Source: Defluviitaleaceae bacterium
GTDB taxonomy: Bacteria > Bacillota > Clostridia > Lachnospirales > WRAX01
Length of the DNA: 64,000 bases
Direction of reading: 5' to 3'
NCBI GenBank assembly: GCA_009784615.1
Contig: WRBJ01000006.1
Span: 5,760 to 69,759, forward strand
The translations under genes were made by a program, and so were the position numbers. Shown here in pieces: positions 1 through 64,000 of the stretch; the first letter of the stretch is position 1, and every line of letters begins with the position of its first letter. The notes below the pieces were generated by a model, which searched no databases, had not been told where the DNA came from, and worked only from the letters and a program-made list of their open reading frames with translations.

Positions 1-47
1 TCCAGGTCCCGGGCTAAAACGTGAAGAGAAAGGGGGCGTGAAATAAT

Positions 48-1736
48 ATGTTACCATATTTTGTAATTGTTCCCGTGCTAATGGCAATCTTTCTCTTTAT
101 TTTTACATCAGTTAAATCATCACGGGTTGTCGCTATATTTTTTCAACTAATTTTGGTAGGTTTTTCGGGATATTTGGTGTATCTAACCCGTTCTGAATCT
201 ATTTTAGAATTTGTTGGCTCTACTGATAATTTTCTAAGTATTGTTTTATACGCCTTCGATTTTAACACTATTTTGATAGGCTTAACAACAGTGCTGTTTT
301 TGGTGGTTATTATCTATAACTTTCATCAAGAGCAAGGCAAAATGTTTTGGCTACTTTTGTTCATATGGCAAGCCGTGCTTTTAGGCATTTTGTTATCACG
401 CGATATGTTTAACATCTTCGTAATGATGGAAGTTGCGGGCGTTGTTGTTACTATGTTGATAATGACAAAGCGCAAAACACGCTCTATATACGATGCTATA
501 TTCTACTTGCTTGCAAACGTGCTTGCAGTGCAGTTCTTCCTGCTTGGTATGGCTTATGTTTACCGCTTAACGGGTACATTGGACTTGCATTTGATAGCAG
601 AAAGATTGGCATTAGTGGCGCAAGAAGATGTAACCCAGCTATATTTGCCATATGCTTTGGTAATGACACCAATTGCCTTTAAATGTGCAATGGTGCCAAT
701 GTCCATTTGGGTGCCGAAAGCCCACGGTTCGCCTGGTGCGCCAACTGGTGTATCTGCGATACTTTCTGGTATGTACATCAAATGTGCCGTTTACCTTTTC
801 ATCACCTTCCAAGGGGTTTTTGCTCCTGTGGCAAACCATGCTTTCTTTGTTATTTTGGGTGCGGTTACGGCTATTTCCGGCGCTATTATGGCTATGTCTA
901 ACCACAATGCAAAAGCTATACTTGCCTTCCATACAGTTTCGCAGGTTGGTTTGATAATTTTCGGCGTTTCGTTAGGTATGGGCGACGGTTATTATTCTGA
1001 TTATGCAATGCTTGGCGGTTTGTATCATTTGGTAGCGCATGCGTTGTTTAAATCTACGCTGTTCTTAACAGCAGGCATAATAAAACGCTCTTATGGCTCG
1101 CTGGACGCTTATGTGGTGCGTGGTGTGCTAAAACGTATGCCAATAGTCGGTACGGCAATGGGTCTTGCTATATTAGGCATTATGGGTGCGCCGTTCTTTA
1201 TCGGCTCTATTTCAAAATACTACATCGCTTATGGCAACGACAGGTTTTCGCTGTTTTTCTGGCTTAACATAATTATCGGTCTTGCAACCATCATCAGCTT
1301 TATTAAATATGGTGCGATGTTGTTTGGCAAAGACCCAGGCATAAAAGGAGAACATCCGAAAATTGACAAACCACGCCTTATCTCTGTTTTGATTTGGAGT
1401 ACACTAAGCCTATTTGGTGGTTTGTTTGGTGCGCAATTTATTAACTATTCTTTTGAATCTTATGTTTACAGACAAAGCGCAGGATATGGCGCAACAGCAA
1501 ACGGCTCGCTACTAACAACCTTTACAGGCGATTATATGCTTGGTATGGCGGGGTATTACGAAAAAGCCATTTGGTGGATTCTTTCGGTTGTCGTCGGCTA
1601 CCTATTATTTAGGTATGTGGTTAAGGGCAACAAAGTTCTTAAAAAATTAAGCTATTTGGATATGGGCATAAAAGGCATTGCTACTTGTATATTGGTCTTC
1701 TTCGCCGCACTACTAATATCTGTTGGCTTTATGTAA
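48..1736 (+). CDS. Mrp/Mnh D-like proton-conducting membrane subunit (Na+/H+ antiporter or membrane hydrogenase complex)
   Basis: Polytopic membrane protein with DMFNIFVMME, FKCAMVPMSIWVPKAH, KAILAFHTVSQVG and HALFKSTLFL motifs of the Proton_antipo_M family; probably the last gene of an operon that starts upstream of the window. Confidence 0.85.
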   Translation: MLPYFVIVPVLMAIFLFIFTSVKSSRVVAIFFQLILVGFSGYLVYLTRSESILEFVGSTDNFLSIVLYAFDFNTILIGLTTVLFLVVIIYNFHQEQGKMFWLLLFIWQAVLLGILLSRDMFNIFVMMEVAGVVVTMLIMTKRKTRSIYDAIFYLLANVLAVQFFLLGMAYVYRLTGTLDLHLIAERLALVAQEDVTQLYLPYALVMTPIAFKCAMVPMSIWVPKAHGSPGAPTGVSAILSGMYIKCAVYLFITFQGVFAPVANHAFFVILGAVTAISGAIMAMSNHNAKAILAFHTVSQVGLIIFGVSLGMGDGYYSDYAMLGGLYHLVAHALFKSTLFLTAGIIKRSYGSLDAYVVRGVLKRMPIVGTAMGLAILGIMGAPFFIGSISKYYIAYGNDRFSLFFWLNIIIGLATIISFIKYGAMLFGKDPGIKGEHPKIDKPRLISVLIWSTLSLFGGLFGAQFINYSFESYVYRQSAGYGATANGSLLTTFTGDYMLGMAGYYEKAIWWILSVVVGYLLFRYVVKGNKVLKKLSYLDMGIKGIATCILVFFAALLISVGFM

Positions 1737-1754
1737 ATCACATCAATGTATCAT

Positions 1755-1784
1755 ACGGGGCGGGCAAATGCTCGCCCCGTGTTT
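1755..1784 (+). terminator. GC-rich hairpin, probable intrinsic terminator
   Basis: acggggcgggca-aa-tgctcgccccgt followed by gttt, just after the stop codon. Confidence 0.65.
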
Positions 1785-1823
1785 ATATAACACATCGGTA
1801 CTTTTAGTCAGGAGAAAAACCTT

Positions 1824-2282
1824 ATGAAAAAAACATTTGCTGACAGAATTATGCCATTCTCATTTATTATATTGGTTGTTGTATCACTTGTTGTTTTTGT
1901 ATATTTTTATGAATCCCCCTTATCAAGACAAGGAAACTTTATAAGGGCATTAGAATTGCCCCATACAATTGAAATGATAGCAATTATAAGCGCAAGGGGC
2001 GACTCTGGCGGAAACAGCAATCGTAGCACTTTGCGCTCTGTAATGCTTGTCAAAACAGAATTGCCTCGGGAAGATATAATTGATGTATTCACAACAGTAG
2101 GATTTAGCACTTGGCTTAATCCGTTTGATATTGACCGAAACCTAGATTATCCAATTATTTCTAAAATTATAGAGCCAAGTAGCTACCAATTCAGTTCTCT
2201 AAGAAATTTTCATTTAATTTTTGATGAATTAATAGATTGTGATACGTTTGATGGGTTTTATTTCATTGAATTTATAAATTAA
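1824..2282 (+). CDS. Hypothetical membrane-anchored protein
   Basis: RBS aggag, N-terminal TM segment, AT-rich composition; no recognisable family. Confidence 0.65.
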   Translation: MKKTFADRIMPFSFIILVVVSLVVFVYFYESPLSRQGNFIRALELPHTIEMIAIISARGDSGGNSNRSTLRSVMLVKTELPREDIIDVFTTVGFSTWLNPFDIDRNLDYPIISKIIEPSSYQFSSLRNFHLIFDELIDCDTFDGFYFIEFIN

Positions 2283-2300
2283 AAAAGGGGGCTTCAAATC

Positions 2301-3692
2301 TTGGATGAAGAAAATAACAATAAACGCGAGTATTTAACGCCACGTGAACAGCAAATGGCGGGTGCTAATCTGCGGAAGCTGGTTTTGACATATTCCATAC
2401 CAACCGTAATTGGTATGTTGGTTTCTGCACTATATGTGGTGGTTGACCGCTTTTTTGTAGCACAAATACCCGGTATTGGCGACGACGCTTTGGCAGGCAT
2501 AACACTTGCCTCGCCTGTTGTGCTTATTCTTGGCTCGGTTTCGCTGCTTATCGGCGTTGGCTCTGCCGCAAAAATTTCTATACGGCTTGGTGAAGGCGAC
2601 CGTGCAGGTGCCGAACGTATTTTGGGCAATTGCTTCACGCTAAACCTAATTTGCTCCATAACGCTGGGTATCATTGCCCTAATCTTTCTTGAGCCTATTT
2701 TGCGTGCTTTCGGTGCGTCTGACGCTACCCTACCTCACGCTTACACATACACTAGCATAAAACTATACGGTGCATTATTTATGTATCTTTCGTGGTCGAT
2801 GAACCACCCAATACGTGCCACGGGCAATGCAAAACGCTTTGCGTCTGCCCAGCTCATCGGCGCAATATCCAATATATTCCTTAACCCACTATTTATTTTT
2901 ACTTTTGATATGGGCATAGCTGGTGCAGGTTGGTCAACTGTGCTTGCACAAAGCCTTTCTGCTATTTGGGTTATGCTTTACTATTTCCGTGGCGACCCAG
3001 CAATACGCATACGCTTAAAAAATATGGTGCCGCATTTAAAAACCATATTAACCATTTTTTCGGTAGGCGTTGCGCCTTTCTTTATGCAAATCCTCGGCTC
3101 TGCCGTTGCTATAATTGCAAATCGTTTTTTAATGCAGCACGGCGGCGATTCTGCCGTGGCGGCTTTTGGCGCAATAGCAGGCGTTACTGCATTATTTGTT
3201 ATGCCTGTTTTTGGTATTGCACAGGGTAGCCAGCCAATTATAGGCTTTAACTACGGCGCAGGCGACTTAGGTCGTGTAAAAACAGGTTATTTTTGGGCGG
3301 CAATTTATGCTGTAAGCATTTGCGTAATTGGGGCAATACTATTAATGACATTTCCACGGCAAATAATGGGGATGTTTGTAGAAGACCCGCAGGCGTTGGA
3401 GATAGGCGCAACAGGTATGCGCATAATGGCGTGGACATTGCCCGTGGCGGCTTTTCAAATGAACGCATCAACCTTCTTTATGTCCATAGGCAAGGCAAAA
3501 TGGTCGGTTCTATTATCTGTAATGCGTCAAGGCGTTTTCCTTATACCGCTATATTTTATTTTGCCGCAATTTATGGGTGTTATGGGCATATGGTGGTCAA
3601 CACCAATAGCAGATATTACCGCATTTTCCGTTGCATTATTGTTAATTTTACGACAAATGAAACAATTGGGCAAAACAATAAAAAATGCTTGA
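2301..3692 (+). CDS. MATE family efflux transporter (MepA-like)
   Basis: About 12 TM helices; motifs ALYVVVDRFFV, NIFLNPLFIF.FDMGIAGAGWST, GSQPIIGFNYGAG. Confidence 0.92.
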   Translation: MDEENNNKREYLTPREQQMAGANLRKLVLTYSIPTVIGMLVSALYVVVDRFFVAQIPGIGDDALAGITLASPVVLILGSVSLLIGVGSAAKISIRLGEGDRAGAERILGNCFTLNLICSITLGIIALIFLEPILRAFGASDATLPHAYTYTSIKLYGALFMYLSWSMNHPIRATGNAKRFASAQLIGAISNIFLNPLFIFTFDMGIAGAGWSTVLAQSLSAIWVMLYYFRGDPAIRIRLKNMVPHLKTILTIFSVGVAPFFMQILGSAVAIIANRFLMQHGGDSAVAAFGAIAGVTALFVMPVFGIAQGSQPIIGFNYGAGDLGRVKTGYFWAAIYAVSICVIGAILLMTFPRQIMGMFVEDPQALEIGATGMRIMAWTLPVAAFQMNASTFFMSIGKAKWSVLLSVMRQGVFLIPLYFILPQFMGVMGIWWSTPIADITAFSVALLLILRQMKQLGKTIKNA

Positions 3693-3752
3693 CAGGATTG
3701 ATAAAATTTGATAAACTATAGATAATTCCTAGTAAAGCGAGGGGAATTGTTG

Positions 3753-4208
3753 ATGAAAATTTCGACAAGAGGAAGATATGGGTTAAAAGTCGTTGTAGAC
3801 ATAGCCCAATATACTACGCCGCAGGCTCGTTGTGTTAGTTTAAAAAGTAGCTCCGAACGCCTTGGTATTTCAGAAAATTATTTAGAACAAATTGTTGCCC
3901 CACTTAAAAAAGCAGATATATTAAAATCTGTGCGTGGTGCTGGTGGCGGGTATTATTTGTCACGCCCAGCGGAAGAGCTTACCGTAGGCGAAATTTTGCG
4001 CATTTTGGAAGGAAGTCTTGCACCTACAGATTGCGCCGCAGGTGATTCTGATGGTTGCGGTGATTCTGATTGTGCAGGTTGCCCATCAAAAGCCGTTTGG
4101 ACAAGTCTTTTTGAAAATATTAATAATGTCGTGGACAATATAACAATTAACGATTTGTTGAAAAACTTTGGCGATGAAAGGAAAGATTTTACAAATGATA
4201 TATCTTGA
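3753..4208 (+). CDS. Rrf2 family transcriptional regulator (IscR/CymR-like)
   Basis: MKISTRGRYGL, YLEQI, SVRGAGGGY motifs; Cys cluster C-x7-C-x4-C-x2-C; directly upstream of nifS-nifU. Confidence 0.92.
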   Translation: MKISTRGRYGLKVVVDIAQYTTPQARCVSLKSSSERLGISENYLEQIVAPLKKADILKSVRGAGGGYYLSRPAEELTVGEILRILEGSLAPTDCAAGDSDGCGDSDCAGCPSKAVWTSLFENINNVVDNITINDLLKNFGDERKDFTNDIS

Positions 4209-5391
4209 CAACGCCGCAACAACGCAGGTTCGGCAAGAAGTGCTTGACGCTATGATAGAATATATGCGTGAAAATTACGCAAACCCGTCCAGCATATATC
4301 AAAACGCAAGCTGTGTAAAGGTTGCAATGGATGTTGCGCGTGAAAAAATAGCACGTGCTATTAATGCCGACCATTCAAACGAGATATTTTTTACAGGCTC
4401 TGGCACAGAAGCTATCAACTGGGCGATAAAATCCATTGCATACGAGCTTTTTGAAAATCGTAAGCATATTATTACAACAGCAATAGAACATCACGCCGTA
4501 CTACACACTTGCAAATACCTTGAAACCGTGGGCTATGATGTTACTTATTTACCTGTGGATGAATATGGAATGGTTACTGCCCAGCAAGTGGCAAATGCCA
4601 TTCGCCCCGACACAATTATGGTTGCGGTTATGATGGCAAATAACGAGGTTGGCACAATAATGCCTGTTGCCGAAATTGGGCAAGCCATCAAAAAAATCAA
4701 CGAAACCCGCAACCGTGAGGATAGAATATATTTCTTCATAGACGCAATACAAGCCGTGGGGCATATTCCTGTAGATGTCAACGAGCTAGGCGTAGATTTG
4801 CTTGCTATAAGCGGGCATAAAATTTATGCTGCAAAGGGTGTTGGTGCGCTATATGTGCGCCGTGGCGTTAAACTAATGCCATTTATACACGGTGGCGGTC
4901 AAGAGCGTGGCCGCCGTGGCGGTACAGAAAATGTGGCGGGCATTGTAGGTATGGGTGTCGCAATAGAGCTTGCAATAAAAGAAATGCAAGCCGAAAACGA
5001 AAAACAAACAGCATTGCGTGATTATTTAATCACCCAAATATTAGAAAAAATACCATACAGCAAACTCAACGGTCATCCTACAAAACGCCTTCCTAGCAAT
5101 GTTAATATAATCTTTGACTATATAGAAGGCGAAGGTATACTGCTAATGCTTGATTTTAACGGCATTTGTGCTTCCAGCGGTTCGGCTTGTACTAGCGGTT
5201 CCCTGGACCCTTCTCACGTGCTGTTAGCAATGGGATTGCCTCACGAAAGAGCTCACGGCTCGTTACGCTTATCTATCGGCAAAGACACAACAAAAGAAGA
5301 CCTCGATAAAGTAATAGATGTATTACCAAAAATAATAGAGCGTTTAAGGCAAATATCCCCATTGTGGGAAGAAAAAGAAGGGGCGATATAA
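4195..5391 (+). CDS. nifS: Cysteine desulfurase NifS/IscS
   Basis: IYLDNAATT, SGHK (PLP lysine) and SSGSACTS (catalytic Cys); start set at ATG 4195 after RBS aagga. Confidence 0.96.
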   Translation: MIYLDNAATTQVRQEVLDAMIEYMRENYANPSSIYQNASCVKVAMDVAREKIARAINADHSNEIFFTGSGTEAINWAIKSIAYELFENRKHIITTAIEHHAVLHTCKYLETVGYDVTYLPVDEYGMVTAQQVANAIRPDTIMVAVMMANNEVGTIMPVAEIGQAIKKINETRNREDRIYFFIDAIQAVGHIPVDVNELGVDLLAISGHKIYAAKGVGALYVRRGVKLMPFIHGGGQERGRRGGTENVAGIVGMGVAIELAIKEMQAENEKQTALRDYLITQILEKIPYSKLNGHPTKRLPSNVNIIFDYIEGEGILLMLDFNGICASSGSACTSGSLDPSHVLLAMGLPHERAHGSLRLSIGKDTTKEDLDKVIDVLPKIIERLRQISPLWEEKEGAI

Positions 5392-5822
5392 TGTACACCG
5401 AAAAAGTAATGGATTATTTTATGAATCCTCGCAATATGGGCGAAATTGAAGATGCTTCTGCCGTTGGTTTGGTAGGCAATGCCAAATGCGGCGATATTAT
5501 GAAGATGTTTTTGGACATCGACGATGAAACAGGTATTATCCGTAATGCAAAATTTAAAACTTTCGGTTGTGGTGCGGCGGTTGCCACATCTTCTATCTCT
5601 ACCGAAATGATAATTGGCAAAACCATCCACGAAGCTCTAGCTGTAACCAATGCTTCTGTAACAGAAGCCCTAGATGGCTTGCCGCCGCTAAAAGTCCACT
5701 GTTCTGTTTTAGCAGAAGAAGCAATCCGTTCTGCTTTGTGGGACTACGCACAAAAAAAGGGCATAACTATAGAAGGATTAGAAGAACCAAAAACCACCGA
5801 CCATCACAATCACGATGTATAA
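5391..5822 (+). CDS. nifU: Fe-S cluster scaffold NifU/IscU
   Basis: NPRNMGEI, CGD, FKTFGCGAA, LPPLKVHCS; start overlaps the nifS stop (TAATG). Confidence 0.96.
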   Translation: MYTEKVMDYFMNPRNMGEIEDASAVGLVGNAKCGDIMKMFLDIDDETGIIRNAKFKTFGCGAAVATSSISTEMIIGKTIHEALAVTNASVTEALDGLPPLKVHCSVLAEEAIRSALWDYAQKKGITIEGLEEPKTTDHHNHDV

Positions 5823-5828
5823 TAAAGA

Positions 5829-5857
5829 AAACCCCGATTGAAAACCAATCGGGGTTT
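5829..5857. terminator. Bidirectional intrinsic terminator
   Basis: aaaccccgattg-aaaac-caatcggggttt between convergent genes. Confidence 0.85.
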
Positions 5858-5868
5858 ATTCACTATAA

Positions 5869-6075
5869 CTAAATCATTATATCAATATTAGCACCAAGCC
5901 CATCAAAGCCAACGGGCGGCACGGCGGCAGGTATAGCGGCTAAAAGCCCAGCGACCATCTCGCCCGTTTGCTCGGCGTGGTCCATAGCATTGCGCATTAA
6001 CGCCACATTAACCTCTTGCAAAATATTGGATTGTGCCATATTCATCGACAATGTTGCAATAGCCATTGTGTCCAT
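5869..6075 (-). CDS. YjfB family (putative motility) small protein
   Basis: IATLSMNMAQ..LQEVNVALMRNAMD...GLGANIDIMI pattern; RBS gaggtg. Confidence 0.8.
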   Translation of the reverse strand: MDTMAIATLSMNMAQSNILQEVNVALMRNAMDHAEQTGEMVAGLLAAIPAAVPPVGFDGLGANIDIMI

Positions 6076-6147
6076 AATAATCACCTCTTATGTAAAGTAT
6101 ATCACACAGAACAACATAATGCAAGTCTTTTAGGGTAATAATGTTAA

Positions 6148-6175
6148 TGTAAAATGTTTGTAATGCAACCGTAAC
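6148..6175 (+). promoter_or_regulatory. Candidate WalR/OmpR-family direct-repeat box
   Basis: TGTAAA-N5-TGTAAT-N5-CGTAAC; the first two hexamers match TGTWAH-N5-TGTWAH exactly. Confidence 0.5.
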
Positions 6176-6260
6176 ACAAAGTCGGGAACTTCTACGATAC
6201 ACTTGCGTTTATATAGTATAGCCAGTGATACAAGGCAAAAATAAAAAAAGAGGTGTAAAT

Positions 6261-7922
6261 ATGATTAATTTAAGAAAAATTGGAGCAGCGGCGTTGGCAG
6301 GCGTTTTAGCAATATCAGCCGCACCCGTTATGGCAAATGATTTTGTAAATGCGGAAATCGTATTTGGCAACGAAGAAGCGGCAGAAACACGCCCAAACTT
6401 CCTATCATTTAGTGGCGTTATCACAGAAATAAACCCAGCCGAATTTGGGCAAATACACGTACAAAATGCCGAAGGCAGTACGGTCGTCTTTAACTTAAAC
6501 GTCAATACATTTGTGTTAAGCGAAACCGCCTTGGCTGTAGGTTCCGAAGTTACAGGCTTTTATAGTGCAAATGGCATTATGACGTTGCAATATCCGCCGC
6601 ATCACCAAGCAACAGTAATTGCGGCAATACCGCATAATATCATAGTAGACCGCTTTGAAGTGATGGAAAATGGCTCTTTTGTGTCAGCAGGTAACGAGCT
6701 TGTCCTTAATATAAGCGACAGTACGCCAATTATCTTCCAAGATGGCTTGGATGTACGTGAAAATCTGTTCGACCGCACTTTAGAAGAGGTGCTTGACGGG
6801 CGCATTTTGGCAGTAACGTACGACATAGCAAACCGTATGATGCCACCCGGCACAATACCCGCCGATCCAGCCCTTACCATTACCGTGCTTTTTGAAACAG
6901 CCGTACATCTGCCAGGATTTGGCTTTGATATTGAAAATGGCTTCGACATAGGTTTTGTAGATTTTGCGACACCTGATTATCACAACTTTAGCGGCGTGGT
7001 TACGGAAGTAACCGAAATGGAGCATATCACACGTGTTCGTTTAGAAAATGCCGAAGGCGGCATAACCGATTTTAACATAGACCATATGACACACATAATG
7101 GGCGAAACGCCCACAATTGGTGACAATGTGCAAGGCTTCTTTAATATTATGTTGCCTGCTATTATGATATATCCGCCGCAGTATACTGCACGTGTGTTAA
7201 TTAATGGCGAACAAGAAGCTATGTTTACATTTGTGGGGCAGTTTGAAGTAGCGGAAAATGGCTCTTTTATCAGTGATAGCGATATGGGTCTTGTTCTTAA
7301 TATAAATGACGAAACCCCTATTACATTGCCAAATGGTGAAAATGTGCGTGAAATTTTGGGTGAACAGACCCTTGAGGAGTTTCTTAATGGACGTACGCTT
7401 GCCGTAAACTATACCCTATCTAACCGTGCAATGATACCTGGCACTATGCCTGCTGACCCTACGCTTTCTGTTGTGGTTTTATATGTACACGCTGTAACAT
7501 TGCCAGGTCTTGTTGGTGATTTTGATTTAGGCTTTGATAATGAAGATGGGAATATGTGGGCATATAATTATGGTATTTCTGTAAATGGGCGTATGCTTGA
7601 TGCTTTATGGCATTACCAAGATGGCGGTTATTTTGTACCTTTCCGTGCTGTGGTTAATATGTTGGGCTTTGGTGCATCTGTTACTTGGGATGACGAAACC
7701 CGCCATATAGGCGTATCTAACGGCACGCACGAAATTCGTTTTGCCGTAGGCTCTGACAGCTTTATTGTTGGTGAAATGGATGTTGTTTTATCCCATCCTG
7801 CAATTTTAGTGGACGCTACGACCTATGTGCCGTTTAAGTTTTTTCAAGATGTGTTCGGAATGAATAATGCGTGGATGCACGCAGGGCAAATTTTTATTGA
7901 TAATGAAGAAACAATGCAGTAG
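6261..7922 (+). CDS. Secreted protein with two tandem ~170-aa repeats and a C-terminal copper-amine-oxidase-N (stalk) domain
   Basis: Signal peptide; duplicated FSGV.TE...YPP...LVLNI.D.TPI...PGT.PADP block; C-terminal FVPFRAV...VTWD...TYVP motif. Confidence 0.85.
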   Translation: MINLRKIGAAALAGVLAISAAPVMANDFVNAEIVFGNEEAAETRPNFLSFSGVITEINPAEFGQIHVQNAEGSTVVFNLNVNTFVLSETALAVGSEVTGFYSANGIMTLQYPPHHQATVIAAIPHNIIVDRFEVMENGSFVSAGNELVLNISDSTPIIFQDGLDVRENLFDRTLEEVLDGRILAVTYDIANRMMPPGTIPADPALTITVLFETAVHLPGFGFDIENGFDIGFVDFATPDYHNFSGVVTEVTEMEHITRVRLENAEGGITDFNIDHMTHIMGETPTIGDNVQGFFNIMLPAIMIYPPQYTARVLINGEQEAMFTFVGQFEVAENGSFISDSDMGLVLNINDETPITLPNGENVREILGEQTLEEFLNGRTLAVNYTLSNRAMIPGTMPADPTLSVVVLYVHAVTLPGLVGDFDLGFDNEDGNMWAYNYGISVNGRMLDALWHYQDGGYFVPFRAVVNMLGFGASVTWDDETRHIGVSNGTHEIRFAVGSDSFIVGEMDVVLSHPAILVDATTYVPFKFFQDVFGMNNAWMHAGQIFIDNEETMQ

Positions 7923-7935
7923 AATGTATTAATTC

Positions 7936-7968
7936 AAAATGGCGGCAGGTTAACCTACCGCCATTTTT
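7936..7968. terminator. Intrinsic terminator
   Basis: aaaatggcggcagg-ttaa-cctaccgccattttt. Confidence 0.85.
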
Positions 7969-8028
7969 GGGTTTTTAAATTACAGCGCTTCTTATATTGT
8001 TTCTCTACACTCTTCACATAGGTATATT

Positions 8029-9813
8029 TTAGACAAAAATCTGCCCGATTTGATTAATTAACCCGCCAATTACTATCGCAGTTACAACCGTCGAAAGCGT
8101 TATAAAAATTGCTATTTTGGCTTTAAATTCCTTTGCCAAAACTGCAAATACGGATAGACAAGGAATGTACATCAACGCCACAGCACCGCCAACAAAGGCT
8201 TGTAAAGATGTAAGGTCTAATGCCAAAAGCGGCGCAACAGACATTTCTCTGCGTACAATACCTAAAATTAAAGCGGTAACGGCTTCGGCGGGCAACCCCA
8301 ACCAACCGCTGACTATAGGTTGTGCCGCATCTGCTATAATGCCCAAAATGCCGCTTTCTGCAAGCAATGCCGCAAATAATATTGCTATCATCATTGGTCC
8401 TTGCGCATCTTTCAAAAAATGCCGCATGCGGGATAGCAATTTTCTGCCATATGCCCTAGGGCTTGGGATAAGCACATTTGGAACTTCTATTAACAATGGG
8501 TCGACCTTGCCTTTTATAAACTTGCTGGCAATTATTGCTACAACGACAAACAGAACAAAGGAAAACAGCAACATAGCGGGCAACATCCACCAAGCATAAC
8601 CTGCCGTAAGGCTAACTAACGCACCCATTTGTGTTATGCAAGGTATGGCAAAACATATTGCTGTTGCTATAACAATACGTTCTTTGCGGGATGAAGCGGC
8701 ACGACTGCCGATAATCGCCGGCACAGCGCAACCATAGCCCATAAGTATATGTATTAAAGAACCGCCTTGCACGCCTAATTTACGCATTATATTATCAAAC
8801 AAAACGCTAATGCGTGGCAAAAATCCTGTATCTTCTAAAAAAGTGAAGGCAACATAAAACATCAATACAAAAGGAAAGATTATAGCTAGTATCCATTCAA
8901 AAGTGATAACGAATATACCAAATTCGCCCACAAGTATGTTTAAAAACACGCCTTCTGGTATAAAGCTAGAAAACAAATTCTCAAAAAACGGCACAATGAG
9001 GTAGTCAACTAGCATAGTTAGCGGAATGTGCAACCCTTCGCCGCCAAAAAATATTACAGCAATTGTAGCGGCTATAACCAAAAGGGCTATAAAAATACCC
9101 GGAAAAGGCTTTACCATAGCATCGCCCAGCTTGTCCAAAAAGCTAGGTTTTTCGTTTATTTTAAGGCAGGTTTTGCGGCACACTGCTTTTGAAGCTGCCC
9201 AAGCATCGCCGTATTTGTCCATTTGATTTACGTGGCATTTATAGCATTTATCACAATGGGTTTCGGGGCAGCCTTTTGGATTTTTTACAATATCTTCTAA
9301 ATGTTGTCTAATGGTATCTATGCCTTGTTTTTTTGTAGCGATTGCCTCTATAACAGGCGCACCAAGCTCGTCCGAAAGCAATTTTGAATTAACGGCGATG
9401 CCTTTGCGCTCTGCGACGTCCATCAAATTTAATACATAAATAAGCGGCGTTTTATATTTGCGCAAATCTATAGCAAGACGTAAATTACGCTCTAAATTAG
9501 AAGCGTCAAGCACACAGATAATGGCAACCGCACCGCTGTTTGCAAACTGCAAAGCAACTGCTTCTGCTTCCGACGAGGCTTCTTTTAACGAATATGTACC
9601 TGGTACGTCTATTAGTGTGTACTCCTGACCGCCAAGGCTAATATTGCCTTGGGTGAAGCTAACGGTAGAGCCTGCATAGTTTGACGATACAGCGTGTATG
9701 CCAGTAAGCTCTGTAAAAAATACGCTTTTACCTACATTGGGGTTGCCCATTAGCAATATTTTGTTTGGGTTATTAAGCGTCTTATCGTCTAGTTGGGCAT
9801 TGTGGTGATTCAT
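8029..9813 (-). CDS. feoB: Ferrous iron transporter FeoB
   Basis: GNPNVGKS, DVPGTYS and NLMD GTPase motifs; LEDTGFLPR, GYGCAVPA and YIPC gate motifs. Confidence 0.95.
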   Translation of the reverse strand: MNHHNAQLDDKTLNNPNKILLMGNPNVGKSVFFTELTGIHAVSSNYAGSTVSFTQGNISLGGQEYTLIDVPGTYSLKEASSEAEAVALQFANSGAVAIICVLDASNLERNLRLAIDLRKYKTPLIYVLNLMDVAERKGIAVNSKLLSDELGAPVIEAIATKKQGIDTIRQHLEDIVKNPKGCPETHCDKCYKCHVNQMDKYGDAWAASKAVCRKTCLKINEKPSFLDKLGDAMVKPFPGIFIALLVIAATIAVIFFGGEGLHIPLTMLVDYLIVPFFENLFSSFIPEGVFLNILVGEFGIFVITFEWILAIIFPFVLMFYVAFTFLEDTGFLPRISVLFDNIMRKLGVQGGSLIHILMGYGCAVPAIIGSRAASSRKERIVIATAICFAIPCITQMGALVSLTAGYAWWMLPAMLLFSFVLFVVVAIIASKFIKGKVDPLLIEVPNVLIPSPRAYGRKLLSRMRHFLKDAQGPMMIAILFAALLAESGILGIIADAAQPIVSGWLGLPAEAVTALILGIVRREMSVAPLLALDLTSLQAFVGGAVALMYIPCLSVFAVLAKEFKAKIAIFITLSTVVTAIVIGGLINQIGQIFV

Positions 9814-10048
9814 AACAGGCTACCTCCTTAACTGCTATTTGCGTAGCGATGTCTTTGCCAATCGCCACTAAAAATGCATTTTCTACACGCAAAAGCACAG
9901 GACCGCCAAAGGCATAACGCCCTTTAACCGTTACCCTTGTGCCAACCCGCAAGCCTAAATTTTCTAATAAGCTAATGCCAGGCAACGACGCTACCTCAAA
10001 AACACCCTGTTTTTTGGCGGTATATAGGCTTTTAACCCCTGTTGTCAT
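9782..10048 (-). CDS. feoA: FeoA family protein
   Basis: LENLGLRVG..V.V....FGGPV.L.V.....AIG pattern; RBS gaggag; immediately upstream of feoB. Confidence 0.88.
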   Translation of the reverse strand: MTTGVKSLYTAKKQGVFEVASLPGISLLENLGLRVGTRVTVKGRYAFGGPVLLRVENAFLVAIGKDIATQIAVKEVACYESPQCPTRR

Positions 10049-10185
10049 AGTATCTCTCCTCAAATATCCTAGTAATTTAGTCGGTATTACAATCTAATAT
10101 TAACATATGCAAATTTTGTTGTCAACAGTAAATTTTTACATTGGTAAAATCTTTTGTTGAGGTATGTAAGACATCAAGCTCGAAT

Positions 10186-10222
10186 AAAAAACACGGAAGG
10201 GATGATTACCTTCCGTGTTTTT
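10186..10222 (-). terminator. Intrinsic terminator after folT
   Basis: aaaaaacacggaagg-gatgatta-ccttccgtgttttt. Confidence 0.85.
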
Positions 10223-10224
10223 GT

Positions 10225-10731
10225 TTAAACAAGTTTTGCTTTTCTGCCGAAGTTTGCGGCGGCGGATATAAAAATTATTTGCAACGGCAACATTATTACG
10301 GTACGCAATACCCGTATTGCCAAAAAGCCAATTGCGCCTTGCCCTGTTATTTGCGTAAGCCAAAATGTGTCTAGGAACATATTCCACGCAATTGTTACAA
10401 TAAGCACAGCGAAGATAATGTTAAGGATGTTTTGGTGCCGCCCTTTATGCAACAATAGACCATATGTAACGCCCGTTAAAAATGCTGTGATTGTGAAGCC
10501 AGGGTGATATGTAAATGTGGAAAAGAGGAAAAACCCAATGACATCAGCCATAGCGGCGGCAATGCCCGCTTGCAGTGGACCATACTTCATACCGATTACG
10601 GCGATTGGCAAAAACCCAAATCCTATACGGATAAGCGGCGTTTGTATTGACAAAAAGCGCGTTAGAACAATTTCTAACGCAATAAGCATTGCGACTGTCG
10701 CAAGCATTGTTACCGTGTAGTGTCTGTTCAA
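10225..10731 (-). CDS. folT: Folate ECF transporter S component FolT
   Basis: AMLIALEIVLTRFLSI..P..RIGFGFLP, YHPGFT.TA motifs; preceded by a THF riboswitch. Confidence 0.92.
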   Translation of the reverse strand: MNRHYTVTMLATVAMLIALEIVLTRFLSIQTPLIRIGFGFLPIAVIGMKYGPLQAGIAAAMADVIGFFLFSTFTYHPGFTITAFLTGVTYGLLLHKGRHQNILNIIFAVLIVTIAWNMFLDTFWLTQITGQGAIGFLAIRVLRTVIMLPLQIIFISAAANFGRKAKLV

Positions 10732-10744
10732 TTTAAAAACCTCC

Positions 10745-10836
10745 CAGCGGATGCAAAGATATACCGCAAGCCTATCGACTTTTCGTCTGTTGGCGACTTC
10801 CCATCCAACAGCACTTAACGCATATCTTCTACTCTG
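10745..10836 (-). ncRNA. THF (tetrahydrofolate) riboswitch
   Basis: Minus strand reads cagagtag..tgcgttaagtgctgttggatgggaagtcgccaacagacgaaaag..ttgcgg..gcatccgctg, matching the THF aptamer as I recall it; its 3' end abuts the folT RBS gggagg. Confidence 0.9.
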
Positions 10837-10880
10837 AATTGCCCGTTATGGGCTTGAATAAGAACACCGGTTAAAACCGG

Positions 10881-12062
10881 TTAAGAAATTGCGGCTGAGA
10901 GCCGCTTTAAAATATAAGTCGAACCCAAAGCGCAGATAATATCATCGTCGCCAGCTTCGTTTATTGCCGTCTTCGCTCCTTCCTCTATAGAATTATAGAA
11001 AGCGGCATTTGCACCGCATTTCGTCAAATAATTTGCCAAATCTTTTGCGGGTAATGCACGTGGGCTGTCGGGTGTTATTGCGATAAATTTTTTGGCAATA
11101 GGCAATAATGCCTGTGTCATTTGTTGATAATCTTTATCTGCTAAAACACCGTAAACAAAGGTGATTTTTTTGTCTGGATAAAGTGCGGATAATGTTTTTG
11201 CGGTAGCTTCTGCACTTTGTACATTATGTGCGGCATCAACAATGAAAGTGGGATTGTGTCGCAAAGTTTCAAAACGCCAACGCCATTTTGTTGTAAAAAT
11301 TCCACGGCTTACGGCTTCTTTTTGAATATTCCATCCACGTGCCATCATCATTACAACTGCTGTAATAGCAAGCGATGCGTTTATTGCTTGGTGTGAGCCG
11401 TGTAGAGGCAATTGAACTTGCGACATTTCTTTCGTTAAAATATCTGCTACTTTGGCTAGTTTTACCCCATTGCGCACACATTTTGCGGCAATAACATTGT
11501 CTATAGTTTTTGATTGTGGGTAAGTAACGCAAATTGTGCCACGTTTAATAATGCCGGCTTTTTCGGCGGCGATTTTATCTATTGTATTGCCCAAATATTC
11601 TGTATGGTCTATACCGATTGCTGTAATTACAGCAACTTCGGGCATTGGTATAACATTGGTAGCGTCCAGCCTGCCGCCCATACCGACCTCTAGCACCACA
11701 ATATCACATTTTTGTCTGTAAAAATGCAGCAATGCGGCGGCGGTGTAAACTTCAAATTCGGAGGGTTTATCGTCCATTGCAACTGTCTTTGCTTCGACCT
11801 CTTGCAAAAGTGTGTCAAAATCTTCCTGTGCAATTTCAGTATTATTAATTTGGAGCATTTCTGTAGAAGAGATTATGTAGGGCGAGGTAAAAAGACCAGT
11901 TTTTAAACCAGCCGTAACAAAAATATTTGACAAAAATGCACAGGTAGAACCCTTACCGTTTGTTCCTGCCACGTGTACATATTTTAGGTGATTTTGCGGG
12001 TTGTCAAGTAATTCTAAAAGCTGTGAAACACGCTCTAAACCCAATTTTATCTCGTGTTGCAT
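10881..12062 (-). CDS. folC: Folylpolyglutamate/dihydrofolate synthase
   Basis: HVAGTNGKGS, GLFTSP, EVGMGGRLDATNV, DH..LG, EKAGI, DAAHN; start set at ATG 12062. Confidence 0.95.
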   Translation of the reverse strand: MQHEIKLGLERVSQLLELLDNPQNHLKYVHVAGTNGKGSTCAFLSNIFVTAGLKTGLFTSPYIISSTEMLQINNTEIAQEDFDTLLQEVEAKTVAMDDKPSEFEVYTAAALLHFYRQKCDIVVLEVGMGGRLDATNVIPMPEVAVITAIGIDHTEYLGNTIDKIAAEKAGIIKRGTICVTYPQSKTIDNVIAAKCVRNGVKLAKVADILTKEMSQVQLPLHGSHQAINASLAITAVVMMMARGWNIQKEAVSRGIFTTKWRWRFETLRHNPTFIVDAAHNVQSAEATAKTLSALYPDKKITFVYGVLADKDYQQMTQALLPIAKKFIAITPDSPRALPAKDLANYLTKCGANAAFYNSIEEGAKTAINEAGDDDIICALGSTYILKRLSAAIS

Positions 12063-12067
12063 AAAGC

Positions 12068-12097
12068 ACCCCCAATATGTTATAACATATTGGGGGT
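12068..12097. repeat. Perfect 30-bp palindrome overlapping the folC RBS
   Basis: acccccaatatgtta/taacatattgggggt. Confidence 0.85.
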
Positions 12098-12103
12098 ATA
12101 TAG

Positions 12104-12256
12104 TCAAGTTTTATGTGAAAAATGTGGTTTAGATTTTTGCATTTGTTTGTTTAAATGCATATCCAAATATGGGTCGTTGTCTTTGATGCCTGTAAAGTCG
12201 TTGGTTGACACCACCGCCGCAGAAATTGGTTTTGGGTCAGGGAAATCCTTTTTCAT
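12104..12256 (-). CDS. Small 50-aa hypothetical protein (not in the ORF track)
   Basis: Strong RBS aaggaggtg; MKKDFPDPKPISAAVVSTNDFTGIKDNDPYLDMHLNKQMQKSKPHFSHKT*. Confidence 0.6.
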   Translation of the reverse strand: MKKDFPDPKPISAAVVSTNDFTGIKDNDPYLDMHLNKQMQKSKPHFSHKT

Positions 12257-12329
12257 AGCACACCTCCTTTTTATTAGCTTGACCTTGCGGGTGGTTTATA
12301 TGTATAATGGAAGAAAGGGAGGTTTTGGG

Positions 12330-14261
12330 ATGAATGAAAGAATTTCAGAGCTTGTTAATATTTTGAACAAAGCGTCGTCGGCTTATGAAGCAGGAAGTCC
12401 GATAATTATAGATTTAGAATATGATGCGCTATATGACGAACTTTTAGGTTTGGAAGCCAAAACAGGCATTGTTTTAGATAATTCTCCAACACAAAAAGTA
12501 GGGCACGAAGTGGTGTCGTCATTAGAAAAAGTGCGGCACAGCGCACCTTTGCTATCTCTTGATAAAACAAAGGATGTTGCGAAATTGCAGAGCTTTTTAT
12601 CATTAGGGCAGGGGATTTTGTCTTGGAAGCTGGACGGGCTTACGATTGTTTTAAAATACGCCGATGGAAAGCTGGTTCAAGCTCTTACACGTGGTAATGG
12701 CGAAATTGGTGAGGATGTAACGCATAACGGGCGTTTTTTTCGTAATGTTCCTAAAAAAATTGATTATAAAGGTGAATTGAGCATACGTGGTGAAGCCGTA
12801 ATTGGCTTTGCCGAATTTGAGCGGATTAATGGCGAAATTGACGGCGAAAAATATAAAAATCCACGCAATTTGTGCGCAGGAACGATAAGGCAGCTTAACA
12901 GCCGAATATCCGCAAGCCGTAATGTAGATTTTTTTGCTTTCGCTGTGCTTGCAAGTGATTTGGAATATGCAAAAAAAACTGAACAATTAGAATTTTTGTC
13001 AGGTCTTGGCTTTGCTGTAGCCGAGCATAAATTGGTAGCCGAAAATAATGTAGATGAAGCGGTTAATGCTTTTAAACACGCTGTCGAAGGACTAAATTAT
13101 GCCACCGATGGGCTTGTGCTAACCTATGATGATATTGAATTTAGCGAAAGTTTGGGTGCAACATCGAAATTCCCAAAAGATTCCATAGCGTTCAAATGGG
13201 CAGATGAAATGGCGCAAACACGTCTTATTGACGTGCTTTGGAACACATCTCGCACGGGCTTAATTAATCCTATAGCTATTTTTAAAAATGTAGAAATAGA
13301 AGGAACGAATGTAGAACGTGCCAGCCTTCATAATTTATCCATTGTAGAAAGTTTGGAGCTAGGCATTGACGACGAAATATCGGTCTATAAAGCAAATATG
13401 ATTATACCGCAAATTGCAGAAAATTTCACACGTAGCGGTGGCATTAAGCCGCCCGAAAACTGCCCAGTATGCAACGCCCAAACCCATATTAAAGACGAAA
13501 ATGGTGTAAAAACACTGCATTGTACCAACCCAAATTGCAAAGCACGTGTTGTACGTACAATAGTGCATTATATAAGCCGTGATGCGGCAAATATCGACGG
13601 CTTTTCAATACAAACTGTGGAAAAATTCCTTGAACTAGGATTTTTAGAAAATTTCAGCGACATTTACAAAATTGGTGAATATGAGGAGCAAATTACAAAC
13701 TTGCGAGGTTTCGGCGAAAAATCTTTTGCCAATCTGATTGCCGCAATCGAAAAATCAAAAGATATCGCATTGCCTAACTTTATTTATGGTTTAGGTATTG
13801 ATAATGTTGGATTATCAGGCGCAAAGGCATTATGCCGCAATTTTAGCAACGATTTTAATGCGATAAGAAACGCCGAACCACCAGAATTTGCCGCAATTGA
13901 TGGCTTTGGCGATATAATAGCCGCAAGTATTTACGAATATTTTCAAAACCCCGAAAACAACCGCATTGTAGACATCGCTTTGGCTAATTTGCGCATTACA
14001 AAAACTGATGTTGCCGAGCATCGACAAAATACCGCAATCGCAGGTAAAACCTTTGTTATAACAGGTGATTTGCAACATTTTAAAAACCGCAAAGAATTAA
14101 CAGACCATATAGAAGCCGCAGGCGGCAAGGTTGCAGGCTCGGTATCCAAAAAAACAGACTATCTTATCAATAACGACACAACATCTACATCATCAAAAAA
14201 CAAGAAAGCAGAAGAACTGGGCGTAAAAATTATTAACGAACAGGATTTTCTGCAATTGTAG
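12330..14261 (+). CDS. ligA: NAD-dependent DNA ligase
   Basis: KLDG adenylation motif, TRGNG, NPRN, Zn finger, C-terminal BRCT (GSVSKKTDYLI); real start ATG 12330 after RBS gggagg. Confidence 0.97.
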   Translation: MNERISELVNILNKASSAYEAGSPIIIDLEYDALYDELLGLEAKTGIVLDNSPTQKVGHEVVSSLEKVRHSAPLLSLDKTKDVAKLQSFLSLGQGILSWKLDGLTIVLKYADGKLVQALTRGNGEIGEDVTHNGRFFRNVPKKIDYKGELSIRGEAVIGFAEFERINGEIDGEKYKNPRNLCAGTIRQLNSRISASRNVDFFAFAVLASDLEYAKKTEQLEFLSGLGFAVAEHKLVAENNVDEAVNAFKHAVEGLNYATDGLVLTYDDIEFSESLGATSKFPKDSIAFKWADEMAQTRLIDVLWNTSRTGLINPIAIFKNVEIEGTNVERASLHNLSIVESLELGIDDEISVYKANMIIPQIAENFTRSGGIKPPENCPVCNAQTHIKDENGVKTLHCTNPNCKARVVRTIVHYISRDAANIDGFSIQTVEKFLELGFLENFSDIYKIGEYEEQITNLRGFGEKSFANLIAAIEKSKDIALPNFIYGLGIDNVGLSGAKALCRNFSNDFNAIRNAEPPEFAAIDGFGDIIAASIYEYFQNPENNRIVDIALANLRITKTDVAEHRQNTAIAGKTFVITGDLQHFKNRKELTDHIEAAGGKVAGSVSKKTDYLINNDTTSTSSKNKKAEELGVKIINEQDFLQL

Positions 14262-14271
14262 CAAGATATAC

Positions 14272-14736
14272 TTACAAATTTTTAATCTTAAAATCACGCT
14301 CGTTTTCACGACGAGCGTCTTTTTGTGCTATGCTGTGGCGTTTGTCGTACAGTTTTTTACCTTTTGCAAGGGCTATATCTAACTTTACATAAGCCCCTGA
14401 AAAATAAATTTTTACAGGAATTATTGTGTACCCTTCACGTGTTACCGAACCCAGTAGCTTATTAATTTCTCGCTTATGCAAAAGCAATCGGCGTTTGCGC
14501 AATGGGTCTTTATTAAACATATTTGCTTGCTCATACGGCGATATATGCATATTAACAATAAAGGCTTGGCGGTCACGTACTTCAACGTGGGCTTCGCCAA
14601 GGTTGCATTTGCCCGCACGCAAAGATTTTACCTCCATACCAAAAAGTTCAATGCCAGCTTGAAAAGTTTCCTCGATAAAATAATTAAACTTTGCTTTTCT
14701 GTTTTGTGCAATTAATTTATAACGTCTTTCGCTCAT
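14272..14736 (-). CDS. smpB: SsrA-binding protein
   Basis: NRKA..NY.IEE...AGIEL.G.EVKSLR, RRLLLHKREI, GKKLYDKR. Confidence 0.97.
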   Translation of the reverse strand: MSERRYKLIAQNRKAKFNYFIEETFQAGIELFGMEVKSLRAGKCNLGEAHVEVRDRQAFIVNMHISPYEQANMFNKDPLRKRRLLLHKREINKLLGSVTREGYTIIPVKIYFSGAYVKLDIALAKGKKLYDKRHSIAQKDARRENERDFKIKNL

Positions 14737-14816
14737 ATCTTTCACCTCATTTACATTATAGCCCAAAATAAAATAATTTGCAAATTTTTTCCGAAGGTAT
14801 TATAATGTAGGTAATT

Positions 14817-15821
14817 ATGCAAAAATACAGAAGAGGTGGTCTTGTGTTTAAATTAAAATGGCGAGGGAAAAGGCGGCAAAAACGGGCTTTATCCCCAATG
14901 GATGCGTTGCGTCGCAAATATTTGCGGTTTAAAATAATAACGCTGTCGGCAATTGCATTGCTTGCAATTGGCTTATTTTCGGCGGTTTATATTAATTATG
15001 ACTATCTTATTTTTAAAACGCTTATCGCAGGTAATTATATCCACACCAGCACGTTGGATGATATGATGACAGAGCATTTGGGCATTGACCCACAAGGGCG
15101 ATATGGGCGTTATTTTGACAATCTTGTTATTTCTATAGTAACGCGTGAGATACGGGCGCAGGGCAACGACCCTTACACATTTTTACAAACTCCGCCACAA
15201 CGTATAGCGCACGAAAATTTAATACAACAAGAAGCAACAAGAGCAAGGTTTTATGAAGTTGCCCCAGGCATTGCCTACCTTAACCTGCCAAACACATCAC
15301 CATATGTAGAAGATTTTGTAATGGCACGCCGCAACGAAATAAATGCCTTTGACAATATAATAATAGATTTACGAGAGAACTTAGGCGGGGAACTAGCGTC
15401 GTCCCAAGCAATAGCGGGGCTATTTTTAGAACGCCGTGCCGTGGTTAATTTTGAGCAAGCCCGTATGGATTTTTGGCCTTTTACACGTGAACGCCGTGCA
15501 AGCGGCAACCAAGTGTTAGAATTTGAAAATATCGTAATATTACAAAGCACCGCAACAGCATCTTCTGCAGAGGTGATTATTACGGCATTGCAATATCATT
15601 TGGATAATGTTACAACCATTGGCGAAACCACATACGGCAAGGCTGTTGGGCAGGTGCTAATCCCGTTGCGGCGTGGTTTTGCAGTCAACGGCACCGTTAT
15701 TATTGTAGAAACCCCTGACGGTAACACAGTGCATAATGTGGGCATTACACCCGATATTGCACATAATGCAGATAATGCGCTGGAAGCTGCAATACAATTT
15801 TTGCAAGGAGAACGTCCGTGA
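14817..15821 (+). CDS. S41 family (tail-specific/CtpA-like) peptidase, membrane-anchored, no evident PDZ domain
   Basis: IIDLRENLGG, TASSAE (Ser), GETTYGKA (Lys), GITPDI; start may be GTG 14844. Confidence 0.85.
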   Translation: MQKYRRGGLVFKLKWRGKRRQKRALSPMDALRRKYLRFKIITLSAIALLAIGLFSAVYINYDYLIFKTLIAGNYIHTSTLDDMMTEHLGIDPQGRYGRYFDNLVISIVTREIRAQGNDPYTFLQTPPQRIAHENLIQQEATRARFYEVAPGIAYLNLPNTSPYVEDFVMARRNEINAFDNIIIDLRENLGGELASSQAIAGLFLERRAVVNFEQARMDFWPFTRERRASGNQVLEFENIVILQSTATASSAEVIITALQYHLDNVTTIGETTYGKAVGQVLIPLRRGFAVNGTVIIVETPDGNTVHNVGITPDIAHNADNALEAAIQFLQGERP

Positions 15822-16720
15822 TAACGCTAAAACCTGCTGATTTCCCAAAACGATTAAAAAATATCGACGATATGCCGGCACAGCTTTATGTAAACGGTGG
15901 TTTTGGCGTGGGTTTTGACGAAACCCCGACAGTAGGCATTATTGGCGCAAGGGATAATAGCTTGTACGGGAGAAAAGTCGCACAGCAAATTGCGCAGGAG
16001 CTTGCAAATTGCGGCATTATCATAATCAGCGGTATGGCTCGTGGGCTTGATGCTCACGCTCATCGTGGTGCATTATCGGCAAACGGTAGAACCATAGCCG
16101 TCTTGCCAAGCGGCATAAATGTATGCTATCCGCAAGAAAATTACGAGATTTTTAAACAAATCCCACAAAACGGTGCATTGGTAACAGAATACCCGCCAGA
16201 CCATAAACCGCAAAAATGGCATTTTCCCGCACGCAACCGCATAATTTCCGCACTTTCTGATATATTAATTGTGGTGGAAGCGGGCGAACGTAGCGGTACA
16301 TTTATCACGGTTGACCACGCTCTTAACCAAGGTAAAGAAGTATTGGTCGTGCCTGGCAATATCACCAGCAAACAAAGCAAAGGCGCAAATATGCTAATAA
16401 AGCAGGGTGCAGGTATCATCACATCCTATTTGGACGCAATTATCATTCTGCAACGCCAAAGGCATTTGGAAAAATTTTTCAAAGCCTTAAAAGCTGATAA
16501 CAAGAGCATTACAATGACATCAACACAAGTTGCGCAAAATTTTTTACTTGCAAACGAACATTCATTGGTGTATTCTTGTATAAATCACGAACCCTGCACC
16601 ATAGATTTTATTGTATACAAAACAGGGTTAAGTGTGGCACAAATTAATACAATTCTCTTAGAAATGGAACTTATGGGACGTATTAAAAAAATAACAGGCA
16701 ATAGATATATTCTAAATTAA
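15818..16720 (+). CDS. dprA: DNA-processing protein DprA
   Basis: IIGAR, ISGMARGLD, HFPARNRIIS, VVEA...SGT; upstream of topA. Confidence 0.95.
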   Translation: MITLKPADFPKRLKNIDDMPAQLYVNGGFGVGFDETPTVGIIGARDNSLYGRKVAQQIAQELANCGIIIISGMARGLDAHAHRGALSANGRTIAVLPSGINVCYPQENYEIFKQIPQNGALVTEYPPDHKPQKWHFPARNRIISALSDILIVVEAGERSGTFITVDHALNQGKEVLVVPGNITSKQSKGANMLIKQGAGIITSYLDAIIILQRQRHLEKFFKALKADNKSITMTSTQVAQNFLLANEHSLVYSCINHEPCTIDFIVYKTGLSVAQINTILLEMELMGRIKKITGNRYILN

Positions 16721-16733
16721 TGAGGTGTAAACA

Positions 16734-18830
16734 TTGGCGAAAACAGCGGCAAAAAAATCAGAGCCAAAGGCGAAAAATTTGGTGATTGTAGAATCGCCCG
16801 CAAAGGCAAAAACTTTAAAAAAATTTTTAGGCTCTGGTTATAAAATTGAAGCATCTATGGGGCATGTGCGTGATTTGCCCAAATCAGAGCTTGGCATAAA
16901 GATAGACGAGGATTTTGAGCCGAAATATATAACCATACGTGGTAAGGGCGACTTGCTTGCGAAATTGCGCAAAGAAGCCAAAGCGGCAAAGATTGTATAT
17001 CTTGCAACTGACCCGGACCGTGAAGGCGAAGCTATTTCGTGGCATCTTTTGCACGCCCTTAAAGTAGAGCCAGAAAAGACTGCAAGAATCACATTTAACG
17101 AGATTACAGAAACAGCAGTAAAAGACAGCATAAAAAACGCCAGACCAATAGATATGACATTGGTTGACGCACAGCAAGCCCGTCGCACGCTAGACCGTGT
17201 TGTGGGCTATAAAATAAGCCCATTATTATGGAAAAAGGTTAAAAAAGGCCTATCTGCTGGTCGTGTACAATCTGTTGCACTAAAAATAATTTGCGACCGT
17301 GAAGAAGAAATTGAAAACTTTATCCCCGAAGAATATTGGAGCATTGACACCGTATTAAGCGGTGTGGCAAAAAAACAATTTGAAGCAAAATATCACGGCA
17401 CAGGTGGCAAAAAGGTTAAGCTAGAAAATAAAGAAGCTGTTGACAAGGTGCTTAAAGTTGTCGATACGGCTGACTTTGTGGTAGAAGATGTAAAAAAATC
17501 GCAACGCAAACGCCAACCGCAAATGCCCTTTACAACATCCACATTACAACAGGAAGCGGGTAAAGAGCTTAATTTTGCCGCCCGCAAAACAATGATGGTA
17601 GCTCAACAACTTTATGAAGGTGTCGAGATTTCAGGACGTGGCACTTTGGGTCTTGTTACCTACATCCGTACGGATTCTACGCGTATATCTGATGAAGCGT
17701 TTACGGCGGGTCGTGATTATGTTTTGGATAACTTTGGTGCAGATTTTGCTGTTAAAACTAAACCAGAACCAAAAGCAACACGCCGCACACAAGATGCCCA
17801 CGAAGCCATCCGCCCGTCATATATCAACATCCGCCCAGAAGATATTATGGACTCCCTTACAAAAGACCAATACAAGCTGTATCGCCTTATTTGGCGGCGT
17901 TTTGTTGCGTCGCTAATGACACCTGCTGTTTTTGATACAGTGGCGGTTAAGATTGTAGCAGGCAAGCACCAATTTAATGCAAATGGCTCTATATTGCGGT
18001 TTGAAGGATATAAGAAGGTTTACTTGTCAAGCGATGATAAAGAAGATGATGCCAAGGCTTTGCCTGAAATTGCCGTAGGTGAGGTGTTAAAACTGGTAAA
18101 AATAACACCTGCGCAACATTTTACACAACCTCCGCCGAGATATTCTGAAGCAACGCTTGTTAAGGCTATGGAAGAAAATGGTGTTGGCCGTCCGTCAACA
18201 TATGCTCCTACAATCGCAACGCTTACCGCTAGGGGCTATGTTTCTAAAGAGCAAAAGAACTTGCACCCAACCGAATTAGGCGGTGTTGTAAACACAATTA
18301 TGATAGAAAATTTTGAACAAATAGTTGATATTGACTTCACTGCAAAAATGGAAGAAACGCTTGACGGAGTAGAAATGGGCGAAGTAGCTTGGAAAGATAT
18401 TTTGCGCAATTTTTACTACCCGTTTAATGAAACCGTAGAGCGTGCCGCCGAAATTATTGATAAAATAGAGATTAGGGACGAAGAAACGGACGTTTTATGC
18501 GAAAAATGCGGTCGCAATATGGTAATAAAATTCGGGCGGTATGGGCGGTTTTTGGCTTGCCCGGGTTTTCCTGATTGTCATAATGCAAAACCGCTTTTTG
18601 AAGACGCAGGGGTAGATTGCCCACAATGCAAAAAAGCTCGTGTTATGATTAAAAAGTCCAAAAAAGGGCGTATTTACTATGGTTGTGAAAATAACCCCGA
18701 ATGTGATTATATAAGCTGGAACAAACCAACGGGCAAACCTTGCCCAAATTGCGGCAAACCGCTAATAGAAAAAGGCAAAGCGCAAAAAGTGGTTTGCAGC
18801 GATGATAAAACCTGTGGGTATAGGGAGTAA
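16734..18830 (+). CDS. topA: DNA topoisomerase I
   Basis: LVIVESPAKAKT, ATDPDREGEAI, SAGRVQS, TYIRTDS, C-terminal Zn ribbons. Confidence 0.98.
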   Translation: MAKTAAKKSEPKAKNLVIVESPAKAKTLKKFLGSGYKIEASMGHVRDLPKSELGIKIDEDFEPKYITIRGKGDLLAKLRKEAKAAKIVYLATDPDREGEAISWHLLHALKVEPEKTARITFNEITETAVKDSIKNARPIDMTLVDAQQARRTLDRVVGYKISPLLWKKVKKGLSAGRVQSVALKIICDREEEIENFIPEEYWSIDTVLSGVAKKQFEAKYHGTGGKKVKLENKEAVDKVLKVVDTADFVVEDVKKSQRKRQPQMPFTTSTLQQEAGKELNFAARKTMMVAQQLYEGVEISGRGTLGLVTYIRTDSTRISDEAFTAGRDYVLDNFGADFAVKTKPEPKATRRTQDAHEAIRPSYINIRPEDIMDSLTKDQYKLYRLIWRRFVASLMTPAVFDTVAVKIVAGKHQFNANGSILRFEGYKKVYLSSDDKEDDAKALPEIAVGEVLKLVKITPAQHFTQPPPRYSEATLVKAMEENGVGRPSTYAPTIATLTARGYVSKEQKNLHPTELGGVVNTIMIENFEQIVDIDFTAKMEETLDGVEMGEVAWKDILRNFYYPFNETVERAAEIIDKIEIRDEETDVLCEKCGRNMVIKFGRYGRFLACPGFPDCHNAKPLFEDAGVDCPQCKKARVMIKKSKKGRIYYGCENNPECDYISWNKPTGKPCPNCGKPLIEKGKAQKVVCSDDKTCGYRE

Positions 18831-18833
18831 AAA

Positions 18834-19691
18834 ATGAATGCAAAAATTTTATATAACCAGCTGGGTAAAGATTTTGTAACCCCGCAAATGACGGATTATA
18901 ACTGGTCTGGAATTATGGGCGATATGGCTGATTTTGTCTGCGATGAATATAAAACTCGAAATATGGGATTGATGTGTGATTTTGCGGATGAGATAAACAA
19001 GGTTTTCACCGCCGTATTTCCTTCCGACGCTGTATTGAAAGCGGTTTTGAACGATGGCGTGCAAGATGCAATAATTTTTGTACATCATCCAATAGTTTGG
19101 GATTTAAGCAAAGACGATACAAAAGCGTGGTATGATGTTAATGCAGAGCTTTTGCAAGAAATGAAACGGCGTAAGATTTCATTATTTAATTATCACGTGC
19201 CACTTGATAGTTTCGGAGAATATTCCACAAGCAAAACCCTTGCAGAAACGGTTGGAGTAATCGTAAAAACACCATTTATTCCTTACCACGGCGGACTTTG
19301 CGGTGTTTGGGGTTATGCAAATCTTAAAAATGCAACAGACCTTAACGCTGTATATTCGCAGGCTGTGGGACATAAAACTAAAATATATCAATACGGCAAT
19401 GATGAAATTGCTGATGGAAAAATCGCTGTTGTGGCGGGCGGCGGTAATGATGTTGATGTGTTGACAGAGCTTGTAACAAATGGCATAAATACGCTTGTTA
19501 CAGGCGTTACACGTGCCAGCGATTATACAAAAGCCGCCCACGATTTTGCAAAAGCTAATAAAATAAACCTTTTGGGCGGCACGCATTATTCAAGCGAAAA
19601 ATATGCTTGCATTGCTATGGTCGATTATTTTAAGAATTTAGGGATTGATGCCGAGTTTGTGGCGGACGAACCTTGTTTTGAGGATATGTAA
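18834..19691 (+). CDS. Nif3-like dinuclear metal-centre protein
   Basis: FVHHP, YHVPLD, VAGGG, GTHYSSE motifs. Confidence 0.82.
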   Translation: MNAKILYNQLGKDFVTPQMTDYNWSGIMGDMADFVCDEYKTRNMGLMCDFADEINKVFTAVFPSDAVLKAVLNDGVQDAIIFVHHPIVWDLSKDDTKAWYDVNAELLQEMKRRKISLFNYHVPLDSFGEYSTSKTLAETVGVIVKTPFIPYHGGLCGVWGYANLKNATDLNAVYSQAVGHKTKIYQYGNDEIADGKIAVVAGGGNDVDVLTELVTNGINTLVTGVTRASDYTKAAHDFAKANKINLLGGTHYSSEKYACIAMVDYFKNLGIDAEFVADEPCFEDM

Positions 19692-19820
19692 AATAAATAA
19701 AATCTTACAAGATGGGCTTGGCAATCAAGTGACAAAGGGTCGTGTGGGTGTTGCCGAAGTCTAACAGACAAAAATCGAATGATTCCGTATATATTAAAAA
19801 ATAAAGGTGGAATCTATTTT

Positions 19821-20246
19821 ATGTTATTTAAGCGACCGTTAAAACCAGCTTTGACCCTGCTATTACTTATTGCGATGATTTCATTAGGTGCTTGCAGTCA
19901 GAGTTATCCAACATTTATGTCATTTTCATTCAGTACATCAGCACCGGCAGATTCGGTTCGTGAAAAGATTATTTATATTAACAGCAATATAGATAGTTTG
20001 CGATTAAATGCGAAATTGCAAATGGATTTTGGAACCGTCTATATTCAAATATTAAGTATTGATGATGAGGAAGTTATTTGGAGTAATAGCTACGAAGATG
20101 ATTCGAGCTTTATAATTGAGCTATCAAATTTAGAAGCTAACAGTGAATATTTAATAAGAATCGATACGATTCAATCCCAGAGGGTGCAGCTTAGCATAAC
20201 CTCTGATTCTAAACTTGTAGAGGCAAGAGAAAAGCCCGACAGGTAA
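19821..20246 (+). CDS. Hypothetical lipoprotein
   Basis: Lipobox-like SLGAC after a hydrophobic stretch; start set at ATG 19821 after aaggtgg. Confidence 0.65.
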   Translation: MLFKRPLKPALTLLLLIAMISLGACSQSYPTFMSFSFSTSAPADSVREKIIYINSNIDSLRLNAKLQMDFGTVYIQILSIDDEEVIWSNSYEDDSSFIIELSNLEANSEYLIRIDTIQSQRVQLSITSDSKLVEAREKPDR

Positions 20247-20257
20247 AGCGCAATCAT

Positions 20258-20286
20258 AAAACGGACACCTCGAAAGTGTCCGTTTT
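20258..20286. terminator. Intrinsic terminator
   Basis: aaaacggacac-ctcgaaa-gtgtccgtttt. Confidence 0.85.
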
Positions 20287-20376
20287 CTGCATTGTTCCGT
20301 GATTTTACCAACGTGTACAGCCCCATCATTGTTAGTGTTTTTTCTTACATCTATTTAGGTGTGTAGTGCTTTATGG

Positions 20377-20892
20377 TTAATGATGTTCTTCTTCCAGCTC
20401 GGCGATTTGTTTTGTTTGGTGTACTGCGCCAGCTTTGTGGTTTGGCGGGGCATAGATAGTGTATAAGCGTAGCGGTACATTGCCTGTATTTGTTATATTA
20501 TGCCAAGTGCCAGCGGGTACAAAGACTGCGGTATCATCAAAAACAGGTTGCTCGAAATAAAGATTGTCGTGGCTATCTCCCATCTGGCACACGCCATTGC
20601 CGCCTTCTATGCGCAAAAATTGGTCAACGTGGGGATGTACTTCAAGCCCAATGTCATCACCTGGTAAAATGCTCATAACGGTTAATTGCAAATGCGGTCC
20701 CGTCCACAGCACGGTTCTGTATGTGTCGTTGTGTAGGGTCGCCTTTGCAATATCAATAACAAAAGGGCGGCCGCCAAAATCGGTGTGAATTTCTTGCGTC
20801 TGCACGTGGTTATGCTCCATAGCAGACTCATCGTTTTGTGCATAAATACCATAACCAATGGCAGAGCCGGGTGTTATTCCAAAATCGTTCAT
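20377..20892 (-). CDS. Cupin domain protein (YrkC-like)
   Basis: PFVIDI..AT..N..YRT.LWTG.HLQLT.MSI, GLEVHP..DQFLRIE.G.G, VPAGTWHN, LYTIYAPP.H. Confidence 0.88.
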   Translation of the reverse strand: MNDFGITPGSAIGYGIYAQNDESAMEHNHVQTQEIHTDFGGRPFVIDIAKATLHNDTYRTVLWTGPHLQLTVMSILPGDDIGLEVHPHVDQFLRIEGGNGVCQMGDSHDNLYFEQPVFDDTAVFVPAGTWHNITNTGNVPLRLYTIYAPPNHKAGAVHQTKQIAELEEEHH

Positions 20893-20994
20893 TATTAAAT
20901 CTCTCCTAAATCTTTTACATCATTATATGCTTGCGCTTGCAAATGGGTTGTGGTATAATGTACCTTTGATTATTTTCTGAGGAGGTACTTTTTA

Positions 20995-22623
20995 ATGCTT
21001 CAGGATAAAGTATATATTTTTGGACATAAAAATCCAGATACAGATTCTATTTGCGCCGCCGTTGCTTATGCCAATTTAAAACGTGAAATAGGCGTTGTAG
21101 GTGCTACGGCTTATCGTTTGGGCGATATTAGCCTTGAAACCGAATTTGTATTGGATTATTTTGGTGTGCCAATACCTGAGCTATTAACGGATGTTAAGGG
21201 CAGAATAGGAGATTTGAAGGTATACGACCCCGTTTCTATTTTAGAAACCGAGCCTATAAAAACGGCATGGGATATGATGTTAAACAGCGACACAAGCCGT
21301 CTTGTGCCTATTACAGATGGCAGTAATAAACTAAAAGGCATACTTGGTATGGGTAATGTTACGCAGATTTTTATGGATGATTCTGATGACGATATTACAG
21401 AACACCACGAAATTTTATATGAAAATTTGATACGTATTTTAAATGGCAGACAAGTTGGCGGAAATTATAAATACGAGCAATTTTGCGGCAATCTTTATGC
21501 GGGGCCTGTGCCAGATGGTGCGGTTATTTGCGATAAAGACATTGTTATTAGCGGAAGCATTGAAAATGCGTGGAAATTGGCGTATGAATATGATTTTGGT
21601 TGCATTATTTTAACCAATGGCATTGCACCGAAAGGGCTGGAAAATGCCAAAGCAAACATTGTCTGCGTCAATGCGTCTACTTTTAAGGTAGTTAGCCTTA
21701 TAAAACAGGCTATTTCTGTGCGTTCTATAATGAACACCAGCGGCATAATTTCTTTTACAAAGGATGATTATATCGACAAAGTGCTTGAAATTATGCGTGG
21801 TAACCGCTTCCGAAACTTTCCGATAATAAATGATGACGGAACGCTTTATGGCGTGCTATCCCGCCGCCACGTAATGGGCGTTGCTGGTAAAAAAGTAATA
21901 ATGGTAGACCATAACGAGCGTAGCCAAAGCGTGGAAGGGTTGGAGCAAGCCGATATTATAGAGATTATTGACCATCACCGCCTTGCGGATATTCAAACAG
22001 AAGCGCCGCTATATTCGCATATGGAGCCGCTGGGTTGTACCTGCACTATCATTTATAAGATGTATAAAGAACACGAGGCTGAAATTCCGAAAGATATGGC
22101 GGGGCTTATGCTTGCGGCAATTTTGTCAGACACGCTTAATTTTACATCTCCGACAAGCACGTCAATTGATAAGGCAACGGGCGAAAAATTGGCGGCTATT
22201 GCGGGTGTAGACATTGCCGAATTTGGTCGTGCTATGTTTAAGGCGGGTACAAACCTAGATAAAATGAGCATTGCAGAAATGCTTAATGTGGATAGAAAAC
22301 GCTTTAGTTTCGGCGAAAAATCGGCTTATATTTCACAGTTTAACACGCTTGATTTTGAAGCAGTTATGAAGCGTAAAGACGAGATTTTGCAAGAGCTTGC
22401 AAATTTTTATAATGCAAACGAATGTAGCCTTGCTATGTTGATGCTTACTGACCTTGATAGAAACGGTAGTGAGATTTTTGCGGTGGGACGTGCAAAAGAA
22501 ATGGCAGATGTTGCCTTTGGAATGAAATCAGACCAAAATCATATTTTCTTAGATGGCGTGGTTTCCCGCAAAAAGCAAATTGTGCCGGATTTAAGCAAAG
22601 CGGCAGGCGGTAGTGCTGTATAA
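20995..22623 (+). CDS. ppaC: Family II Mn-dependent inorganic pyrophosphatase with CBS/DRTGG regulatory insert
   Basis: GHKNPDTDS, DHNE..QS, IIDHHR, ILSDTL, GVVSRKKQ plus a central insert of about 230 aa. Confidence 0.92.
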   Translation: MLQDKVYIFGHKNPDTDSICAAVAYANLKREIGVVGATAYRLGDISLETEFVLDYFGVPIPELLTDVKGRIGDLKVYDPVSILETEPIKTAWDMMLNSDTSRLVPITDGSNKLKGILGMGNVTQIFMDDSDDDITEHHEILYENLIRILNGRQVGGNYKYEQFCGNLYAGPVPDGAVICDKDIVISGSIENAWKLAYEYDFGCIILTNGIAPKGLENAKANIVCVNASTFKVVSLIKQAISVRSIMNTSGIISFTKDDYIDKVLEIMRGNRFRNFPIINDDGTLYGVLSRRHVMGVAGKKVIMVDHNERSQSVEGLEQADIIEIIDHHRLADIQTEAPLYSHMEPLGCTCTIIYKMYKEHEAEIPKDMAGLMLAAILSDTLNFTSPTSTSIDKATGEKLAAIAGVDIAEFGRAMFKAGTNLDKMSIAEMLNVDRKRFSFGEKSAYISQFNTLDFEAVMKRKDEILQELANFYNANECSLAMLMLTDLDRNGSEIFAVGRAKEMADVAFGMKSDQNHIFLDGVVSRKKQIVPDLSKAAGGSAV

Positions 22624-22635
22624 TGGAGGAAAATA

Positions 22636-23085
22636 ATGGAAAATTTCATTATGAAAAACATTAGTGACATTGAAACAAGAAAAGTAAGTTTTGGCGGTAA
22701 AATGGATTTTTTGGCAAAGCCTGTTATCCCTTGGGATGATGTAAGCACTTGTTCGGCATCTTTTGTCGAAGTCCCTGTTGGAAAAAGCTCCTATCCATAC
22801 CATTGGCACAGCATAGCCGAAGAAATTTTCTATATCATAAGCGGTAAAGGAAGATTGCGTACATTTTACGGCGAAAAAGATGTAAAAGCGGGTGATATGA
22901 TATGTTTCCCGACTGGCGAAAAAGGCGTACACGCAATTGAAAATGCGTCAGATGATGAGCCGTTGGTGTATATTGATTTTGCCACAAACCCTAAAACGGA
23001 TATTGCAGTAGAGCCCGATACAAACCAAGTGATGATTTATGGCAAACATATACCTGATTTAACACTAGATTTGCCAAAGAAATAA
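22636..23085 (+). CDS. Cupin domain protein
   Basis: YPYHWH...EEIFYIISG.G, AGD.ICFP.G..G.H. Confidence 0.88.
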   Translation: MENFIMKNISDIETRKVSFGGKMDFLAKPVIPWDDVSTCSASFVEVPVGKSSYPYHWHSIAEEIFYIISGKGRLRTFYGEKDVKAGDMICFPTGEKGVHAIENASDDEPLVYIDFATNPKTDIAVEPDTNQVMIYGKHIPDLTLDLPKK

Positions 23086-23108
23086 AGGTACAAAGGCGTA
23101 AAATTTTG

Positions 23109-23140
23109 TTGTTGCAATTTTCACAAATTGCTGGTATAAT
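23109..23140 (+). promoter_or_regulatory. sigmaA promoter of hppA with overlapping Rex-like box
   Basis: TTGCAA(23112)-17bp-TATAAT(23135); TTGTTGC-AATT-TTCACAA (23109-23126) overlaps the -35. Confidence 0.55.
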
Positions 23141-23189
23141 TGTCAAATAAAAATAAAAAAAGAAAAAATTTGAAGGGATGTTGTAAATT

Positions 23190-25352
23190 ATGAACTTTGA
23201 TTGGGCTTTTGCAATTGGTGGTGCTGGGGCATTAATTGCTCTTGCTTTCGCCTTTGTGCAAAGCAGGAAGGTAATGAAATTTGACGAAGGTACGGACGGT
23301 ATGAAAAAAATCGCCGCCGCCATTCGTTCTGGCGCAAAAGCATATTTAAAGCGTCAATTTAAGGTTGTAGCAATTTTTTATCTTATCGTTGTTGCCGTTT
23401 TAACTGTTATGGCATTTTTGGGCTTTTTATCACCTTTTATGCCTTTTGCATTTATTCTTGGCGGTGCACTTACGCAATTATCTTCGTTTATCGGTATGAA
23501 AATTGCTACATATGCCAATGTGCGTACAGCCAATGCGGCACAAACCAGCCTTAACAAAGGTTTGCGTGTTGCTTTTTCATCCGGTACAGTTTTGTCATTT
23601 ACGGTGGTTGGTCTTTCTTTATTAGACGTTTCTGTTTGGTTTTTGCTTCTTCGTTTTGTTTTCGACCTTAGCCCAACCGAAATTGCCGACAATATGGTAA
23701 TGTTTGGCGTTGGTGTTGCGGTATTTGCATTATTTGCACGTGTTGGCGGCGGTATTTTTACAAAAGCGGCAGACGTTGGTGCAGACCTTGTAGGTAAGGT
23801 TGAAGCTGGTATACCTGAAGATGACCCACGTAACCCTGCCGTTATTGCCGACAACGTAGGCGACAACGTAGGCGACGTGGCTGGTATGGGTGCAGACCTT
23901 TACGAAAGCTATATTAAATCTATGCACGCCGCTATCGCTCTTGGCTATGCCGCATTTATGCATACCATCCCAACGCAAGGTTTTGATATGGTTTTTGCGT
24001 CAATGTTCTTGCCTGTTGGCTTGGCGGTTGTTGGCGTTATCGCTTCGCTTATCGGCACATTCTTTATCCGCACAAAAGAAACAGCAAGTAAAAAACAGCT
24101 TCTGCATACATTGCGCCTTGGCACATATGGTGCGGCAGGTATAGCCGCCGTTGGTTTTGCTCCGCTTACATATTTTGTAATGGGTAGCGAGAATTGGCTC
24201 GGGCTATATATTGCAATCATCGCTGGTTTGGTTGCAGGCTGTCTTATTGCATATTTTACAGAATATTACACATCTGCGATTTATAAGCCTACACAAAATC
24301 TCGCAAAAGCCTCTGAAACTGGCTCTGCAACCTTCATCATAGGTGGTATTTCGCTTGGTATGAAATCTACAATCTTCCCAATTTTAATAGTTATTGCCGC
24401 TGTTGTTGTTGCGTTTTTATCAGCTGGCGGTGTTATTGGGTCAGACGGCACAGAGTTTACTTTTGCACAAGGCTTGTATGGTATTGGCCTTGCGGCGGTA
24501 GGTATGTTGTCTACTTTAGGTCTAACGCTTGCCTGTGATGCATATGGTCCTGTTGCAGATAATGCAGGTGGCATTGCAGAAATGGCAGGTCTTGACCCAA
24601 TCGTGCGCGAGCGTACAGACGCTCTTGACTCTATCGGCAATACCACAGCCGCTACAGGCAAAGGCTTTGCTATAGGCTCTGCGGCATTAACATCTCTTGC
24701 GTTGCTTGTATCATTTATAAAACTTGCTGTGCGTGAAATTTCAGTGGCAACCGATAATCCAAATTTCACAATGAGCGATTTGGATTTAAGTATTGCTAAC
24801 CCAAGCGTTCTTATAGGTGTATTTATTGGTGCTGGTTTGGTATTTGTTTTCTCTGCGATGACTATGTCTGCTGTTAAAAAAGCGGCGCAAAGCATCGTTG
24901 TGGAAGTTCGCCGTCAGTTTAAAGAAATTAAAGGATTGATGGAAGGCAAAGCAGAGCCTGAATACGAAAAATGCGTTGACCTTTGCACAAAATCTGCCCT
25001 TCGTGAGATGGTAGGACCGACTGCATTGGGCGTTATCACGCCGATTGTTACAGGTTTGGTGTTTGGTGTAGAAGGCGTTATTGGCTTAATTGCAGGCTCT
25101 ACAGTTGTTGGTTTTGTTATGGCTGTATTTATGGCAAATGCCGGCGGTGCGTGGGATAATGCTAAAAAATACATCGAAACAGGCAAACACGGCGGCAAAA
25201 ACAGCGAAAGCCACAAGGCGGCTGTTATCGGCGACACGGTGGGCGACCCATTTAAAGACACAACGGGTCCGTCACTTAACACGTTGTTTAAAATGGTTTC
25301 TACAGTAGCAATGGTTTTTGTTGGTATCATTGTTACTTACTCAATCTTCTAA
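23190..25352 (+). CDS. hppA: Membrane-bound ion-translocating pyrophosphatase, K+-dependent type
   Basis: GGGIFTKAADVGADLVGKVE, EDDPRN, DNVGDNVGD, DAYGPVADNAGG, GNTTAA (Ala = K+-dependent), GDTVGDPFKDT. Confidence 0.96.
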   Translation: MNFDWAFAIGGAGALIALAFAFVQSRKVMKFDEGTDGMKKIAAAIRSGAKAYLKRQFKVVAIFYLIVVAVLTVMAFLGFLSPFMPFAFILGGALTQLSSFIGMKIATYANVRTANAAQTSLNKGLRVAFSSGTVLSFTVVGLSLLDVSVWFLLLRFVFDLSPTEIADNMVMFGVGVAVFALFARVGGGIFTKAADVGADLVGKVEAGIPEDDPRNPAVIADNVGDNVGDVAGMGADLYESYIKSMHAAIALGYAAFMHTIPTQGFDMVFASMFLPVGLAVVGVIASLIGTFFIRTKETASKKQLLHTLRLGTYGAAGIAAVGFAPLTYFVMGSENWLGLYIAIIAGLVAGCLIAYFTEYYTSAIYKPTQNLAKASETGSATFIIGGISLGMKSTIFPILIVIAAVVVAFLSAGGVIGSDGTEFTFAQGLYGIGLAAVGMLSTLGLTLACDAYGPVADNAGGIAEMAGLDPIVRERTDALDSIGNTTAATGKGFAIGSAALTSLALLVSFIKLAVREISVATDNPNFTMSDLDLSIANPSVLIGVFIGAGLVFVFSAMTMSAVKKAAQSIVVEVRRQFKEIKGLMEGKAEPEYEKCVDLCTKSALREMVGPTALGVITPIVTGLVFGVEGVIGLIAGSTVVGFVMAVFMANAGGAWDNAKKYIETGKHGGKNSESHKAAVIGDTVGDPFKDTTGPSLNTLFKMVSTVAMVFVGIIVTYSIF

Positions 25353-25362
25353 AAATAGCAAA

Positions 25363-25396
25363 TAAAAGGCGACTTGCTTATTGCAGTCGCCTTTTA
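25363..25396 (+). terminator. Intrinsic terminator
   Basis: taaaaggcgact-tgcttattgc-agtcgcctttta. Confidence 0.85.
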
Positions 25397-25403
25397 TAAT
25401 GAC

Positions 25404-25432
25404 TTGACAGTGAAATCTTATTGCGTTATAAT
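25404..25432 (+). promoter_or_regulatory. Consensus sigmaA promoter
   Basis: TTGACA-17bp-TATAAT upstream of the methyltransferase. Confidence 0.8.
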
Positions 25433-25523
25433 TTGATAAGGGGGATGAAAAAAGATTAGTATTGATTTTGAGCATTTTGATGAAGAAATAGGTGGTTTTA
25501 TTTGTGGAGATAACTTAAATGCA

Positions 25524-26468
25524 ATGTCGTTTTTGCTTGCAAATGGGTTTGCAAATAAATTTGATTTGGTTTATATAGACCCACCGTTTTCTACAAGCAA
25601 TATTTTTACAGTGTGCGAGCGTACCAGCACAATTAGTCGCACAAACGGCGGCACAATTGCTTATTCTGATAAATTTAGCAAAGGTGAATTTTTGGACTTT
25701 CTTCGTCAAAGATTACTTTCGATACGAGAACTAATGAGCGAACAAGGCTCTATTTATCTTCATATTGATACAAAAATTGGACATTATGTAAAAATTTTGA
25801 TGGATGAGGTTTTTGGCGAGGAGAATTTTCTTTCGGAGATAACAAGAAAAAAATCTAATCCTAAAAACTTTAGCCGTAAGACATATGGCAATGAAAAAGA
25901 TGTAATTTATTTTTATGCAAAGTACGCTGACAAGCATATTTGGAATAATATTACAATACATCACAACAAAAAGGACTTGGAAAGAATATACCCTAAAATA
26001 GATACAGATGGTCGGCGATATAATACTGTTCCTTTACACGCACCAGGCGAAACTGTTGATGGAGCAACTGGTGGCGCTTGGAAGGGAATGAATCCGCCTG
26101 CTGGTCGCCATTGGCGTACTTCGCCAAAGGAATTGGATATTTTGGATGCCAAAGGCTTAATTGAATGGTCAAAAAACGGTAATCCGAGGCTGAAAAAGTT
26201 TGCGGATGAACATAAAGGTAAGAAAATTCAAGACATCTGGTTGGATTTTAAAGACCCCCAATACCCAAAATATCCAACGCAAAAGAATTATGATATGTTG
26301 GATTTAATTATTAGACAATCATCAAGCCCCAGCTCTTGGGTTTTGGATGTTTTTATGGGTAGCGGCACAACGCTTGTTGCCGCAAAAAACAATGGTCGGC
26401 AGTTTGTAGGTATTGATAATTCGGAAATAGCAATTAATATTGCGAGAAAATTGCTTTGCGAGGTGTAG
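25524..26468 (+). CDS. Orphan site-specific DNA amino-methyltransferase (beta class, m6A/m4C); 5' end uncertain
   Basis: YIDPPF (motif IV) precedes YPTQK and DVFMGSGTT (motif I); the open frame extends upstream to 25449 and includes ICGDNL; no restriction enzyme nearby. Confidence 0.88.
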   Translation: MSFLLANGFANKFDLVYIDPPFSTSNIFTVCERTSTISRTNGGTIAYSDKFSKGEFLDFLRQRLLSIRELMSEQGSIYLHIDTKIGHYVKILMDEVFGEENFLSEITRKKSNPKNFSRKTYGNEKDVIYFYAKYADKHIWNNITIHHNKKDLERIYPKIDTDGRRYNTVPLHAPGETVDGATGGAWKGMNPPAGRHWRTSPKELDILDAKGLIEWSKNGNPRLKKFADEHKGKKIQDIWLDFKDPQYPKYPTQKNYDMLDLIIRQSSSPSSWVLDVFMGSGTTLVAAKNNGRQFVGIDNSEIAINIARKLLCEV

Positions 26469-27041
26469 ATGAAAGGGTTGTTTATTCAATATAATTCGCC
26501 GGTGGTGCTTACTTTTGGGGCGGTTTCGTTATTTGCGCTTTTGCTTGGGCAATGGACAGACCACGCCAGTACGTGGGCTGTTTTTTCGGTATATCGCAGT
26601 AGTTTTACCGACCCTTTGGCATATGTAAGAATTTTATTACACGTGTTAGGCCACGCTAACTTCGAGCATTTTTTTAGTAATTTTTTGATAATACTATTGG
26701 TTGGACCAATGTTAGAAGAACGCCACGGCGGCAAGAATATTTTGTTACTTATCGCTTTTACTGCGCTTATAACGGGTTTGGTGCAGATAATTTTTTTTGA
26801 CACGGCTTTGCTTGGCGCAAGCGGCATTGTGTTTATGTTTATGATTTTGGCAGGATTTGCTAATCTGCAAAAAGGGCGTATTCCTCTTACGCTAATACTG
26901 GTTGTTGTTATTTTTATTGGGCGAGAATTTATTGGCAGTATTACAATAGACGACCAAATTTCACGCATAACGCATATTGTTGGCGGGCTTTGCGGTGCGG
27001 TTTTTGGCATAATTATAAATAAACAATCTTTGTTTAAATAA
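26469..27041 (+). CDS. Rhomboid family intramembrane serine protease
   Basis: H..GHA...HF..N, LEE, GASG, HIVG. Confidence 0.9.
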   Translation: MKGLFIQYNSPVVLTFGAVSLFALLLGQWTDHASTWAVFSVYRSSFTDPLAYVRILLHVLGHANFEHFFSNFLIILLVGPMLEERHGGKNILLLIAFTALITGLVQIIFFDTALLGASGIVFMFMILAGFANLQKGRIPLTLILVVVIFIGREFIGSITIDDQISRITHIVGGLCGAVFGIIINKQSLFK

Positions 27042-27055
27042 ATGGAGGTGTAGTA

Positions 27056-27454
27056 ATGAGCAAGTCGGATTTGGCGGCAGAAAAATTTAATAGCGGATTA
27101 AGTTGCTCGCAGGCGGTGTTATGCGCTTTTGCTGATGATTTTTCTATTGACGAAAATCTTGCAAGATTTATTTCTTGCGGTTTTGCAGGTGGTATGAAGC
27201 GTGGCGAAACCTGTGGTGCATTGTCTGGCGGAATAATGGCTTTAGGTTTACAAGCTGCGCAAACCGAAAAAAGCGTGCAGGCGCATAAAGAGCTATGTTT
27301 TGGTGCAGTGGCGCAATTGATGAATGATTTCGAGCAAAAACACGGCTCTGTGCTTTGTCGTGAGCTAATTAAAGACAAGCCCGACAGAAAGCCATTTTGC
27401 ACAGAATTAGTACGCAATGTCGTCGAATTGGTCGAAAAAAACACTTGCAATTAA
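27056..27454 (+). CDS. C_GCAxxG_C_C family putative redox protein
   Basis: CSQAV, GFAGG, GETCGALSG, CREL and a final C. Confidence 0.9.
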   Translation: MSKSDLAAEKFNSGLSCSQAVLCAFADDFSIDENLARFISCGFAGGMKRGETCGALSGGIMALGLQAAQTEKSVQAHKELCFGAVAQLMNDFEQKHGSVLCRELIKDKPDRKPFCTELVRNVVELVEKNTCN

Positions 27455-27490
27455 TCACAACATACGATATAATGGCTTTGTATTTATTAT

Positions 27491-27585
27491 GGGAGTAGAT
27501 GGGTGCTGGTGTGCCTTGCGGTCTTCAAAACCGTTGTTTGCGTGATGAGCGCATAGGTGGGTTCGATTCCCACATATTCCCGCCA
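27491..27585 (+). tRNA. selC: tRNA-Sec (anticodon UCA)
   Basis: 95 nt; anticodon arm gcggt-cTTCAaa-accgt, long variable arm, T arm gtggg-ttcgatt-cccac, ends in GCCA; sigmaA-like promoter upstream. Confidence 0.95.
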
Positions 27586-27644
27586 AAAATTCGGCATTGC
27601 CTTTAAATATAATAAACGACCCTTTTGCGGGTCGCTTATTTATG

Positions 27645-29381
27645 TTAGTACGTGATTATCACACGCCAATCGCCTTCTTCCCACTGCACATCTGCCCCAA
27701 AGGCTTCTGCTACAAACCTTGCGGGTACAAAGGTTCTGCCGTTTATTATTACGGCTTGTCCCATATTGTTTGGTAGGAGTTGGTTTGTTGGTATTGTTAT
27801 TACTTGTGTGGTTATTGTGTCGTTTGTTTCTTCAATATCCCTTGTTATTATCACTGTCCACGTTTCGTCATCAAAGGCTACATTTGCGCCAAAGGTCTCT
27901 GCTATTATGCGTATTGGCACCATTGCTCTTTGGTGCTCTGGGTCTATAAAGGTTGCGCCCATATTACTTTCTGTGTATATGCCGTTTATGTTATATACAT
28001 TTACGCCTATTAGCAGTTGTAGTATGGTTGGGATATATTGTGGTTCGTTTATTGTTATTGTTGCTATGTTTGATGTTGTTTGTGCTGTGTTGTTGCCGGT
28101 CTATTTGGTTTGCATTGTTGTTGTTTGTTATTATTACACGGTAACGGTTTATGCGGGTTGTGGATGGTGTGGTTGTGTCTATTGTTAGCTCGTTGTTTGT
28201 TGCGCCTTGTATTGGTGCGAAAAAGCCGCCCGTTGCGCCGTCTGCTTTATACCATTGGTAGGTTAGTGTGCCGTTATCGGAGGATGTTGCTGTTACGGAT
28301 AGTGTGTGGGTTGAGCCTGCAATTAGTTCTATAGATTGTGGTTGTTGTGTAATACGTGGTGTTGCGGCGTGGGTTTGTTGTGGTTGTGGGTCTGGTTCTA
28401 TTGTTTCTATTGCTTGCCAGATTGCTGTAAATGTTCTGTTTTCTGTTATATTATTAAGGTTTAGGGCTGGTTGCCAGCCGTTAAAGGTATAGCCGTTGCG
28501 GGTTGGGTTTGATGTTAGGGGTGTTGCATTGCCGCCTTGGTTAATGGTTTGTGATAATAGTGATTGGTTGCCTTGGTATGTGCCGCCGTTTAGGGCAAAG
28601 GTTACGGTGTGGGTTGTTGTTTGGGTGGATGTTATTGTGATTTGTAAATCTTGATAGTGGCTTCCTGCGGCATTTTGTGCGGTTATTCTAAAGTTGAATG
28701 TGCCTGTTTGTGTTGGTGTGCCCGATATTGTATTTCCGTTCAAAGTCAAGCCACTGGGAAGGCTTCCGCTTGTTATGCTCCAAATTGGGGATGGAAAACC
28801 TGTGGCGGTAAGGTCTTGGCTATAGGGTGTAGCTACTGTGCCGTTTGGCAGGGATGTTGTGGTTATTGTGGGGGGTGTGTTGGGGGTGTTGCCTGTTATT
28901 GTGCCGCTACCTATTATTGTAGCTGTAGGCGAATTGTTGATTGTACCGTTGTTGGTGATTATGGCTGCGTTATCTATCATATTATTGTTGTTAATTATAC
29001 CGTTGTTGGTTAGTCCGTTTGTGCTTGTAAAAAGGAAAAGTTCGCCGTTATTAACAATTGTGCCTTCGTTGATAATTAGAATGCCTGTGCTTTGTGCAAT
29101 AAAAGACACACTGTTGTTTATTGTAAGCGTGTTGCCGCTTTGTATAATGAGGGTGGTATTGTTGTTTAATAGTAGAATTGAAGTAATTGTAATATCACCT
29201 GTTATTGTTACAGTGCCGCCCGATGGTGGAACTGCGCCAAGGGCGTTGCGCAAATCTTGTTCGGTTGTTATGCTAAGAGGGGCGATTTCGATGTGGTCTG
29301 TGTTGTTGGCGAAGGCGGTGATTGCAAATATTGCCGATAGTATTGCCGATAGTAGAATATTAGCTTGGTGCGTTTTTTCAT
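27645..29381 (-). pseudogene. Doubly frameshifted secreted surface protein (Asn-rich repeats, putative Ig, InlB-B-repeat, Ig, stalk domain)
   Basis: ATG 29381 with RBS aggag is out of frame with the signal-peptide frame (ILLSAILSAIFAITAFA); a second shift near 28098 joins ORF 27991-29253 to the stalk-domain ORF 27645-27962. Confidence 0.8.
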
Positions 29382-29469
29382 AATGTCATCTCCTGTGATA
29401 TGTTTTTTGGTATTATAGCATAGGTTGTGGGTTGGGGTCAAGGGTTTTGGGTAACTTGATGTTGGGTGG

Positions 29470-29604
29470 CTGGATTGCTTCGGGGTTGGCTACCCTCGTT
29501 TTCGTAGGAGCGTCCCTCGCAATGACGGTAGCCCTTGGTGCTTTCGTCATTGCGAGGGCTACTAAGTGCTTAGGGCAATACGCATCAAGCCCGAAGCAAT
29601 CTAG
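29470..29604. repeat. Inverted pair of CGTC-type REP-like palindromic elements
   Basis: ctggattgcttcggg (29470) pairs with cccgaagcaatctag (29590); ccctcgcaatgacg (29514) pairs with cgtcattgcgaggg (29545). Confidence 0.75.
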
Positions 29605-29671
29605 TAAATAAAAGATGAGATTGTTTGTTAGTTAAAGGCGTGGTATAATGTAATGGTGGAGGTGTATACAT

Positions 29672-30691
29672 ATGGAAAATATTGCTAGAAAGATACAGGG
29701 CGGCGGCTGAGGTAGCAAAATTTCGGCTAGTTTGCTGAGCGGGATAATATCTAAGATACCTAGTATTAGTAATGAAAATTTGATGGTTGGTTTTGATACG
29801 GCGGATGATGGGGCGGTGTATCGCCTTCGTGATGATTTGGCGGTTATTGCTACGCTGGATTTTTTTCCGCCTTTGTGTGATGACCCCTTTATTTTTGGGC
29901 AGATTGCGGCTTGCAATGCACTTTCGGATGTGGCGGCTATGGGTGGTGTGCCTACGCTTGCGCTTAATATACTTGCTTTTCCTAATGATGGCGACCCTAC
30001 ATATTTGGAAGCGATGTTGGCTGGTGGTGCGGATATTGTTGCCAAGGCGGGGGCGGTATTGTGCGGCGGACATTCTATTGCGGATGATACTGTAAAATAT
30101 GGGCTTTCTGTAATGGGAACTGTTCATCCTGATAAAGTGTTGTATAATAATCGCTGTAAGATTGGCGATGTTATTGTGTTGACAAAGCCGCTTGGTGTTG
30201 GTTTGGTTGCGGCGCAATTTGCTGTGGGAAATGCGGCAAAAGCGGGTTTTGACGAGGCGGTGCGACATATGACCGCACTTAACACAATTACGATGGATAT
30301 TGCGAAAAAATATAGGATAAATGCCGCTACGGACGTAACGGGTTTTGGGTTTTTGGGGCATTTAAACGAGATGGTTTGTGGCAATAGCATTGTGGTGCAA
30401 TCGGATGATTTGCCCATTATTGACGAGGCTTTGGAGCTTGCGCAAAAAGGGTATAAAACGGGCGGCGGCAAGAAAAATAGGGTGTCGTTGGGTGATAAGG
30501 TTGATTTTGGCGATGCCGACGTGGCTTTGCAGGAGATTATGCTTGACCCGCAGACTTCTGGCGGATTGTTGTTATCTATGCCGAGAGATGACGCAGAGCG
30601 GCTTGTGGATGATTTGATGGAGAATGGCATTATTGCGGCGATTGTTGCCGAGGTTGGCTCTTGTCGTGAGAAAAATATTTATGTGCAATAA
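29672..30691 (+). CDS. selD: Selenide,water dikinase, selenocysteine-containing (UGA at codon 13)
   Basis: RBS ggagg, ATG 29672: MENIARKIQGGG-U(TGA 29708-10)-GSKI, in frame with DDGAVY, TLDFF, NALSD..AMGG, GGHS, LTKPLG, TDVTGFG, DPQTSGGLL. Confidence 0.95.
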
Positions 30692-30780
30692 AATAATAAG
30701 TTTTTTAAAAAAAGGCTTGACAAATGAAGTTGTGCGGTGTATAGTGTGTAAAGTAAAAATATTTTACAGGAGGTTGCGGT

Positions 30781-31089
30781 ATGGATAAACATTTGCGCAA
30801 CACCCTTTTGTATGATTTTTATGGAGAATTGTTGACACAAAAACAGCGGGAAATTTATCATATGTATTTTTGTGATGATATGTCTTTGGCTGAGATTGGG
30901 GAAAAATGCGGTATTACACGGCAAGCCGTTAATTTTTCTATAAAACAGGCGCAAAAATCTCTTGATGATTTGGATGGGGTTTTAGAGCTTGTTGCAAAAA
31001 ATAGTCGGATGAATGATTGTTTGGTTGCATTGCAAAGCGGAGATTATGATAGTGCAGAGCTGATTTTAAAGGATTTGATGGAGGTGTAG
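30781..31089 (+). CDS. ylxM: YlxM family DNA-binding protein
   Basis: LLYDFYGELLT.KQ, DMSLAEI, ITRQAV; upstream of ffh. Confidence 0.93.
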   Translation: MDKHLRNTLLYDFYGELLTQKQREIYHMYFCDDMSLAEIGEKCGITRQAVNFSIKQAQKSLDDLDGVLELVAKNSRMNDCLVALQSGDYDSAELILKDLMEV

Positions 31090-31091
31090 CT

Positions 31092-32432
31092 ATGGCATTT
31101 GAAAGTTTGGGGCAAAAATTGCAAAACACCTTTAAAAATTTGCGTGGCAAGGGAGTTTTAAACGAAAAAGATGTTAAAGAAGCTATGCGTGAGGTGCGCT
31201 TGGCTTTGCTTGAAGCTGACGTAAACTTTAAAATTGTAAAGGAATTTGTAGCAAGTGTTACCGAAAAAGCTGTTGGCGATACGGTTTTAAAGGGGCTTAA
31301 TCCTGGTCAGGCTGTTATTAAGATTGTTAATGAAGAATTGATAGAGTTGATGGGGTCTACGCAAAGCAAGTTGACTTTTGCGGGACAACCGCCCACTGTG
31401 TATATGATGGTGGGCTTGCAGGGGTCGGGTAAGACGACCAGCACGGCAAAGATTGCGGCGCAATTGCGAAAACAGGGTAAAAAGCCGCTTTTGGTAGCTT
31501 GCGATATTTATCGTCCGGCGGCTATTAAGCAATTGCAGACGCTTGGCAATAATTTAAATATACCCGTGTTTGAAAAGGGCGGGCAAAACCCCGTGCAAAC
31601 TGCGCAGGAAGCTCTTGCGCACGCACAGCATATGGGCAACGATATTGTTATTGTGGATACAGCTGGGCGACTTCATATTGATGAAGAATTGATGGACGAG
31701 TTGTCGAATATTAAAGATACTATACGTCCACAGGAAGTTTTGCTTGTTGTTGATGCTATGACGGGGCAGGATGCTGTTAATGTGGCGGAGAGCTTTAGTG
31801 AAAAGATTGGTATAGACGGCGTTATTATTACTAAACTTGATGGTGATACACGCGGCGGTGCGGCATTGTCTGTGCGAAAGATTACGGGTAAGCCCATAAA
31901 ATATGTTGGTATGGGTGAAAAAGTTGATGATTTGGAAGCCTTTCATCCTGACCGTATGGCTAGCCGTATTTTGGGGATGGGCGATGTGTTGTCGCTTATT
32001 GATAAGGCACAGGAAGCATTTAATGAGCAGGAAGCCATTGATTTAGAGCGAAAAATTCGCAAAAATGAATTTGATTTGAATGATTTTTTAACACAAATGC
32101 AACAGGTTAAAAAGATGGGTCCGATAAAAAATATCTTGGGAATGTTGCCCGGAGCGGGCAATATGAAGATTAACGAGGATGACATTAACGAAAAAGCTAT
32201 GTCGCATGTAGAGGCTATTGTGCAGTCTATGACACCTAAAGAGCGCAGTAATCCTGCTATTTTAACTGGTTCACGCCGCAAGCGCATTGCTAATGGTAGT
32301 GGTCGAAGCATACAAGAAGTTAATAGAGTTTTAAAACAATTTGATGAAATGAAGAAAATGATGAAACAATTTAGTGATATGGGTAAATCTGGCAAGAAGC
32401 GAGGCAAAATGCCTTTTAACTTTCCATTTTAA
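31092..32432 (+). CDS. ffh: Signal recognition particle protein
   Basis: ALLEADV, GLQGSGKTT, DTAGR, TKLDGD.RGGAA, M domain. Confidence 0.98.
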   Translation: MAFESLGQKLQNTFKNLRGKGVLNEKDVKEAMREVRLALLEADVNFKIVKEFVASVTEKAVGDTVLKGLNPGQAVIKIVNEELIELMGSTQSKLTFAGQPPTVYMMVGLQGSGKTTSTAKIAAQLRKQGKKPLLVACDIYRPAAIKQLQTLGNNLNIPVFEKGGQNPVQTAQEALAHAQHMGNDIVIVDTAGRLHIDEELMDELSNIKDTIRPQEVLLVVDAMTGQDAVNVAESFSEKIGIDGVIITKLDGDTRGGAALSVRKITGKPIKYVGMGEKVDDLEAFHPDRMASRILGMGDVLSLIDKAQEAFNEQEAIDLERKIRKNEFDLNDFLTQMQQVKKMGPIKNILGMLPGAGNMKINEDDINEKAMSHVEAIVQSMTPKERSNPAILTGSRRKRIANGSGRSIQEVNRVLKQFDEMKKMMKQFSDMGKSGKKRGKMPFNFPF

Positions 32433-32466
32433 CAATAAATAATACACATAAGTGGAGGAAACAAAA

Positions 32467-32706
32467 ATGGTAAAGATTCGTTTAAAAAGAATGGGTGCAA
32501 AAAAACGTCCTTTCTATCGTGTTGTTGTGGCTGATGCTCGTACTGCCCGTGATGGTAAAACTATCGCAGACATTGGTGTTTATGACCCAACAAAAGACCC
32601 GATTGTATTTAATGTTGATGCTGAAGTAGCTAAACAATGGATTCAAAACGGCGCACAACCTACTGACACTGTACGTAGACTATTTAAAAATAACGGAGTG
32701 TTGTAA
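32467..32706 (+). CDS. rpsP: 30S ribosomal protein S16
   Basis: [23 protein letters not shown]. Confidence 0.98.
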
Positions 32707-32708
32707 AA

Positions 32709-32945
32709 ATGAAAGAATTGCTTGAAATTATCGCAAAACGATTGGTTGATAAACCTGACGATGTGAGCGTTACTGAAAAAGATGGGCAAAAAGGCAAGGT
32801 GCTAGAGCTACGTGTTGCGGCTGACGATATGGGTAAAGTTATCGGCAAACAAGGACGTATTGCAAAAAGCATACGTATTGTAATGCGTGCGGCGGCTATC
32901 CACAATAATCAATACATATCTGTGGATATTATGCCGAACGAATAG
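32709..32945 (+). CDS. khpA: KH-domain RNA-binding protein KhpA
   Basis: DMGKVIGKQGRIAKSIR; between rpsP and rimM. Confidence 0.93.
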   Translation: MKELLEIIAKRLVDKPDDVSVTEKDGQKGKVLELRVAADDMGKVIGKQGRIAKSIRIVMRAAAIHNNQYISVDIMPNE

Positions 32946-32956
32946 GGCTTGTCGAT

Positions 32957-33466
32957 ATGGATTATTTTGAAATTGGAAAAATTGTTAATACTGTGGGTGT
33001 TAAAGGCGAAGTTCGTATTTATCCCACCACCGACGAAGCACGGCGATATGACCTTTTAGAGGAAATCGCCGTGGTTTTTGACGATGGCTCTAGGAAAAAT
33101 TGGAAGATTGAAAAAGTGCGCTATCATCGAAATTTGGTGGTATTAAAGCTGGCTGGTGTTGACAATGTAGACGATGCACACAAATTGCGTGGCGGTACTA
33201 TTATTATTGAGCGTGAAAATGCAGTGCCACTTGGTGAGGATGAATATTATATTCCTGACCTTATTGGGATGGATGTTGTAGCTGCTGATGGTAATGAGCT
33301 GGGCGTTTTGACGAATGTTTTACTGACGGGCGCAAACGATGTATATGTGGTAAAACAACCTACGGGTAAAGAAATTTTGATACCTGCTATTGGTAAATGT
33401 ATTTTGTGTGTGGACGTTGTAGGTAGAAAAATGACCGTTGAGCTTTTAGAGGGGTTGATGTCGTGA
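32957..33466 (+). CDS. rimM: 16S rRNA processing protein RimM
   Basis: IGKIVNT.GVKGEV, EYY..DLIG, TGANDVYV, ILIP. Confidence 0.96.
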   Translation: MDYFEIGKIVNTVGVKGEVRIYPTTDEARRYDLLEEIAVVFDDGSRKNWKIEKVRYHRNLVVLKLAGVDNVDDAHKLRGGTIIIERENAVPLGEDEYYIPDLIGMDVVAADGNELGVLTNVLLTGANDVYVVKQPTGKEILIPAIGKCILCVDVVGRKMTVELLEGLMS

Positions 33467-34125
33467 ACTTTCACATTTTAACCCTTTTTCCCGAGGCGAT
33501 AGACGGCGTTAAACATTCTATGATAAAGCGGGGGATTGATGACGGAAAAATAACTATCAACCCCGTGCATATAAGAGATTTTGCGATAAATTCTCGCCGA
33601 CAAGCGGATGATTATCCGTATGGCGGTGGAGCCGGGATGATTATGCGCCCCGAGCCAATCTATGATGCATATAAAAGCCTTAATTTGTCGCAGGCGAAAG
33701 TGGTTTTTTTAACGCCCAGCGGCAGGGTTTTTAATCAAAAAATTGCACAGGAATTTGCGCAGGAAACTGACTTAATTTTGCTTTGCGGGCATTACGAAGG
33801 CATTGACCAACGCATTGTTGACGAAATTGTTACGGATGAGATAAGTATTGGAGATTTTGTGCTAACTGGCGGAGAGCTTGCGGCGATGGTTGTGATTGAT
33901 GCTGTTGGGCGGCTTGTACCTGATGTGATAAAACCAGAATCCTTAGCCCACGAGAGTTTCTCTGATGGGCTTTTAGAGTATCCTCAATATACACGTCCTT
34001 ATGATTTTATGGGGCATAAAGTCCCTGAAATTCTATTAAGCGGACATCACGGCGAGATTGCAAAATGGCGTAGCGAAAAGGCTTTGGAAGCCACACGCCG
34101 TAAAAGACCCGATTTGCTTATGTAG
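33463..34125 (+). CDS. trmD: tRNA (guanine37-N1)-methyltransferase
   Basis: DDYPYGGGAGM, CGHYEGID, SIGDFVLTGGE, LEYPQYTRP. Confidence 0.97.
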   Translation: MNFHILTLFPEAIDGVKHSMIKRGIDDGKITINPVHIRDFAINSRRQADDYPYGGGAGMIMRPEPIYDAYKSLNLSQAKVVFLTPSGRVFNQKIAQEFAQETDLILLCGHYEGIDQRIVDEIVTDEISIGDFVLTGGELAAMVVIDAVGRLVPDVIKPESLAHESFSDGLLEYPQYTRPYDFMGHKVPEILLSGHHGEIAKWRSEKALEATRRKRPDLLM

Positions 34126-34175
34126 ACAGGGATTTTGCTTGGTTGCCTATGATGTATTGGGTGGGGTGAAATGGA

Positions 34176-35465
34176 ATGAAAAAGACGGTGGCGACTACTA
34201 CTATTGGTTGCAAGGTTAATTTGTATGATACGCAGGCTCTTTTGGAGGGCTTTATTTTGGCGGGTTACGATGTTGTTGATTTTGGTGATTTTGCGGATGT
34301 TTATGTGATAAATACCTGTTCGGTTACAAATTTGGCAGATAAAAAGAGCCGTCAGATGGTTGGGCGGGCAAGACAGCGCAATCCTCAAGGCATTGTTGCG
34401 GCGGTTGGGTGCTCTACGCAGGCTAATGCTGATAAATATAGAGGTTTAGGCGTGGATATTGTTTTGGGAAATGCAGGGAAAAACGAACTTGTCGCTCTTG
34501 TAAATAACTTTAATAGGGGCGGCTTATGGTCGCTGGTTTTTACACCCTCGAAAGATTTTGAAGAGGCGCAGGTTTTTAGCGACACGGACAAAACAAGGGC
34601 TTTTTTGAAGGTGCAGGATGGCTGTGATTCTTTTTGCACTTACTGCATTATTCCATATGTTCGTGGTCGGTCAAGAAGTCGGAAATATGATGATGTTATG
34701 GCACAAGCAAAAATTTTTGCTAAAGCTGGGTATAAAGAAATTGTTGTGGCAGGTATTCACGTTGCGTCTTATGGGAAAGATTTAGGAGGAGGCAGCTTGC
34801 TGTCGTTGCTTGGTGATATTGCGGCGATAGATGGCATAGAGCGGGTTAGGCTTAGTTCGGTTGAGCCTAATGTTATAACATCCGAATTTTGTGAGTTTGT
34901 TGCAAACCATCCGAAGTTTTGCGACCATTTGCATTTATCGCTACAATCGGGCAGTGACGAAATTTTAAAGCAGATGAACCGCAAATATACAGCGGGTGAT
35001 TTTCGCAAGGCTGTACAGATGATTAGGGCGGTGTCGCCGGATATTGCTATAACTACTGATATTATTGCAGGTTTTCCTGCCGAAACAGATGAACATCACG
35101 CCGAAACTATGGCGTTTTTAAAAGAAATAAAATTGGCGAACTTGCACGTTTTTCCATATTCGGCAAAAGATGGAACGCAGGCGGCGAAGATGAAGCTACA
35201 ATTGACAAAGACCGTTAAGACAAGGCGGGTTAGGGAATTGCTTGCGCTTAGTGATGGGTTAGAAGAAGCGTATTACCTGCGGTTTGTTGGGCGAGTAGTG
35301 GATGTCTTGGTAGAGGAAATGAACCAAGATGGATATTATGTTGGAAAAACTACAAATTATTTACCTGTGCATTTTATTGCGGATAGCGAAGTTTTGCAAA
35401 ATGATATTGTGGCAGTAGAGCTTGAAGAGGTACGTGATAGCAAAGTTTTTGGCAGAATGAAATAA
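34176..35465 (+). CDS. mtaB: tRNA t6A37 methylthiotransferase MtaB
   Basis: GCKVN, NTCSVT, QDGCDSFCTYC radical-SAM motif, C-terminal TRAM-like region. Confidence 0.93.
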   Translation: MKKTVATTTIGCKVNLYDTQALLEGFILAGYDVVDFGDFADVYVINTCSVTNLADKKSRQMVGRARQRNPQGIVAAVGCSTQANADKYRGLGVDIVLGNAGKNELVALVNNFNRGGLWSLVFTPSKDFEEAQVFSDTDKTRAFLKVQDGCDSFCTYCIIPYVRGRSRSRKYDDVMAQAKIFAKAGYKEIVVAGIHVASYGKDLGGGSLLSLLGDIAAIDGIERVRLSSVEPNVITSEFCEFVANHPKFCDHLHLSLQSGSDEILKQMNRKYTAGDFRKAVQMIRAVSPDIAITTDIIAGFPAETDEHHAETMAFLKEIKLANLHVFPYSAKDGTQAAKMKLQLTKTVKTRRVRELLALSDGLEEAYYLRFVGRVVDVLVEEMNQDGYYVGKTTNYLPVHFIADSEVLQNDIVAVELEEVRDSKVFGRMK

Positions 35466-35537
35466 TGTTTGCAATTTATTTGGAAATGTGTTACAATAAG
35501 ACATAGTATGAGTGAAATGATAAATTTTGGAGGTTTT

Positions 35538-35804
35538 ATGCGCCCAAGAAGCAATTCGGAAACCCAAAAAATCAGTTTTACAAGCCGTGAAGCGAAAAAT
35601 CGTACACGTGATATTTTGGTGGATGTACGGCAAGCCCTTGAAGATAAAGGTTATGACCCCTATGTGCAAATTGTGGGTTATATTTTGTCGGGTGACCCAA
35701 CATATATTACAGCGCACAACAACGCCCGTGCGGCTATTGGGCGGTTAGAGCGTGACGAGCTTTTAGAGGAGCTTTTGATGCATTTTATGGAAGGCAAGCG
35801 TTAA
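35538..35804 (+). CDS. IreB/ReoM (UPF0297) regulatory phosphoprotein
   Basis: ALEDKGYDP..QIVGYILSGDPTYIT, ERDELLEEL; start ATG 35538. Confidence 0.92.
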   Translation: MRPRSNSETQKISFTSREAKNRTRDILVDVRQALEDKGYDPYVQIVGYILSGDPTYITAHNNARAAIGRLERDELLEELLMHFMEGKR

Positions 35805-36229
35805 TGCGGGTTTTGGGGCTTGATTATGGTGATAGACGTATTGGGGTTGCCGTGTCGGACGGGCTTGGCTGGACGGCAACGGCTTTAAAGACTATAGAGC
35901 GTAAAAACCCTAACGATTTGAAGGATAGTATTGAGGAGATTGGTAGGATTGTATCCGAATATTCCATACAATATGTTGTTTTGGGTTACCCTAAAAATAT
36001 GGATGGTACAGAAGGCGAAAACTGTCGTAAAGTAGCGACATTTAAGGATAAACTGCAAAAAGCGTACCCTAATTTACAAATTGAGTTTTTTGATGAAAGG
36101 CTGACAACAGCAAGGGCGCATCAGATTTTTAATGAGGTGGGCATAAAAGTGAAAAATAAGGGCAAAGGAAGCATTGACAAGTTGGCTGCGCAGATTATTT
36201 TGCAGGGATATTTGGATATGCGGCGATAA
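35804..36229 (+). CDS. ruvX: YqgF/RuvX family nuclease
   Basis: LGLDYGDRRIGVAVSD, DERLTT, IDKLAAQIILQGYLD. Confidence 0.95.
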   Translation: MRVLGLDYGDRRIGVAVSDGLGWTATALKTIERKNPNDLKDSIEEIGRIVSEYSIQYVVLGYPKNMDGTEGENCRKVATFKDKLQKAYPNLQIEFFDERLTTARAHQIFNEVGIKVKNKGKGSIDKLAAQIILQGYLDMRR

Positions 36230-36286
36230 TACCCTAAAATACAATATTGCGGTTGAATACGCAATAACAAAAAGGAGAAAGAAAAG

Positions 36287-36601
36287 ATGAATGAGAATTT
36301 GAATGATGATTTAGACTTGATGGATGATGAAATTGAGATTGAATCTATTGTAATGACAGACGAAGATGGTAATGATGTCGAATATATGATTATTGATGAG
36401 TTTGAGCAGAACGGAACCAATTATTTAGTTATGATTCGTATGGAAGATATTGATAGCGACGAGGTTGAGGCGGTTATTTTTAAAGAAGTAGAAGCGACGA
36501 ATGATGAATTTGTTTACGAAGAGATTAGCGAGGAAGAATATAACGCCCTTGAAGAGATTTTGAAGCAACGCTTGGACGAATTTGACATTGAGGCGAAATA
36601 A
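36287..36601 (+). CDS. DUF1292 family acidic protein
   Basis: Highly acidic, TDEDGNDVEY; conserved position after ruvX. Confidence 0.82.
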   Translation: MNENLNDDLDLMDDEIEIESIVMTDEDGNDVEYMIIDEFEQNGTNYLVMIRMEDIDSDEVEAVIFKEVEATNDEFVYEEISEEEYNALEEILKQRLDEFDIEAK

Positions 36602-36689
36602 ACGAAAAAATGGAAAGAGGCAACCTATGTGTTGGTGCGAGGATGGTTCGTGCCTTTGTTTGCGTGCTTTTGACGAAAGGAGAATATTT

Positions 36690-38366
36690 TTGGCAACAAA
36701 GAAAAATAAATTAAAAGTTATTGCTTTGGGCGGACTTAATGAGATAGGAAAAAATATTACATTATTTGAATATGGAAATGAAATTTTGGTGGTGGACAGT
36801 GGTATTGCCTTCCCCGCTGATGATATGCTGGGGATTGATTTGGTTATCCCTGATTTTACGTATTTGATAAACAACAAAGACCGTGTAAAGGGCGTTGTGC
36901 TAACGCACGGACACGAAGACCATATTGGCAGTTTGCCATATTTATTGCGGGATATAAATTGCCCGATATATGCAACAAGGCTTACAATAGGGCTTGTGGA
37001 AATTAAGTTTAAGGAACATAAGCTACTGGATAAGGTTAAGACAAATTGCGTGAAACCTGGTGAAACTGTTAGAATAGGTAATTTTAGCGTAGAATTTATT
37101 GCGGTTACACATAGCATTGCCGATTCTGTTGCGGTGGCTATTACTGCGCCAAATGGTATGCAAGTGATACACACGGGCGATTTTAAAATTGACCACACGC
37201 CTGTTAGCGGGCAACATATGGATTTGCAGCGTTTTGCACAGCTTGGCAAGCAAGGTGTAGACCTTTTGCTGATGGATTCTACCAATGTTGAAGCGCCGGG
37301 TTATACAATGAGCGAGCGTTATGTTGGCGTGTTTTTTGAACGTATTTTTGAAAAATACCAAGAAAACCGTATAATGGTTGCGACTTTTTCATCCAATATT
37401 CACCGCATACAGCAAGTGGTTAATTGTGCTGTAAAACATCATCGTAAGGTGGCGGTTGTTGGGCGGTCTATGGTTAATACTGTTAAAATTGCGCAGGAAT
37501 TAGGGTATCTTATTATTCCACCACGTGTTTTGATAGAGCCTCATCAAATAAACAATTACGAAGACAGACATATTACGATTGTTACAACAGGCAGCCAAGG
37601 CGAGCCTATGAGTGCGCTGTCCCGTATGGCGGGCGGCGAACATCGTCAAGTTGGTATTCGCCCAGGTGATGCCGTTGTTATCTCTGCGTCATCTATACCC
37701 GGTAATGAGAGGTCTGTATCAAAAGTTATTGACGAATTGTTTAAAAAAGGTGCGCATGTAATGTACGACGGACAGGAGGATGTACACGTTTCGGGACACG
37801 CCAAGCGTGAAGAATTAAAGATTATGCACGCATTGATAAAACCCAAGCATTTTATGCCTGTACACGGCGAATATCGCCATCTAAAGATGGCAAAAGAGCT
37901 TGCTATTGAAATGGGTGTGCAAAAAGAAAATTGCTTTGTTATGCAGATTGGTGAAGTTTTAGAACTAAGTGAGCAGGGTACAAAGGTTACAACGACTGTA
38001 CCAAGCGGGCAGGTTTTTGTTGATGGTAGCGGCGTTGGTGATGTTGGCAGTATTGTTATTAGGGACAGGCGTATTTTGTCGCAAGACGGACTTATTATGG
38101 TGGTTATCACATATTGCGGTGAAACACGTCAATTGCTTGCGGGCCCCGACATTATTTCACGTGGATTTGTGTATGTGCGTGAAAGCGAAAGCCTAATTTG
38201 CGACCTTAAAGATATTGCGAAACAGGCATTTGAAAAATGGCAGGACAGCAATAAAGCCAATGAATGGGCGAATATGAAAAACGATATAAAAGACGAGTTG
38301 CGCCAATATGTTTGGCAAAAAACAAAGCGTAGCCCGATGATATTACCTGTTATTGTATCTGTTTAG
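36690..38366 (+). CDS. rnj: Ribonuclease J
   Basis: LGGLNEIGKN, THGHEDHIG, TGDFKID, HVSGH; start TTG 36690 after aaaggag. Confidence 0.96.
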   Translation: MATKKNKLKVIALGGLNEIGKNITLFEYGNEILVVDSGIAFPADDMLGIDLVIPDFTYLINNKDRVKGVVLTHGHEDHIGSLPYLLRDINCPIYATRLTIGLVEIKFKEHKLLDKVKTNCVKPGETVRIGNFSVEFIAVTHSIADSVAVAITAPNGMQVIHTGDFKIDHTPVSGQHMDLQRFAQLGKQGVDLLLMDSTNVEAPGYTMSERYVGVFFERIFEKYQENRIMVATFSSNIHRIQQVVNCAVKHHRKVAVVGRSMVNTVKIAQELGYLIIPPRVLIEPHQINNYEDRHITIVTTGSQGEPMSALSRMAGGEHRQVGIRPGDAVVISASSIPGNERSVSKVIDELFKKGAHVMYDGQEDVHVSGHAKREELKIMHALIKPKHFMPVHGEYRHLKMAKELAIEMGVQKENCFVMQIGEVLELSEQGTKVTTTVPSGQVFVDGSGVGDVGSIVIRDRRILSQDGLIMVVITYCGETRQLLAGPDIISRGFVYVRESESLICDLKDIAKQAFEKWQDSNKANEWANMKNDIKDELRQYVWQKTKRSPMILPVIVSV

Positions 38367-38378
38367 CGAGGTGGGCGT

Positions 38379-39458
38379 ATGTGGCGCAAAGTTATTAACG
38401 TAAGCAATTATTTGGCTGGTGGGCTGTTTAACATCGGTCTTGTTGTTGCAATTATTGTGATTGCTTATTTTATTATAAATAGAGCGTTTGATTTTGGATT
38501 TGGTTTGCTTGCTGATGACGGTATGTCGCGGCCTTCGCAAGAGGTTATTGTAGAAATTCCAGAAGATGCTTCAGCTATGGACACTGCACGGATTTTGCGT
38601 GAAAATAACCTAATTGCAAATGAATTTATATTTTATTTGTCGGCGTTTATGAACGGCTCTACAAGGCATTTTATGAACGGGACTTTTACATTAAATATGA
38701 ATATGAGCCAAGAATATCTGATGGAAGCCCTGCAAAGCACAAGATATTTACGGCAGGAAGAAGGACGCATTGTTATTATCGAAGGGCGAACAAATTGGCA
38801 AGTAGCTAATTTGGCGGCGACTTTGGGGTATTTTACTGCGGCAGAATTTACTTACGAGCTTGAAAATGGATTTTTTGCGCATAGTTTTTTAGAAGATATT
38901 GCAGAACGCCCGCAAAGGTTAGAGGGATTTTTGTTTCCAGACACCTATCATTTACCGCCTAATCCTGTGCCAAGAGATTTGATTGTGCGTATGCTTGACA
39001 GATTTGACCAAATTTTCAACGAGGCGATGTGGGCAAGGTTTGCAGAGCTTGAATTTGAGCTGGGTTGGCGACCTACGCTAGAGCAAGTTGTAACGGTTGC
39101 GTCTTTGATAGAAGTTGAAGCGGTTAATGCAAGCGACAGACCTATTGTGGCAAGCGTTATTTATAATCGTTTGGCGGCGGGTATGCCTTTAGAGCTTGTT
39201 TCGACGGTTGTTTATGCAACAAATACGGCACCTGACCAGCTTACGGCGGCACAGTTTAATGTAAATTCGCCTTATAACACATTTAATCGCACAGGTTTGC
39301 CCATTGGACCTATTAATAACCCAGGTTTGTTATCTTTAGAGGCGGCGTTAAGCCCTGCCTTATCGGATTATTTGTATATGATGCCGCTTGATGAAGGAAT
39401 GTTTTTTGCAAATAGTCAAGAGGAGTATTTGGCAATGAGAGCGGGGCAGATGGAATAA
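38379..39458 (+). CDS. mltG: Endolytic transglycosylase MltG (YceG family)
   Basis: LEGFLFPDTY, ASLIEVE, SPYNT...GLP.GPI.NPG. Confidence 0.9.
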   Translation: MWRKVINVSNYLAGGLFNIGLVVAIIVIAYFIINRAFDFGFGLLADDGMSRPSQEVIVEIPEDASAMDTARILRENNLIANEFIFYLSAFMNGSTRHFMNGTFTLNMNMSQEYLMEALQSTRYLRQEEGRIVIIEGRTNWQVANLAATLGYFTAAEFTYELENGFFAHSFLEDIAERPQRLEGFLFPDTYHLPPNPVPRDLIVRMLDRFDQIFNEAMWARFAELEFELGWRPTLEQVVTVASLIEVEAVNASDRPIVASVIYNRLAAGMPLELVSTVVYATNTAPDQLTAAQFNVNSPYNTFNRTGLPIGPINNPGLLSLEAALSPALSDYLYMMPLDEGMFFANSQEEYLAMRAGQME

Positions 39459-40129
39459 TGCTTGTAAAACCGCACGTTTTTGAATTTTTGGACGGATATG
39501 CAAAATTTGCGCAGGGTGATGCTCTGCGCAATTTGCAAATAAAGGCGTATAAGGATGTTTTGCCGATAATTTCACGTGAAGTTTCGGGATTTTTGACATT
39601 GCTATTAAAAATGAACAAGCCGTCAAGGATTTTAGAGATAGGCTGTGCCGTTGGTTTCTCGGCGGCATTGTTTAACGAAGTGTTGCCCGATGCTCAAATT
39701 ACGACGATAGAGCGTTTTGACCCAATGATAATGAAGGCAAAAGAGAATTTTAAAATACTTGGTATTGCTGATAAAATCAGACTTTTAGAAGGTGATGCTA
39801 TTGATATTATGCCCAAACTTGCACAAGATGGAGAAAAGTTTGATTTTGTGTTTATGGATTGTGCGAAGGGGCAGTATATACGCTTTTTACCGTATATTTT
39901 ACGGCTTTTAGAAGTTGGCGGTGTGATGTGTGTTGATGATTGCTTGCAAAAAGGCACTTTGCATAGAAAATTGGAAGATGTGCCACGTAGGCAACGCACG
40001 ACACATCGTAATTTAAAGGAATTTTTGGATGTTGTGATGGCGGACAAGTGTCTAAATTCGATGATTTTGCCAATTGGTGATGGGTTATTGGTTAGTTTAA
40101 AGGAGAGAGAAGATGAAGCGGACAGATAA
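39458..40129 (+). CDS. O-methyltransferase (YrrM/TrmR-like)
   Basis: ILEIGCAVGFSA, FDFVFMD.AKGQY, PIGDG; upstream of a U32 gene. Confidence 0.88.
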   Translation: MLVKPHVFEFLDGYAKFAQGDALRNLQIKAYKDVLPIISREVSGFLTLLLKMNKPSRILEIGCAVGFSAALFNEVLPDAQITTIERFDPMIMKAKENFKILGIADKIRLLEGDAIDIMPKLAQDGEKFDFVFMDCAKGQYIRFLPYILRLLEVGGVMCVDDCLQKGTLHRKLEDVPRRQRTTHRNLKEFLDVVMADKCLNSMILPIGDGLLVSLKEREDEADR

Positions 40130-41351
40130 AGTGGAATTGCTGGCACCCGCAGGCGATTTGGAGCGTTTGAAATATGCGGTGGAATATGGCGCAGACGCAG
40201 TATTTATTGGCGGCTCTGTGTTTGGTTTGCGGGCGAAAGCGAAAAATTTTGATATGGAACAGATGGCGCAGGGCGTGAAATATGCCCACGATAGAGGTGT
40301 AAAGGTTTTTGTGACGGCTAATGTTTTTGCACGTAATGATGATTTTGAAATTATGGGCGAATATTTTAAACAGGTGCAGGAAATTGGCGTTGATGCACTA
40401 ATTATAGCTGACCCTGGTGTTTTTACAGTAGCTAAACAGGCTGTACCAAATATGGAAATACATATTAGCACGCAGGCGAATATTACAAGCTATCAATCGG
40501 CTTTATTTTGGGCTAATCAGGGCGCACAGCGCATTGTGCTTGCCCGTGAGCTTGATTTTGAACAGATTAAGCAGTTGCACGAAAAAGTAGAGAACAAGGT
40601 TGAAATTGAGGCTTTTGTACACGGGTCTATGTGCATTTCATATTCGGGGCGTTGTCTTTTGTCGTCTTTTTTAAATCATAAAGATGCAAATAGAGGCGAA
40701 TGTACCAATGTTTGCCGTTATAATTTTGCGCTTATGGAAGAACGTAGGCAGGGTGAATATTTTCCTATTTATGAGGAAGAAAACGGCAGTTTTATACTTA
40801 ATTCTAAGGATTTGTGTATGATAGAATATATTCCAGAGATTGTAAATTCTGGTATATACTCATTTAAAATAGAAGGACGAATGAAAACACCCTATTATGT
40901 TGCGACTGTTGTTAAAGCCTATCGTGAAGCCATTGACGATTATTTTGCTGACCCTGAACTTTACGAGAGTAAAAAAAGTTATTATATGGGCGAATTGTTA
41001 AAATCTAGCAATCGTGACTTTACTACGGGCTTTTTCTTGGGTAACCCCAAAACCAGTGGGCAAGTTTATGGTGGTGAAGGATATTCTCGAACATATGACT
41101 TTTTGGGCGTTGTGCGGCATTATGACGAAACTACGGGCATTGCAACCATTGAACAGAGAAATAAATTTTTGTTGGGCGATACTATAGAATTTTTGCGGGC
41201 AGGCAAGCCTAATTTTACCCAAAAAATTGATTATATGACCGACGAGGAAGGCAACCCGATTGAAGCCGCACCTCATGCACAACAGATTGTTAAAATTAAG
41301 GTTGAACAGCCTGTTGGTACTATTGATATAATGCGTGGCTTGACTGCATAG
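40113..41351 (+). CDS. U32 family peptidase-like protein (TrhP-type tRNA hydroxylation)
   Basis: ELLAPAG, HISTQAN, VLARE, HGSMCISYSGRC, NRGEC...CR, FKIEGRMK. Confidence 0.92.
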   Translation: MKRTDKVELLAPAGDLERLKYAVEYGADAVFIGGSVFGLRAKAKNFDMEQMAQGVKYAHDRGVKVFVTANVFARNDDFEIMGEYFKQVQEIGVDALIIADPGVFTVAKQAVPNMEIHISTQANITSYQSALFWANQGAQRIVLARELDFEQIKQLHEKVENKVEIEAFVHGSMCISYSGRCLLSSFLNHKDANRGECTNVCRYNFALMEERRQGEYFPIYEEENGSFILNSKDLCMIEYIPEIVNSGIYSFKIEGRMKTPYYVATVVKAYREAIDDYFADPELYESKKSYYMGELLKSSNRDFTTGFFLGNPKTSGQVYGGEGYSRTYDFLGVVRHYDETTGIATIEQRNKFLLGDTIEFLRAGKPNFTQKIDYMTDEEGNPIEAAPHAQQIVKIKVEQPVGTIDIMRGLTA

Positions 41352-41497
41352 TTAAGCGTAATGCTTTGCAAAGTATCGAAAATCATTTAAAATCAGAAGA
41401 ATATGGTTATATTGCTGGGGAAATAAAAAATCTATCCAAATTTAATGATTGCCAAAGAAGAAGAAATAAATAAGCATATAATTTAGAAGGGAATTTG

Positions 41498-41656
41498 ATG
41501 AAGGTTAAAATCATTACAGCAAGTACAGAAAAAAGTTTACAAAAGAAGATAGATATGTTTTTAGAACAAGTACGAGGCATTGAGATTATTGATATGCAGT
41601 TTTCGGCGGGCTATGGGTTTATGGGGATAATGATACGGTATAAGAGAGTGATGTAA
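41498..41656 (+). CDS. Small Cse60-like (DUF2758) protein, 52 aa (not in the ORF track)
   Basis: MKVKIITASTEKSLQKKIDMFLEQVRGIEIIDMQFSAGYGFMGIMIRYKRVM; RBS gaaggga; stop overlaps the acpS start. Confidence 0.7.
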   Translation: MKVKIITASTEKSLQKKIDMFLEQVRGIEIIDMQFSAGYGFMGIMIRYKRVM

Positions 41657-42021
41657 TGGAAGTGCTTGGGATTGGTACGGATATTGTGACGGTTTTGCGT
41701 GTAGAGCGTGCTGTGGCTAATACGCACTTTTTGCGCAAGTGTTTTACTGATGGCGAGGTGGAATATTGTCGTGGCAAGGGTGTTGCGGCTATGCGCAGTT
41801 TTGCTGGTTTTTTTGCGGCGAAGGAAGCTGTTGCAAAGGCTTTGGGCGGCGGTTTTGTTGGGTTTTTGCCAAGAGATATTGAAATTTTGCATAATGCTTC
41901 AGGCAAGCCTTTTGTGCGGCTATCTTCTAATGTTGATGCGCCGCAGGATTGTGTGGTACATTTAAGTATTTCGCACGAGCGGGATTTTGCTGTGGCGATG
42001 GCTGTTGTTTGCAAGGGGTGA
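41656..42021 (+). CDS. acpS: Holo-ACP synthase
   Basis: GIGTDIV, FAAKEAVAKALG, GKP, LSISHE. Confidence 0.95.
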   Translation: MEVLGIGTDIVTVLRVERAVANTHFLRKCFTDGEVEYCRGKGVAAMRSFAGFFAAKEAVAKALGGGFVGFLPRDIEILHNASGKPFVRLSSNVDAPQDCVVHLSISHERDFAVAMAVVCKG

Positions 42022-42025
42022 TTTT

Positions 42026-43213
42026 TTGAGCAGAGATATTGATATACGTAAGTTTCACGAAAGCGGCGTAAAGAGGTCGGTTGGCGGCGAATTTGCGCCT
42101 AAGCCACCAAAGCGGAAGCTATACACATGGCTATTTTTTGTATTTATTTTTATTGTAATTGGTGCATATATTGCAGGTTATATTTACACTCATATGACGG
42201 GTGATGGTGTAGAGCTAATGCGTGTTGAGATGGGCTATGCAGTACCGCAGGCGGCATTTGATGGTGTGATTGTACGTGATGAGGTGGTGTACAGTGGTAT
42301 ACTTTTGCCCGCTTTTGATGAACATCAGCGTGTACGTGGAGGGCAAATGTTGGCTAGTGGTGTTTATGCACAATCTGCTGGCACGGTTTCTGGGTTGACC
42401 GACGGATTTGAGGGACTTTTGTCGCCACAGGGAATTACGGCTGTTACACGTGATATTATCGCCGATGTACAAAACGCAGAATTTACACAAGGTATTAGAG
42501 TGGTTACCAGCAACGATTGGTATATAGCGGCTTATATGCCTGCTGATTATGCCCGTAATTTACGTGCGGGGCTTACAATGACAATTTTTGTACATATTTC
42601 TGATGAAGACGATAAATTGCCGCTTGCTGTGATGGTAGAGCGGTTGCAACAACGTGTTGATGATTATTTTATAGTGTTTACGACAAATGCCGAGATGTTG
42701 CGGTTTATTGACGAGCGTGGTATTGTTTTTTCTATAAGCCAAAATCCTGTGGAGGGATACAAAATACCAAGAACTGCTTTGGTAGAGCGTAGTGTTTTTC
42801 CTGTACCCCGTGAGTTTGTAACTGATAGGTATTTGGGAACAAATACTGTGGAGATTGGGGATGGAAGGCGTGTGCCTGTTGGTGGATGGTTTGACGGTGA
42901 TTATTTTTTAATTTTGGCAGATGGCGGGTATTTGCGGGCTAATGATGTTATATTGGTTACAATTGATGAAAGCGATGAAACTTTAGTGCAAATTGAAAGC
43001 AAAACTTATACGCTGGATAGGATTGAAGTAGTAACGGGTGTTTTTCAGGTTAATATGGGTTTTACGACCTTTAGGACGGTTGTTTTGCCCGAAAATTATT
43101 CTAGGGATGATGAATATATAGTTCTTAACCCTGCAGAAAACCCATTTTTACGGCTTTTTGACTGGATTGCAAAAGATGCACGAAATGTAGATAATCGACT
43201 GCTGTTGAATTAA
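42026..43213 (+). CDS. Membrane-anchored HlyD/membrane-fusion-like hypothetical protein
   Basis: Single N-terminal TM; GVIVRDE, AGTVS..TDGFE, WYIA, GYKIP..A motifs; similar genes precede sepF in Clostridia. Confidence 0.65.
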   Translation: MSRDIDIRKFHESGVKRSVGGEFAPKPPKRKLYTWLFFVFIFIVIGAYIAGYIYTHMTGDGVELMRVEMGYAVPQAAFDGVIVRDEVVYSGILLPAFDEHQRVRGGQMLASGVYAQSAGTVSGLTDGFEGLLSPQGITAVTRDIIADVQNAEFTQGIRVVTSNDWYIAAYMPADYARNLRAGLTMTIFVHISDEDDKLPLAVMVERLQQRVDDYFIVFTTNAEMLRFIDERGIVFSISQNPVEGYKIPRTALVERSVFPVPREFVTDRYLGTNTVEIGDGRRVPVGGWFDGDYFLILADGGYLRANDVILVTIDESDETLVQIESKTYTLDRIEVVTGVFQVNMGFTTFRTVVLPENYSRDDEYIVLNPAENPFLRLFDWIAKDARNVDNRLLLN

Positions 43214-43252
43214 TAATGTTTCTGAATAAATTTGCGTGAATGTATTTATGTG

Positions 43253-43330
43253 TTTTCCACAAACTTCTCCACAAATCATCCACATTTCATTAAAATAGAT
43301 GTTGACAAGCCTATTTTTAATGTGTATAAT
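43253..43330 (+). promoter_or_regulatory. Three tandem DnaA-box-like 9-mers and a sigmaA promoter for sepF
   Basis: TTTTCCACA (43253), TTCTCCACA (43265), TCATCCACA (43276); TTGACA(43302)-17bp-TATAAT(43325). Confidence 0.7.
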
Positions 43331-43405
43331 GTTTTCAATGGCAATTTTATTTCGGATGAATAGCGAAGGATGTATTGTCAAAAATACGCCGAGGAGGATA
43401 ATATA

Positions 43406-43939
43406 ATGAGTGCAATGAGAAAAATTAAGGACTTTTTTGCTCATACAGGAGAAACAGAGTATCGTGAAATTGAGGAAGTGGTAGAGGATTACGATTATCC
43501 TGCTGAAGCGGATGATATTGTACCGTTTTCACGTGGGCGTGGTTTTGAGCGTGCTGGGGACACCATTTCGTTTACGCCGAAACGTCCTATGCCAAAAAGT
43601 GAGATTTTTGGTGACGATAGTACGGCGTTTGGCATTGGTGGTGTCAATGCTTTGCCGCAAATTATTTTGGCAAGCCCAAAGACTATTGACGAGGCATCGG
43701 GCGTTGCCGATATGCTTGAGCAAGGCAAAACTGTGTTGATTTGCCTTGATGATATTTCTTTTGAAGATAGTGTAAGAATAGTTGACTTTTTAAGTGGGTC
43801 AGTGTATACTAGCAAGGGAGCAATTACACAGACGCAAAAACGCAATTTTTTGGTTACGCCAAAGGGCGTAGAAGTTACCGAGCAACACAAGGAGCAACTA
43901 AAATCCAGCGGTATCTTGAAAAATGCGTTTCGTAGGTAG
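43406..43939 (+). CDS. sepF: Cell division protein SepF
   Basis: RIVDFLSG.VY...G.I, FLVTP..V; followed by yggT. Confidence 0.9.
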   Translation: MSAMRKIKDFFAHTGETEYREIEEVVEDYDYPAEADDIVPFSRGRGFERAGDTISFTPKRPMPKSEIFGDDSTAFGIGGVNALPQIILASPKTIDEASGVADMLEQGKTVLICLDDISFEDSVRIVDFLSGSVYTSKGAITQTQKRNFLVTPKGVEVTEQHKEQLKSSGILKNAFRR

Positions 43940-43963
43940 CAGAGGGTCTAGTTTTGGAGGATT

Positions 43964-44257
43964 TTGATGGTATATTCACAAGCGATTCAATTGGCGGTGC
44001 ATTGGTTTTTTGAAATATTGTGGTGGGCTATGGTGGCTAGAGCTATTTGCTCGTGGTTTCCATTTTTGCGGGATAGTTTTATTGGCGGCTTTTTATCCTT
44101 TGTTACCGAACCTTTTGTTTCGCCTGTTAGAAAATTAATTAACAAATCGCCGCTTGGCGGGGGTATGCTGGATTTTTCTTTGATAATAACATTGCTTTTA
44201 ATGCGATTGATTTTTCGTCCGATTTTACTAATGTTGGCAGCAATGATACCATTTTAG
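43964..44257 (+). CDS. YggT/YlmG family membrane protein
   Basis: RAICSWF, TEPFVSPVR, GMLDFS. Confidence 0.9.
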   Translation: MMVYSQAIQLAVHWFFEILWWAMVARAICSWFPFLRDSFIGGFLSFVTEPFVSPVRKLINKSPLGGGMLDFSLIITLLLMRLIFRPILLMLAAMIPF

Positions 44258-44264
44258 ATTTTAT

Positions 44265-44288
44265 GTAGGGCGACTTGACGGTCGCCCG
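44265..44288 (+). repeat. GTAG-tagged hairpin (REP-like, or terminator)
   Basis: gtagggcgac-ttgacg-gtcgcccg followed by a T run. Confidence 0.5.
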
Positions 44289-44306
44289 TTTTTGTACGGA
44301 GGAGAT

Positions 44307-45326
44307 ATGAAAAAAATAGGGATTTTGGGCGGCACATTTGACCCTCCGCATTTTGGACATATAAGGGCGGCACAGTGGGCTTGTGATGAATATGGTCTTG
44401 ACGAGGTGATTTTTTTGCCTACTGGAAACCCTGTTTTTAAGCAAGGCAAAGATGTAACGGATGCTGAAATGCGTTATGAAATGTGCTTGCTTGCTACGGC
44501 GGATTATCCGAATTTTTCGGTTAGTCGTATGGAAATTGAGCGTGAAGGTGCTACGTATACCATTGACACAATGCGGGAATTTGTAACTTTAATGCCTGAT
44601 GTACAGCTTTATTTTATCATTGGGGCAGATGCGGCAAGGTCTTTTGATAAGTGGCGGGATAGTGATGAAATTTTGCGGCTTTGTACTTTGTCAGAGGTGC
44701 CTAGGGTTGATGAAGATATTTCGTCTAGCCAAGTAAGAGAAGCGACTGGAACACTAAAGTCTTTGACGGGGCTTGTTGCGCCTAATGTTGCGGATTATAT
44801 ACGCCGCTACGGATTGTATAATAAGCATTTGCAAGGGGTTGCCAAGGAAGCTGTAGATTTGGCAAAATATTATAAGGTTGATGCAAAAAAGGCCTGTACT
44901 GCTGGGATTTTGCACGATTGTGCCAAACAGCTTTGTATGGAGATGAGCTTTGAAGAAATGCGAGAGATTTGTGCCGATGGCGGCATTGTGCTGGATGATT
45001 TTTTTGCTGAAAATAAAGAGATTGCACATTGTTATGTTGGTGCTGTTATTGCGCAGGAAATACACGGAATTGATGACCCTGAAATTTTGTCGGCTATAGC
45101 CAATCACACTTTTGGCAGTGATGATATGAACACGATGGATAAAATTGTATTTTTGGCAGATTTTTTTGAACCTAATCGTCCGCAAAATGATGTGCGCAAG
45201 ATAGCAAGAAAACTTGCTTATGAAGATATTGACAAGGCTATGGATTATGTGATAAACTATACTATCGAGAAAAATGTGAAAGAGGGAAGGGCGATTTATG
45301 CAAAAGGACGACAAAAAGGTTTTTGA
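44307..45326 (+). CDS. nadD: NadD (nicotinate-nucleotide adenylyltransferase)-YqeK (HD Ap4A hydrolase) fusion
   Basis: GGTFDPPHFGH, YTIDT, FIIGAD, ISSS then H..GVA, AGILHDCAK, H..VGA, HT.G, LADFFEPNR in one frame. Confidence 0.92.
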   Translation: MKKIGILGGTFDPPHFGHIRAAQWACDEYGLDEVIFLPTGNPVFKQGKDVTDAEMRYEMCLLATADYPNFSVSRMEIEREGATYTIDTMREFVTLMPDVQLYFIIGADAARSFDKWRDSDEILRLCTLSEVPRVDEDISSSQVREATGTLKSLTGLVAPNVADYIRRYGLYNKHLQGVAKEAVDLAKYYKVDAKKACTAGILHDCAKQLCMEMSFEEMREICADGGIVLDDFFAENKEIAHCYVGAVIAQEIHGIDDPEILSAIANHTFGSDDMNTMDKIVFLADFFEPNRPQNDVRKIARKLAYEDIDKAMDYVINYTIEKNVKEGRAIYAKGRQKGF

Positions 45327-45663
45327 AGCTGTAAAAGCGGCTTATGCAGCTGTTGAAGATAAAATGGGCGAAGATGTTGTTGTGCTTGATATAAGCAGTG
45401 TTAGCATAATTTCAGATTATTTTATTATTGCCAGTGCTAATAATTCTAACCAATTAAAGGCTATTGCAGATAATGTCGAGGAGAAATTGGCGGCACTTGG
45501 CATTACAATACGACATTTGGAAGGTGTACAGTCTGCCCGTTGGATTTTGATGGATTTTGGCTATATTATTGTGCATTTGTTTTGTAAAGAGGATAGGGAG
45601 TTTTATCGTCTTGAAAAACTTTGGGGTGATGCTAGGCATATTTTGCACGATGAATTAGTTTAG
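45298..45663 (+). CDS. rsfS: Ribosome silencing factor RsfS
   Basis: DKMGEDVVVLD, DYFIIAS, WILMDFG.IIVHLF, REFY.LEKLW. Confidence 0.95.
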   Translation: MQKDDKKVFEAVKAAYAAVEDKMGEDVVVLDISSVSIISDYFIIASANNSNQLKAIADNVEEKLAALGITIRHLEGVQSARWILMDFGYIIVHLFCKEDREFYRLEKLWGDARHILHDELV

Positions 45664-45689
45664 GGGAGCAAGAGCATAAGAAATAGGTT

Positions 45690-46107
45690 ATGCTTGCTTG
45701 TGCTAATTTTGGTAGGATTATTTTAGTAGCTTGCAATTATAATGCAGGTAATGAAAATAGAGCTTTAGCTGGAACAATTGTAATTGAAGGTAACTTACTT
45801 ACAATTACAACATCAGAAGTTTTTACTAATTTTGATAAAATGGACGAGCTTGCTTTGCGTGCTGTGCAAGTTGTAAATTATGAAAATATAGAGCAATTGT
45901 CAGAGTTTGGTTTAACACAAAGCGATATGCCAAGCGGAATAGCTATCCGTTTTTGATACAGAACCATATGTAAATGGGACAAGACGACGTGTTACAAATT
46001 CGCTTGACGAATTTATGGCTTATCATATGCCGAGTGTAATACATTTTATTGAAGTGCAAGATGGCAAGGTAATGCGTTTGGTGCAAGAATTTGCATTTAC
46101 GATATAA
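45690..46107 (+). pseudogene. Degenerate/frameshifted hypothetical lipoprotein
   Basis: LVAC lipobox-like N-terminus; stop at 45956 at a T5 run; the shifted frame continues DTEPYVNG...FIEVQDGKVMRLVQEFAFTI* to 46107. Confidence 0.5.
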
Positions 46108-46122
46108 TTATCGGGGGATAAG

Positions 46123-48090
46123 ATGGCGAAAAAACAGTATGGGAATGAGAGTATAACACAGCTTAAAGGAGCCGACAGGGTGCGATTGCGCCCGTCGGTT
46201 ATTTTTGGGTCAGATGGGCTTGAGGGTTGTCAACATTCTATTTTTGAGATAATATCAAATTCGATTGACGAAGCACGTGAGGGTTTTGGCGACCGTATTG
46301 AGATTATATTGCATGTCGATGGGTCTATAACAAATGCCGATTATGGGCGTGGTATACCTGTTGACTATAACTCTATTGAAGAAAAATATAATTGGGAACT
46401 TGTTTTTTGTGAGCTTTATGCGGGTGGTAAGTATAATAATAATGACAGCGACAATTATCAGTTTAGCTTGGGGCTAAACGGGCTTGGGCTTTGCTCTACG
46501 CAGTATGCTTCACGTTTTATGAATGTGAAGATTTATAGAGATGGCTATGAGTATAGCCTTAATTTTGAACGTGGCGAGAATGTTGGTGGGCTTTCTAAAG
46601 AATTGACGGATAGGGTACAGACAGGCACGATTATACATTGGATGCCCGATAATGAGGTATTTAAGGACATTGCTGTGCCGCTTGAGTTTTTTCAAGATAT
46701 GCTAAAAAAGCAGGCGGTTGTTAACCCGCAGGTTACTTTTGTTTTGACGGATGAGGCTAGTGGTGAGGAGTTTGTTTATCGCTATGAAACAGGGCTTGTT
46801 GGATATATTGAGGAGTTGACGGGCGGTGAAGGCTTTGTACCAACTGTGCTTTTTGAAAATGAAACAAAAGGGCGGGATAGGGAAGATTTACCCGAATATC
46901 GTGTTAAATTTTCTATGGCGTTTTGTTTTGATAATAAAAATAGTGTCAGCGAATATTTTCACAACAGTAGTTATTTGGAATATGGTGGGTCGCCGGAGCG
47001 TGCTGTAAAATCAGCTTTTACTGCGGCTATTGATACATATATTAAAAATAATGGTGGATATAAAAAGGATGAAAAAAAGATTGCTTTTGTAGATATTGAG
47101 GATAGTCTTGTGCTTATTTCGTCCAGTTTTTCGACAGTAACATCGTATGAAAATCAAACTAAAAAGGCTATTAACAATAAATTTATACAAGAAGCGATGA
47201 CAGAATATTTGCGCAAACAGCTTTCGGTATATTTGATTGAGAATAAGACAGAAGCAGACAAAATTGCGGCGCAGGTACTGGTTAATAAGCGGAGCAGGGA
47301 ATCTGCTGAAAAAACACGTCTTTCCATCAAGAAAAAATTGACGGGTGGCGTGGATTTTACTAATCGTGCAGAAAAATTTGTAAACTGCCGCACGAAAGAT
47401 ATTGAACGCAGAGAATTGTATATTGTAGAAGGAGATTCTGCTCTTGGTGCTTGCAAATTGGGGCGTGATGCAGAATTTCAAGCAATTATGCCTGTACGTG
47501 GTAAAATTCTAAATTGCTTAAAAGCCGACTATAACAAGATTTTTGCCAGCGATATTATTGTGGATTTAATACGGGTTTTGGGTTGCGGCGTAGAGGTGGA
47601 TAGTAAGCATAATAAGGATTTAAGTAGTTTTGATATGGACAAGCTGGTTTGGAGCAAGATTATTATTTGTACAGATGCCGATGTAGATGGTTTTCAAATA
47701 CGTACTCTTATTTTGGCGATGTTATATCGTTTGACCCCGCAGCTAATCACGCAAAACAAGGTTTTTATTGCAGAAAGCCCGCTTTATGAAATATCTAGTG
47801 GTGATGAAATTTATTTTGCATACAGCGACGCAGAAAAAAATACGATTACGAAGAAACTGAAAGGTAAAGTGCATATTCAACGAAGCAAAGGGCTTGGTGA
47901 AAATGAGCCAGATATGATGTGGCAAACCACAATGAACCCTGCAACACGTAAGTTGGTGCAGGTTTTGCCAGAAGATATAGAGGATACCCGCCAAATGTTT
48001 GACGTGCTTTTAGGCGATAACATCAAAGGACGCAAGGAATTTATAGAAGAACACGGACACCGCTATATTGAAATGGCAGATGTTAATTAA
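46123..48090 (+). CDS. Type IIA topoisomerase subunit B (GyrB/ParE-like, divergent clostridial paralog)
   Basis: EII.NSIDE, D.GRGIP, LYAGGKY, GLNGLG, VEGDSA, PVRGKILN, TDADVDG, RSKGLGE. Confidence 0.92.
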   Translation: MAKKQYGNESITQLKGADRVRLRPSVIFGSDGLEGCQHSIFEIISNSIDEAREGFGDRIEIILHVDGSITNADYGRGIPVDYNSIEEKYNWELVFCELYAGGKYNNNDSDNYQFSLGLNGLGLCSTQYASRFMNVKIYRDGYEYSLNFERGENVGGLSKELTDRVQTGTIIHWMPDNEVFKDIAVPLEFFQDMLKKQAVVNPQVTFVLTDEASGEEFVYRYETGLVGYIEELTGGEGFVPTVLFENETKGRDREDLPEYRVKFSMAFCFDNKNSVSEYFHNSSYLEYGGSPERAVKSAFTAAIDTYIKNNGGYKKDEKKIAFVDIEDSLVLISSSFSTVTSYENQTKKAINNKFIQEAMTEYLRKQLSVYLIENKTEADKIAAQVLVNKRSRESAEKTRLSIKKKLTGGVDFTNRAEKFVNCRTKDIERRELYIVEGDSALGACKLGRDAEFQAIMPVRGKILNCLKADYNKIFASDIIVDLIRVLGCGVEVDSKHNKDLSSFDMDKLVWSKIIICTDADVDGFQIRTLILAMLYRLTPQLITQNKVFIAESPLYEISSGDEIYFAYSDAEKNTITKKLKGKVHIQRSKGLGENEPDMMWQTTMNPATRKLVQVLPEDIEDTRQMFDVLLGDNIKGRKEFIEEHGHRYIEMADVN

Positions 48091-48109
48091 TTATTGGTAA
48101 GGTGATTGT

Positions 48110-48754
48110 GTGAAAGTGTTATGTATATCTGCATCAAATGATTTTAAAGATGGCGTAAAGGAAACTTCGTCATTTATTATTTGCAGGCGTGTAATTGATA
48201 AGATTAGAAATGGGATGCCACAAGCCGATTGTTCTATTTTAGAATTAAAAAAATATATGCCAAAACCTTGCACTAATTGCCAAAAATGCATAGATAGTAG
48301 CCGTTGTGTGGCGGGTGATGATGATTTTAATAAAATTTATGAACAAATACTTGGTTGTGATGTTTTGTTTATTGTTTCGCCACACTATGCACCAATTCCT
48401 GCTAAACTGTGTATGATAATGGAAAAGATGGAATCTATAACATTTAACCCTTGGTTGAGAGATAATTCTTACAAGTCGGATATTGTTGGTATACCGACTG
48501 GAGTTATATCTCACGGTGCGGCTGGTGCTGATTGGGCTTTAAGAGAATATGAAAAGGTAGTTAATTATCCAATTGCAAACTTTTTGTTTACAATACCATC
48601 ATCCCACGTAGAAAGCCGCCAATTAAAATTAGTGCCGCATAATGATGACTGGAAAGCGGGAATAAGCGTTCCGCCTGTAAAAAATTATAAAGATTGGTCG
48701 GACTTGCAGATTGTGATGTTTGAAGATTATATCAATAAAGTAATTTCTGCCTAG
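48110..48754 (+). CDS. Flavodoxin-like / iron-sulfur flavoprotein (NADPH-dependent FMN reductase family)
   Basis: PC..C..C.....C...DD, D.L.IVSP.Y..IPA.L. Confidence 0.8.
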   Translation: MKVLCISASNDFKDGVKETSSFIICRRVIDKIRNGMPQADCSILELKKYMPKPCTNCQKCIDSSRCVAGDDDFNKIYEQILGCDVLFIVSPHYAPIPAKLCMIMEKMESITFNPWLRDNSYKSDIVGIPTGVISHGAAGADWALREYEKVVNYPIANFLFTIPSSHVESRQLKLVPHNDDWKAGISVPPVKNYKDWSDLQIVMFEDYINKVISA

Positions 48755-48762
48755 GACTTGCG

Positions 48763-48779
48763 ATAACAAAACTGTTACA
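48763..48779 (-). promoter_or_regulatory. Candidate WalR box
   Basis: Minus strand TGTAAC-N5-TGTTAT, upstream of a secreted cell-wall-type protein. Confidence 0.5.
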
Positions 48780-48850
48780 TTTTTGTGTCAAAACTTGTCG
48801 AAACCGCAAAAATATGATAAAATGTTGAAAAACTATTTGAGGTGATATAG

Positions 48851-49930
48851 TTGTTTAAGCGTTTTGTATATGTTTTTGTGGTTGTTTTTTGTATTTTTAT
48901 TATTGTTGGTGTGGATGATATTTTTGCCCATCAACCTGCTATTGGCGAGCCTATTGGCGTTGTGTTGCATACGGATATTAGAGTTTTTATTGATGCAATA
49001 GAGATTGAAGGGTTTAATATAAACGACTACACATATGTTGTGGCGGAAGATTTGGTAGCTTTTGGTATGGATGTGGCGTGGGATGGCGATACTTCATCGC
49101 TGTATATAGTCCGTGGTAGCTTTAATACCGAACCACCCAAGGTTGACGCAAATCAAAACCACCCAGGTAGTTTTGCGTTTTTCTTTGTTCATACTGAAAT
49201 TGTAACATATATTGACGGCAATTTGGTGCAAAGTTTTAATGTGGATGGCCGCACGGTTGTACGTGTTGATGATTTGGCGGCGGCTTTTGGTAATGTTTTT
49301 TGGGACGAGCGCAACAGGCTTGTTTTGCTACATTTAGAGCCTTTACCGCAGTCGGAAGAAACTGTGCAATTTGTAACGAGTCAATTTATGGTATTTAACG
49401 AAGGTAATCGACACGGCATTGTTAATTTGGTGGGTGATGTTATTGTGCCTGCGGTTTATAGTCAAAATGAAATTCGTATGCTTTATAATTTGACAAAACT
49501 AGATATGCCGATGCAAATTGCGCTTGGTGATTGGTTTGGAGATTTGCGTGAAAGTTTGCCACGCCACATCCCGCTTCGTATTATTGATATTTTAACAGGC
49601 ATTGAATATAATGTGGCAAGTTTTTCAAACGGTAATCACGCTGATGTAGAGCCGGTGACAGCTAATGATACCGAGCTAATGTTTGCAACACAACCCGCTT
49701 CGTGGACGGGTCGTCCTGTTATTGTGGTTTTTGACGACCGTGCATATGTTGCGGCGATACATACGATGCCGCACGATGTGGTGCATATTAGGGATAATAA
49801 TTTGGATGGGCATATTTGCTTGCATTTTAACGGAAGTACGCAACATATAAGCCCTAATGCGGTTTATGCAAGAGAGATTAATCAGGCATACGAGGTTGCG
49901 CAAAAATTTTTACGATATTTTGGAAAATAA
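48851..49930 (+). CDS. Secreted protein: stalk-like N-terminal domains and a C-terminal His/Cys (L,D-transpeptidase-like) domain
   Basis: Signal peptide; TDI..FI...I..FNI...YV..EDL repeats; NHADVEP, HTMPH, GHICLHF. Confidence 0.7.
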   Translation: MFKRFVYVFVVVFCIFIIVGVDDIFAHQPAIGEPIGVVLHTDIRVFIDAIEIEGFNINDYTYVVAEDLVAFGMDVAWDGDTSSLYIVRGSFNTEPPKVDANQNHPGSFAFFFVHTEIVTYIDGNLVQSFNVDGRTVVRVDDLAAAFGNVFWDERNRLVLLHLEPLPQSEETVQFVTSQFMVFNEGNRHGIVNLVGDVIVPAVYSQNEIRMLYNLTKLDMPMQIALGDWFGDLRESLPRHIPLRIIDILTGIEYNVASFSNGNHADVEPVTANDTELMFATQPASWTGRPVIVVFDDRAYVAAIHTMPHDVVHIRDNNLDGHICLHFNGSTQHISPNAVYAREINQAYEVAQKFLRYFGK

Positions 49931-49933
49931 ATG

Positions 49934-49962
49934 TTGACAAGATTACTAGGAAATGATATAAT
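49934..49962 (+). promoter_or_regulatory. Consensus sigmaA promoter with extended -10
   Basis: TTGACA-17bp-(TG)TATAAT. Confidence 0.8.
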
Positions 49963-49978
49963 GCGTCTTAAGTTAATA

Positions 49979-50066
49979 TCACCTAACACCAAGACTGGTT
50001 TTCTCTCAAGGTGAAAGGCGCAAAATATTTTTTGAAATTAATGCGCCTTAGGGTGCATTTTATTTT
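49979..50066 (+). ncRNA. Riboswitch-like leader (LOOT motif candidate) with terminator/antiterminator
   Basis: P1 tcacct/aggtga enclosing acca-agac-tggt and ctctca; aaggcgca pairs with tgcgcctt, which alternatively forms aatgcgcc-ttag-ggtgcatt followed by ttatttt. Confidence 0.6.
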
Positions 50067-50082
50067 GGAAAGGGTGAATTAT

Positions 50083-50328
50083 ATGGGAAATAGGGTTGCG
50101 GTTATTGCGATTATTATTGAAGATATTGAAAAGGCCGCCGCCGTAAACATATGTTTGCACGAATATGCAGATAATATTATAGGGAGAATGGGATTGCCTT
50201 ATAAACAAAAGAAAATGAACATCATCAGCGTTGTGGTTGACGCGCCGCACGACACGATTTCTGCATTGTCTGGCAAGATTGGGCGCATTGAAGGTGTTAG
50301 TGCGAAAACATTATATTCTAAAAATTAG
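50083..50328 (+). CDS. TM1266 family putative regulator (ACT/NikR-C-like)
   Basis: RVAVIAIIIED, LHEY...IIGRMGLPY, ISALSGKIG.I.GV.AK; start ATG 50083. Confidence 0.88.
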   Translation: MGNRVAVIAIIIEDIEKAAAVNICLHEYADNIIGRMGLPYKQKKMNIISVVVDAPHDTISALSGKIGRIEGVSAKTLYSKN

Positions 50329-50340
50329 GAGGAAAAACGT

Positions 50341-51372
50341 ATGAAAAAGAAATTATTATTGATTTTGGCAGTGGTTTTTGCTTTGGTTGTGATGGCGGCG
50401 TGTAATAACAGAACAGAGCCGACCATAACAACGCCGTCTACAACACCTTCAACAGAGGTTGATATAACGGCAGATGATACCGAACTTGTTGGTGGTGAAG
50501 TTAATATTGCGACATTGCGTGGTCCGTCGGGGCTTAGTATGTTGTTATTGATGGATACTGATACTCAAAACGATTATAATGTGATGCTGATGGGTGCACC
50601 TACTGAAATTCCGCCGCTTTTGGTGCGTGGTGACATTGATATTGCGGCGGTGCCTACTAATCTTGCTTCAAATTTGTATAATACTATGGATGGAAATATT
50701 GTAGTGCTTGCGGCTACGACACTTGGTGTTTTGCATATTGTAGACACAACGGGTACAATTAATAGTGTTGAAGATTTGCGTGGGCAAACTATTTATGCCA
50801 GTGGTGGCGGTGGTATGCCAGAGTTTATTCTTAACTACATCCTTGAAGGCAATGGATTAACACCAGGTGTTGATGTTATTATAGAATTTAGAACAGAGCA
50901 CACCGAAATTGCGGGTTTGATTGATACAGGTATTGCCCAAATAGCAATGTTGCCAGAGCCTTTTGCTACAACAACCGTTAATCGTGTTGATGGTTTAGAA
51001 TACGCGCTTGATTTAACAGAAGAATGGAACAAAATCTCACCTGACGCTGGTTTGATTATGACAACCGTTATTGCCCGTCGTGAATTTGTAGAGCAAAACC
51101 CTGATTTGGTTGAAATTTTTATGATGGAACTTGAAAGCAGTGTTAATTTTACTAATAATAGCGTTGAACAAGCGGCAGAGCTTGCCGTAACATACGACAT
51201 CATTCCCGCCGCACCTGTGGCACGTTTAGCAATACCGCGCTCTAATATTGTGTTTATAACAGGCGGACAATTTGAAACTTATGTTACCAATATTTTGGAA
51301 GTGTTTTATAACCACAACCCGGTTTCCATAGGGGGTCAAATGCCTAATGCGGATTTTTTCTTTAATAATTAA
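50341..51372 (+). CDS. ABC transporter substrate-binding lipoprotein (NitT/TauT/SsuA-like)
   Basis: Lipobox MAAC; L.GPSGL, G.IDIA.VP.N.A..LYN, LPEPF. Confidence 0.88.
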   Translation: MKKKLLLILAVVFALVVMAACNNRTEPTITTPSTTPSTEVDITADDTELVGGEVNIATLRGPSGLSMLLLMDTDTQNDYNVMLMGAPTEIPPLLVRGDIDIAAVPTNLASNLYNTMDGNIVVLAATTLGVLHIVDTTGTINSVEDLRGQTIYASGGGGMPEFILNYILEGNGLTPGVDVIIEFRTEHTEIAGLIDTGIAQIAMLPEPFATTTVNRVDGLEYALDLTEEWNKISPDAGLIMTTVIARREFVEQNPDLVEIFMMELESSVNFTNNSVEQAAELAVTYDIIPAAPVARLAIPRSNIVFITGGQFETYVTNILEVFYNHNPVSIGGQMPNADFFFNN

Positions 51373-52093
51373 AAAAATAGTTGTTGCCGCCTTTTGGTTT
51401 ATTGTGTGGGATATAGCGGCACGCATTGTAGGTAGCAGTATAATATTGGTTGGGCCTGTCGAAACCTTCGGCAGGCTTTTTGCCCTTACGGGTACAACGG
51501 CTTTTTGGAGCAGGATAAATTATTCGCTATTACGCATTATGCTTGGTTTTGTACTGTCTTTGGGTGTTGGTGTTTTGCTTGCCGTGGCTTGCCATAATTC
51601 AAAAATTATACGTGATTTAATTACACCGCTTATAAATGTAATAAAGTCTATACCTGTTGTATCCTTTGCCCTTTTGGCAATTTTTTGGATTTCGAGGGAT
51701 TATATGTCCGTTTTTATCGCATTTGTAACGGTTTTGCCCATTGTGTTTTTTAATACGCAAAAGGGCATTGAAAATACCGACGAAAAACTAATTGAAATGG
51801 CAGATGTTTTTCGAGTGGGCATTTTTAAAAAAATAAAACATATTTATGTGCCGCTGGTTATGCCTTTTGTTATTTCGGCGGCGGCAAGTGGCCTAGGTTT
51901 TGCGTGGAAGGCAGGTATTGCGGCAGAAGTTATTGGTTTTAGCAGAAGCTCTATTGGCGGAGGTTTGCACGAAGCAAGAAACTTTTTGCTTACGGCAGAT
52001 TTGTTGGCTTGGACAATTGCGATTGTTGTTTTGGCTTGGGCAATGGAGAAGGTTATATTCTTTCTTTTCGGGAGGTTTAAAAAATGGCAATAG
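51347..52093 (+). CDS. ABC transporter permease (NitT/TauT family)
   Basis: SL.RI..GF, KSIPVVS, D.KL.EMA.VF, WKAGIAAE. Confidence 0.9.
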   Translation: MRIFSLIIKKIVVAAFWFIVWDIAARIVGSSIILVGPVETFGRLFALTGTTAFWSRINYSLLRIMLGFVLSLGVGVLLAVACHNSKIIRDLITPLINVIKSIPVVSFALLAIFWISRDYMSVFIAFVTVLPIVFFNTQKGIENTDEKLIEMADVFRVGIFKKIKHIYVPLVMPFVISAAASGLGFAWKAGIAAEVIGFSRSSIGGGLHEARNFLLTADLLAWTIAIVVLAWAMEKVIFFLFGRFKKWQ

Positions 52094-52656
52094 AAATAAA
52101 AAATATCTCGAAAAGTTTTGGTAGCAAAGTTGTGCTTGCAGATTTTAGTTTAGTGTTGGAGCAAGGCATTACTTGTATTATGGGTGCTTCAGGCAAGGGC
52201 AAAACTACATTAATCAACATACTTGCGAGGTTGGTTTCTGCTGATAGTGGCGAAATCGTTATGCCTGCTGGCGCAAAAATATCATTTGTTTTTCAAGAGG
52301 ATAGACTGTTGCAATGGGACACGGCGATACAAAATGTGCTTTTTCCGATGAAGCGTCCGAAGGATTTTATAAAAAATGCGACAGAATTATTGATACAGTC
52401 GGGCTTGGAAGAAGCTATTAACAAAAAAGCCGACGAATTATCGGGTGGTATGAAACGGCGTGTTGCAATTTGCCGTGCGCTGATTGCCGAACACGATGTG
52501 TTGATTATGGACGAGCCTTTTAAAGGTCTTGATGATGAACTAAAACCAAGAATTATGGATATGATAAAAAACCATAGCGTAGATAAAATTGTGCTTTGCA
52601 TAACTCACGATAAGACCGAAGCGAGCTACCTTGGCGGTAAATTGGTGCAAATGTAG
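52084..52656 (+). CDS. ABC transporter ATP-binding protein
   Basis: GASGKGKTT, FQEDRL, LSGGMKRR, MDEPF, ITHD. Confidence 0.93.
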   Translation: MAIEIKNISKSFGSKVVLADFSLVLEQGITCIMGASGKGKTTLINILARLVSADSGEIVMPAGAKISFVFQEDRLLQWDTAIQNVLFPMKRPKDFIKNATELLIQSGLEEAINKKADELSGGMKRRVAICRALIAEHDVLIMDEPFKGLDDELKPRIMDMIKNHSVDKIVLCITHDKTEASYLGGKLVQM

Positions 52657-53467
52657 CTTACTATTGCCACAAAATTTAGTGGCATATTTGCTGATAGATA
52701 TACCGACTAATATACGCAAACGCAAATTGTCGCTGGCGGCGATAAAGCTGCAAAGCGAAGATGTAAAAATAATCGACCTTGCCGTAATGTATGGATATGA
52801 CAGCGCAGATGGTTTTGCCCGTGCTTTTGCAAAGCAACACGGCATTGTACCTTCTGTTGCTCGTCAAGCGGGTATTAATTTGACTATTTTTCCTCCTCTT
52901 AATTTCCAAATCAAAATAAAGGGAGCGATAGCTATGAATTGGAGAATTGAGGAGAAAGACGCTTTTAAGGTCTTTGGGATTGAGCGGATTTTTAGCCGTG
53001 AAGATTTAAGTAATGGAAATGTGCCAAGGTTTTGGGCAGAGAGCGAAAAAAATGGTGGTTTAGAAAAATTGTATGATGATGCTGGTGGTATACGCAATGC
53101 GGATGGTAGTCCGAAATATAGCGATACTACTGAAACAATGTGCATTGTTAATTCGGTTTGTGACTACAAAGAGCTTGAAGGTGGCAATTTTGCATATATG
53201 ATTTGTGCTTTTGCAAACCCAAATAGCAAAACAGATGGTTATGAGATTGTGCAAATACCAAAAACGACTTGGGCAGTTTTTCGCAGTGAAAAATTTAGCC
53301 TAGACCATATAGGTCAAGAAATACCTAAATTGTTTAATAGGGCGTATAGCGAATGGTTGCCAACATCTGGATATGACAGGGATAACAGGGCAAATGTTCC
53401 GTATATGGAGATATATTATCGTGCCAAAAATGGGGATTTTTTGAAGAAGTTTGGATTCCTGTGGTAA
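52631..53467 (+). pseudogene. 5'-truncated AraC regulator with a GyrI-like effector domain; 3' frameshift
   Basis: Only the second HTH half is present (IRKRKLSLAA...YGYDSADGFARAF...HG..PS); the expected C-terminal EEVWIPV is out of frame after T6 at 53437-53442; internal ATG 52934 has its own RBS. Confidence 0.7.
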
Positions 53468-53481
53468 AAAATAAGGTCTAT

Positions 53482-53516
53482 AATTTAAAAGACGGCGCAT
53501 TGCCGTCTTTTAAATT
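53482..53516. terminator. Bidirectional intrinsic terminator
   Basis: aatttaaaagacggc-gcatt-gccgtcttttaaatt between convergent genes. Confidence 0.85.
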
Positions 53517-53590
53517 ATTTTGAGGACATTTTAATTTTCAAAATAAGTCTATAGTGTTTTTGAAAAAATAGAAAAACCTTTAGTATGATT

Positions 53591-54730
53591 CTACGGCAGT
53601 ATTACCATTGGTGTTGAAATTTCATTGCGTTCGGGTATATTTTTATGTTTTAGCGCAAGCCAATACATCTGCGTAGCGTTAATTTCATTTACAAGGGTAT
53701 TTTTGGCGTGTTTTGTATTGGTGATTATGGGTAATGCCGCATTTTTGTACATTTGCGTAATTAGATGAGATTTACTGCGTTTAAAACCCAAAACACGTAA
53801 ATAACGCACTTTTTCTTGTTTTTCGTGGTTCAAAAAAATATTTAACGCCGCACGTTTTAACGCCGTATATGTGATATTTTTTGTTTTAACAGCAGAAACT
53901 ATATCACTAATGTAATAATGTTCTTGCGCTGCTACATCAAAAATTGTTTTGTGCTTTTGCGTTTTTATTATATAGTGAAAAAAAGCACTAAAATTATCTA
54001 CATTATTAACAGCCGACTGCAAATATTCTTCCGACAAAATTTCGTAAGAAGATGACGGCATATAGTCTGCAAGCTCTGAAATATTGCCTGACAAAATTTG
54101 CCCACGAATTGCACTTGCCGATGCATATGGCGGACGCATTTGCTTATCGTGATGATTAACGCCAATACGTGCGATGGCGTGTGGCGTAATAGCGGAATTA
54201 AGCCGTAACAACGCCTTTAAATATTCTATGGCGAGGATGTTGTTTGGCGTGCGTAAAATTTCTGTGGTATTGGGCAAAATAGCAGAAACAGCGGTGGCTC
54301 TAGCTTTTGGAAAGCTATTGCCTTTTGCAAGCTCATCACGCAAAATTGCTTTAAATTTGGGCGTTTCATTAACAAGCAACTTGGCAATGGGCAGCAAAAG
54401 CGATAAATCTGTATTTTCAGCACCAAAACAAATATCAGTGACAATACCGCTTGCTACAAGAATTTCAACACCTGCTTGTGCAAAACCTTCTGCGCTGGAT
54501 GTTGCAAATTCCACAGGTAGCTCAAGCACAAGGTCTGCCCCGTTTAGCAACGCCTGTTTTGTACGGGCAAATTTGTCAATAATTGCAGGCTCGCCGCGTT
54601 GCACAAAGTTCCCACTTAACACCACAACAACATTATCTGCCCCGATTTTTTTACGTGTAATATCTAATTGAAATTTATGACCATTATGAAAAGGGTTATA
54701 TTCGGCAATTATACCGCAAATTTTCTTCAT
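53591..54730 (-). CDS. tmcAL: tRNA(Met) cytidine acetate ligase (HIGH nucleotidyltransferase family)
   Basis: GIIAEYNPFHNGH, SGNFVQRGEPA, GADLVLELP, PNNILAIEY, SASAIR; start ATG 54730. Confidence 0.92.
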   Translation of the reverse strand: MKKICGIIAEYNPFHNGHKFQLDITRKKIGADNVVVVLSGNFVQRGEPAIIDKFARTKQALLNGADLVLELPVEFATSSAEGFAQAGVEILVASGIVTDICFGAENTDLSLLLPIAKLLVNETPKFKAILRDELAKGNSFPKARATAVSAILPNTTEILRTPNNILAIEYLKALLRLNSAITPHAIARIGVNHHDKQMRPPYASASAIRGQILSGNISELADYMPSSSYEILSEEYLQSAVNNVDNFSAFFHYIIKTQKHKTIFDVAAQEHYYISDIVSAVKTKNITYTALKRAALNIFLNHEKQEKVRYLRVLGFKRSKSHLITQMYKNAALPIITNTKHAKNTLVNEINATQMYWLALKHKNIPERNEISTPMVILP

Positions 54731-54812
54731 TTCATCACCACCAAATAAAAGATTGTTATCATTATAAAATATTTTTTGGAAAATTGCAAAATAATTTGAC
54801 AACTCGCTTTAG

Positions 54813-55673
54813 ATGGTGTATTATAGATTAGAACAGGTTTTTTTACTTCGTGAGGGGTTGGACGCAATAGAGCTAAAAGAAACGGAATTTAGGCAAATAA
54901 GAGACTTTCTAAAGGAAAACTTTGGCATATCAATGGGTGATGAAAAGCGCACATTGGTTTATTCTCGTTTACGTCCATTGTTGCGAGAAAAAGGTTTTTC
55001 TGATTTTTCACAGTTTATTGACTATGTAAAATCAGACAATTCGGGTGAAGCTAGCGTTGTTATGGCTAATCGTCTAACAACAAACCACACATTTTTTATG
55101 CGTGAGCCCGAACATTTCGAGCTTTTGGCAAAAGAAGCCCTGCCTTGGGTTGAAAACGAATTTGGGCGTGAAAAAGATTTACGTTTGTGGTGTGCGGCTT
55201 GCTCTAGCGGTGAAGAAGCATATACACTGCAAATGATAGTGAAAGATTATTTTGGTGACAAAGGCTGGAATACCGAGATTTTAGCAACAGATATTTCCGA
55301 AAAAGTGTTGTTGCAAGCCAGTAATGGTATATATTCGGGCGAGTCTTTGCGTGTGATGCCCAATGAATGGCTTAAAAAATACTTCACGCAATATGATAAC
55401 GAAAATATGCGTGTGAAAGAAGAAATTAAACGGCAAGTAACATTTAGAAAATATAATTTGATGAATGAAACAATGCCATTTAAACGAAAATTTCACGTTA
55501 TATTTTGCCGCAATGTAATGATTTATTTTGACAATGCTACAAGGGAACAAATGGCGAAAAGATTTTATGATATTTTAGAACCAGGCGGATGGCTTTTTAT
55601 CGGACATTCCGAATCGCTATCCAGTGCCGATGTACCACTAAAATACGTACAACCTGCTGTGTATAGACGTTAA
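54813..55673 (+). CDS. cheR: Chemotaxis methyltransferase CheR (start codon uncertain)
   Basis: LTTNHTFFMRE, WCAACSSGEEAY, ATDIS, IFCRNVMIYFD, GHSE. Confidence 0.95.
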   Translation: MVYYRLEQVFLLREGLDAIELKETEFRQIRDFLKENFGISMGDEKRTLVYSRLRPLLREKGFSDFSQFIDYVKSDNSGEASVVMANRLTTNHTFFMREPEHFELLAKEALPWVENEFGREKDLRLWCAACSSGEEAYTLQMIVKDYFGDKGWNTEILATDISEKVLLQASNGIYSGESLRVMPNEWLKKYFTQYDNENMRVKEEIKRQVTFRKYNLMNETMPFKRKFHVIFCRNVMIYFDNATREQMAKRFYDILEPGGWLFIGHSESLSSADVPLKYVQPAVYRR

Positions 55674-55744
55674 TATAGCGGCGGTTGTTTGACATAAATA
55701 TTGCAAATTATAACAATCACAAATGGAGATAACGGAGGTTACTT

Positions 55745-58099
55745 ATGGCTGATTTCGACAGAGAATCAATGTTGGAAATGTTCTCGTTTGAGATGAACCA
55801 ATTGGTTGACCAATTGGAGCAGACCATTATTGCAAGCGAGTCTGGTTTTTCTAGCGATTTTATTAACGAAGTTTTCCGCATTATGCATACCATAAAAGGG
55901 TCTGCGGCTATGATGCTTTTTGATACGATAGCAACAGCAACACATGCGGCGGAAGATTTATTCTTTTATTTGCGTGAGGAAAAACCGACAGATGTTAATT
56001 ATTCCGAGCTAACCGACCACGTTTTGGCTTGTATGGACTTTATTAAAGAAGAACTGGGCAAAATTGAGCAAGGAGTGCCTGTCAACGGCAACCCCGATAA
56101 GGTTGTGCAAGACATTACGGCGTTTTTGGCGGGCTTAAAAGGTGAAACGGTAGGTGAAGTAGCTGTTGCGACAGAAGAAGCAAAAGCAGCTGCGGCGGCG
56201 GAAATTACATCGCCATTTGGCAATCATCGTTATCGTGTTAAAATCCGTTTTGACGAAGAAGCACAAATGGAAAATGTTCGGGCTTTTGCTGTTATCAACA
56301 ATTTAAAAGCATATACTCTTGGAATGGTTTGCGAGCCAGAAGATTTGACGAGCGAAGATGCAATTCCATTTATTCGTGTAAATGGTTTTACCGTCAGCTT
56401 TACATCAAATTACAGCTATGACACTATTTTTGACATACTTAATAAAGGTGTGTATATACAAGATATTTTTCTTGAGGAGTATACAAAAGAAAATGAAGAA
56501 ATGGAAGGGCTTAACAGCTTTGATGTTTTCTTAAAATTTGATGAAGGTGCGCAAATGGAAAATGTGCGCGCTTACACTGTTGTAAATACCTTAAAGCCTT
56601 ATGCAGACTATCTTTTGCATCATCCTGCTGACCTTTTGGACGAAGGTGCGGCGGCTGTTATACAAACAAAAGGCTTGCATATAGACCTAGCAACAGCACA
56701 AAGTTACGATGATGTTTATGATTTATTAATGCAAACGATATATTTGAAAGAATTAAAAATCACACCTAAATATGGACAGGCGGCTGTGGCTACTGTTGCT
56801 GAAACTGTGCTTGCAGAAGATACAGCGATTGTTGCAAACGATGTTCCTGCGGCGGCTTCTGCACCTGTTGTTGATAATGTTGCGGCGGATGCGCAGGCTT
56901 TAGCGGCAAGCGCAAACCCTGCGGCGGCAAAACGTTCTTCTGGGCAAGCTGTTATTTCTGTTAATGTTTCCAAATTGGACCAATTGCTTAAACTAATGGG
57001 CGAATTAGTTATTGTTGAGGCTATGGTTACGCAAAATCCAGAACTTGAAGGCTTACAGCTTGAAAACTTTCACCGTGAAGTGCGTCAGCTAAAGAAAATT
57101 ATTAAAGATGTACAAGAAACCGTAATGACAATGCGCCTTGTATCTCTTAGCGGCACATTCTTTAAAATGAACCGTATCGTGCGTGATATGTGCAAGGCAT
57201 TAAATAAGGACTGTGTTCTTGACATTGTCGGTGAAAATACCGAAGTGGACAAGAATATTATTGAGCATATTGGCGACCCAATTATGCACATTGTGAGAAA
57301 CAGCCTTGACCACGGTATAGAAACACCAGAGAAGAGACGTGCGGCTGGCAAACCAGAAAGAGGTCGCATTGTATTAGAAGCACGCAATGCAGGCAGTGAA
57401 GTTTGGATTATTATCGAAGATGACGGTGCGGGTCTTAACAAAGACCGCATTATGGATAAAGCACGTGCAAACGGGCTATTGAAAAAACCTGAAAACGAAT
57501 ATACCGACCGTGAAATTTTCCAATTTATATTTATGCCAGGCTTTAGCACAAACGAAGTCGTAACAAGCTATAGCGGTCGTGGCGTTGGCATGGACGTTGT
57601 TAATAAGAATCTCGAGTTTGTCGGAGGTTCGGTGGTTGTAGATTCTGCTCCAGGCGAAGGTTCTGTATTTACAATGAAAATACCTTTAACACTTGCTATT
57701 ATTGAAGGTATGATTATTAAGGCGGCTGGTGCAAAATACACCATCCCAATTGTGTCTATCAGAGATTCGTTCCGTCCAAACCCAGAAGACATCTTTATGG
57801 ACCCCAACGGAAACGAGATGATAACAGTGCGTGGCGACCATTATAATGTGGTGCGCTTGCACGAGTTCTTTGGACTTGAAGGCGAAGTGAAAGAAACCAA
57901 AGATGGCATAATGATGATTATCGAAAATGGCGATGACGCTGTGTGCTTGTTCGTTGATGACCTTATCGGCGAGCAACAGGTTGTTGTAAAATCTATACCG
58001 AAATACATTAAAAAAATACGTGGTGTTTCGGGATGTACATTGCTTGGTAATGGCGAAATCAGCCTAATTATTGATGTCGCCGGATTCTTTGATAAATAG
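55745..58099 (+). CDS. cheA: Chemotaxis histidine kinase CheA with duplicated P2 region
   Basis: FRIMHTIKGSA (Hpt), HIVRNSLDHG, DDGAG, PGFST, SGRGVGMDVV, C-terminal CheW-like domain; two QMENVRA repeats. Confidence 0.97.
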   Translation: MADFDRESMLEMFSFEMNQLVDQLEQTIIASESGFSSDFINEVFRIMHTIKGSAAMMLFDTIATATHAAEDLFFYLREEKPTDVNYSELTDHVLACMDFIKEELGKIEQGVPVNGNPDKVVQDITAFLAGLKGETVGEVAVATEEAKAAAAAEITSPFGNHRYRVKIRFDEEAQMENVRAFAVINNLKAYTLGMVCEPEDLTSEDAIPFIRVNGFTVSFTSNYSYDTIFDILNKGVYIQDIFLEEYTKENEEMEGLNSFDVFLKFDEGAQMENVRAYTVVNTLKPYADYLLHHPADLLDEGAAAVIQTKGLHIDLATAQSYDDVYDLLMQTIYLKELKITPKYGQAAVATVAETVLAEDTAIVANDVPAAASAPVVDNVAADAQALAASANPAAAKRSSGQAVISVNVSKLDQLLKLMGELVIVEAMVTQNPELEGLQLENFHREVRQLKKIIKDVQETVMTMRLVSLSGTFFKMNRIVRDMCKALNKDCVLDIVGENTEVDKNIIEHIGDPIMHIVRNSLDHGIETPEKRRAAGKPERGRIVLEARNAGSEVWIIIEDDGAGLNKDRIMDKARANGLLKKPENEYTDREIFQFIFMPGFSTNEVVTSYSGRGVGMDVVNKNLEFVGGSVVVDSAPGEGSVFTMKIPLTLAIIEGMIIKAAGAKYTIPIVSIRDSFRPNPEDIFMDPNGNEMITVRGDHYNVVRLHEFFGLEGEVKETKDGIMMIIENGDDAVCLFVDDLIGEQQVVVKSIPKYIKKIRGVSGCTLLGNGEISLIIDVAGFFDK

Positions 58100-58110
58100 G
58101 AGGAAGCTAA

Positions 58111-58587
58111 ATGAGTGTTACAATGGATAACGATTTTATGGCGGAAGACCGCTCTGCGGCAGATATTACTCGTAATTTGTATCTTTCTTTTATCATTGAA
58201 GAAGAGCAATATGCCGTGGAAATTAGCAGTATAAAAGAAATTATCGGTGTTGTACCAATAACTATAGTACCGCAAACAGAAAATTATATTAAGGGTATAA
58301 TCAACTTGCGTGGCGATATTATCCCTGTAATTGATATGCGCTTGCGCTTTATGAAGCAAGAAATACAGTATGATGACCAAACATGTATTGTGGTTGTATT
58401 GTATCAAGATTATATCTTGGGTTTGATTGTTGACCGCATTATCGGTGTTTATACGCTTGACGAGCAAATGATTTCATCGCCACCAAATGCTAAATTAAGC
58501 TATGCGAATCAATTTGTTAAAAATATTGGTCGTAAAGATGAAGGGATAATGCTTCTACTAGACCTTGAAAAAATACTATTTGTGTAA
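58111..58587 (+). CDS. cheW: Chemotaxis coupling protein CheW
   Basis: IKEII, IKGIINLRGDIIPVIDMR, GLIVD. Confidence 0.96.
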   Translation: MSVTMDNDFMAEDRSAADITRNLYLSFIIEEEQYAVEISSIKEIIGVVPITIVPQTENYIKGIINLRGDIIPVIDMRLRFMKQEIQYDDQTCIVVVLYQDYILGLIVDRIIGVYTLDEQMISSPPNAKLSYANQFVKNIGRKDEGIMLLLDLEKILFV

Positions 58588-58617
58588 CAAACTTTATACT
58601 ATAGAAAACCAATTAAA

Positions 58618-58633
58618 TAGACCTTAAGGTCTA
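58618..58633. promoter_or_regulatory. Perfect 16-bp palindrome upstream of ackA (candidate operator)
   Basis: TAGACCTTAAGGTCTA. Confidence 0.45.
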
Positions 58634-58650
58634 AAGTAGGAGAAATTTGT

Positions 58651-59841
58651 ATGAAAATTTTAGTGCTAAATTGCGGTTCTTCTTCATTGAAGTATCAGCT
58701 TGTTGATATGCAAACCGAGCAAGCTCTTGCAAAGGGTCTTGTAGAGCGCATTGGTATCGAAAACTCCCGCATTGTTCACCAAAAGGGCGAGGGCGAAAAA
58801 GTTACGATAGAACAAGACATCCCTAACCATCAAGTAGCAGTACAATTGGCCATTGACGCACTTTTGCACACCGGCCACGGCGTTATTACGGATGTAAAAG
58901 AAATTTCTGCCGCAGGTCACCGAGTTGTCCACGGCGGCGAAAACTTTTCACAAGCAGCTATTGTAACAGATGAAGTAAAAAAAGCAATTGCAGAATGTTC
59001 TTCGCTTGCTCCGCTTCACAACCCAGCTAATTTGGTAGGTATAGAAGCCTGCGAAAAAATTCTTGATGTTAAACAGGTTGTGGTATTTGACACCGCTTTC
59101 CATCAAACAATGCCAGAAAAAGCGTTTATGTACGCACTTCCCTATGGTTTGTATGAAAAATATAAGGTTCGCCGTTATGGTTTTCACGGCACAAGCCACA
59201 AATACGTTTCTGTGCAAGCAGCGGCACTTTTGGGTAAACCGATTGCTGACCTAAAGCTAATTTCTTGTCATCTTGGTAATGGTGCATCTGTTTGTGCCAT
59301 CAATGCAGGTAAATGCATAGACACTTCTATGGGCTTAACTCCGCTTGAAGGTTTAATTATGGGCACAAGAACAGGTGATATGGATCCAGCCGCCGTAACT
59401 TTTGTTATGGAAAAAGAAAAACTATCACCCGCTGGTATGGACGATTTGATGAACAAAACCAGCGGTGTACACGGTGTTTCTGGCGTTTCTAGCGATTTTA
59501 GGGATTTAGAGCAAGCGGCGACTGATGGTAATGAGCGTGCAAAATTAGCCCTTGACATGTATGCGTATCGTGTTGCAAAATACATTGGTGCCTATACTGC
59601 GGCAATGAATGGCGTTGACGCAATAATTTTTACAGCAGGTGTTGGCGAAAACGGCGCAAGCACCCGCAAAGATATTTGCGAATATTTAGGCTATCTTGGT
59701 GTTTCCATCAATGATGAGAGAAACGGAAAACGTGGTATAGAAATTGATATTTCTGCCGACAATGCAAAAACTCGTGTTGTGGTTATTCCAACCAATGAAG
59801 AACTAACAATCGCAAGGGAAACTTTACAATTAATAAAATAG
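58651..59841 (+). CDS. ackA: Acetate kinase
   Basis: LVLNCGSSSLK, GHRVVHGG, APLHNP, FDTAFH, YGFHGTSH, HLGNG, PTNEE. Confidence 0.98.
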   Translation: MKILVLNCGSSSLKYQLVDMQTEQALAKGLVERIGIENSRIVHQKGEGEKVTIEQDIPNHQVAVQLAIDALLHTGHGVITDVKEISAAGHRVVHGGENFSQAAIVTDEVKKAIAECSSLAPLHNPANLVGIEACEKILDVKQVVVFDTAFHQTMPEKAFMYALPYGLYEKYKVRRYGFHGTSHKYVSVQAAALLGKPIADLKLISCHLGNGASVCAINAGKCIDTSMGLTPLEGLIMGTRTGDMDPAAVTFVMEKEKLSPAGMDDLMNKTSGVHGVSGVSSDFRDLEQAATDGNERAKLALDMYAYRVAKYIGAYTAAMNGVDAIIFTAGVGENGASTRKDICEYLGYLGVSINDERNGKRGIEIDISADNAKTRVVVIPTNEELTIARETLQLIK

Positions 59842-59856
59842 TAGGAAGTGTTTTAT

Positions 59857-60048
59857 ATGAAAAAAATACGGATTGAAATGCGGCTTGGGTTTTTATTTAT
59901 TGCTTTAATGGGGATTTTTAATGTGCTGATACCTATTGAATTTTTGGCGGGTTTGTTCTGTGCATTAGGCATTATAGGCATTATTGTTGGCTCTTTGCCT
60001 AAAAGCAATCCCATCCGTTTACAAGTTTTTAATAATAAGCATAATTAA
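59857..60048 (+). CDS. Small two-TM hypothetical membrane protein
   Basis: Two hydrophobic segments; fills the ackA-yceD gap. Confidence 0.5.
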   Translation: MKKIRIEMRLGFLFIALMGIFNVLIPIEFLAGLFCALGIIGIIVGSLPKSNPIRLQVFNNKHN

Positions 60049-60087
60049 CTATTGACAATTTAGTAAAATTGTGATATTTTAGCGGGA

Positions 60088-60585
60088 GTGCCTATGTACG
60101 ACATTAGAAAAATTGGCAAAAATGGCATTGAGGTAAGGCAAGAGCTAGATATATCGATTCCTCACGTTTTTGGGGCGGGTGAACAAACAAATGTTGCGTT
60201 TGTCGGTCGCCTTGTGAATGTGGGTAATCATACATTTATCCTTGAAGGTGAGGGAAGTTGTGTATTTGCAACTTTCTGTAGCCGCTGTTTAAAGCCTTGC
60301 GAAAATGCAATTGAATTTTCTGTTGTAGAAAATTTTGTGGAAAGCGGCACAATAGAACCCGATTATTGCGACATTGTGTTTGACGACGAAAACATCAACA
60401 TTATGCCTGCAATAGAGCGTAATCTATATGCTAATATTCCATACCAATTTTTGTGTAATGAAGAATGTGCGGGGCTGTGCATACATTGCGGTACGGATTT
60501 AAACCGCAATAATTGCGACTGCAATAACAAACCGACGGGGGTTTTCGCCGATTTGTTATCTGAAATTAATACAGGAGGTGTATAA
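60088..60585 (+). CDS. YceD/DUF177 family protein
   Basis: CSRCL, LC.E.C.GLC..CG.DLN...C.C; upstream of rpmF. Confidence 0.9.
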   Translation: MPMYDIRKIGKNGIEVRQELDISIPHVFGAGEQTNVAFVGRLVNVGNHTFILEGEGSCVFATFCSRCLKPCENAIEFSVVENFVESGTIEPDYCDIVFDDENINIMPAIERNLYANIPYQFLCNEECAGLCIHCGTDLNRNNCDCNNKPTGVFADLLSEINTGGV

Positions 60586-60587
60586 TT

Positions 60588-60767
60588 ATGATAGGACCAA
60601 AGAATAAAAGTTCTAAGGGTCGTCGTAACAAAAGACGTGCTCAGAGCTTTAGAATAGCAAAGGCTACTTTGGCAACTTGCCCAACTTGCAATGAATTAAA
60701 ATTACCACACACAATTTGCAAAATGTGCGGTCATTATAAAAAAGTAGAATACATTAAGAAGGACTAA
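60588..60767 (+). CDS. rpmF: 50S ribosomal protein L32, Zn-ribbon form (not in the ORF track)
   Basis: MIGPKNKSSKGRRNKRRA...CPTC..LKLPHTICKMCGHYK; RBS aggaggtg. Confidence 0.96.
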   Translation: MIGPKNKSSKGRRNKRRAQSFRIAKATLATCPTCNELKLPHTICKMCGHYKKVEYIKKD

Positions 60768-60772
60768 TTGCT

Positions 60773-61795
60773 ATGAGCGTAATAATTGCCGTTGATGCTA
60801 TGGGTGCCGATGCAGGTCCGCAGGTCGCTGTACTTGGAGCTTTGCAGGCTTTAGCGACTACCAAAATAGATAAAATTGTTTTGGTAGGTCGTGAATCTGA
60901 AATTACACCTATTTTATCCTCAAATCCATACGACACCACTCGCATTGAGGTTGTTAATGCGACAGAGGTTATAGATACAGAAGAATCGCCCGTTGCCGCA
61001 ATCAAGGCAAAAAAAGATTCTTCTATCGTCGTTGGTCTTAATTTGGTTAAAAACGGCAAGGCTCACGCTTTTGTTTCTGCTGGTTCAACAGGTGCGCTTT
61101 TAACAGGGGCAACCACAATTGTTGGACGCATAAAAGGTATAAAGCGTCCAGCATTAGGCGTTTTGTTGCCTAACACAACCAGTGGATACACGTTTTTGAT
61201 TGATGCTGGTGCAAATGTTGACGTTAAGCCTGAATATTTACTACAATTTGCACAAATGGGTTCTGTTTATATGGAACATATTATGGGCATAAAATCTCCT
61301 AAAGTCGGGCTAGTAAATATAGGCGTTGAAAAAGAAAAAGGCAACGCTCTTACAAAAGCGGCTTACGAGTTGCTTGATGCCAGCAATGTAAACTTTGCTG
61401 GCAACCTAGAGGCTCGTGAGCTTCCGTCAGGTGCTTGCGATGTGGCAGTCTGCGATGCTTTTGTAGGCAACATTATATTAAAATATGCCGAAGGGCTTGC
61501 CAAAGGTATTTTTGGTATGATAAAACAACAGCTAATGGCAAAATTTAGCACAAAATTGGGCGCTTTGCTTGCAAAGCCTGCCTTTGGGAAAATCCGAAAG
61601 AGTTTTGATTATGCCGAGGTTGGCGGTGCGGCTTTTATCGGGCTTAATGGCTTGGTTGTTAAAGCACACGGCTCATCAAATGCCAAGGCTATTATGAACT
61701 CTATCATACAATGCGAAAAATTTATATCAGCTGACGTTGTTGGCAAAATAAAAGAAGTTATTGACTTAAAAGGGGATGACACAAATGGTATTTGA
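60773..61795 (+). CDS. plsX: Phosphate acyltransferase PlsX
   Basis: IAVDAMG.D, SAGSTGA, IKRPAL, DAGAN, NIG.E..KG, KAHGSS. Confidence 0.97.
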
Positions 61796-62015
61796 AAAAA
61801 TTAGAGAAATTACCGCAGAGCATCTAGGTAAAGAAGAAGCAGAGATTACAATGGAAACGCATTTCACAGATGATTTGGGTGCGGATTCTTTGGACTTGTT
61901 CCAAATTATTTCGGAGCTTGAAGAAGCATTTGACATTGAATTTTCTCAAGAAGATGGTAATGCAATTGCGACCGTTGGTGATGCAGTAAAATACATCGAA
62001 GGCTTGAAAAAGTAA
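61785..62015 (+). CDS. acpP: Acyl carrier protein
   Basis: [24 protein letters not shown]. Confidence 0.96.
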
Positions 62016-62704
62016 TGAAACGTAAGAGTTTTGAAAAAATAATCGGCTATGGGTTTAAAAATGCGGCGTTGTTAGACAATGCATTAATTCATAGCTCTTT
62101 TGTGAACGAAAATAAAGCAAACCCCAAGAATCACAATGAAAGGTTGGAGTTTCTTGGGGATGCTGTGCTTGAGCTTGTTGCAAGCGATTATATCTTTAAT
62201 AATTTTCCAGAACTTTCAGAAGGCGAGATGACAAAACTGCGTGCAGGCGTTGTTTGTGAGCCTTCTTTGGCGGATTGCGCTCGCAAAATACGCTTAGGTG
62301 ATTTTATCAAACTAGGCAAGGGCGAAGTGGCAAATGGCGGCGGACAACGTGATTCTGTACTGTCCGATGCCTACGAAGCTGTCATTGGCGCAATTTACCT
62401 TGACGGAGGCTACAATTCTGCTCGTGATTTTATTTTATCAGCATTAAAAGAAGACATTCACTCGCAAAAAGGTTTACGGTGGATAGCAGATTGTAAAACC
62501 CATTTACAGGAACAATTGCAAAAATACAGCCAATCACCTATCGAATATTACGTTATTAAAGAAGAAGGACCCGAACACGAAAAAATTTTTTACGTCGAAC
62601 TTGCTCACGAAGGCAAAATAATGGCGCAGGGCAATGGTCGCAATAAAAAAGAAGCGGAACAATCTGCCGCAAGGATTGCAATAGAAAAATATAAACTTTA
62701 TTAA
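62015..62704 (+). CDS. rnc: Ribonuclease III
   Basis: HNERLEFLGDAVL, EGEMTKLR, D..EA.IGAIYLD, C-terminal dsRBD. Confidence 0.97.
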   Translation: MKRKSFEKIIGYGFKNAALLDNALIHSSFVNENKANPKNHNERLEFLGDAVLELVASDYIFNNFPELSEGEMTKLRAGVVCEPSLADCARKIRLGDFIKLGKGEVANGGGQRDSVLSDAYEAVIGAIYLDGGYNSARDFILSALKEDIHSQKGLRWIADCKTHLQEQLQKYSQSPIEYYVIKEEGPEHEKIFYVELAHEGKIMAQGNGRNKKEAEQSAARIAIEKYKLY

Positions 62705-62748
62705 AATTTAATCAGACTTTTAGAAAACAATTACGTATATATTACCAA

Positions 62749-62846
62749 CAAAGGGAGTAGCGGGCGTTTTATCGCCGACTGTGTTCGTCATCACGGTTTA
62801 AAACCCGGACACATCACATCATTAGTTATGATGGCGCAAGACTTTG
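62749..62846 (+). ncRNA. yybP-ykoY manganese riboswitch
   Basis: caaagggagtagc...cgtcatcacg...ccgg...gcaagactttg four-way-junction pattern; overlapping terminator gcgcaagac...gtcttgcgc-tttt (62834-62875). Confidence 0.88.
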
Positions 62847-62904
62847 GCTTGAAAGGGCTATCGTCTTGCGCTTTTATAATTCTTATTTTAAAAGGAGGAA
62901 AAAA

Positions 62905-63816
62905 ATGAACAAAAACAAAGAAAGAGCAAAAGGCGCAATATTTGGCGCAGTAGTTGTTGCGGCAATAAGTGTCATTGCAGTGCCTATTTTGGCACGTGTA
63001 GCACAAGAAACTATTACGGTAAACTTTAACGACATAAGCATTGCCGTAGATGGTGAAACACTACACCTTGAATACGAGCCGTTTATATTTAACGGACGCA
63101 CATATTTACCTGTGCGTAGCTTTTCAGAAGCATTGGGCTTTGAAGTAACTTTTGATGACGCAACAAACACAGTGCATTTGACATCTGCTGTACCTGAAAT
63201 TATCGAAGAAACTGTAAATCTTAATGTTGTACCAAATTATCCCGCACATCAAAGCAATATAACCATACCTACAAATATCGTACCCAGAGCAGCGGCAAGA
63301 AGCGGCGCACCTACAAACCCAGCAATAACAGCCCAAAGAGCCGTCGAGATGGCTCGTGACCACCTTATAGAAATAGGTGTAGCAACTGCCCGCTTCGACT
63401 ATATTTATATGGATTTAGAACGTGGCGATTGGGTTTGGAGTGTTGAATTTGACGGACAAGGCAGAAGTTTCGAGTTTTATATTGACGTTAATACTGGTGT
63501 ATTTGTACAAGCACCACAGATGGTAAATTCAAACATCCCGCAAACCACGCAAGCCACTCAACCGCAAATGCAGACCCAAAGTAACCGCCCAACAAACCCT
63601 AATATTTCACGTGAACAAGCTATTGAAATTGCATATGCTCATTTAGCACAACAGGGTATAAACGCAACTTTTCGCAGTCATTCGGGTATGAATTTAGAGC
63701 GTGGTCAATGGGTTTGGGAGCTATTATTTAGAACCAGCGGCGAAAGAATGCCTTTTATCGAGTTCTACATAAGCGTAGATGACGGCAGTATTGTAAAAAT
63801 GGAATGGGATGACTAG
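62905..63816 (+). CDS. Secreted stalk-domain protein with two PepSY domains
   Basis: Signal/TM segment; PFIFNGRTYLPVR..SEALG..V.FD stalk motif; two I(T/S)...A.E.A..HL...LERG.WVW...F...EFYI....G repeats. Confidence 0.85.
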   Translation: MNKNKERAKGAIFGAVVVAAISVIAVPILARVAQETITVNFNDISIAVDGETLHLEYEPFIFNGRTYLPVRSFSEALGFEVTFDDATNTVHLTSAVPEIIEETVNLNVVPNYPAHQSNITIPTNIVPRAAARSGAPTNPAITAQRAVEMARDHLIEIGVATARFDYIYMDLERGDWVWSVEFDGQGRSFEFYIDVNTGVFVQAPQMVNSNIPQTTQATQPQMQTQSNRPTNPNISREQAIEIAYAHLAQQGINATFRSHSGMNLERGQWVWELLFRTSGERMPFIEFYISVDDGSIVKMEWDD

Positions 63817-63827
63817 GAGGAAAAATA

Positions 63828-64000
63828 ATGGATAACGGAGCAAGACCCACAGAAACAATAGCCAGAAAGAAAAAGCCAGTTTTGGCTGTGGCGGCAATAG
63901 TTTTGTTGATTATTGCGGCTGTGATAACTTTCTTTATGTGGCCAGGCAGTATTTCACGTGATGAAGCGACAAATATTGCAATAGAACATATTGGCGGCGG
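63828..64000 (+). CDS. Membrane-anchored PepSY-like protein (partial, runs off the window)
   Basis: RBS aggagg; MDNG...TM...ISRDEATNIAIEHIGG. Confidence 0.7.
   Translation, partial: MDNGARPTETIARKKKPVLAVAAIVLLIIAAVITFFMWPGSISRDEATNIAIEHIGG

Follow-up and report, generated by a model that had tools for sequence, protein, structure and literature searches.

A two-fold pseudo-symmetric hairpin RNA upstream of a TM1266 and ABC importer operon and its apparent place in an [FeFe]-hydrogenase-maturation regulon

The leader of a TM1266 and ABC importer operon in the window, the 64,000-nt stretch of Defluviitaleaceae DNA analyzed here, is, judged by covariation among homologous loci, a real and widely conserved cis-regulatory RNA. 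Its core is a two-fold pseudo-symmetric hairpin at 49982..50018 on the + strand, which would act as an anti-antiterminator. By its gene neighborhoods the motif belongs to an [FeFe]-hydrogenase-maturation regulon, because the same RNA stands before hydE-hydG in this genome and before hydG, hydE or aspA elsewhere, and by its matches in other genomes it is carried by a large share of hydrogen-producing Clostridia. We favor, at about even odds, a reading in which a dimeric TM1266 protein binds the hairpin as its operator and acts as an attenuation protein.

Little is known, to our knowledge, of how cells control the assembly of the [FeFe]-hydrogenase H-cluster, a costly process, and we know of no function assigned to the conserved TM1266 protein since its structure was solved. 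Since 2006 the annotation of TM1266-family proteins has gone no further than "putative regulators" of iron-only hydrogenase systems. The circuit presented here is concrete and testable, consisting of a 40-nt RNA and an 81-aa protein, with a termination read-out near 50060.

The leader hairpin and its expression platform

The promoter, leader hairpin, antiterminator/terminator pair and genes for a TM1266-like protein, binding protein, permease and ATPase, in the order given by the initial annotation, were all located in the sequence. The sigma-70-type promoter (49934..49962, + strand) has a -35 box TTGACA at 49934-49939, a 17-nt spacer with an extended TG, and a -10 box TATAAT at 49957-49962. 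It is the sole 12/12 site among 24 promoter-like sites found in 49500-53800, where shuffled sequence gives a mean of 14.5, and its spacing indicates that transcription should start at about 49969-49971. The fold of 49960-50090 reaches -34 kcal/mol (z -2.76), which was equalled by 1 of 200 shuffles. One helix of the MFE fold, 49962-49969/50015-22, was rejected, because it sits at or upstream of the inferred start of transcription and shows no conservation. A leader peptide and a T-box were likewise dropped, since neither a matching ORF nor a specifier structure is present in the leader, which also lacks an Rfam match.

The conserved motif is a hairpin of 33–60 nt with strong covariation, built from three 3–4-bp helices with two 2x2 purine loops between them. 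In the window, on the + strand, these are P1 (49982-84/50016-18), the outer purine loop (49985-86/50014-15), P1a (49987-90/50010-13), the inner purine loop (49991-92/50008-09), and P2 (49993-95/50005-07), which holds a C.C mismatch, with the hairpin loop at 49996-50004; P1, P1a and P2 are each supported by homologues. Both strands read 5'-YCU-RA-N4-RA-AGR-3', and their per-position profiles are nearly identical, as would be the case at a binding site for a symmetric dimer. The motif covariance model matches the window leader at 49978-50022 with 32.6 bits (E 5e-5). A reading of the internal loops as K-turns was dropped, since in one locus it would break a perfect 6-bp P2.

This register differs from the one drawn in the initial annotation, whose letters tcacct..aggtga lie at 49979-50014. 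A structured hairpin is indeed present, but the pairings UCACCU/AGGUGA and ACCA/UGGU proposed for it, while able to form, are not conserved. Only the conserved register overlaps the antiterminator, whereas the hairpin drawn previously fits the terminator or the antiterminator equally, at -19.0 kcal/mol in both cases.

The covariation was assessed in instances from a comparative set of about 130 fetched loci, for which related loci were sought with a single protein as the query. Among 20 seed instances, some of which were selected by a pattern that itself requires pairing, 92.8% of cells are paired, against 68.5% in shuffles (0/500 as high) and 34–55% when partners were slid. In the 53 instances of an alignment fitted to the model, the corresponding values are 93.2 and 67.2%, and double-change cells number 153, compared with 45.7. 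Pair 10-63, which is absent from the search model, is nonetheless a standard pair in 43 of the 53 instances and occurs as six pair types. The motif has ∼22 conserved positions. The motif models are short and can misfire, one 34.9-bit match lying inside a 671-aa ORF; seven in-ORF matches were counted as false positives and one further match was left unclassified. Conservation and covariation upstream of homologous operons, on which the initial annotation had in part let its proposal stand or fall, were both seen.

Downstream of the hairpin lie two competing structures on the + strand. In the antiterminator helix (50015..50049), 50015-50022 pairs with 50042-50049, and the intrinsic terminator (50040..50066) has an 8-bp stem (50040-47/50052-59), a UUAG loop and a U-rich tail at 50060-66. 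The 3' strand of P1 (50016-18) falls within the 5' arm of the antiterminator (50015-22). The terminator and antiterminator are isoenergetic, at a computed -11.2 kcal/mol each, and the conserved hairpin by itself is weak in the window (-6.8 kcal/mol), which together suggest that an effector is needed. A closed hairpin would keep its 3' strand (AAAGG) from the 5' arm of the terminator, so that the terminator at 50040-50066 could form and the operon of TM1266, binding protein, permease and ATPase would be off; with the hairpin open, the antiterminator 50015-22/50042-49 would form and allow read-through.

The same arrangement is seen across the instances. In 37 of the 53, the 3' part of the motif shows complementarity of 6 nt or more to a terminator 5' arm, compared with 22.6 with shuffled tails (maximum 30 in 200 shuffles); complementarity of 8 nt or more is found in 16, compared with 4.1. 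In 8 of the 53 the 3' strand of the motif lies 4–12 nt before an ATG, as or beside the Shine-Dalgarno sequence (SD), and in these genomes the same OFF logic would operate on translation. As the 3' strand of the hairpin doubles as an antiterminator arm or a ribosome-binding site, a stabilized hairpin would be the OFF state. The initial proposal that the leader is a structured and conserved cis-regulatory element, able to switch between terminator and antiterminator ahead of the TM1266 gene and an ABC importer, was borne out.

These counts also bear on the idea that the hairpin has a different reader or no reader at all, whether as the site of another RNA-binding protein, as an RNase or stability element, or as a passive, leaky terminator leader. 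Stem-loops at the 5' end can stabilize mRNA, and in the window and four other loci the hairpin stands at the extreme 5' end of the transcript; the present evidence, moreover, does not itself identify the effector. A stability element, however, has no need of a 3' strand that is complementary to the terminator arm or serves as an SD, and the close ties to a single pathway and to TM1266 point to a dedicated effector, making this explanation improbable.

The initial annotation had also suggested for the leader a place in the LOOT RNA family (RF03000), an orphan cis-regulatory candidate in Clostridia, as is the leader itself. The sole, loose overlap is that both are said to neighbor sulfonate-type ABC transporters. 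The best RF03000 match in the genome has 12.3 bits (E 7.6) against a gathering threshold of 46.4 and lies away from the leader, at 19234-19330 of contig C6 (13475-13571 of the window), while 49880-50140 holds no RF03000 match at E ≤ 10. The family model also spans 121 positions, compared with 33–60 nt for the motif and ∼40 for the leader, and membership in LOOT has next to no probability. More widely, the Rfam 15 families gave no match in 49880-50140 at E ≤ 10 or in 15 homologous loci at E ≤ 1, and in the whole window only THF and tRNA-Sec passed the Rfam gathering thresholds, both away from the leader. A description of the hairpin RNA was not found in the literature searches, and the word "hydrogenase" is absent from the main text of a review of orphan riboswitches (PMC7266159) and of a 2026 preprint (10.64898/2026.10.21.760802); a listing in their supplements or in the 2017 motif catalogue is possible. 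Within Rfam and the literature searched, then, the hairpin RNA is uncatalogued.

Downstream genes and distribution of the motif

The operon lies on the + strand. Its first gene (50083-50328) encodes an 81-aa, small ACT/NikR-C-like protein of the TM1266 family (PF21699 E 4.8e-32, 110.2 bits, cut-off 27; TIGR03959 111.5 bits, cut-off 60.8). The second (50341-51372) encodes a lipoprotein-type substrate-binding protein that narrowly passes the NMT1 model PF09084 at 23.6 bits (cut-off 20.5) and matches the SsuA-family model TIGR01728 at 47.7 bits, under its cut-off of 163.5, and whose nearest solved chain is 3HN0, a "nitrate transport protein" (E 4e-10). On these matches the binding protein is a distant NMT1/SsuA-like relative, and because the relation is distant its substrate cannot be inferred from the SsuA family; nor does 3HN0 allow such an inference. 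An ABC permease of NitT/TauT-like type (51347-52093; PF00528 E 2.2e-15) follows, whose best NCBIfam matches (SaoP, SsuC, NtrB, and TauC) are all under their cut-offs, and then a short ABC ATPase (52084-52656; PF00005 E 3.9e-24) of 190 aa, compared with 199–232 aa in related operons. One metatranscriptome run, from an RNA library with possible DNA content, contains contigs identical to 50537-50711 and 52513-52719, which are uninformative on transcript starts, ends and termination. The window derives from an uncultured organism, and the runs in which it is found carry the label termite gut metagenome.

The genome itself carries a second copy of the motif, at 28365-28411 of contig C19, which precedes HydE (TIGR03956, E 2e-157) and HydG. 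In other Clostridia the motif precedes TM1266, hydG (four loci), hydE (one locus), aspA (two loci), SsuA-like importers, and, in one genome, a NifH-like gene. The operon was initially seen as a self-contained uptake-and-sensing module, a view that does not agree with the presence of the same RNA before hydE-hydG here and before hydG, hydE, aspA and other genes elsewhere. Whichever way the hairpin is read, this co-regulation points to the SsuA-like importer, and likewise to the NifH-like gene, as unrecognized members of the maturation pathway, something that may be relevant to the engineering of hydrogen production.

There were 22 credible genome-wide matches in 150 other Clostridia genomes; a TM1266 gene immediately follows 12 of them and immediately precedes 1, and copies directly after TM1266 genes were found in six more loci. 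Five copies are far from any TM1266 gene, where they control hydG, aspA or a binding-protein gene, and six loci carry tandem copies. In a sample of 40 TM1266 loci chosen without regard to the motif, 14 have it beside the gene at E ≤ 0.1; the other 26 have no match at this threshold, with divergent variants visible by eye in several. A credible motif is present in 6 of 13 genomes with both HydG and TM1266, in 5 of 17 with TM1266 and no HydG, and in 1 of 13 with HydG and no TM1266, where the contig stops 300 nt past hydG, at the place where a congener carries TM1266. The presence of the motif appears to track TM1266 and not HydG, in counts that are small, from genomes that are related and with matches classed by reading their context. 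The motif was also found in three loci with Treponema record titles, and there are weaker matches (18–23 bits) under Lentisphaeria and uncultured Alphaproteobacteria record titles.

A candidate reader of the hairpin

Two mechanisms had been offered at the outset, a riboswitch and attenuation mediated by the TM1266 protein, and the evidence leans toward the latter. The locus has features of both: a conserved, covarying, structured fold with an expression platform that is mutually exclusive with it, as in riboswitches, and an RNA element whose overlap with the antiterminator is general across instances, as in attenuation.

The TM1266-family protein is the candidate trans-acting reader. Its structural model (pLDDT 96.6) has a beta-alpha-beta-beta-alpha-beta order, an ACT/NikR-C-like fold with no DNA-binding domain, and 2NZC as its closest structure (TM 0.91–0.93, rmsd 1.1–1.4 Å). 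A homodimer was predicted at 0.82, compared with a best value of 0.00 in three controls. Of proteins solved as one-chain pairs, 20 of 30 attained this mark, as did 1 of 23 whose structures are single chains. Agreement between runs covers 97% of contacts or more, with a partner pLDDT of 92 or above, although this pass may reflect memory, as 2NZC (four chains) has already been solved. In the proposed mechanism a TM1266 homodimer, or a tetramer on tandem copies, would hold the hairpin closed, with its ACT-like fold serving to sense a small molecule, and would regulate its own gene together with hydE-hydG, aspA, and the importer, much as PyrR or TRAP does. We infer the binding of TM1266 to RNA, the modulation of this binding by a ligand and the direction of the response. 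Against such a reader, the family is not basic, with net charges of -2 to +2, pI values of 4.85 to 9.16 and only five conserved basic positions among 16 members. The literature searches returned no report of RNA binding by TM1266 or by an ACT-like protein of its family. The TM1266 loci with no motif also count against it, and the copies remote from TM1266 genes suit a riboswitch equally well.

The main alternative, possible though less likely, is that the purine-rich loops directly bind a metabolite or ion linked to H-cluster assembly, protein-free, so that P1 closes and the genes are switched off, TM1266 then being a pathway component that is often encoded first. The covarying fold is aptamer-like in its conserved positions, both terminator and SD types are classic expression platforms, and a regulon that mixes biosynthetic enzymes with an importer is typical of riboswitches; the non-basic character of TM1266 proteins also fits this alternative, as do the tandem copies, which are known in several riboswitch classes. 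The conserved positions, however, are almost perfectly two-fold symmetric, which resembles the site of a dimeric protein and is unusual for a ligand pocket, and in presence and absence the motif appears to follow TM1266 and not HydG. No single end product is obvious as an OFF signal for hydE, hydG, aspA, the SsuA-like importer, and the NifH-like gene together. In four translational copies, moreover, the SD is placed immediately 3' of the helix and not inside it, an arrangement that suits steric occlusion by a bound protein.

With TM1266 as the reader, a new fold would be added to the few known RNA-binding attenuation proteins. Tentatively, and at a little less than even confidence, TM1266 proteins would make up a novel class of attenuation proteins, dimeric, RNA-binding and ligand-sensing, on the ACT/NikR-C fold, recognizing a symmetric GA/AA-loop hairpin and serving a dispersed regulon of hydE/hydG/hydF, the ammonia donor AspA, and the SsuA-like importer, whose cargo would be a hitherto unrecognized input to H-cluster assembly. 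Were the element a riboswitch instead, its ligand would show what the cell monitors during H-cluster synthesis.

Comparison with known regulatory systems

In PyrR attenuation of the Bacillus subtilis pyr operon, a protein-stabilized anti-antiterminator sequesters the 5' strand of the antiterminator so that the terminator forms; the regulator gene is first in the operon, with sites before and after it. The system proposed here shares the anti-antiterminator logic, the leading position of the regulator gene and the sites on both sides of it. TM1266 differs from PyrR in having an ACT/NikR-C-like fold and not that of a phosphoribosyltransferase, in serving another pathway and in a binding that is here only proposed, and the RNA differs in being a two-fold symmetric helix with GA/AA loops.

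The NikR C-terminal domain and ACT domains (2Y3Y, 1Q5Y, and IlvN 5YPP) share the TM1266 fold (Foldseek E ∼2e-5, TM 0.67–0.85) and are oligomeric ligand-sensing modules, as is proposed for TM1266. NikR, however, carries a ribbon-helix-helix domain for DNA binding as well as His/Cys residues that bind Ni; TM1266 proteins have neither, and their alignment contains no conserved His or Cys column.

The trp-leader protein TRAP (PMC3064811) and the hut-leader protein HutP (PMC2425495) are small, oligomeric, ligand-activated binders of leader RNA that choose between terminator and antiterminator. Binding of TRAP blocks formation of the antiterminator, the same logic as that proposed for TM1266, whereas HutP antiterminates and a bound TM1266-leader element should terminate; both proteins read single-stranded triplet repeats, in contrast to the structured symmetric hairpin found here. 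Among riboswitches, the HMP-PP (thiS) class (PMC6478431) is similar in being a very small hairpin coupled directly to an intrinsic terminator, upstream of biosynthesis and transport genes. The leader differs from this class in having no known ligand or Rfam match, in its symmetric core and in traveling with one small protein family.

Promoter, leader and operon

A perfect sigma-70-type promoter lies on the forward strand at 49934-49962 (TTGACA and TATAAT, 17 nt apart with TG), and is the sole site matching at 12 of 12 positions within 49500-53800. Next comes a leader of ~115 nt, which in computation folds better (-34 kcal/mol, z -2.76) than shuffled sequences do. The leader letters quoted in the initial annotation are found in the window, and both of the competing structures that it proposed were detected, namely an intrinsic terminator with an 8-bp stem (50040-47/50052-59) and a U run, and an alternative, antiterminating helix in which 50015-22 pairs with 50042-49. 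The two are isoenergetic, at a computed -11.2 kcal/mol each.

The proposed gene order was likewise confirmed through domain matches: a TM1266-family protein (50083-50328; PF21699, E 4.8e-32; TIGR03959, 111.5 bits), a distant NMT1/SsuA-like binding protein (50341-51372), a permease (51347-52093) and a short ABC ATPase (52084-52656). The ATPase has only 190 aa, compared with 199-232 aa in relatives, and the last 26 nt of its gene are overlapped by a forward-strand regulator gene (52631-53467) encoding an AraC-type HTH and a GyrI-like/Cass2 effector-binding domain. The best or second-best named NCBIfam matches of the permease and ATPase are SaoP and SaoA, far under the cut-offs. Of the eight runs listed, each bearing the label termite gut metagenome, two cover almost all of 49500-53000 and may be where it came from; some contigs of one metatranscriptome run are identical in sequence to segments of the binding-protein gene and to the final part of the ATPase gene.

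The link to LOOT RNA that had been drawn from the sequence did not survive a search with RF03000 (121 positions, gathering threshold 46.4 bits), whose best score anywhere in the genome is 12.3 bits, for window positions 13475-13571; it is exceedingly improbable that the leader is a LOOT RNA. At gathering thresholds, the only Rfam matches in the window are a full-length THF riboswitch aptamer (RF01831; 10743-10838, reverse strand, 80.6 bits) and a selenocysteine tRNA (RF01852; 27491-27581, forward strand, 70.6 bits), neither of which is at the leader. Given the presence of this tRNA, the organism probably makes selenoproteins. The leader matched none of 4227 Rfam families at E ≤ 10, nor did 15 homologous loci produce an Rfam match at E ≤ 1, and the leader RNA was found neither in Rfam 15 nor in the literature searched.

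A conserved hairpin and its OFF logic

TM1266 homologues are carried by 13 of 41 related genomes, and a common motif lies upstream of such genes in relatives although the proteins are only 31-80% identical; it is likewise present among 32 named contigs. In A4, an alignment of 20 motif instances for which part of the seeds were chosen by a pattern demanding pairing, 92.8% of the cells in the proposed helices are paired. The figure is 68.5% for shuffles, none of 500 reaching the observed value, and 34-55% with slid partners; double-change cells number 53 against 17.5. The covariance model R1 led to further instances, the 53 best of which form alignment A6, with 93.2% of cells paired (67.2% in the comparison) and 153 double-change cells (45.7). 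The fourth pair of helix P1a (columns 10-63) is a standard pair in 43 of these 53 (CG 29, GC 5, UA 4, AU 3, GU 1, UG 1), and as it lies outside R1, the model used for searching cannot account for this fit. With a motif common to homologous loci and covariation in both alignments, the earlier suggestion of a structured regulatory leader is upheld.

The conserved fold comprises, in order, P1 (3 bp; 49982-84/50016-18 in the window), a 2x2 purine loop (49985-86/50014-15), P1a (4 bp, covarying freely; 49987-90/50010-13), a second 2x2 purine loop (49991-92/50008-09) and P2 (at least 3 bp; 49993-95/50005-07), closed by a loop that varies from 3 to ~55 nt. This register differs from that of the hairpin drawn initially, which ends at 50014 and allows terminator or antiterminator alike (-19.0 kcal/mol in both); the conserved P1 overlaps the antiterminator. 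Because the column profiles of both strands, each read 5' to 3', are alike (Y, C, U, G>A, A, four helix positions, A>G, A, A, G, R), the conserved core is, judged by sequence, a two-fold pseudo-symmetric duplex. Hairpins also occur in tandem, in two Treponemataceae MAGs (L034 3804-3896; L045 3798-3902) and in several Clostridia (L089, L099, L100, L108), which may reflect cooperative binding or a single tetramer across two hairpins.

Coupling to a terminator, defined as a terminator-like hairpin within 170 nt whose 5' arm shows complementarity of 6 nt or more to the 3' part of the motif, was found in 37 of 53 instances, compared with a mean of 22.6 for shuffled tails (maximum 30 among 200) and 25.0 when tails were permuted among instances; at 8 nt or more, the count was 16 against 4.1. 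Half of the other 16 instances (L005, L022, L024, L066, L073, L074 and the second copies of L043 and L049) place the 3' strand of the motif 4-12 nt ahead of the start codon, where it forms the SD or adjoins it. In both the terminator and SD designs, a stabilised hairpin is OFF, and the leader is very probably a genuine conserved cis-regulatory element of this OFF type. On its own, the window's hairpin is weak (-6.8 kcal/mol), and therefore an effector is needed; a passive element, or some factor other than those weighed below, is an unlikely explanation.

Genes and genomes associated with the motif

The genome of the window holds a second copy of the hairpin (contig C19:28365-28411; locus L052 1501-1547; 22.7 bits), which has a promoter-like site to itself, repeats the antiterminator/terminator design of the leader and precedes HydE (TIGR03956, E 2e-157) and HydG. 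On the opposite strand, ~0.6 kb upstream of this copy, is a second TM1266 paralogue (85 aa), and a 161-aa ORF that belongs to no known family stands between the two. R1 was run over 151 Clostridia genomes (150 others at least 90% complete, and the genome of the window, 86.5% complete) and at E ≤ 0.05 gave matches in 26, with 27 matches outside the latter genome. Classed by context, 22 of these are credible, four fall inside ORFs (L068, L072, L078, L081) and one is unclear (L080). The gene next downstream of the credible matches encodes TM1266 (12), HydG (4), AspA (2), an SsuA-like or lipoprotein binding protein (2), HydE (1) or a NifH-like protein (1). Models of 40 positions are capable of strong false positives, as a 34.9-bit match of the second model, R2, falls inside a 671-aa ORF (L124; G155:C36:99595-99634).

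A link between aspA and hyd operons is already published (PMC11736057). The NifH/CfbC-like ATPase gene (L075, G136:C99; TIGR01287, E 5.6e-95, under the cut-off), which a terminator-bearing motif copy precedes by ~190 nt, is an unexpected regulon member. Among 32 close homologues of the window's TM1266 gene (L019-L050), nine head an ABC operon like that of the window (L019, L020, L030, L032, L043, L044, L046, L049, L050), and most of the others head hydE, hydG or hydF. Three loci of family f48 (L057, L060, L061) have the order [FeFe]-hydrogenase HydA, motif, TM1266 and a 171-aa protein that matches no Pfam or NCBIfam family, and their genomes have no HydG match at E ≤ 1e-60.

In a motif-blind sample of 40 TM1266 loci (the top PF21699 rows), R2 with filters off and E ≤ 0.1 placed the motif beside the gene and on its strand in 14, and 0.4-1.1 kb distant in two more; divergent variants were spotted by eye in several others. 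With R1, copies were also found directly after TM1266 genes (L017, L043, L049, L024, L022, L005). TM1266 is above the cut-off in 100 of the 150 Clostridia genomes and HydG in 97, with 13 genomes having HydG without TM1266 and 17 the reverse, as classed from a reading of tables. Whole-genome R2 searches gave credible matches in 6/13 genomes with both genes vs 1/13 with HydG only, and R1 matches lie beside TM1266 in 5/17 genomes lacking HydG, counts that are small and come from related genomes and two search modes of unequal sensitivity. The sole exception with HydG only (G119) has a contig ending 300 nt after hydG, and a congener carries TM1266 ~1.2 kb past hydG. The presence of the motif thus appears to follow TM1266, not HydG, in these small counts of related genomes.

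Candidate effectors

The TM1266-like protein was modelled at pLDDT 96.6 with a beta-alpha-beta-beta-alpha-beta order, and its best structural match is TM1266 itself (2NZC; TM 0.91-0.93), followed by NikR C-terminal domains and ACT domains. The family alignment shows neither a DNA-binding domain nor any column of conserved His or Cys. A homodimer was predicted with a score of 0.82 (best of three controls, 0.00), a mark attained by 20/30 proteins solved as one-chain pairs and 1/23 solved as single chains, with at least 97% contact agreement between runs and partner pLDDT of at least 92; since the like structure 2NZC has been solved with four chains, this pass may reflect memory of it.

The 16 members considered are not basic (net charge -2 to +2, pI 4.85 to 9.16), which counts against RNA binding by TM1266 and, together with the dispersed motif copies, leaves room for a riboswitch responding to a metabolite or ion, a reading that we regard as possible but somewhat doubtful. 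The symmetry of the RNA, the adjacency of the motif to TM1266, whether before or after the gene, and a presence that tracks TM1266 over HydG favour a protein effector. The chances appear evenly balanced that a TM1266 dimer or tetramer acts on the hairpin in the manner of PyrR or TRAP.
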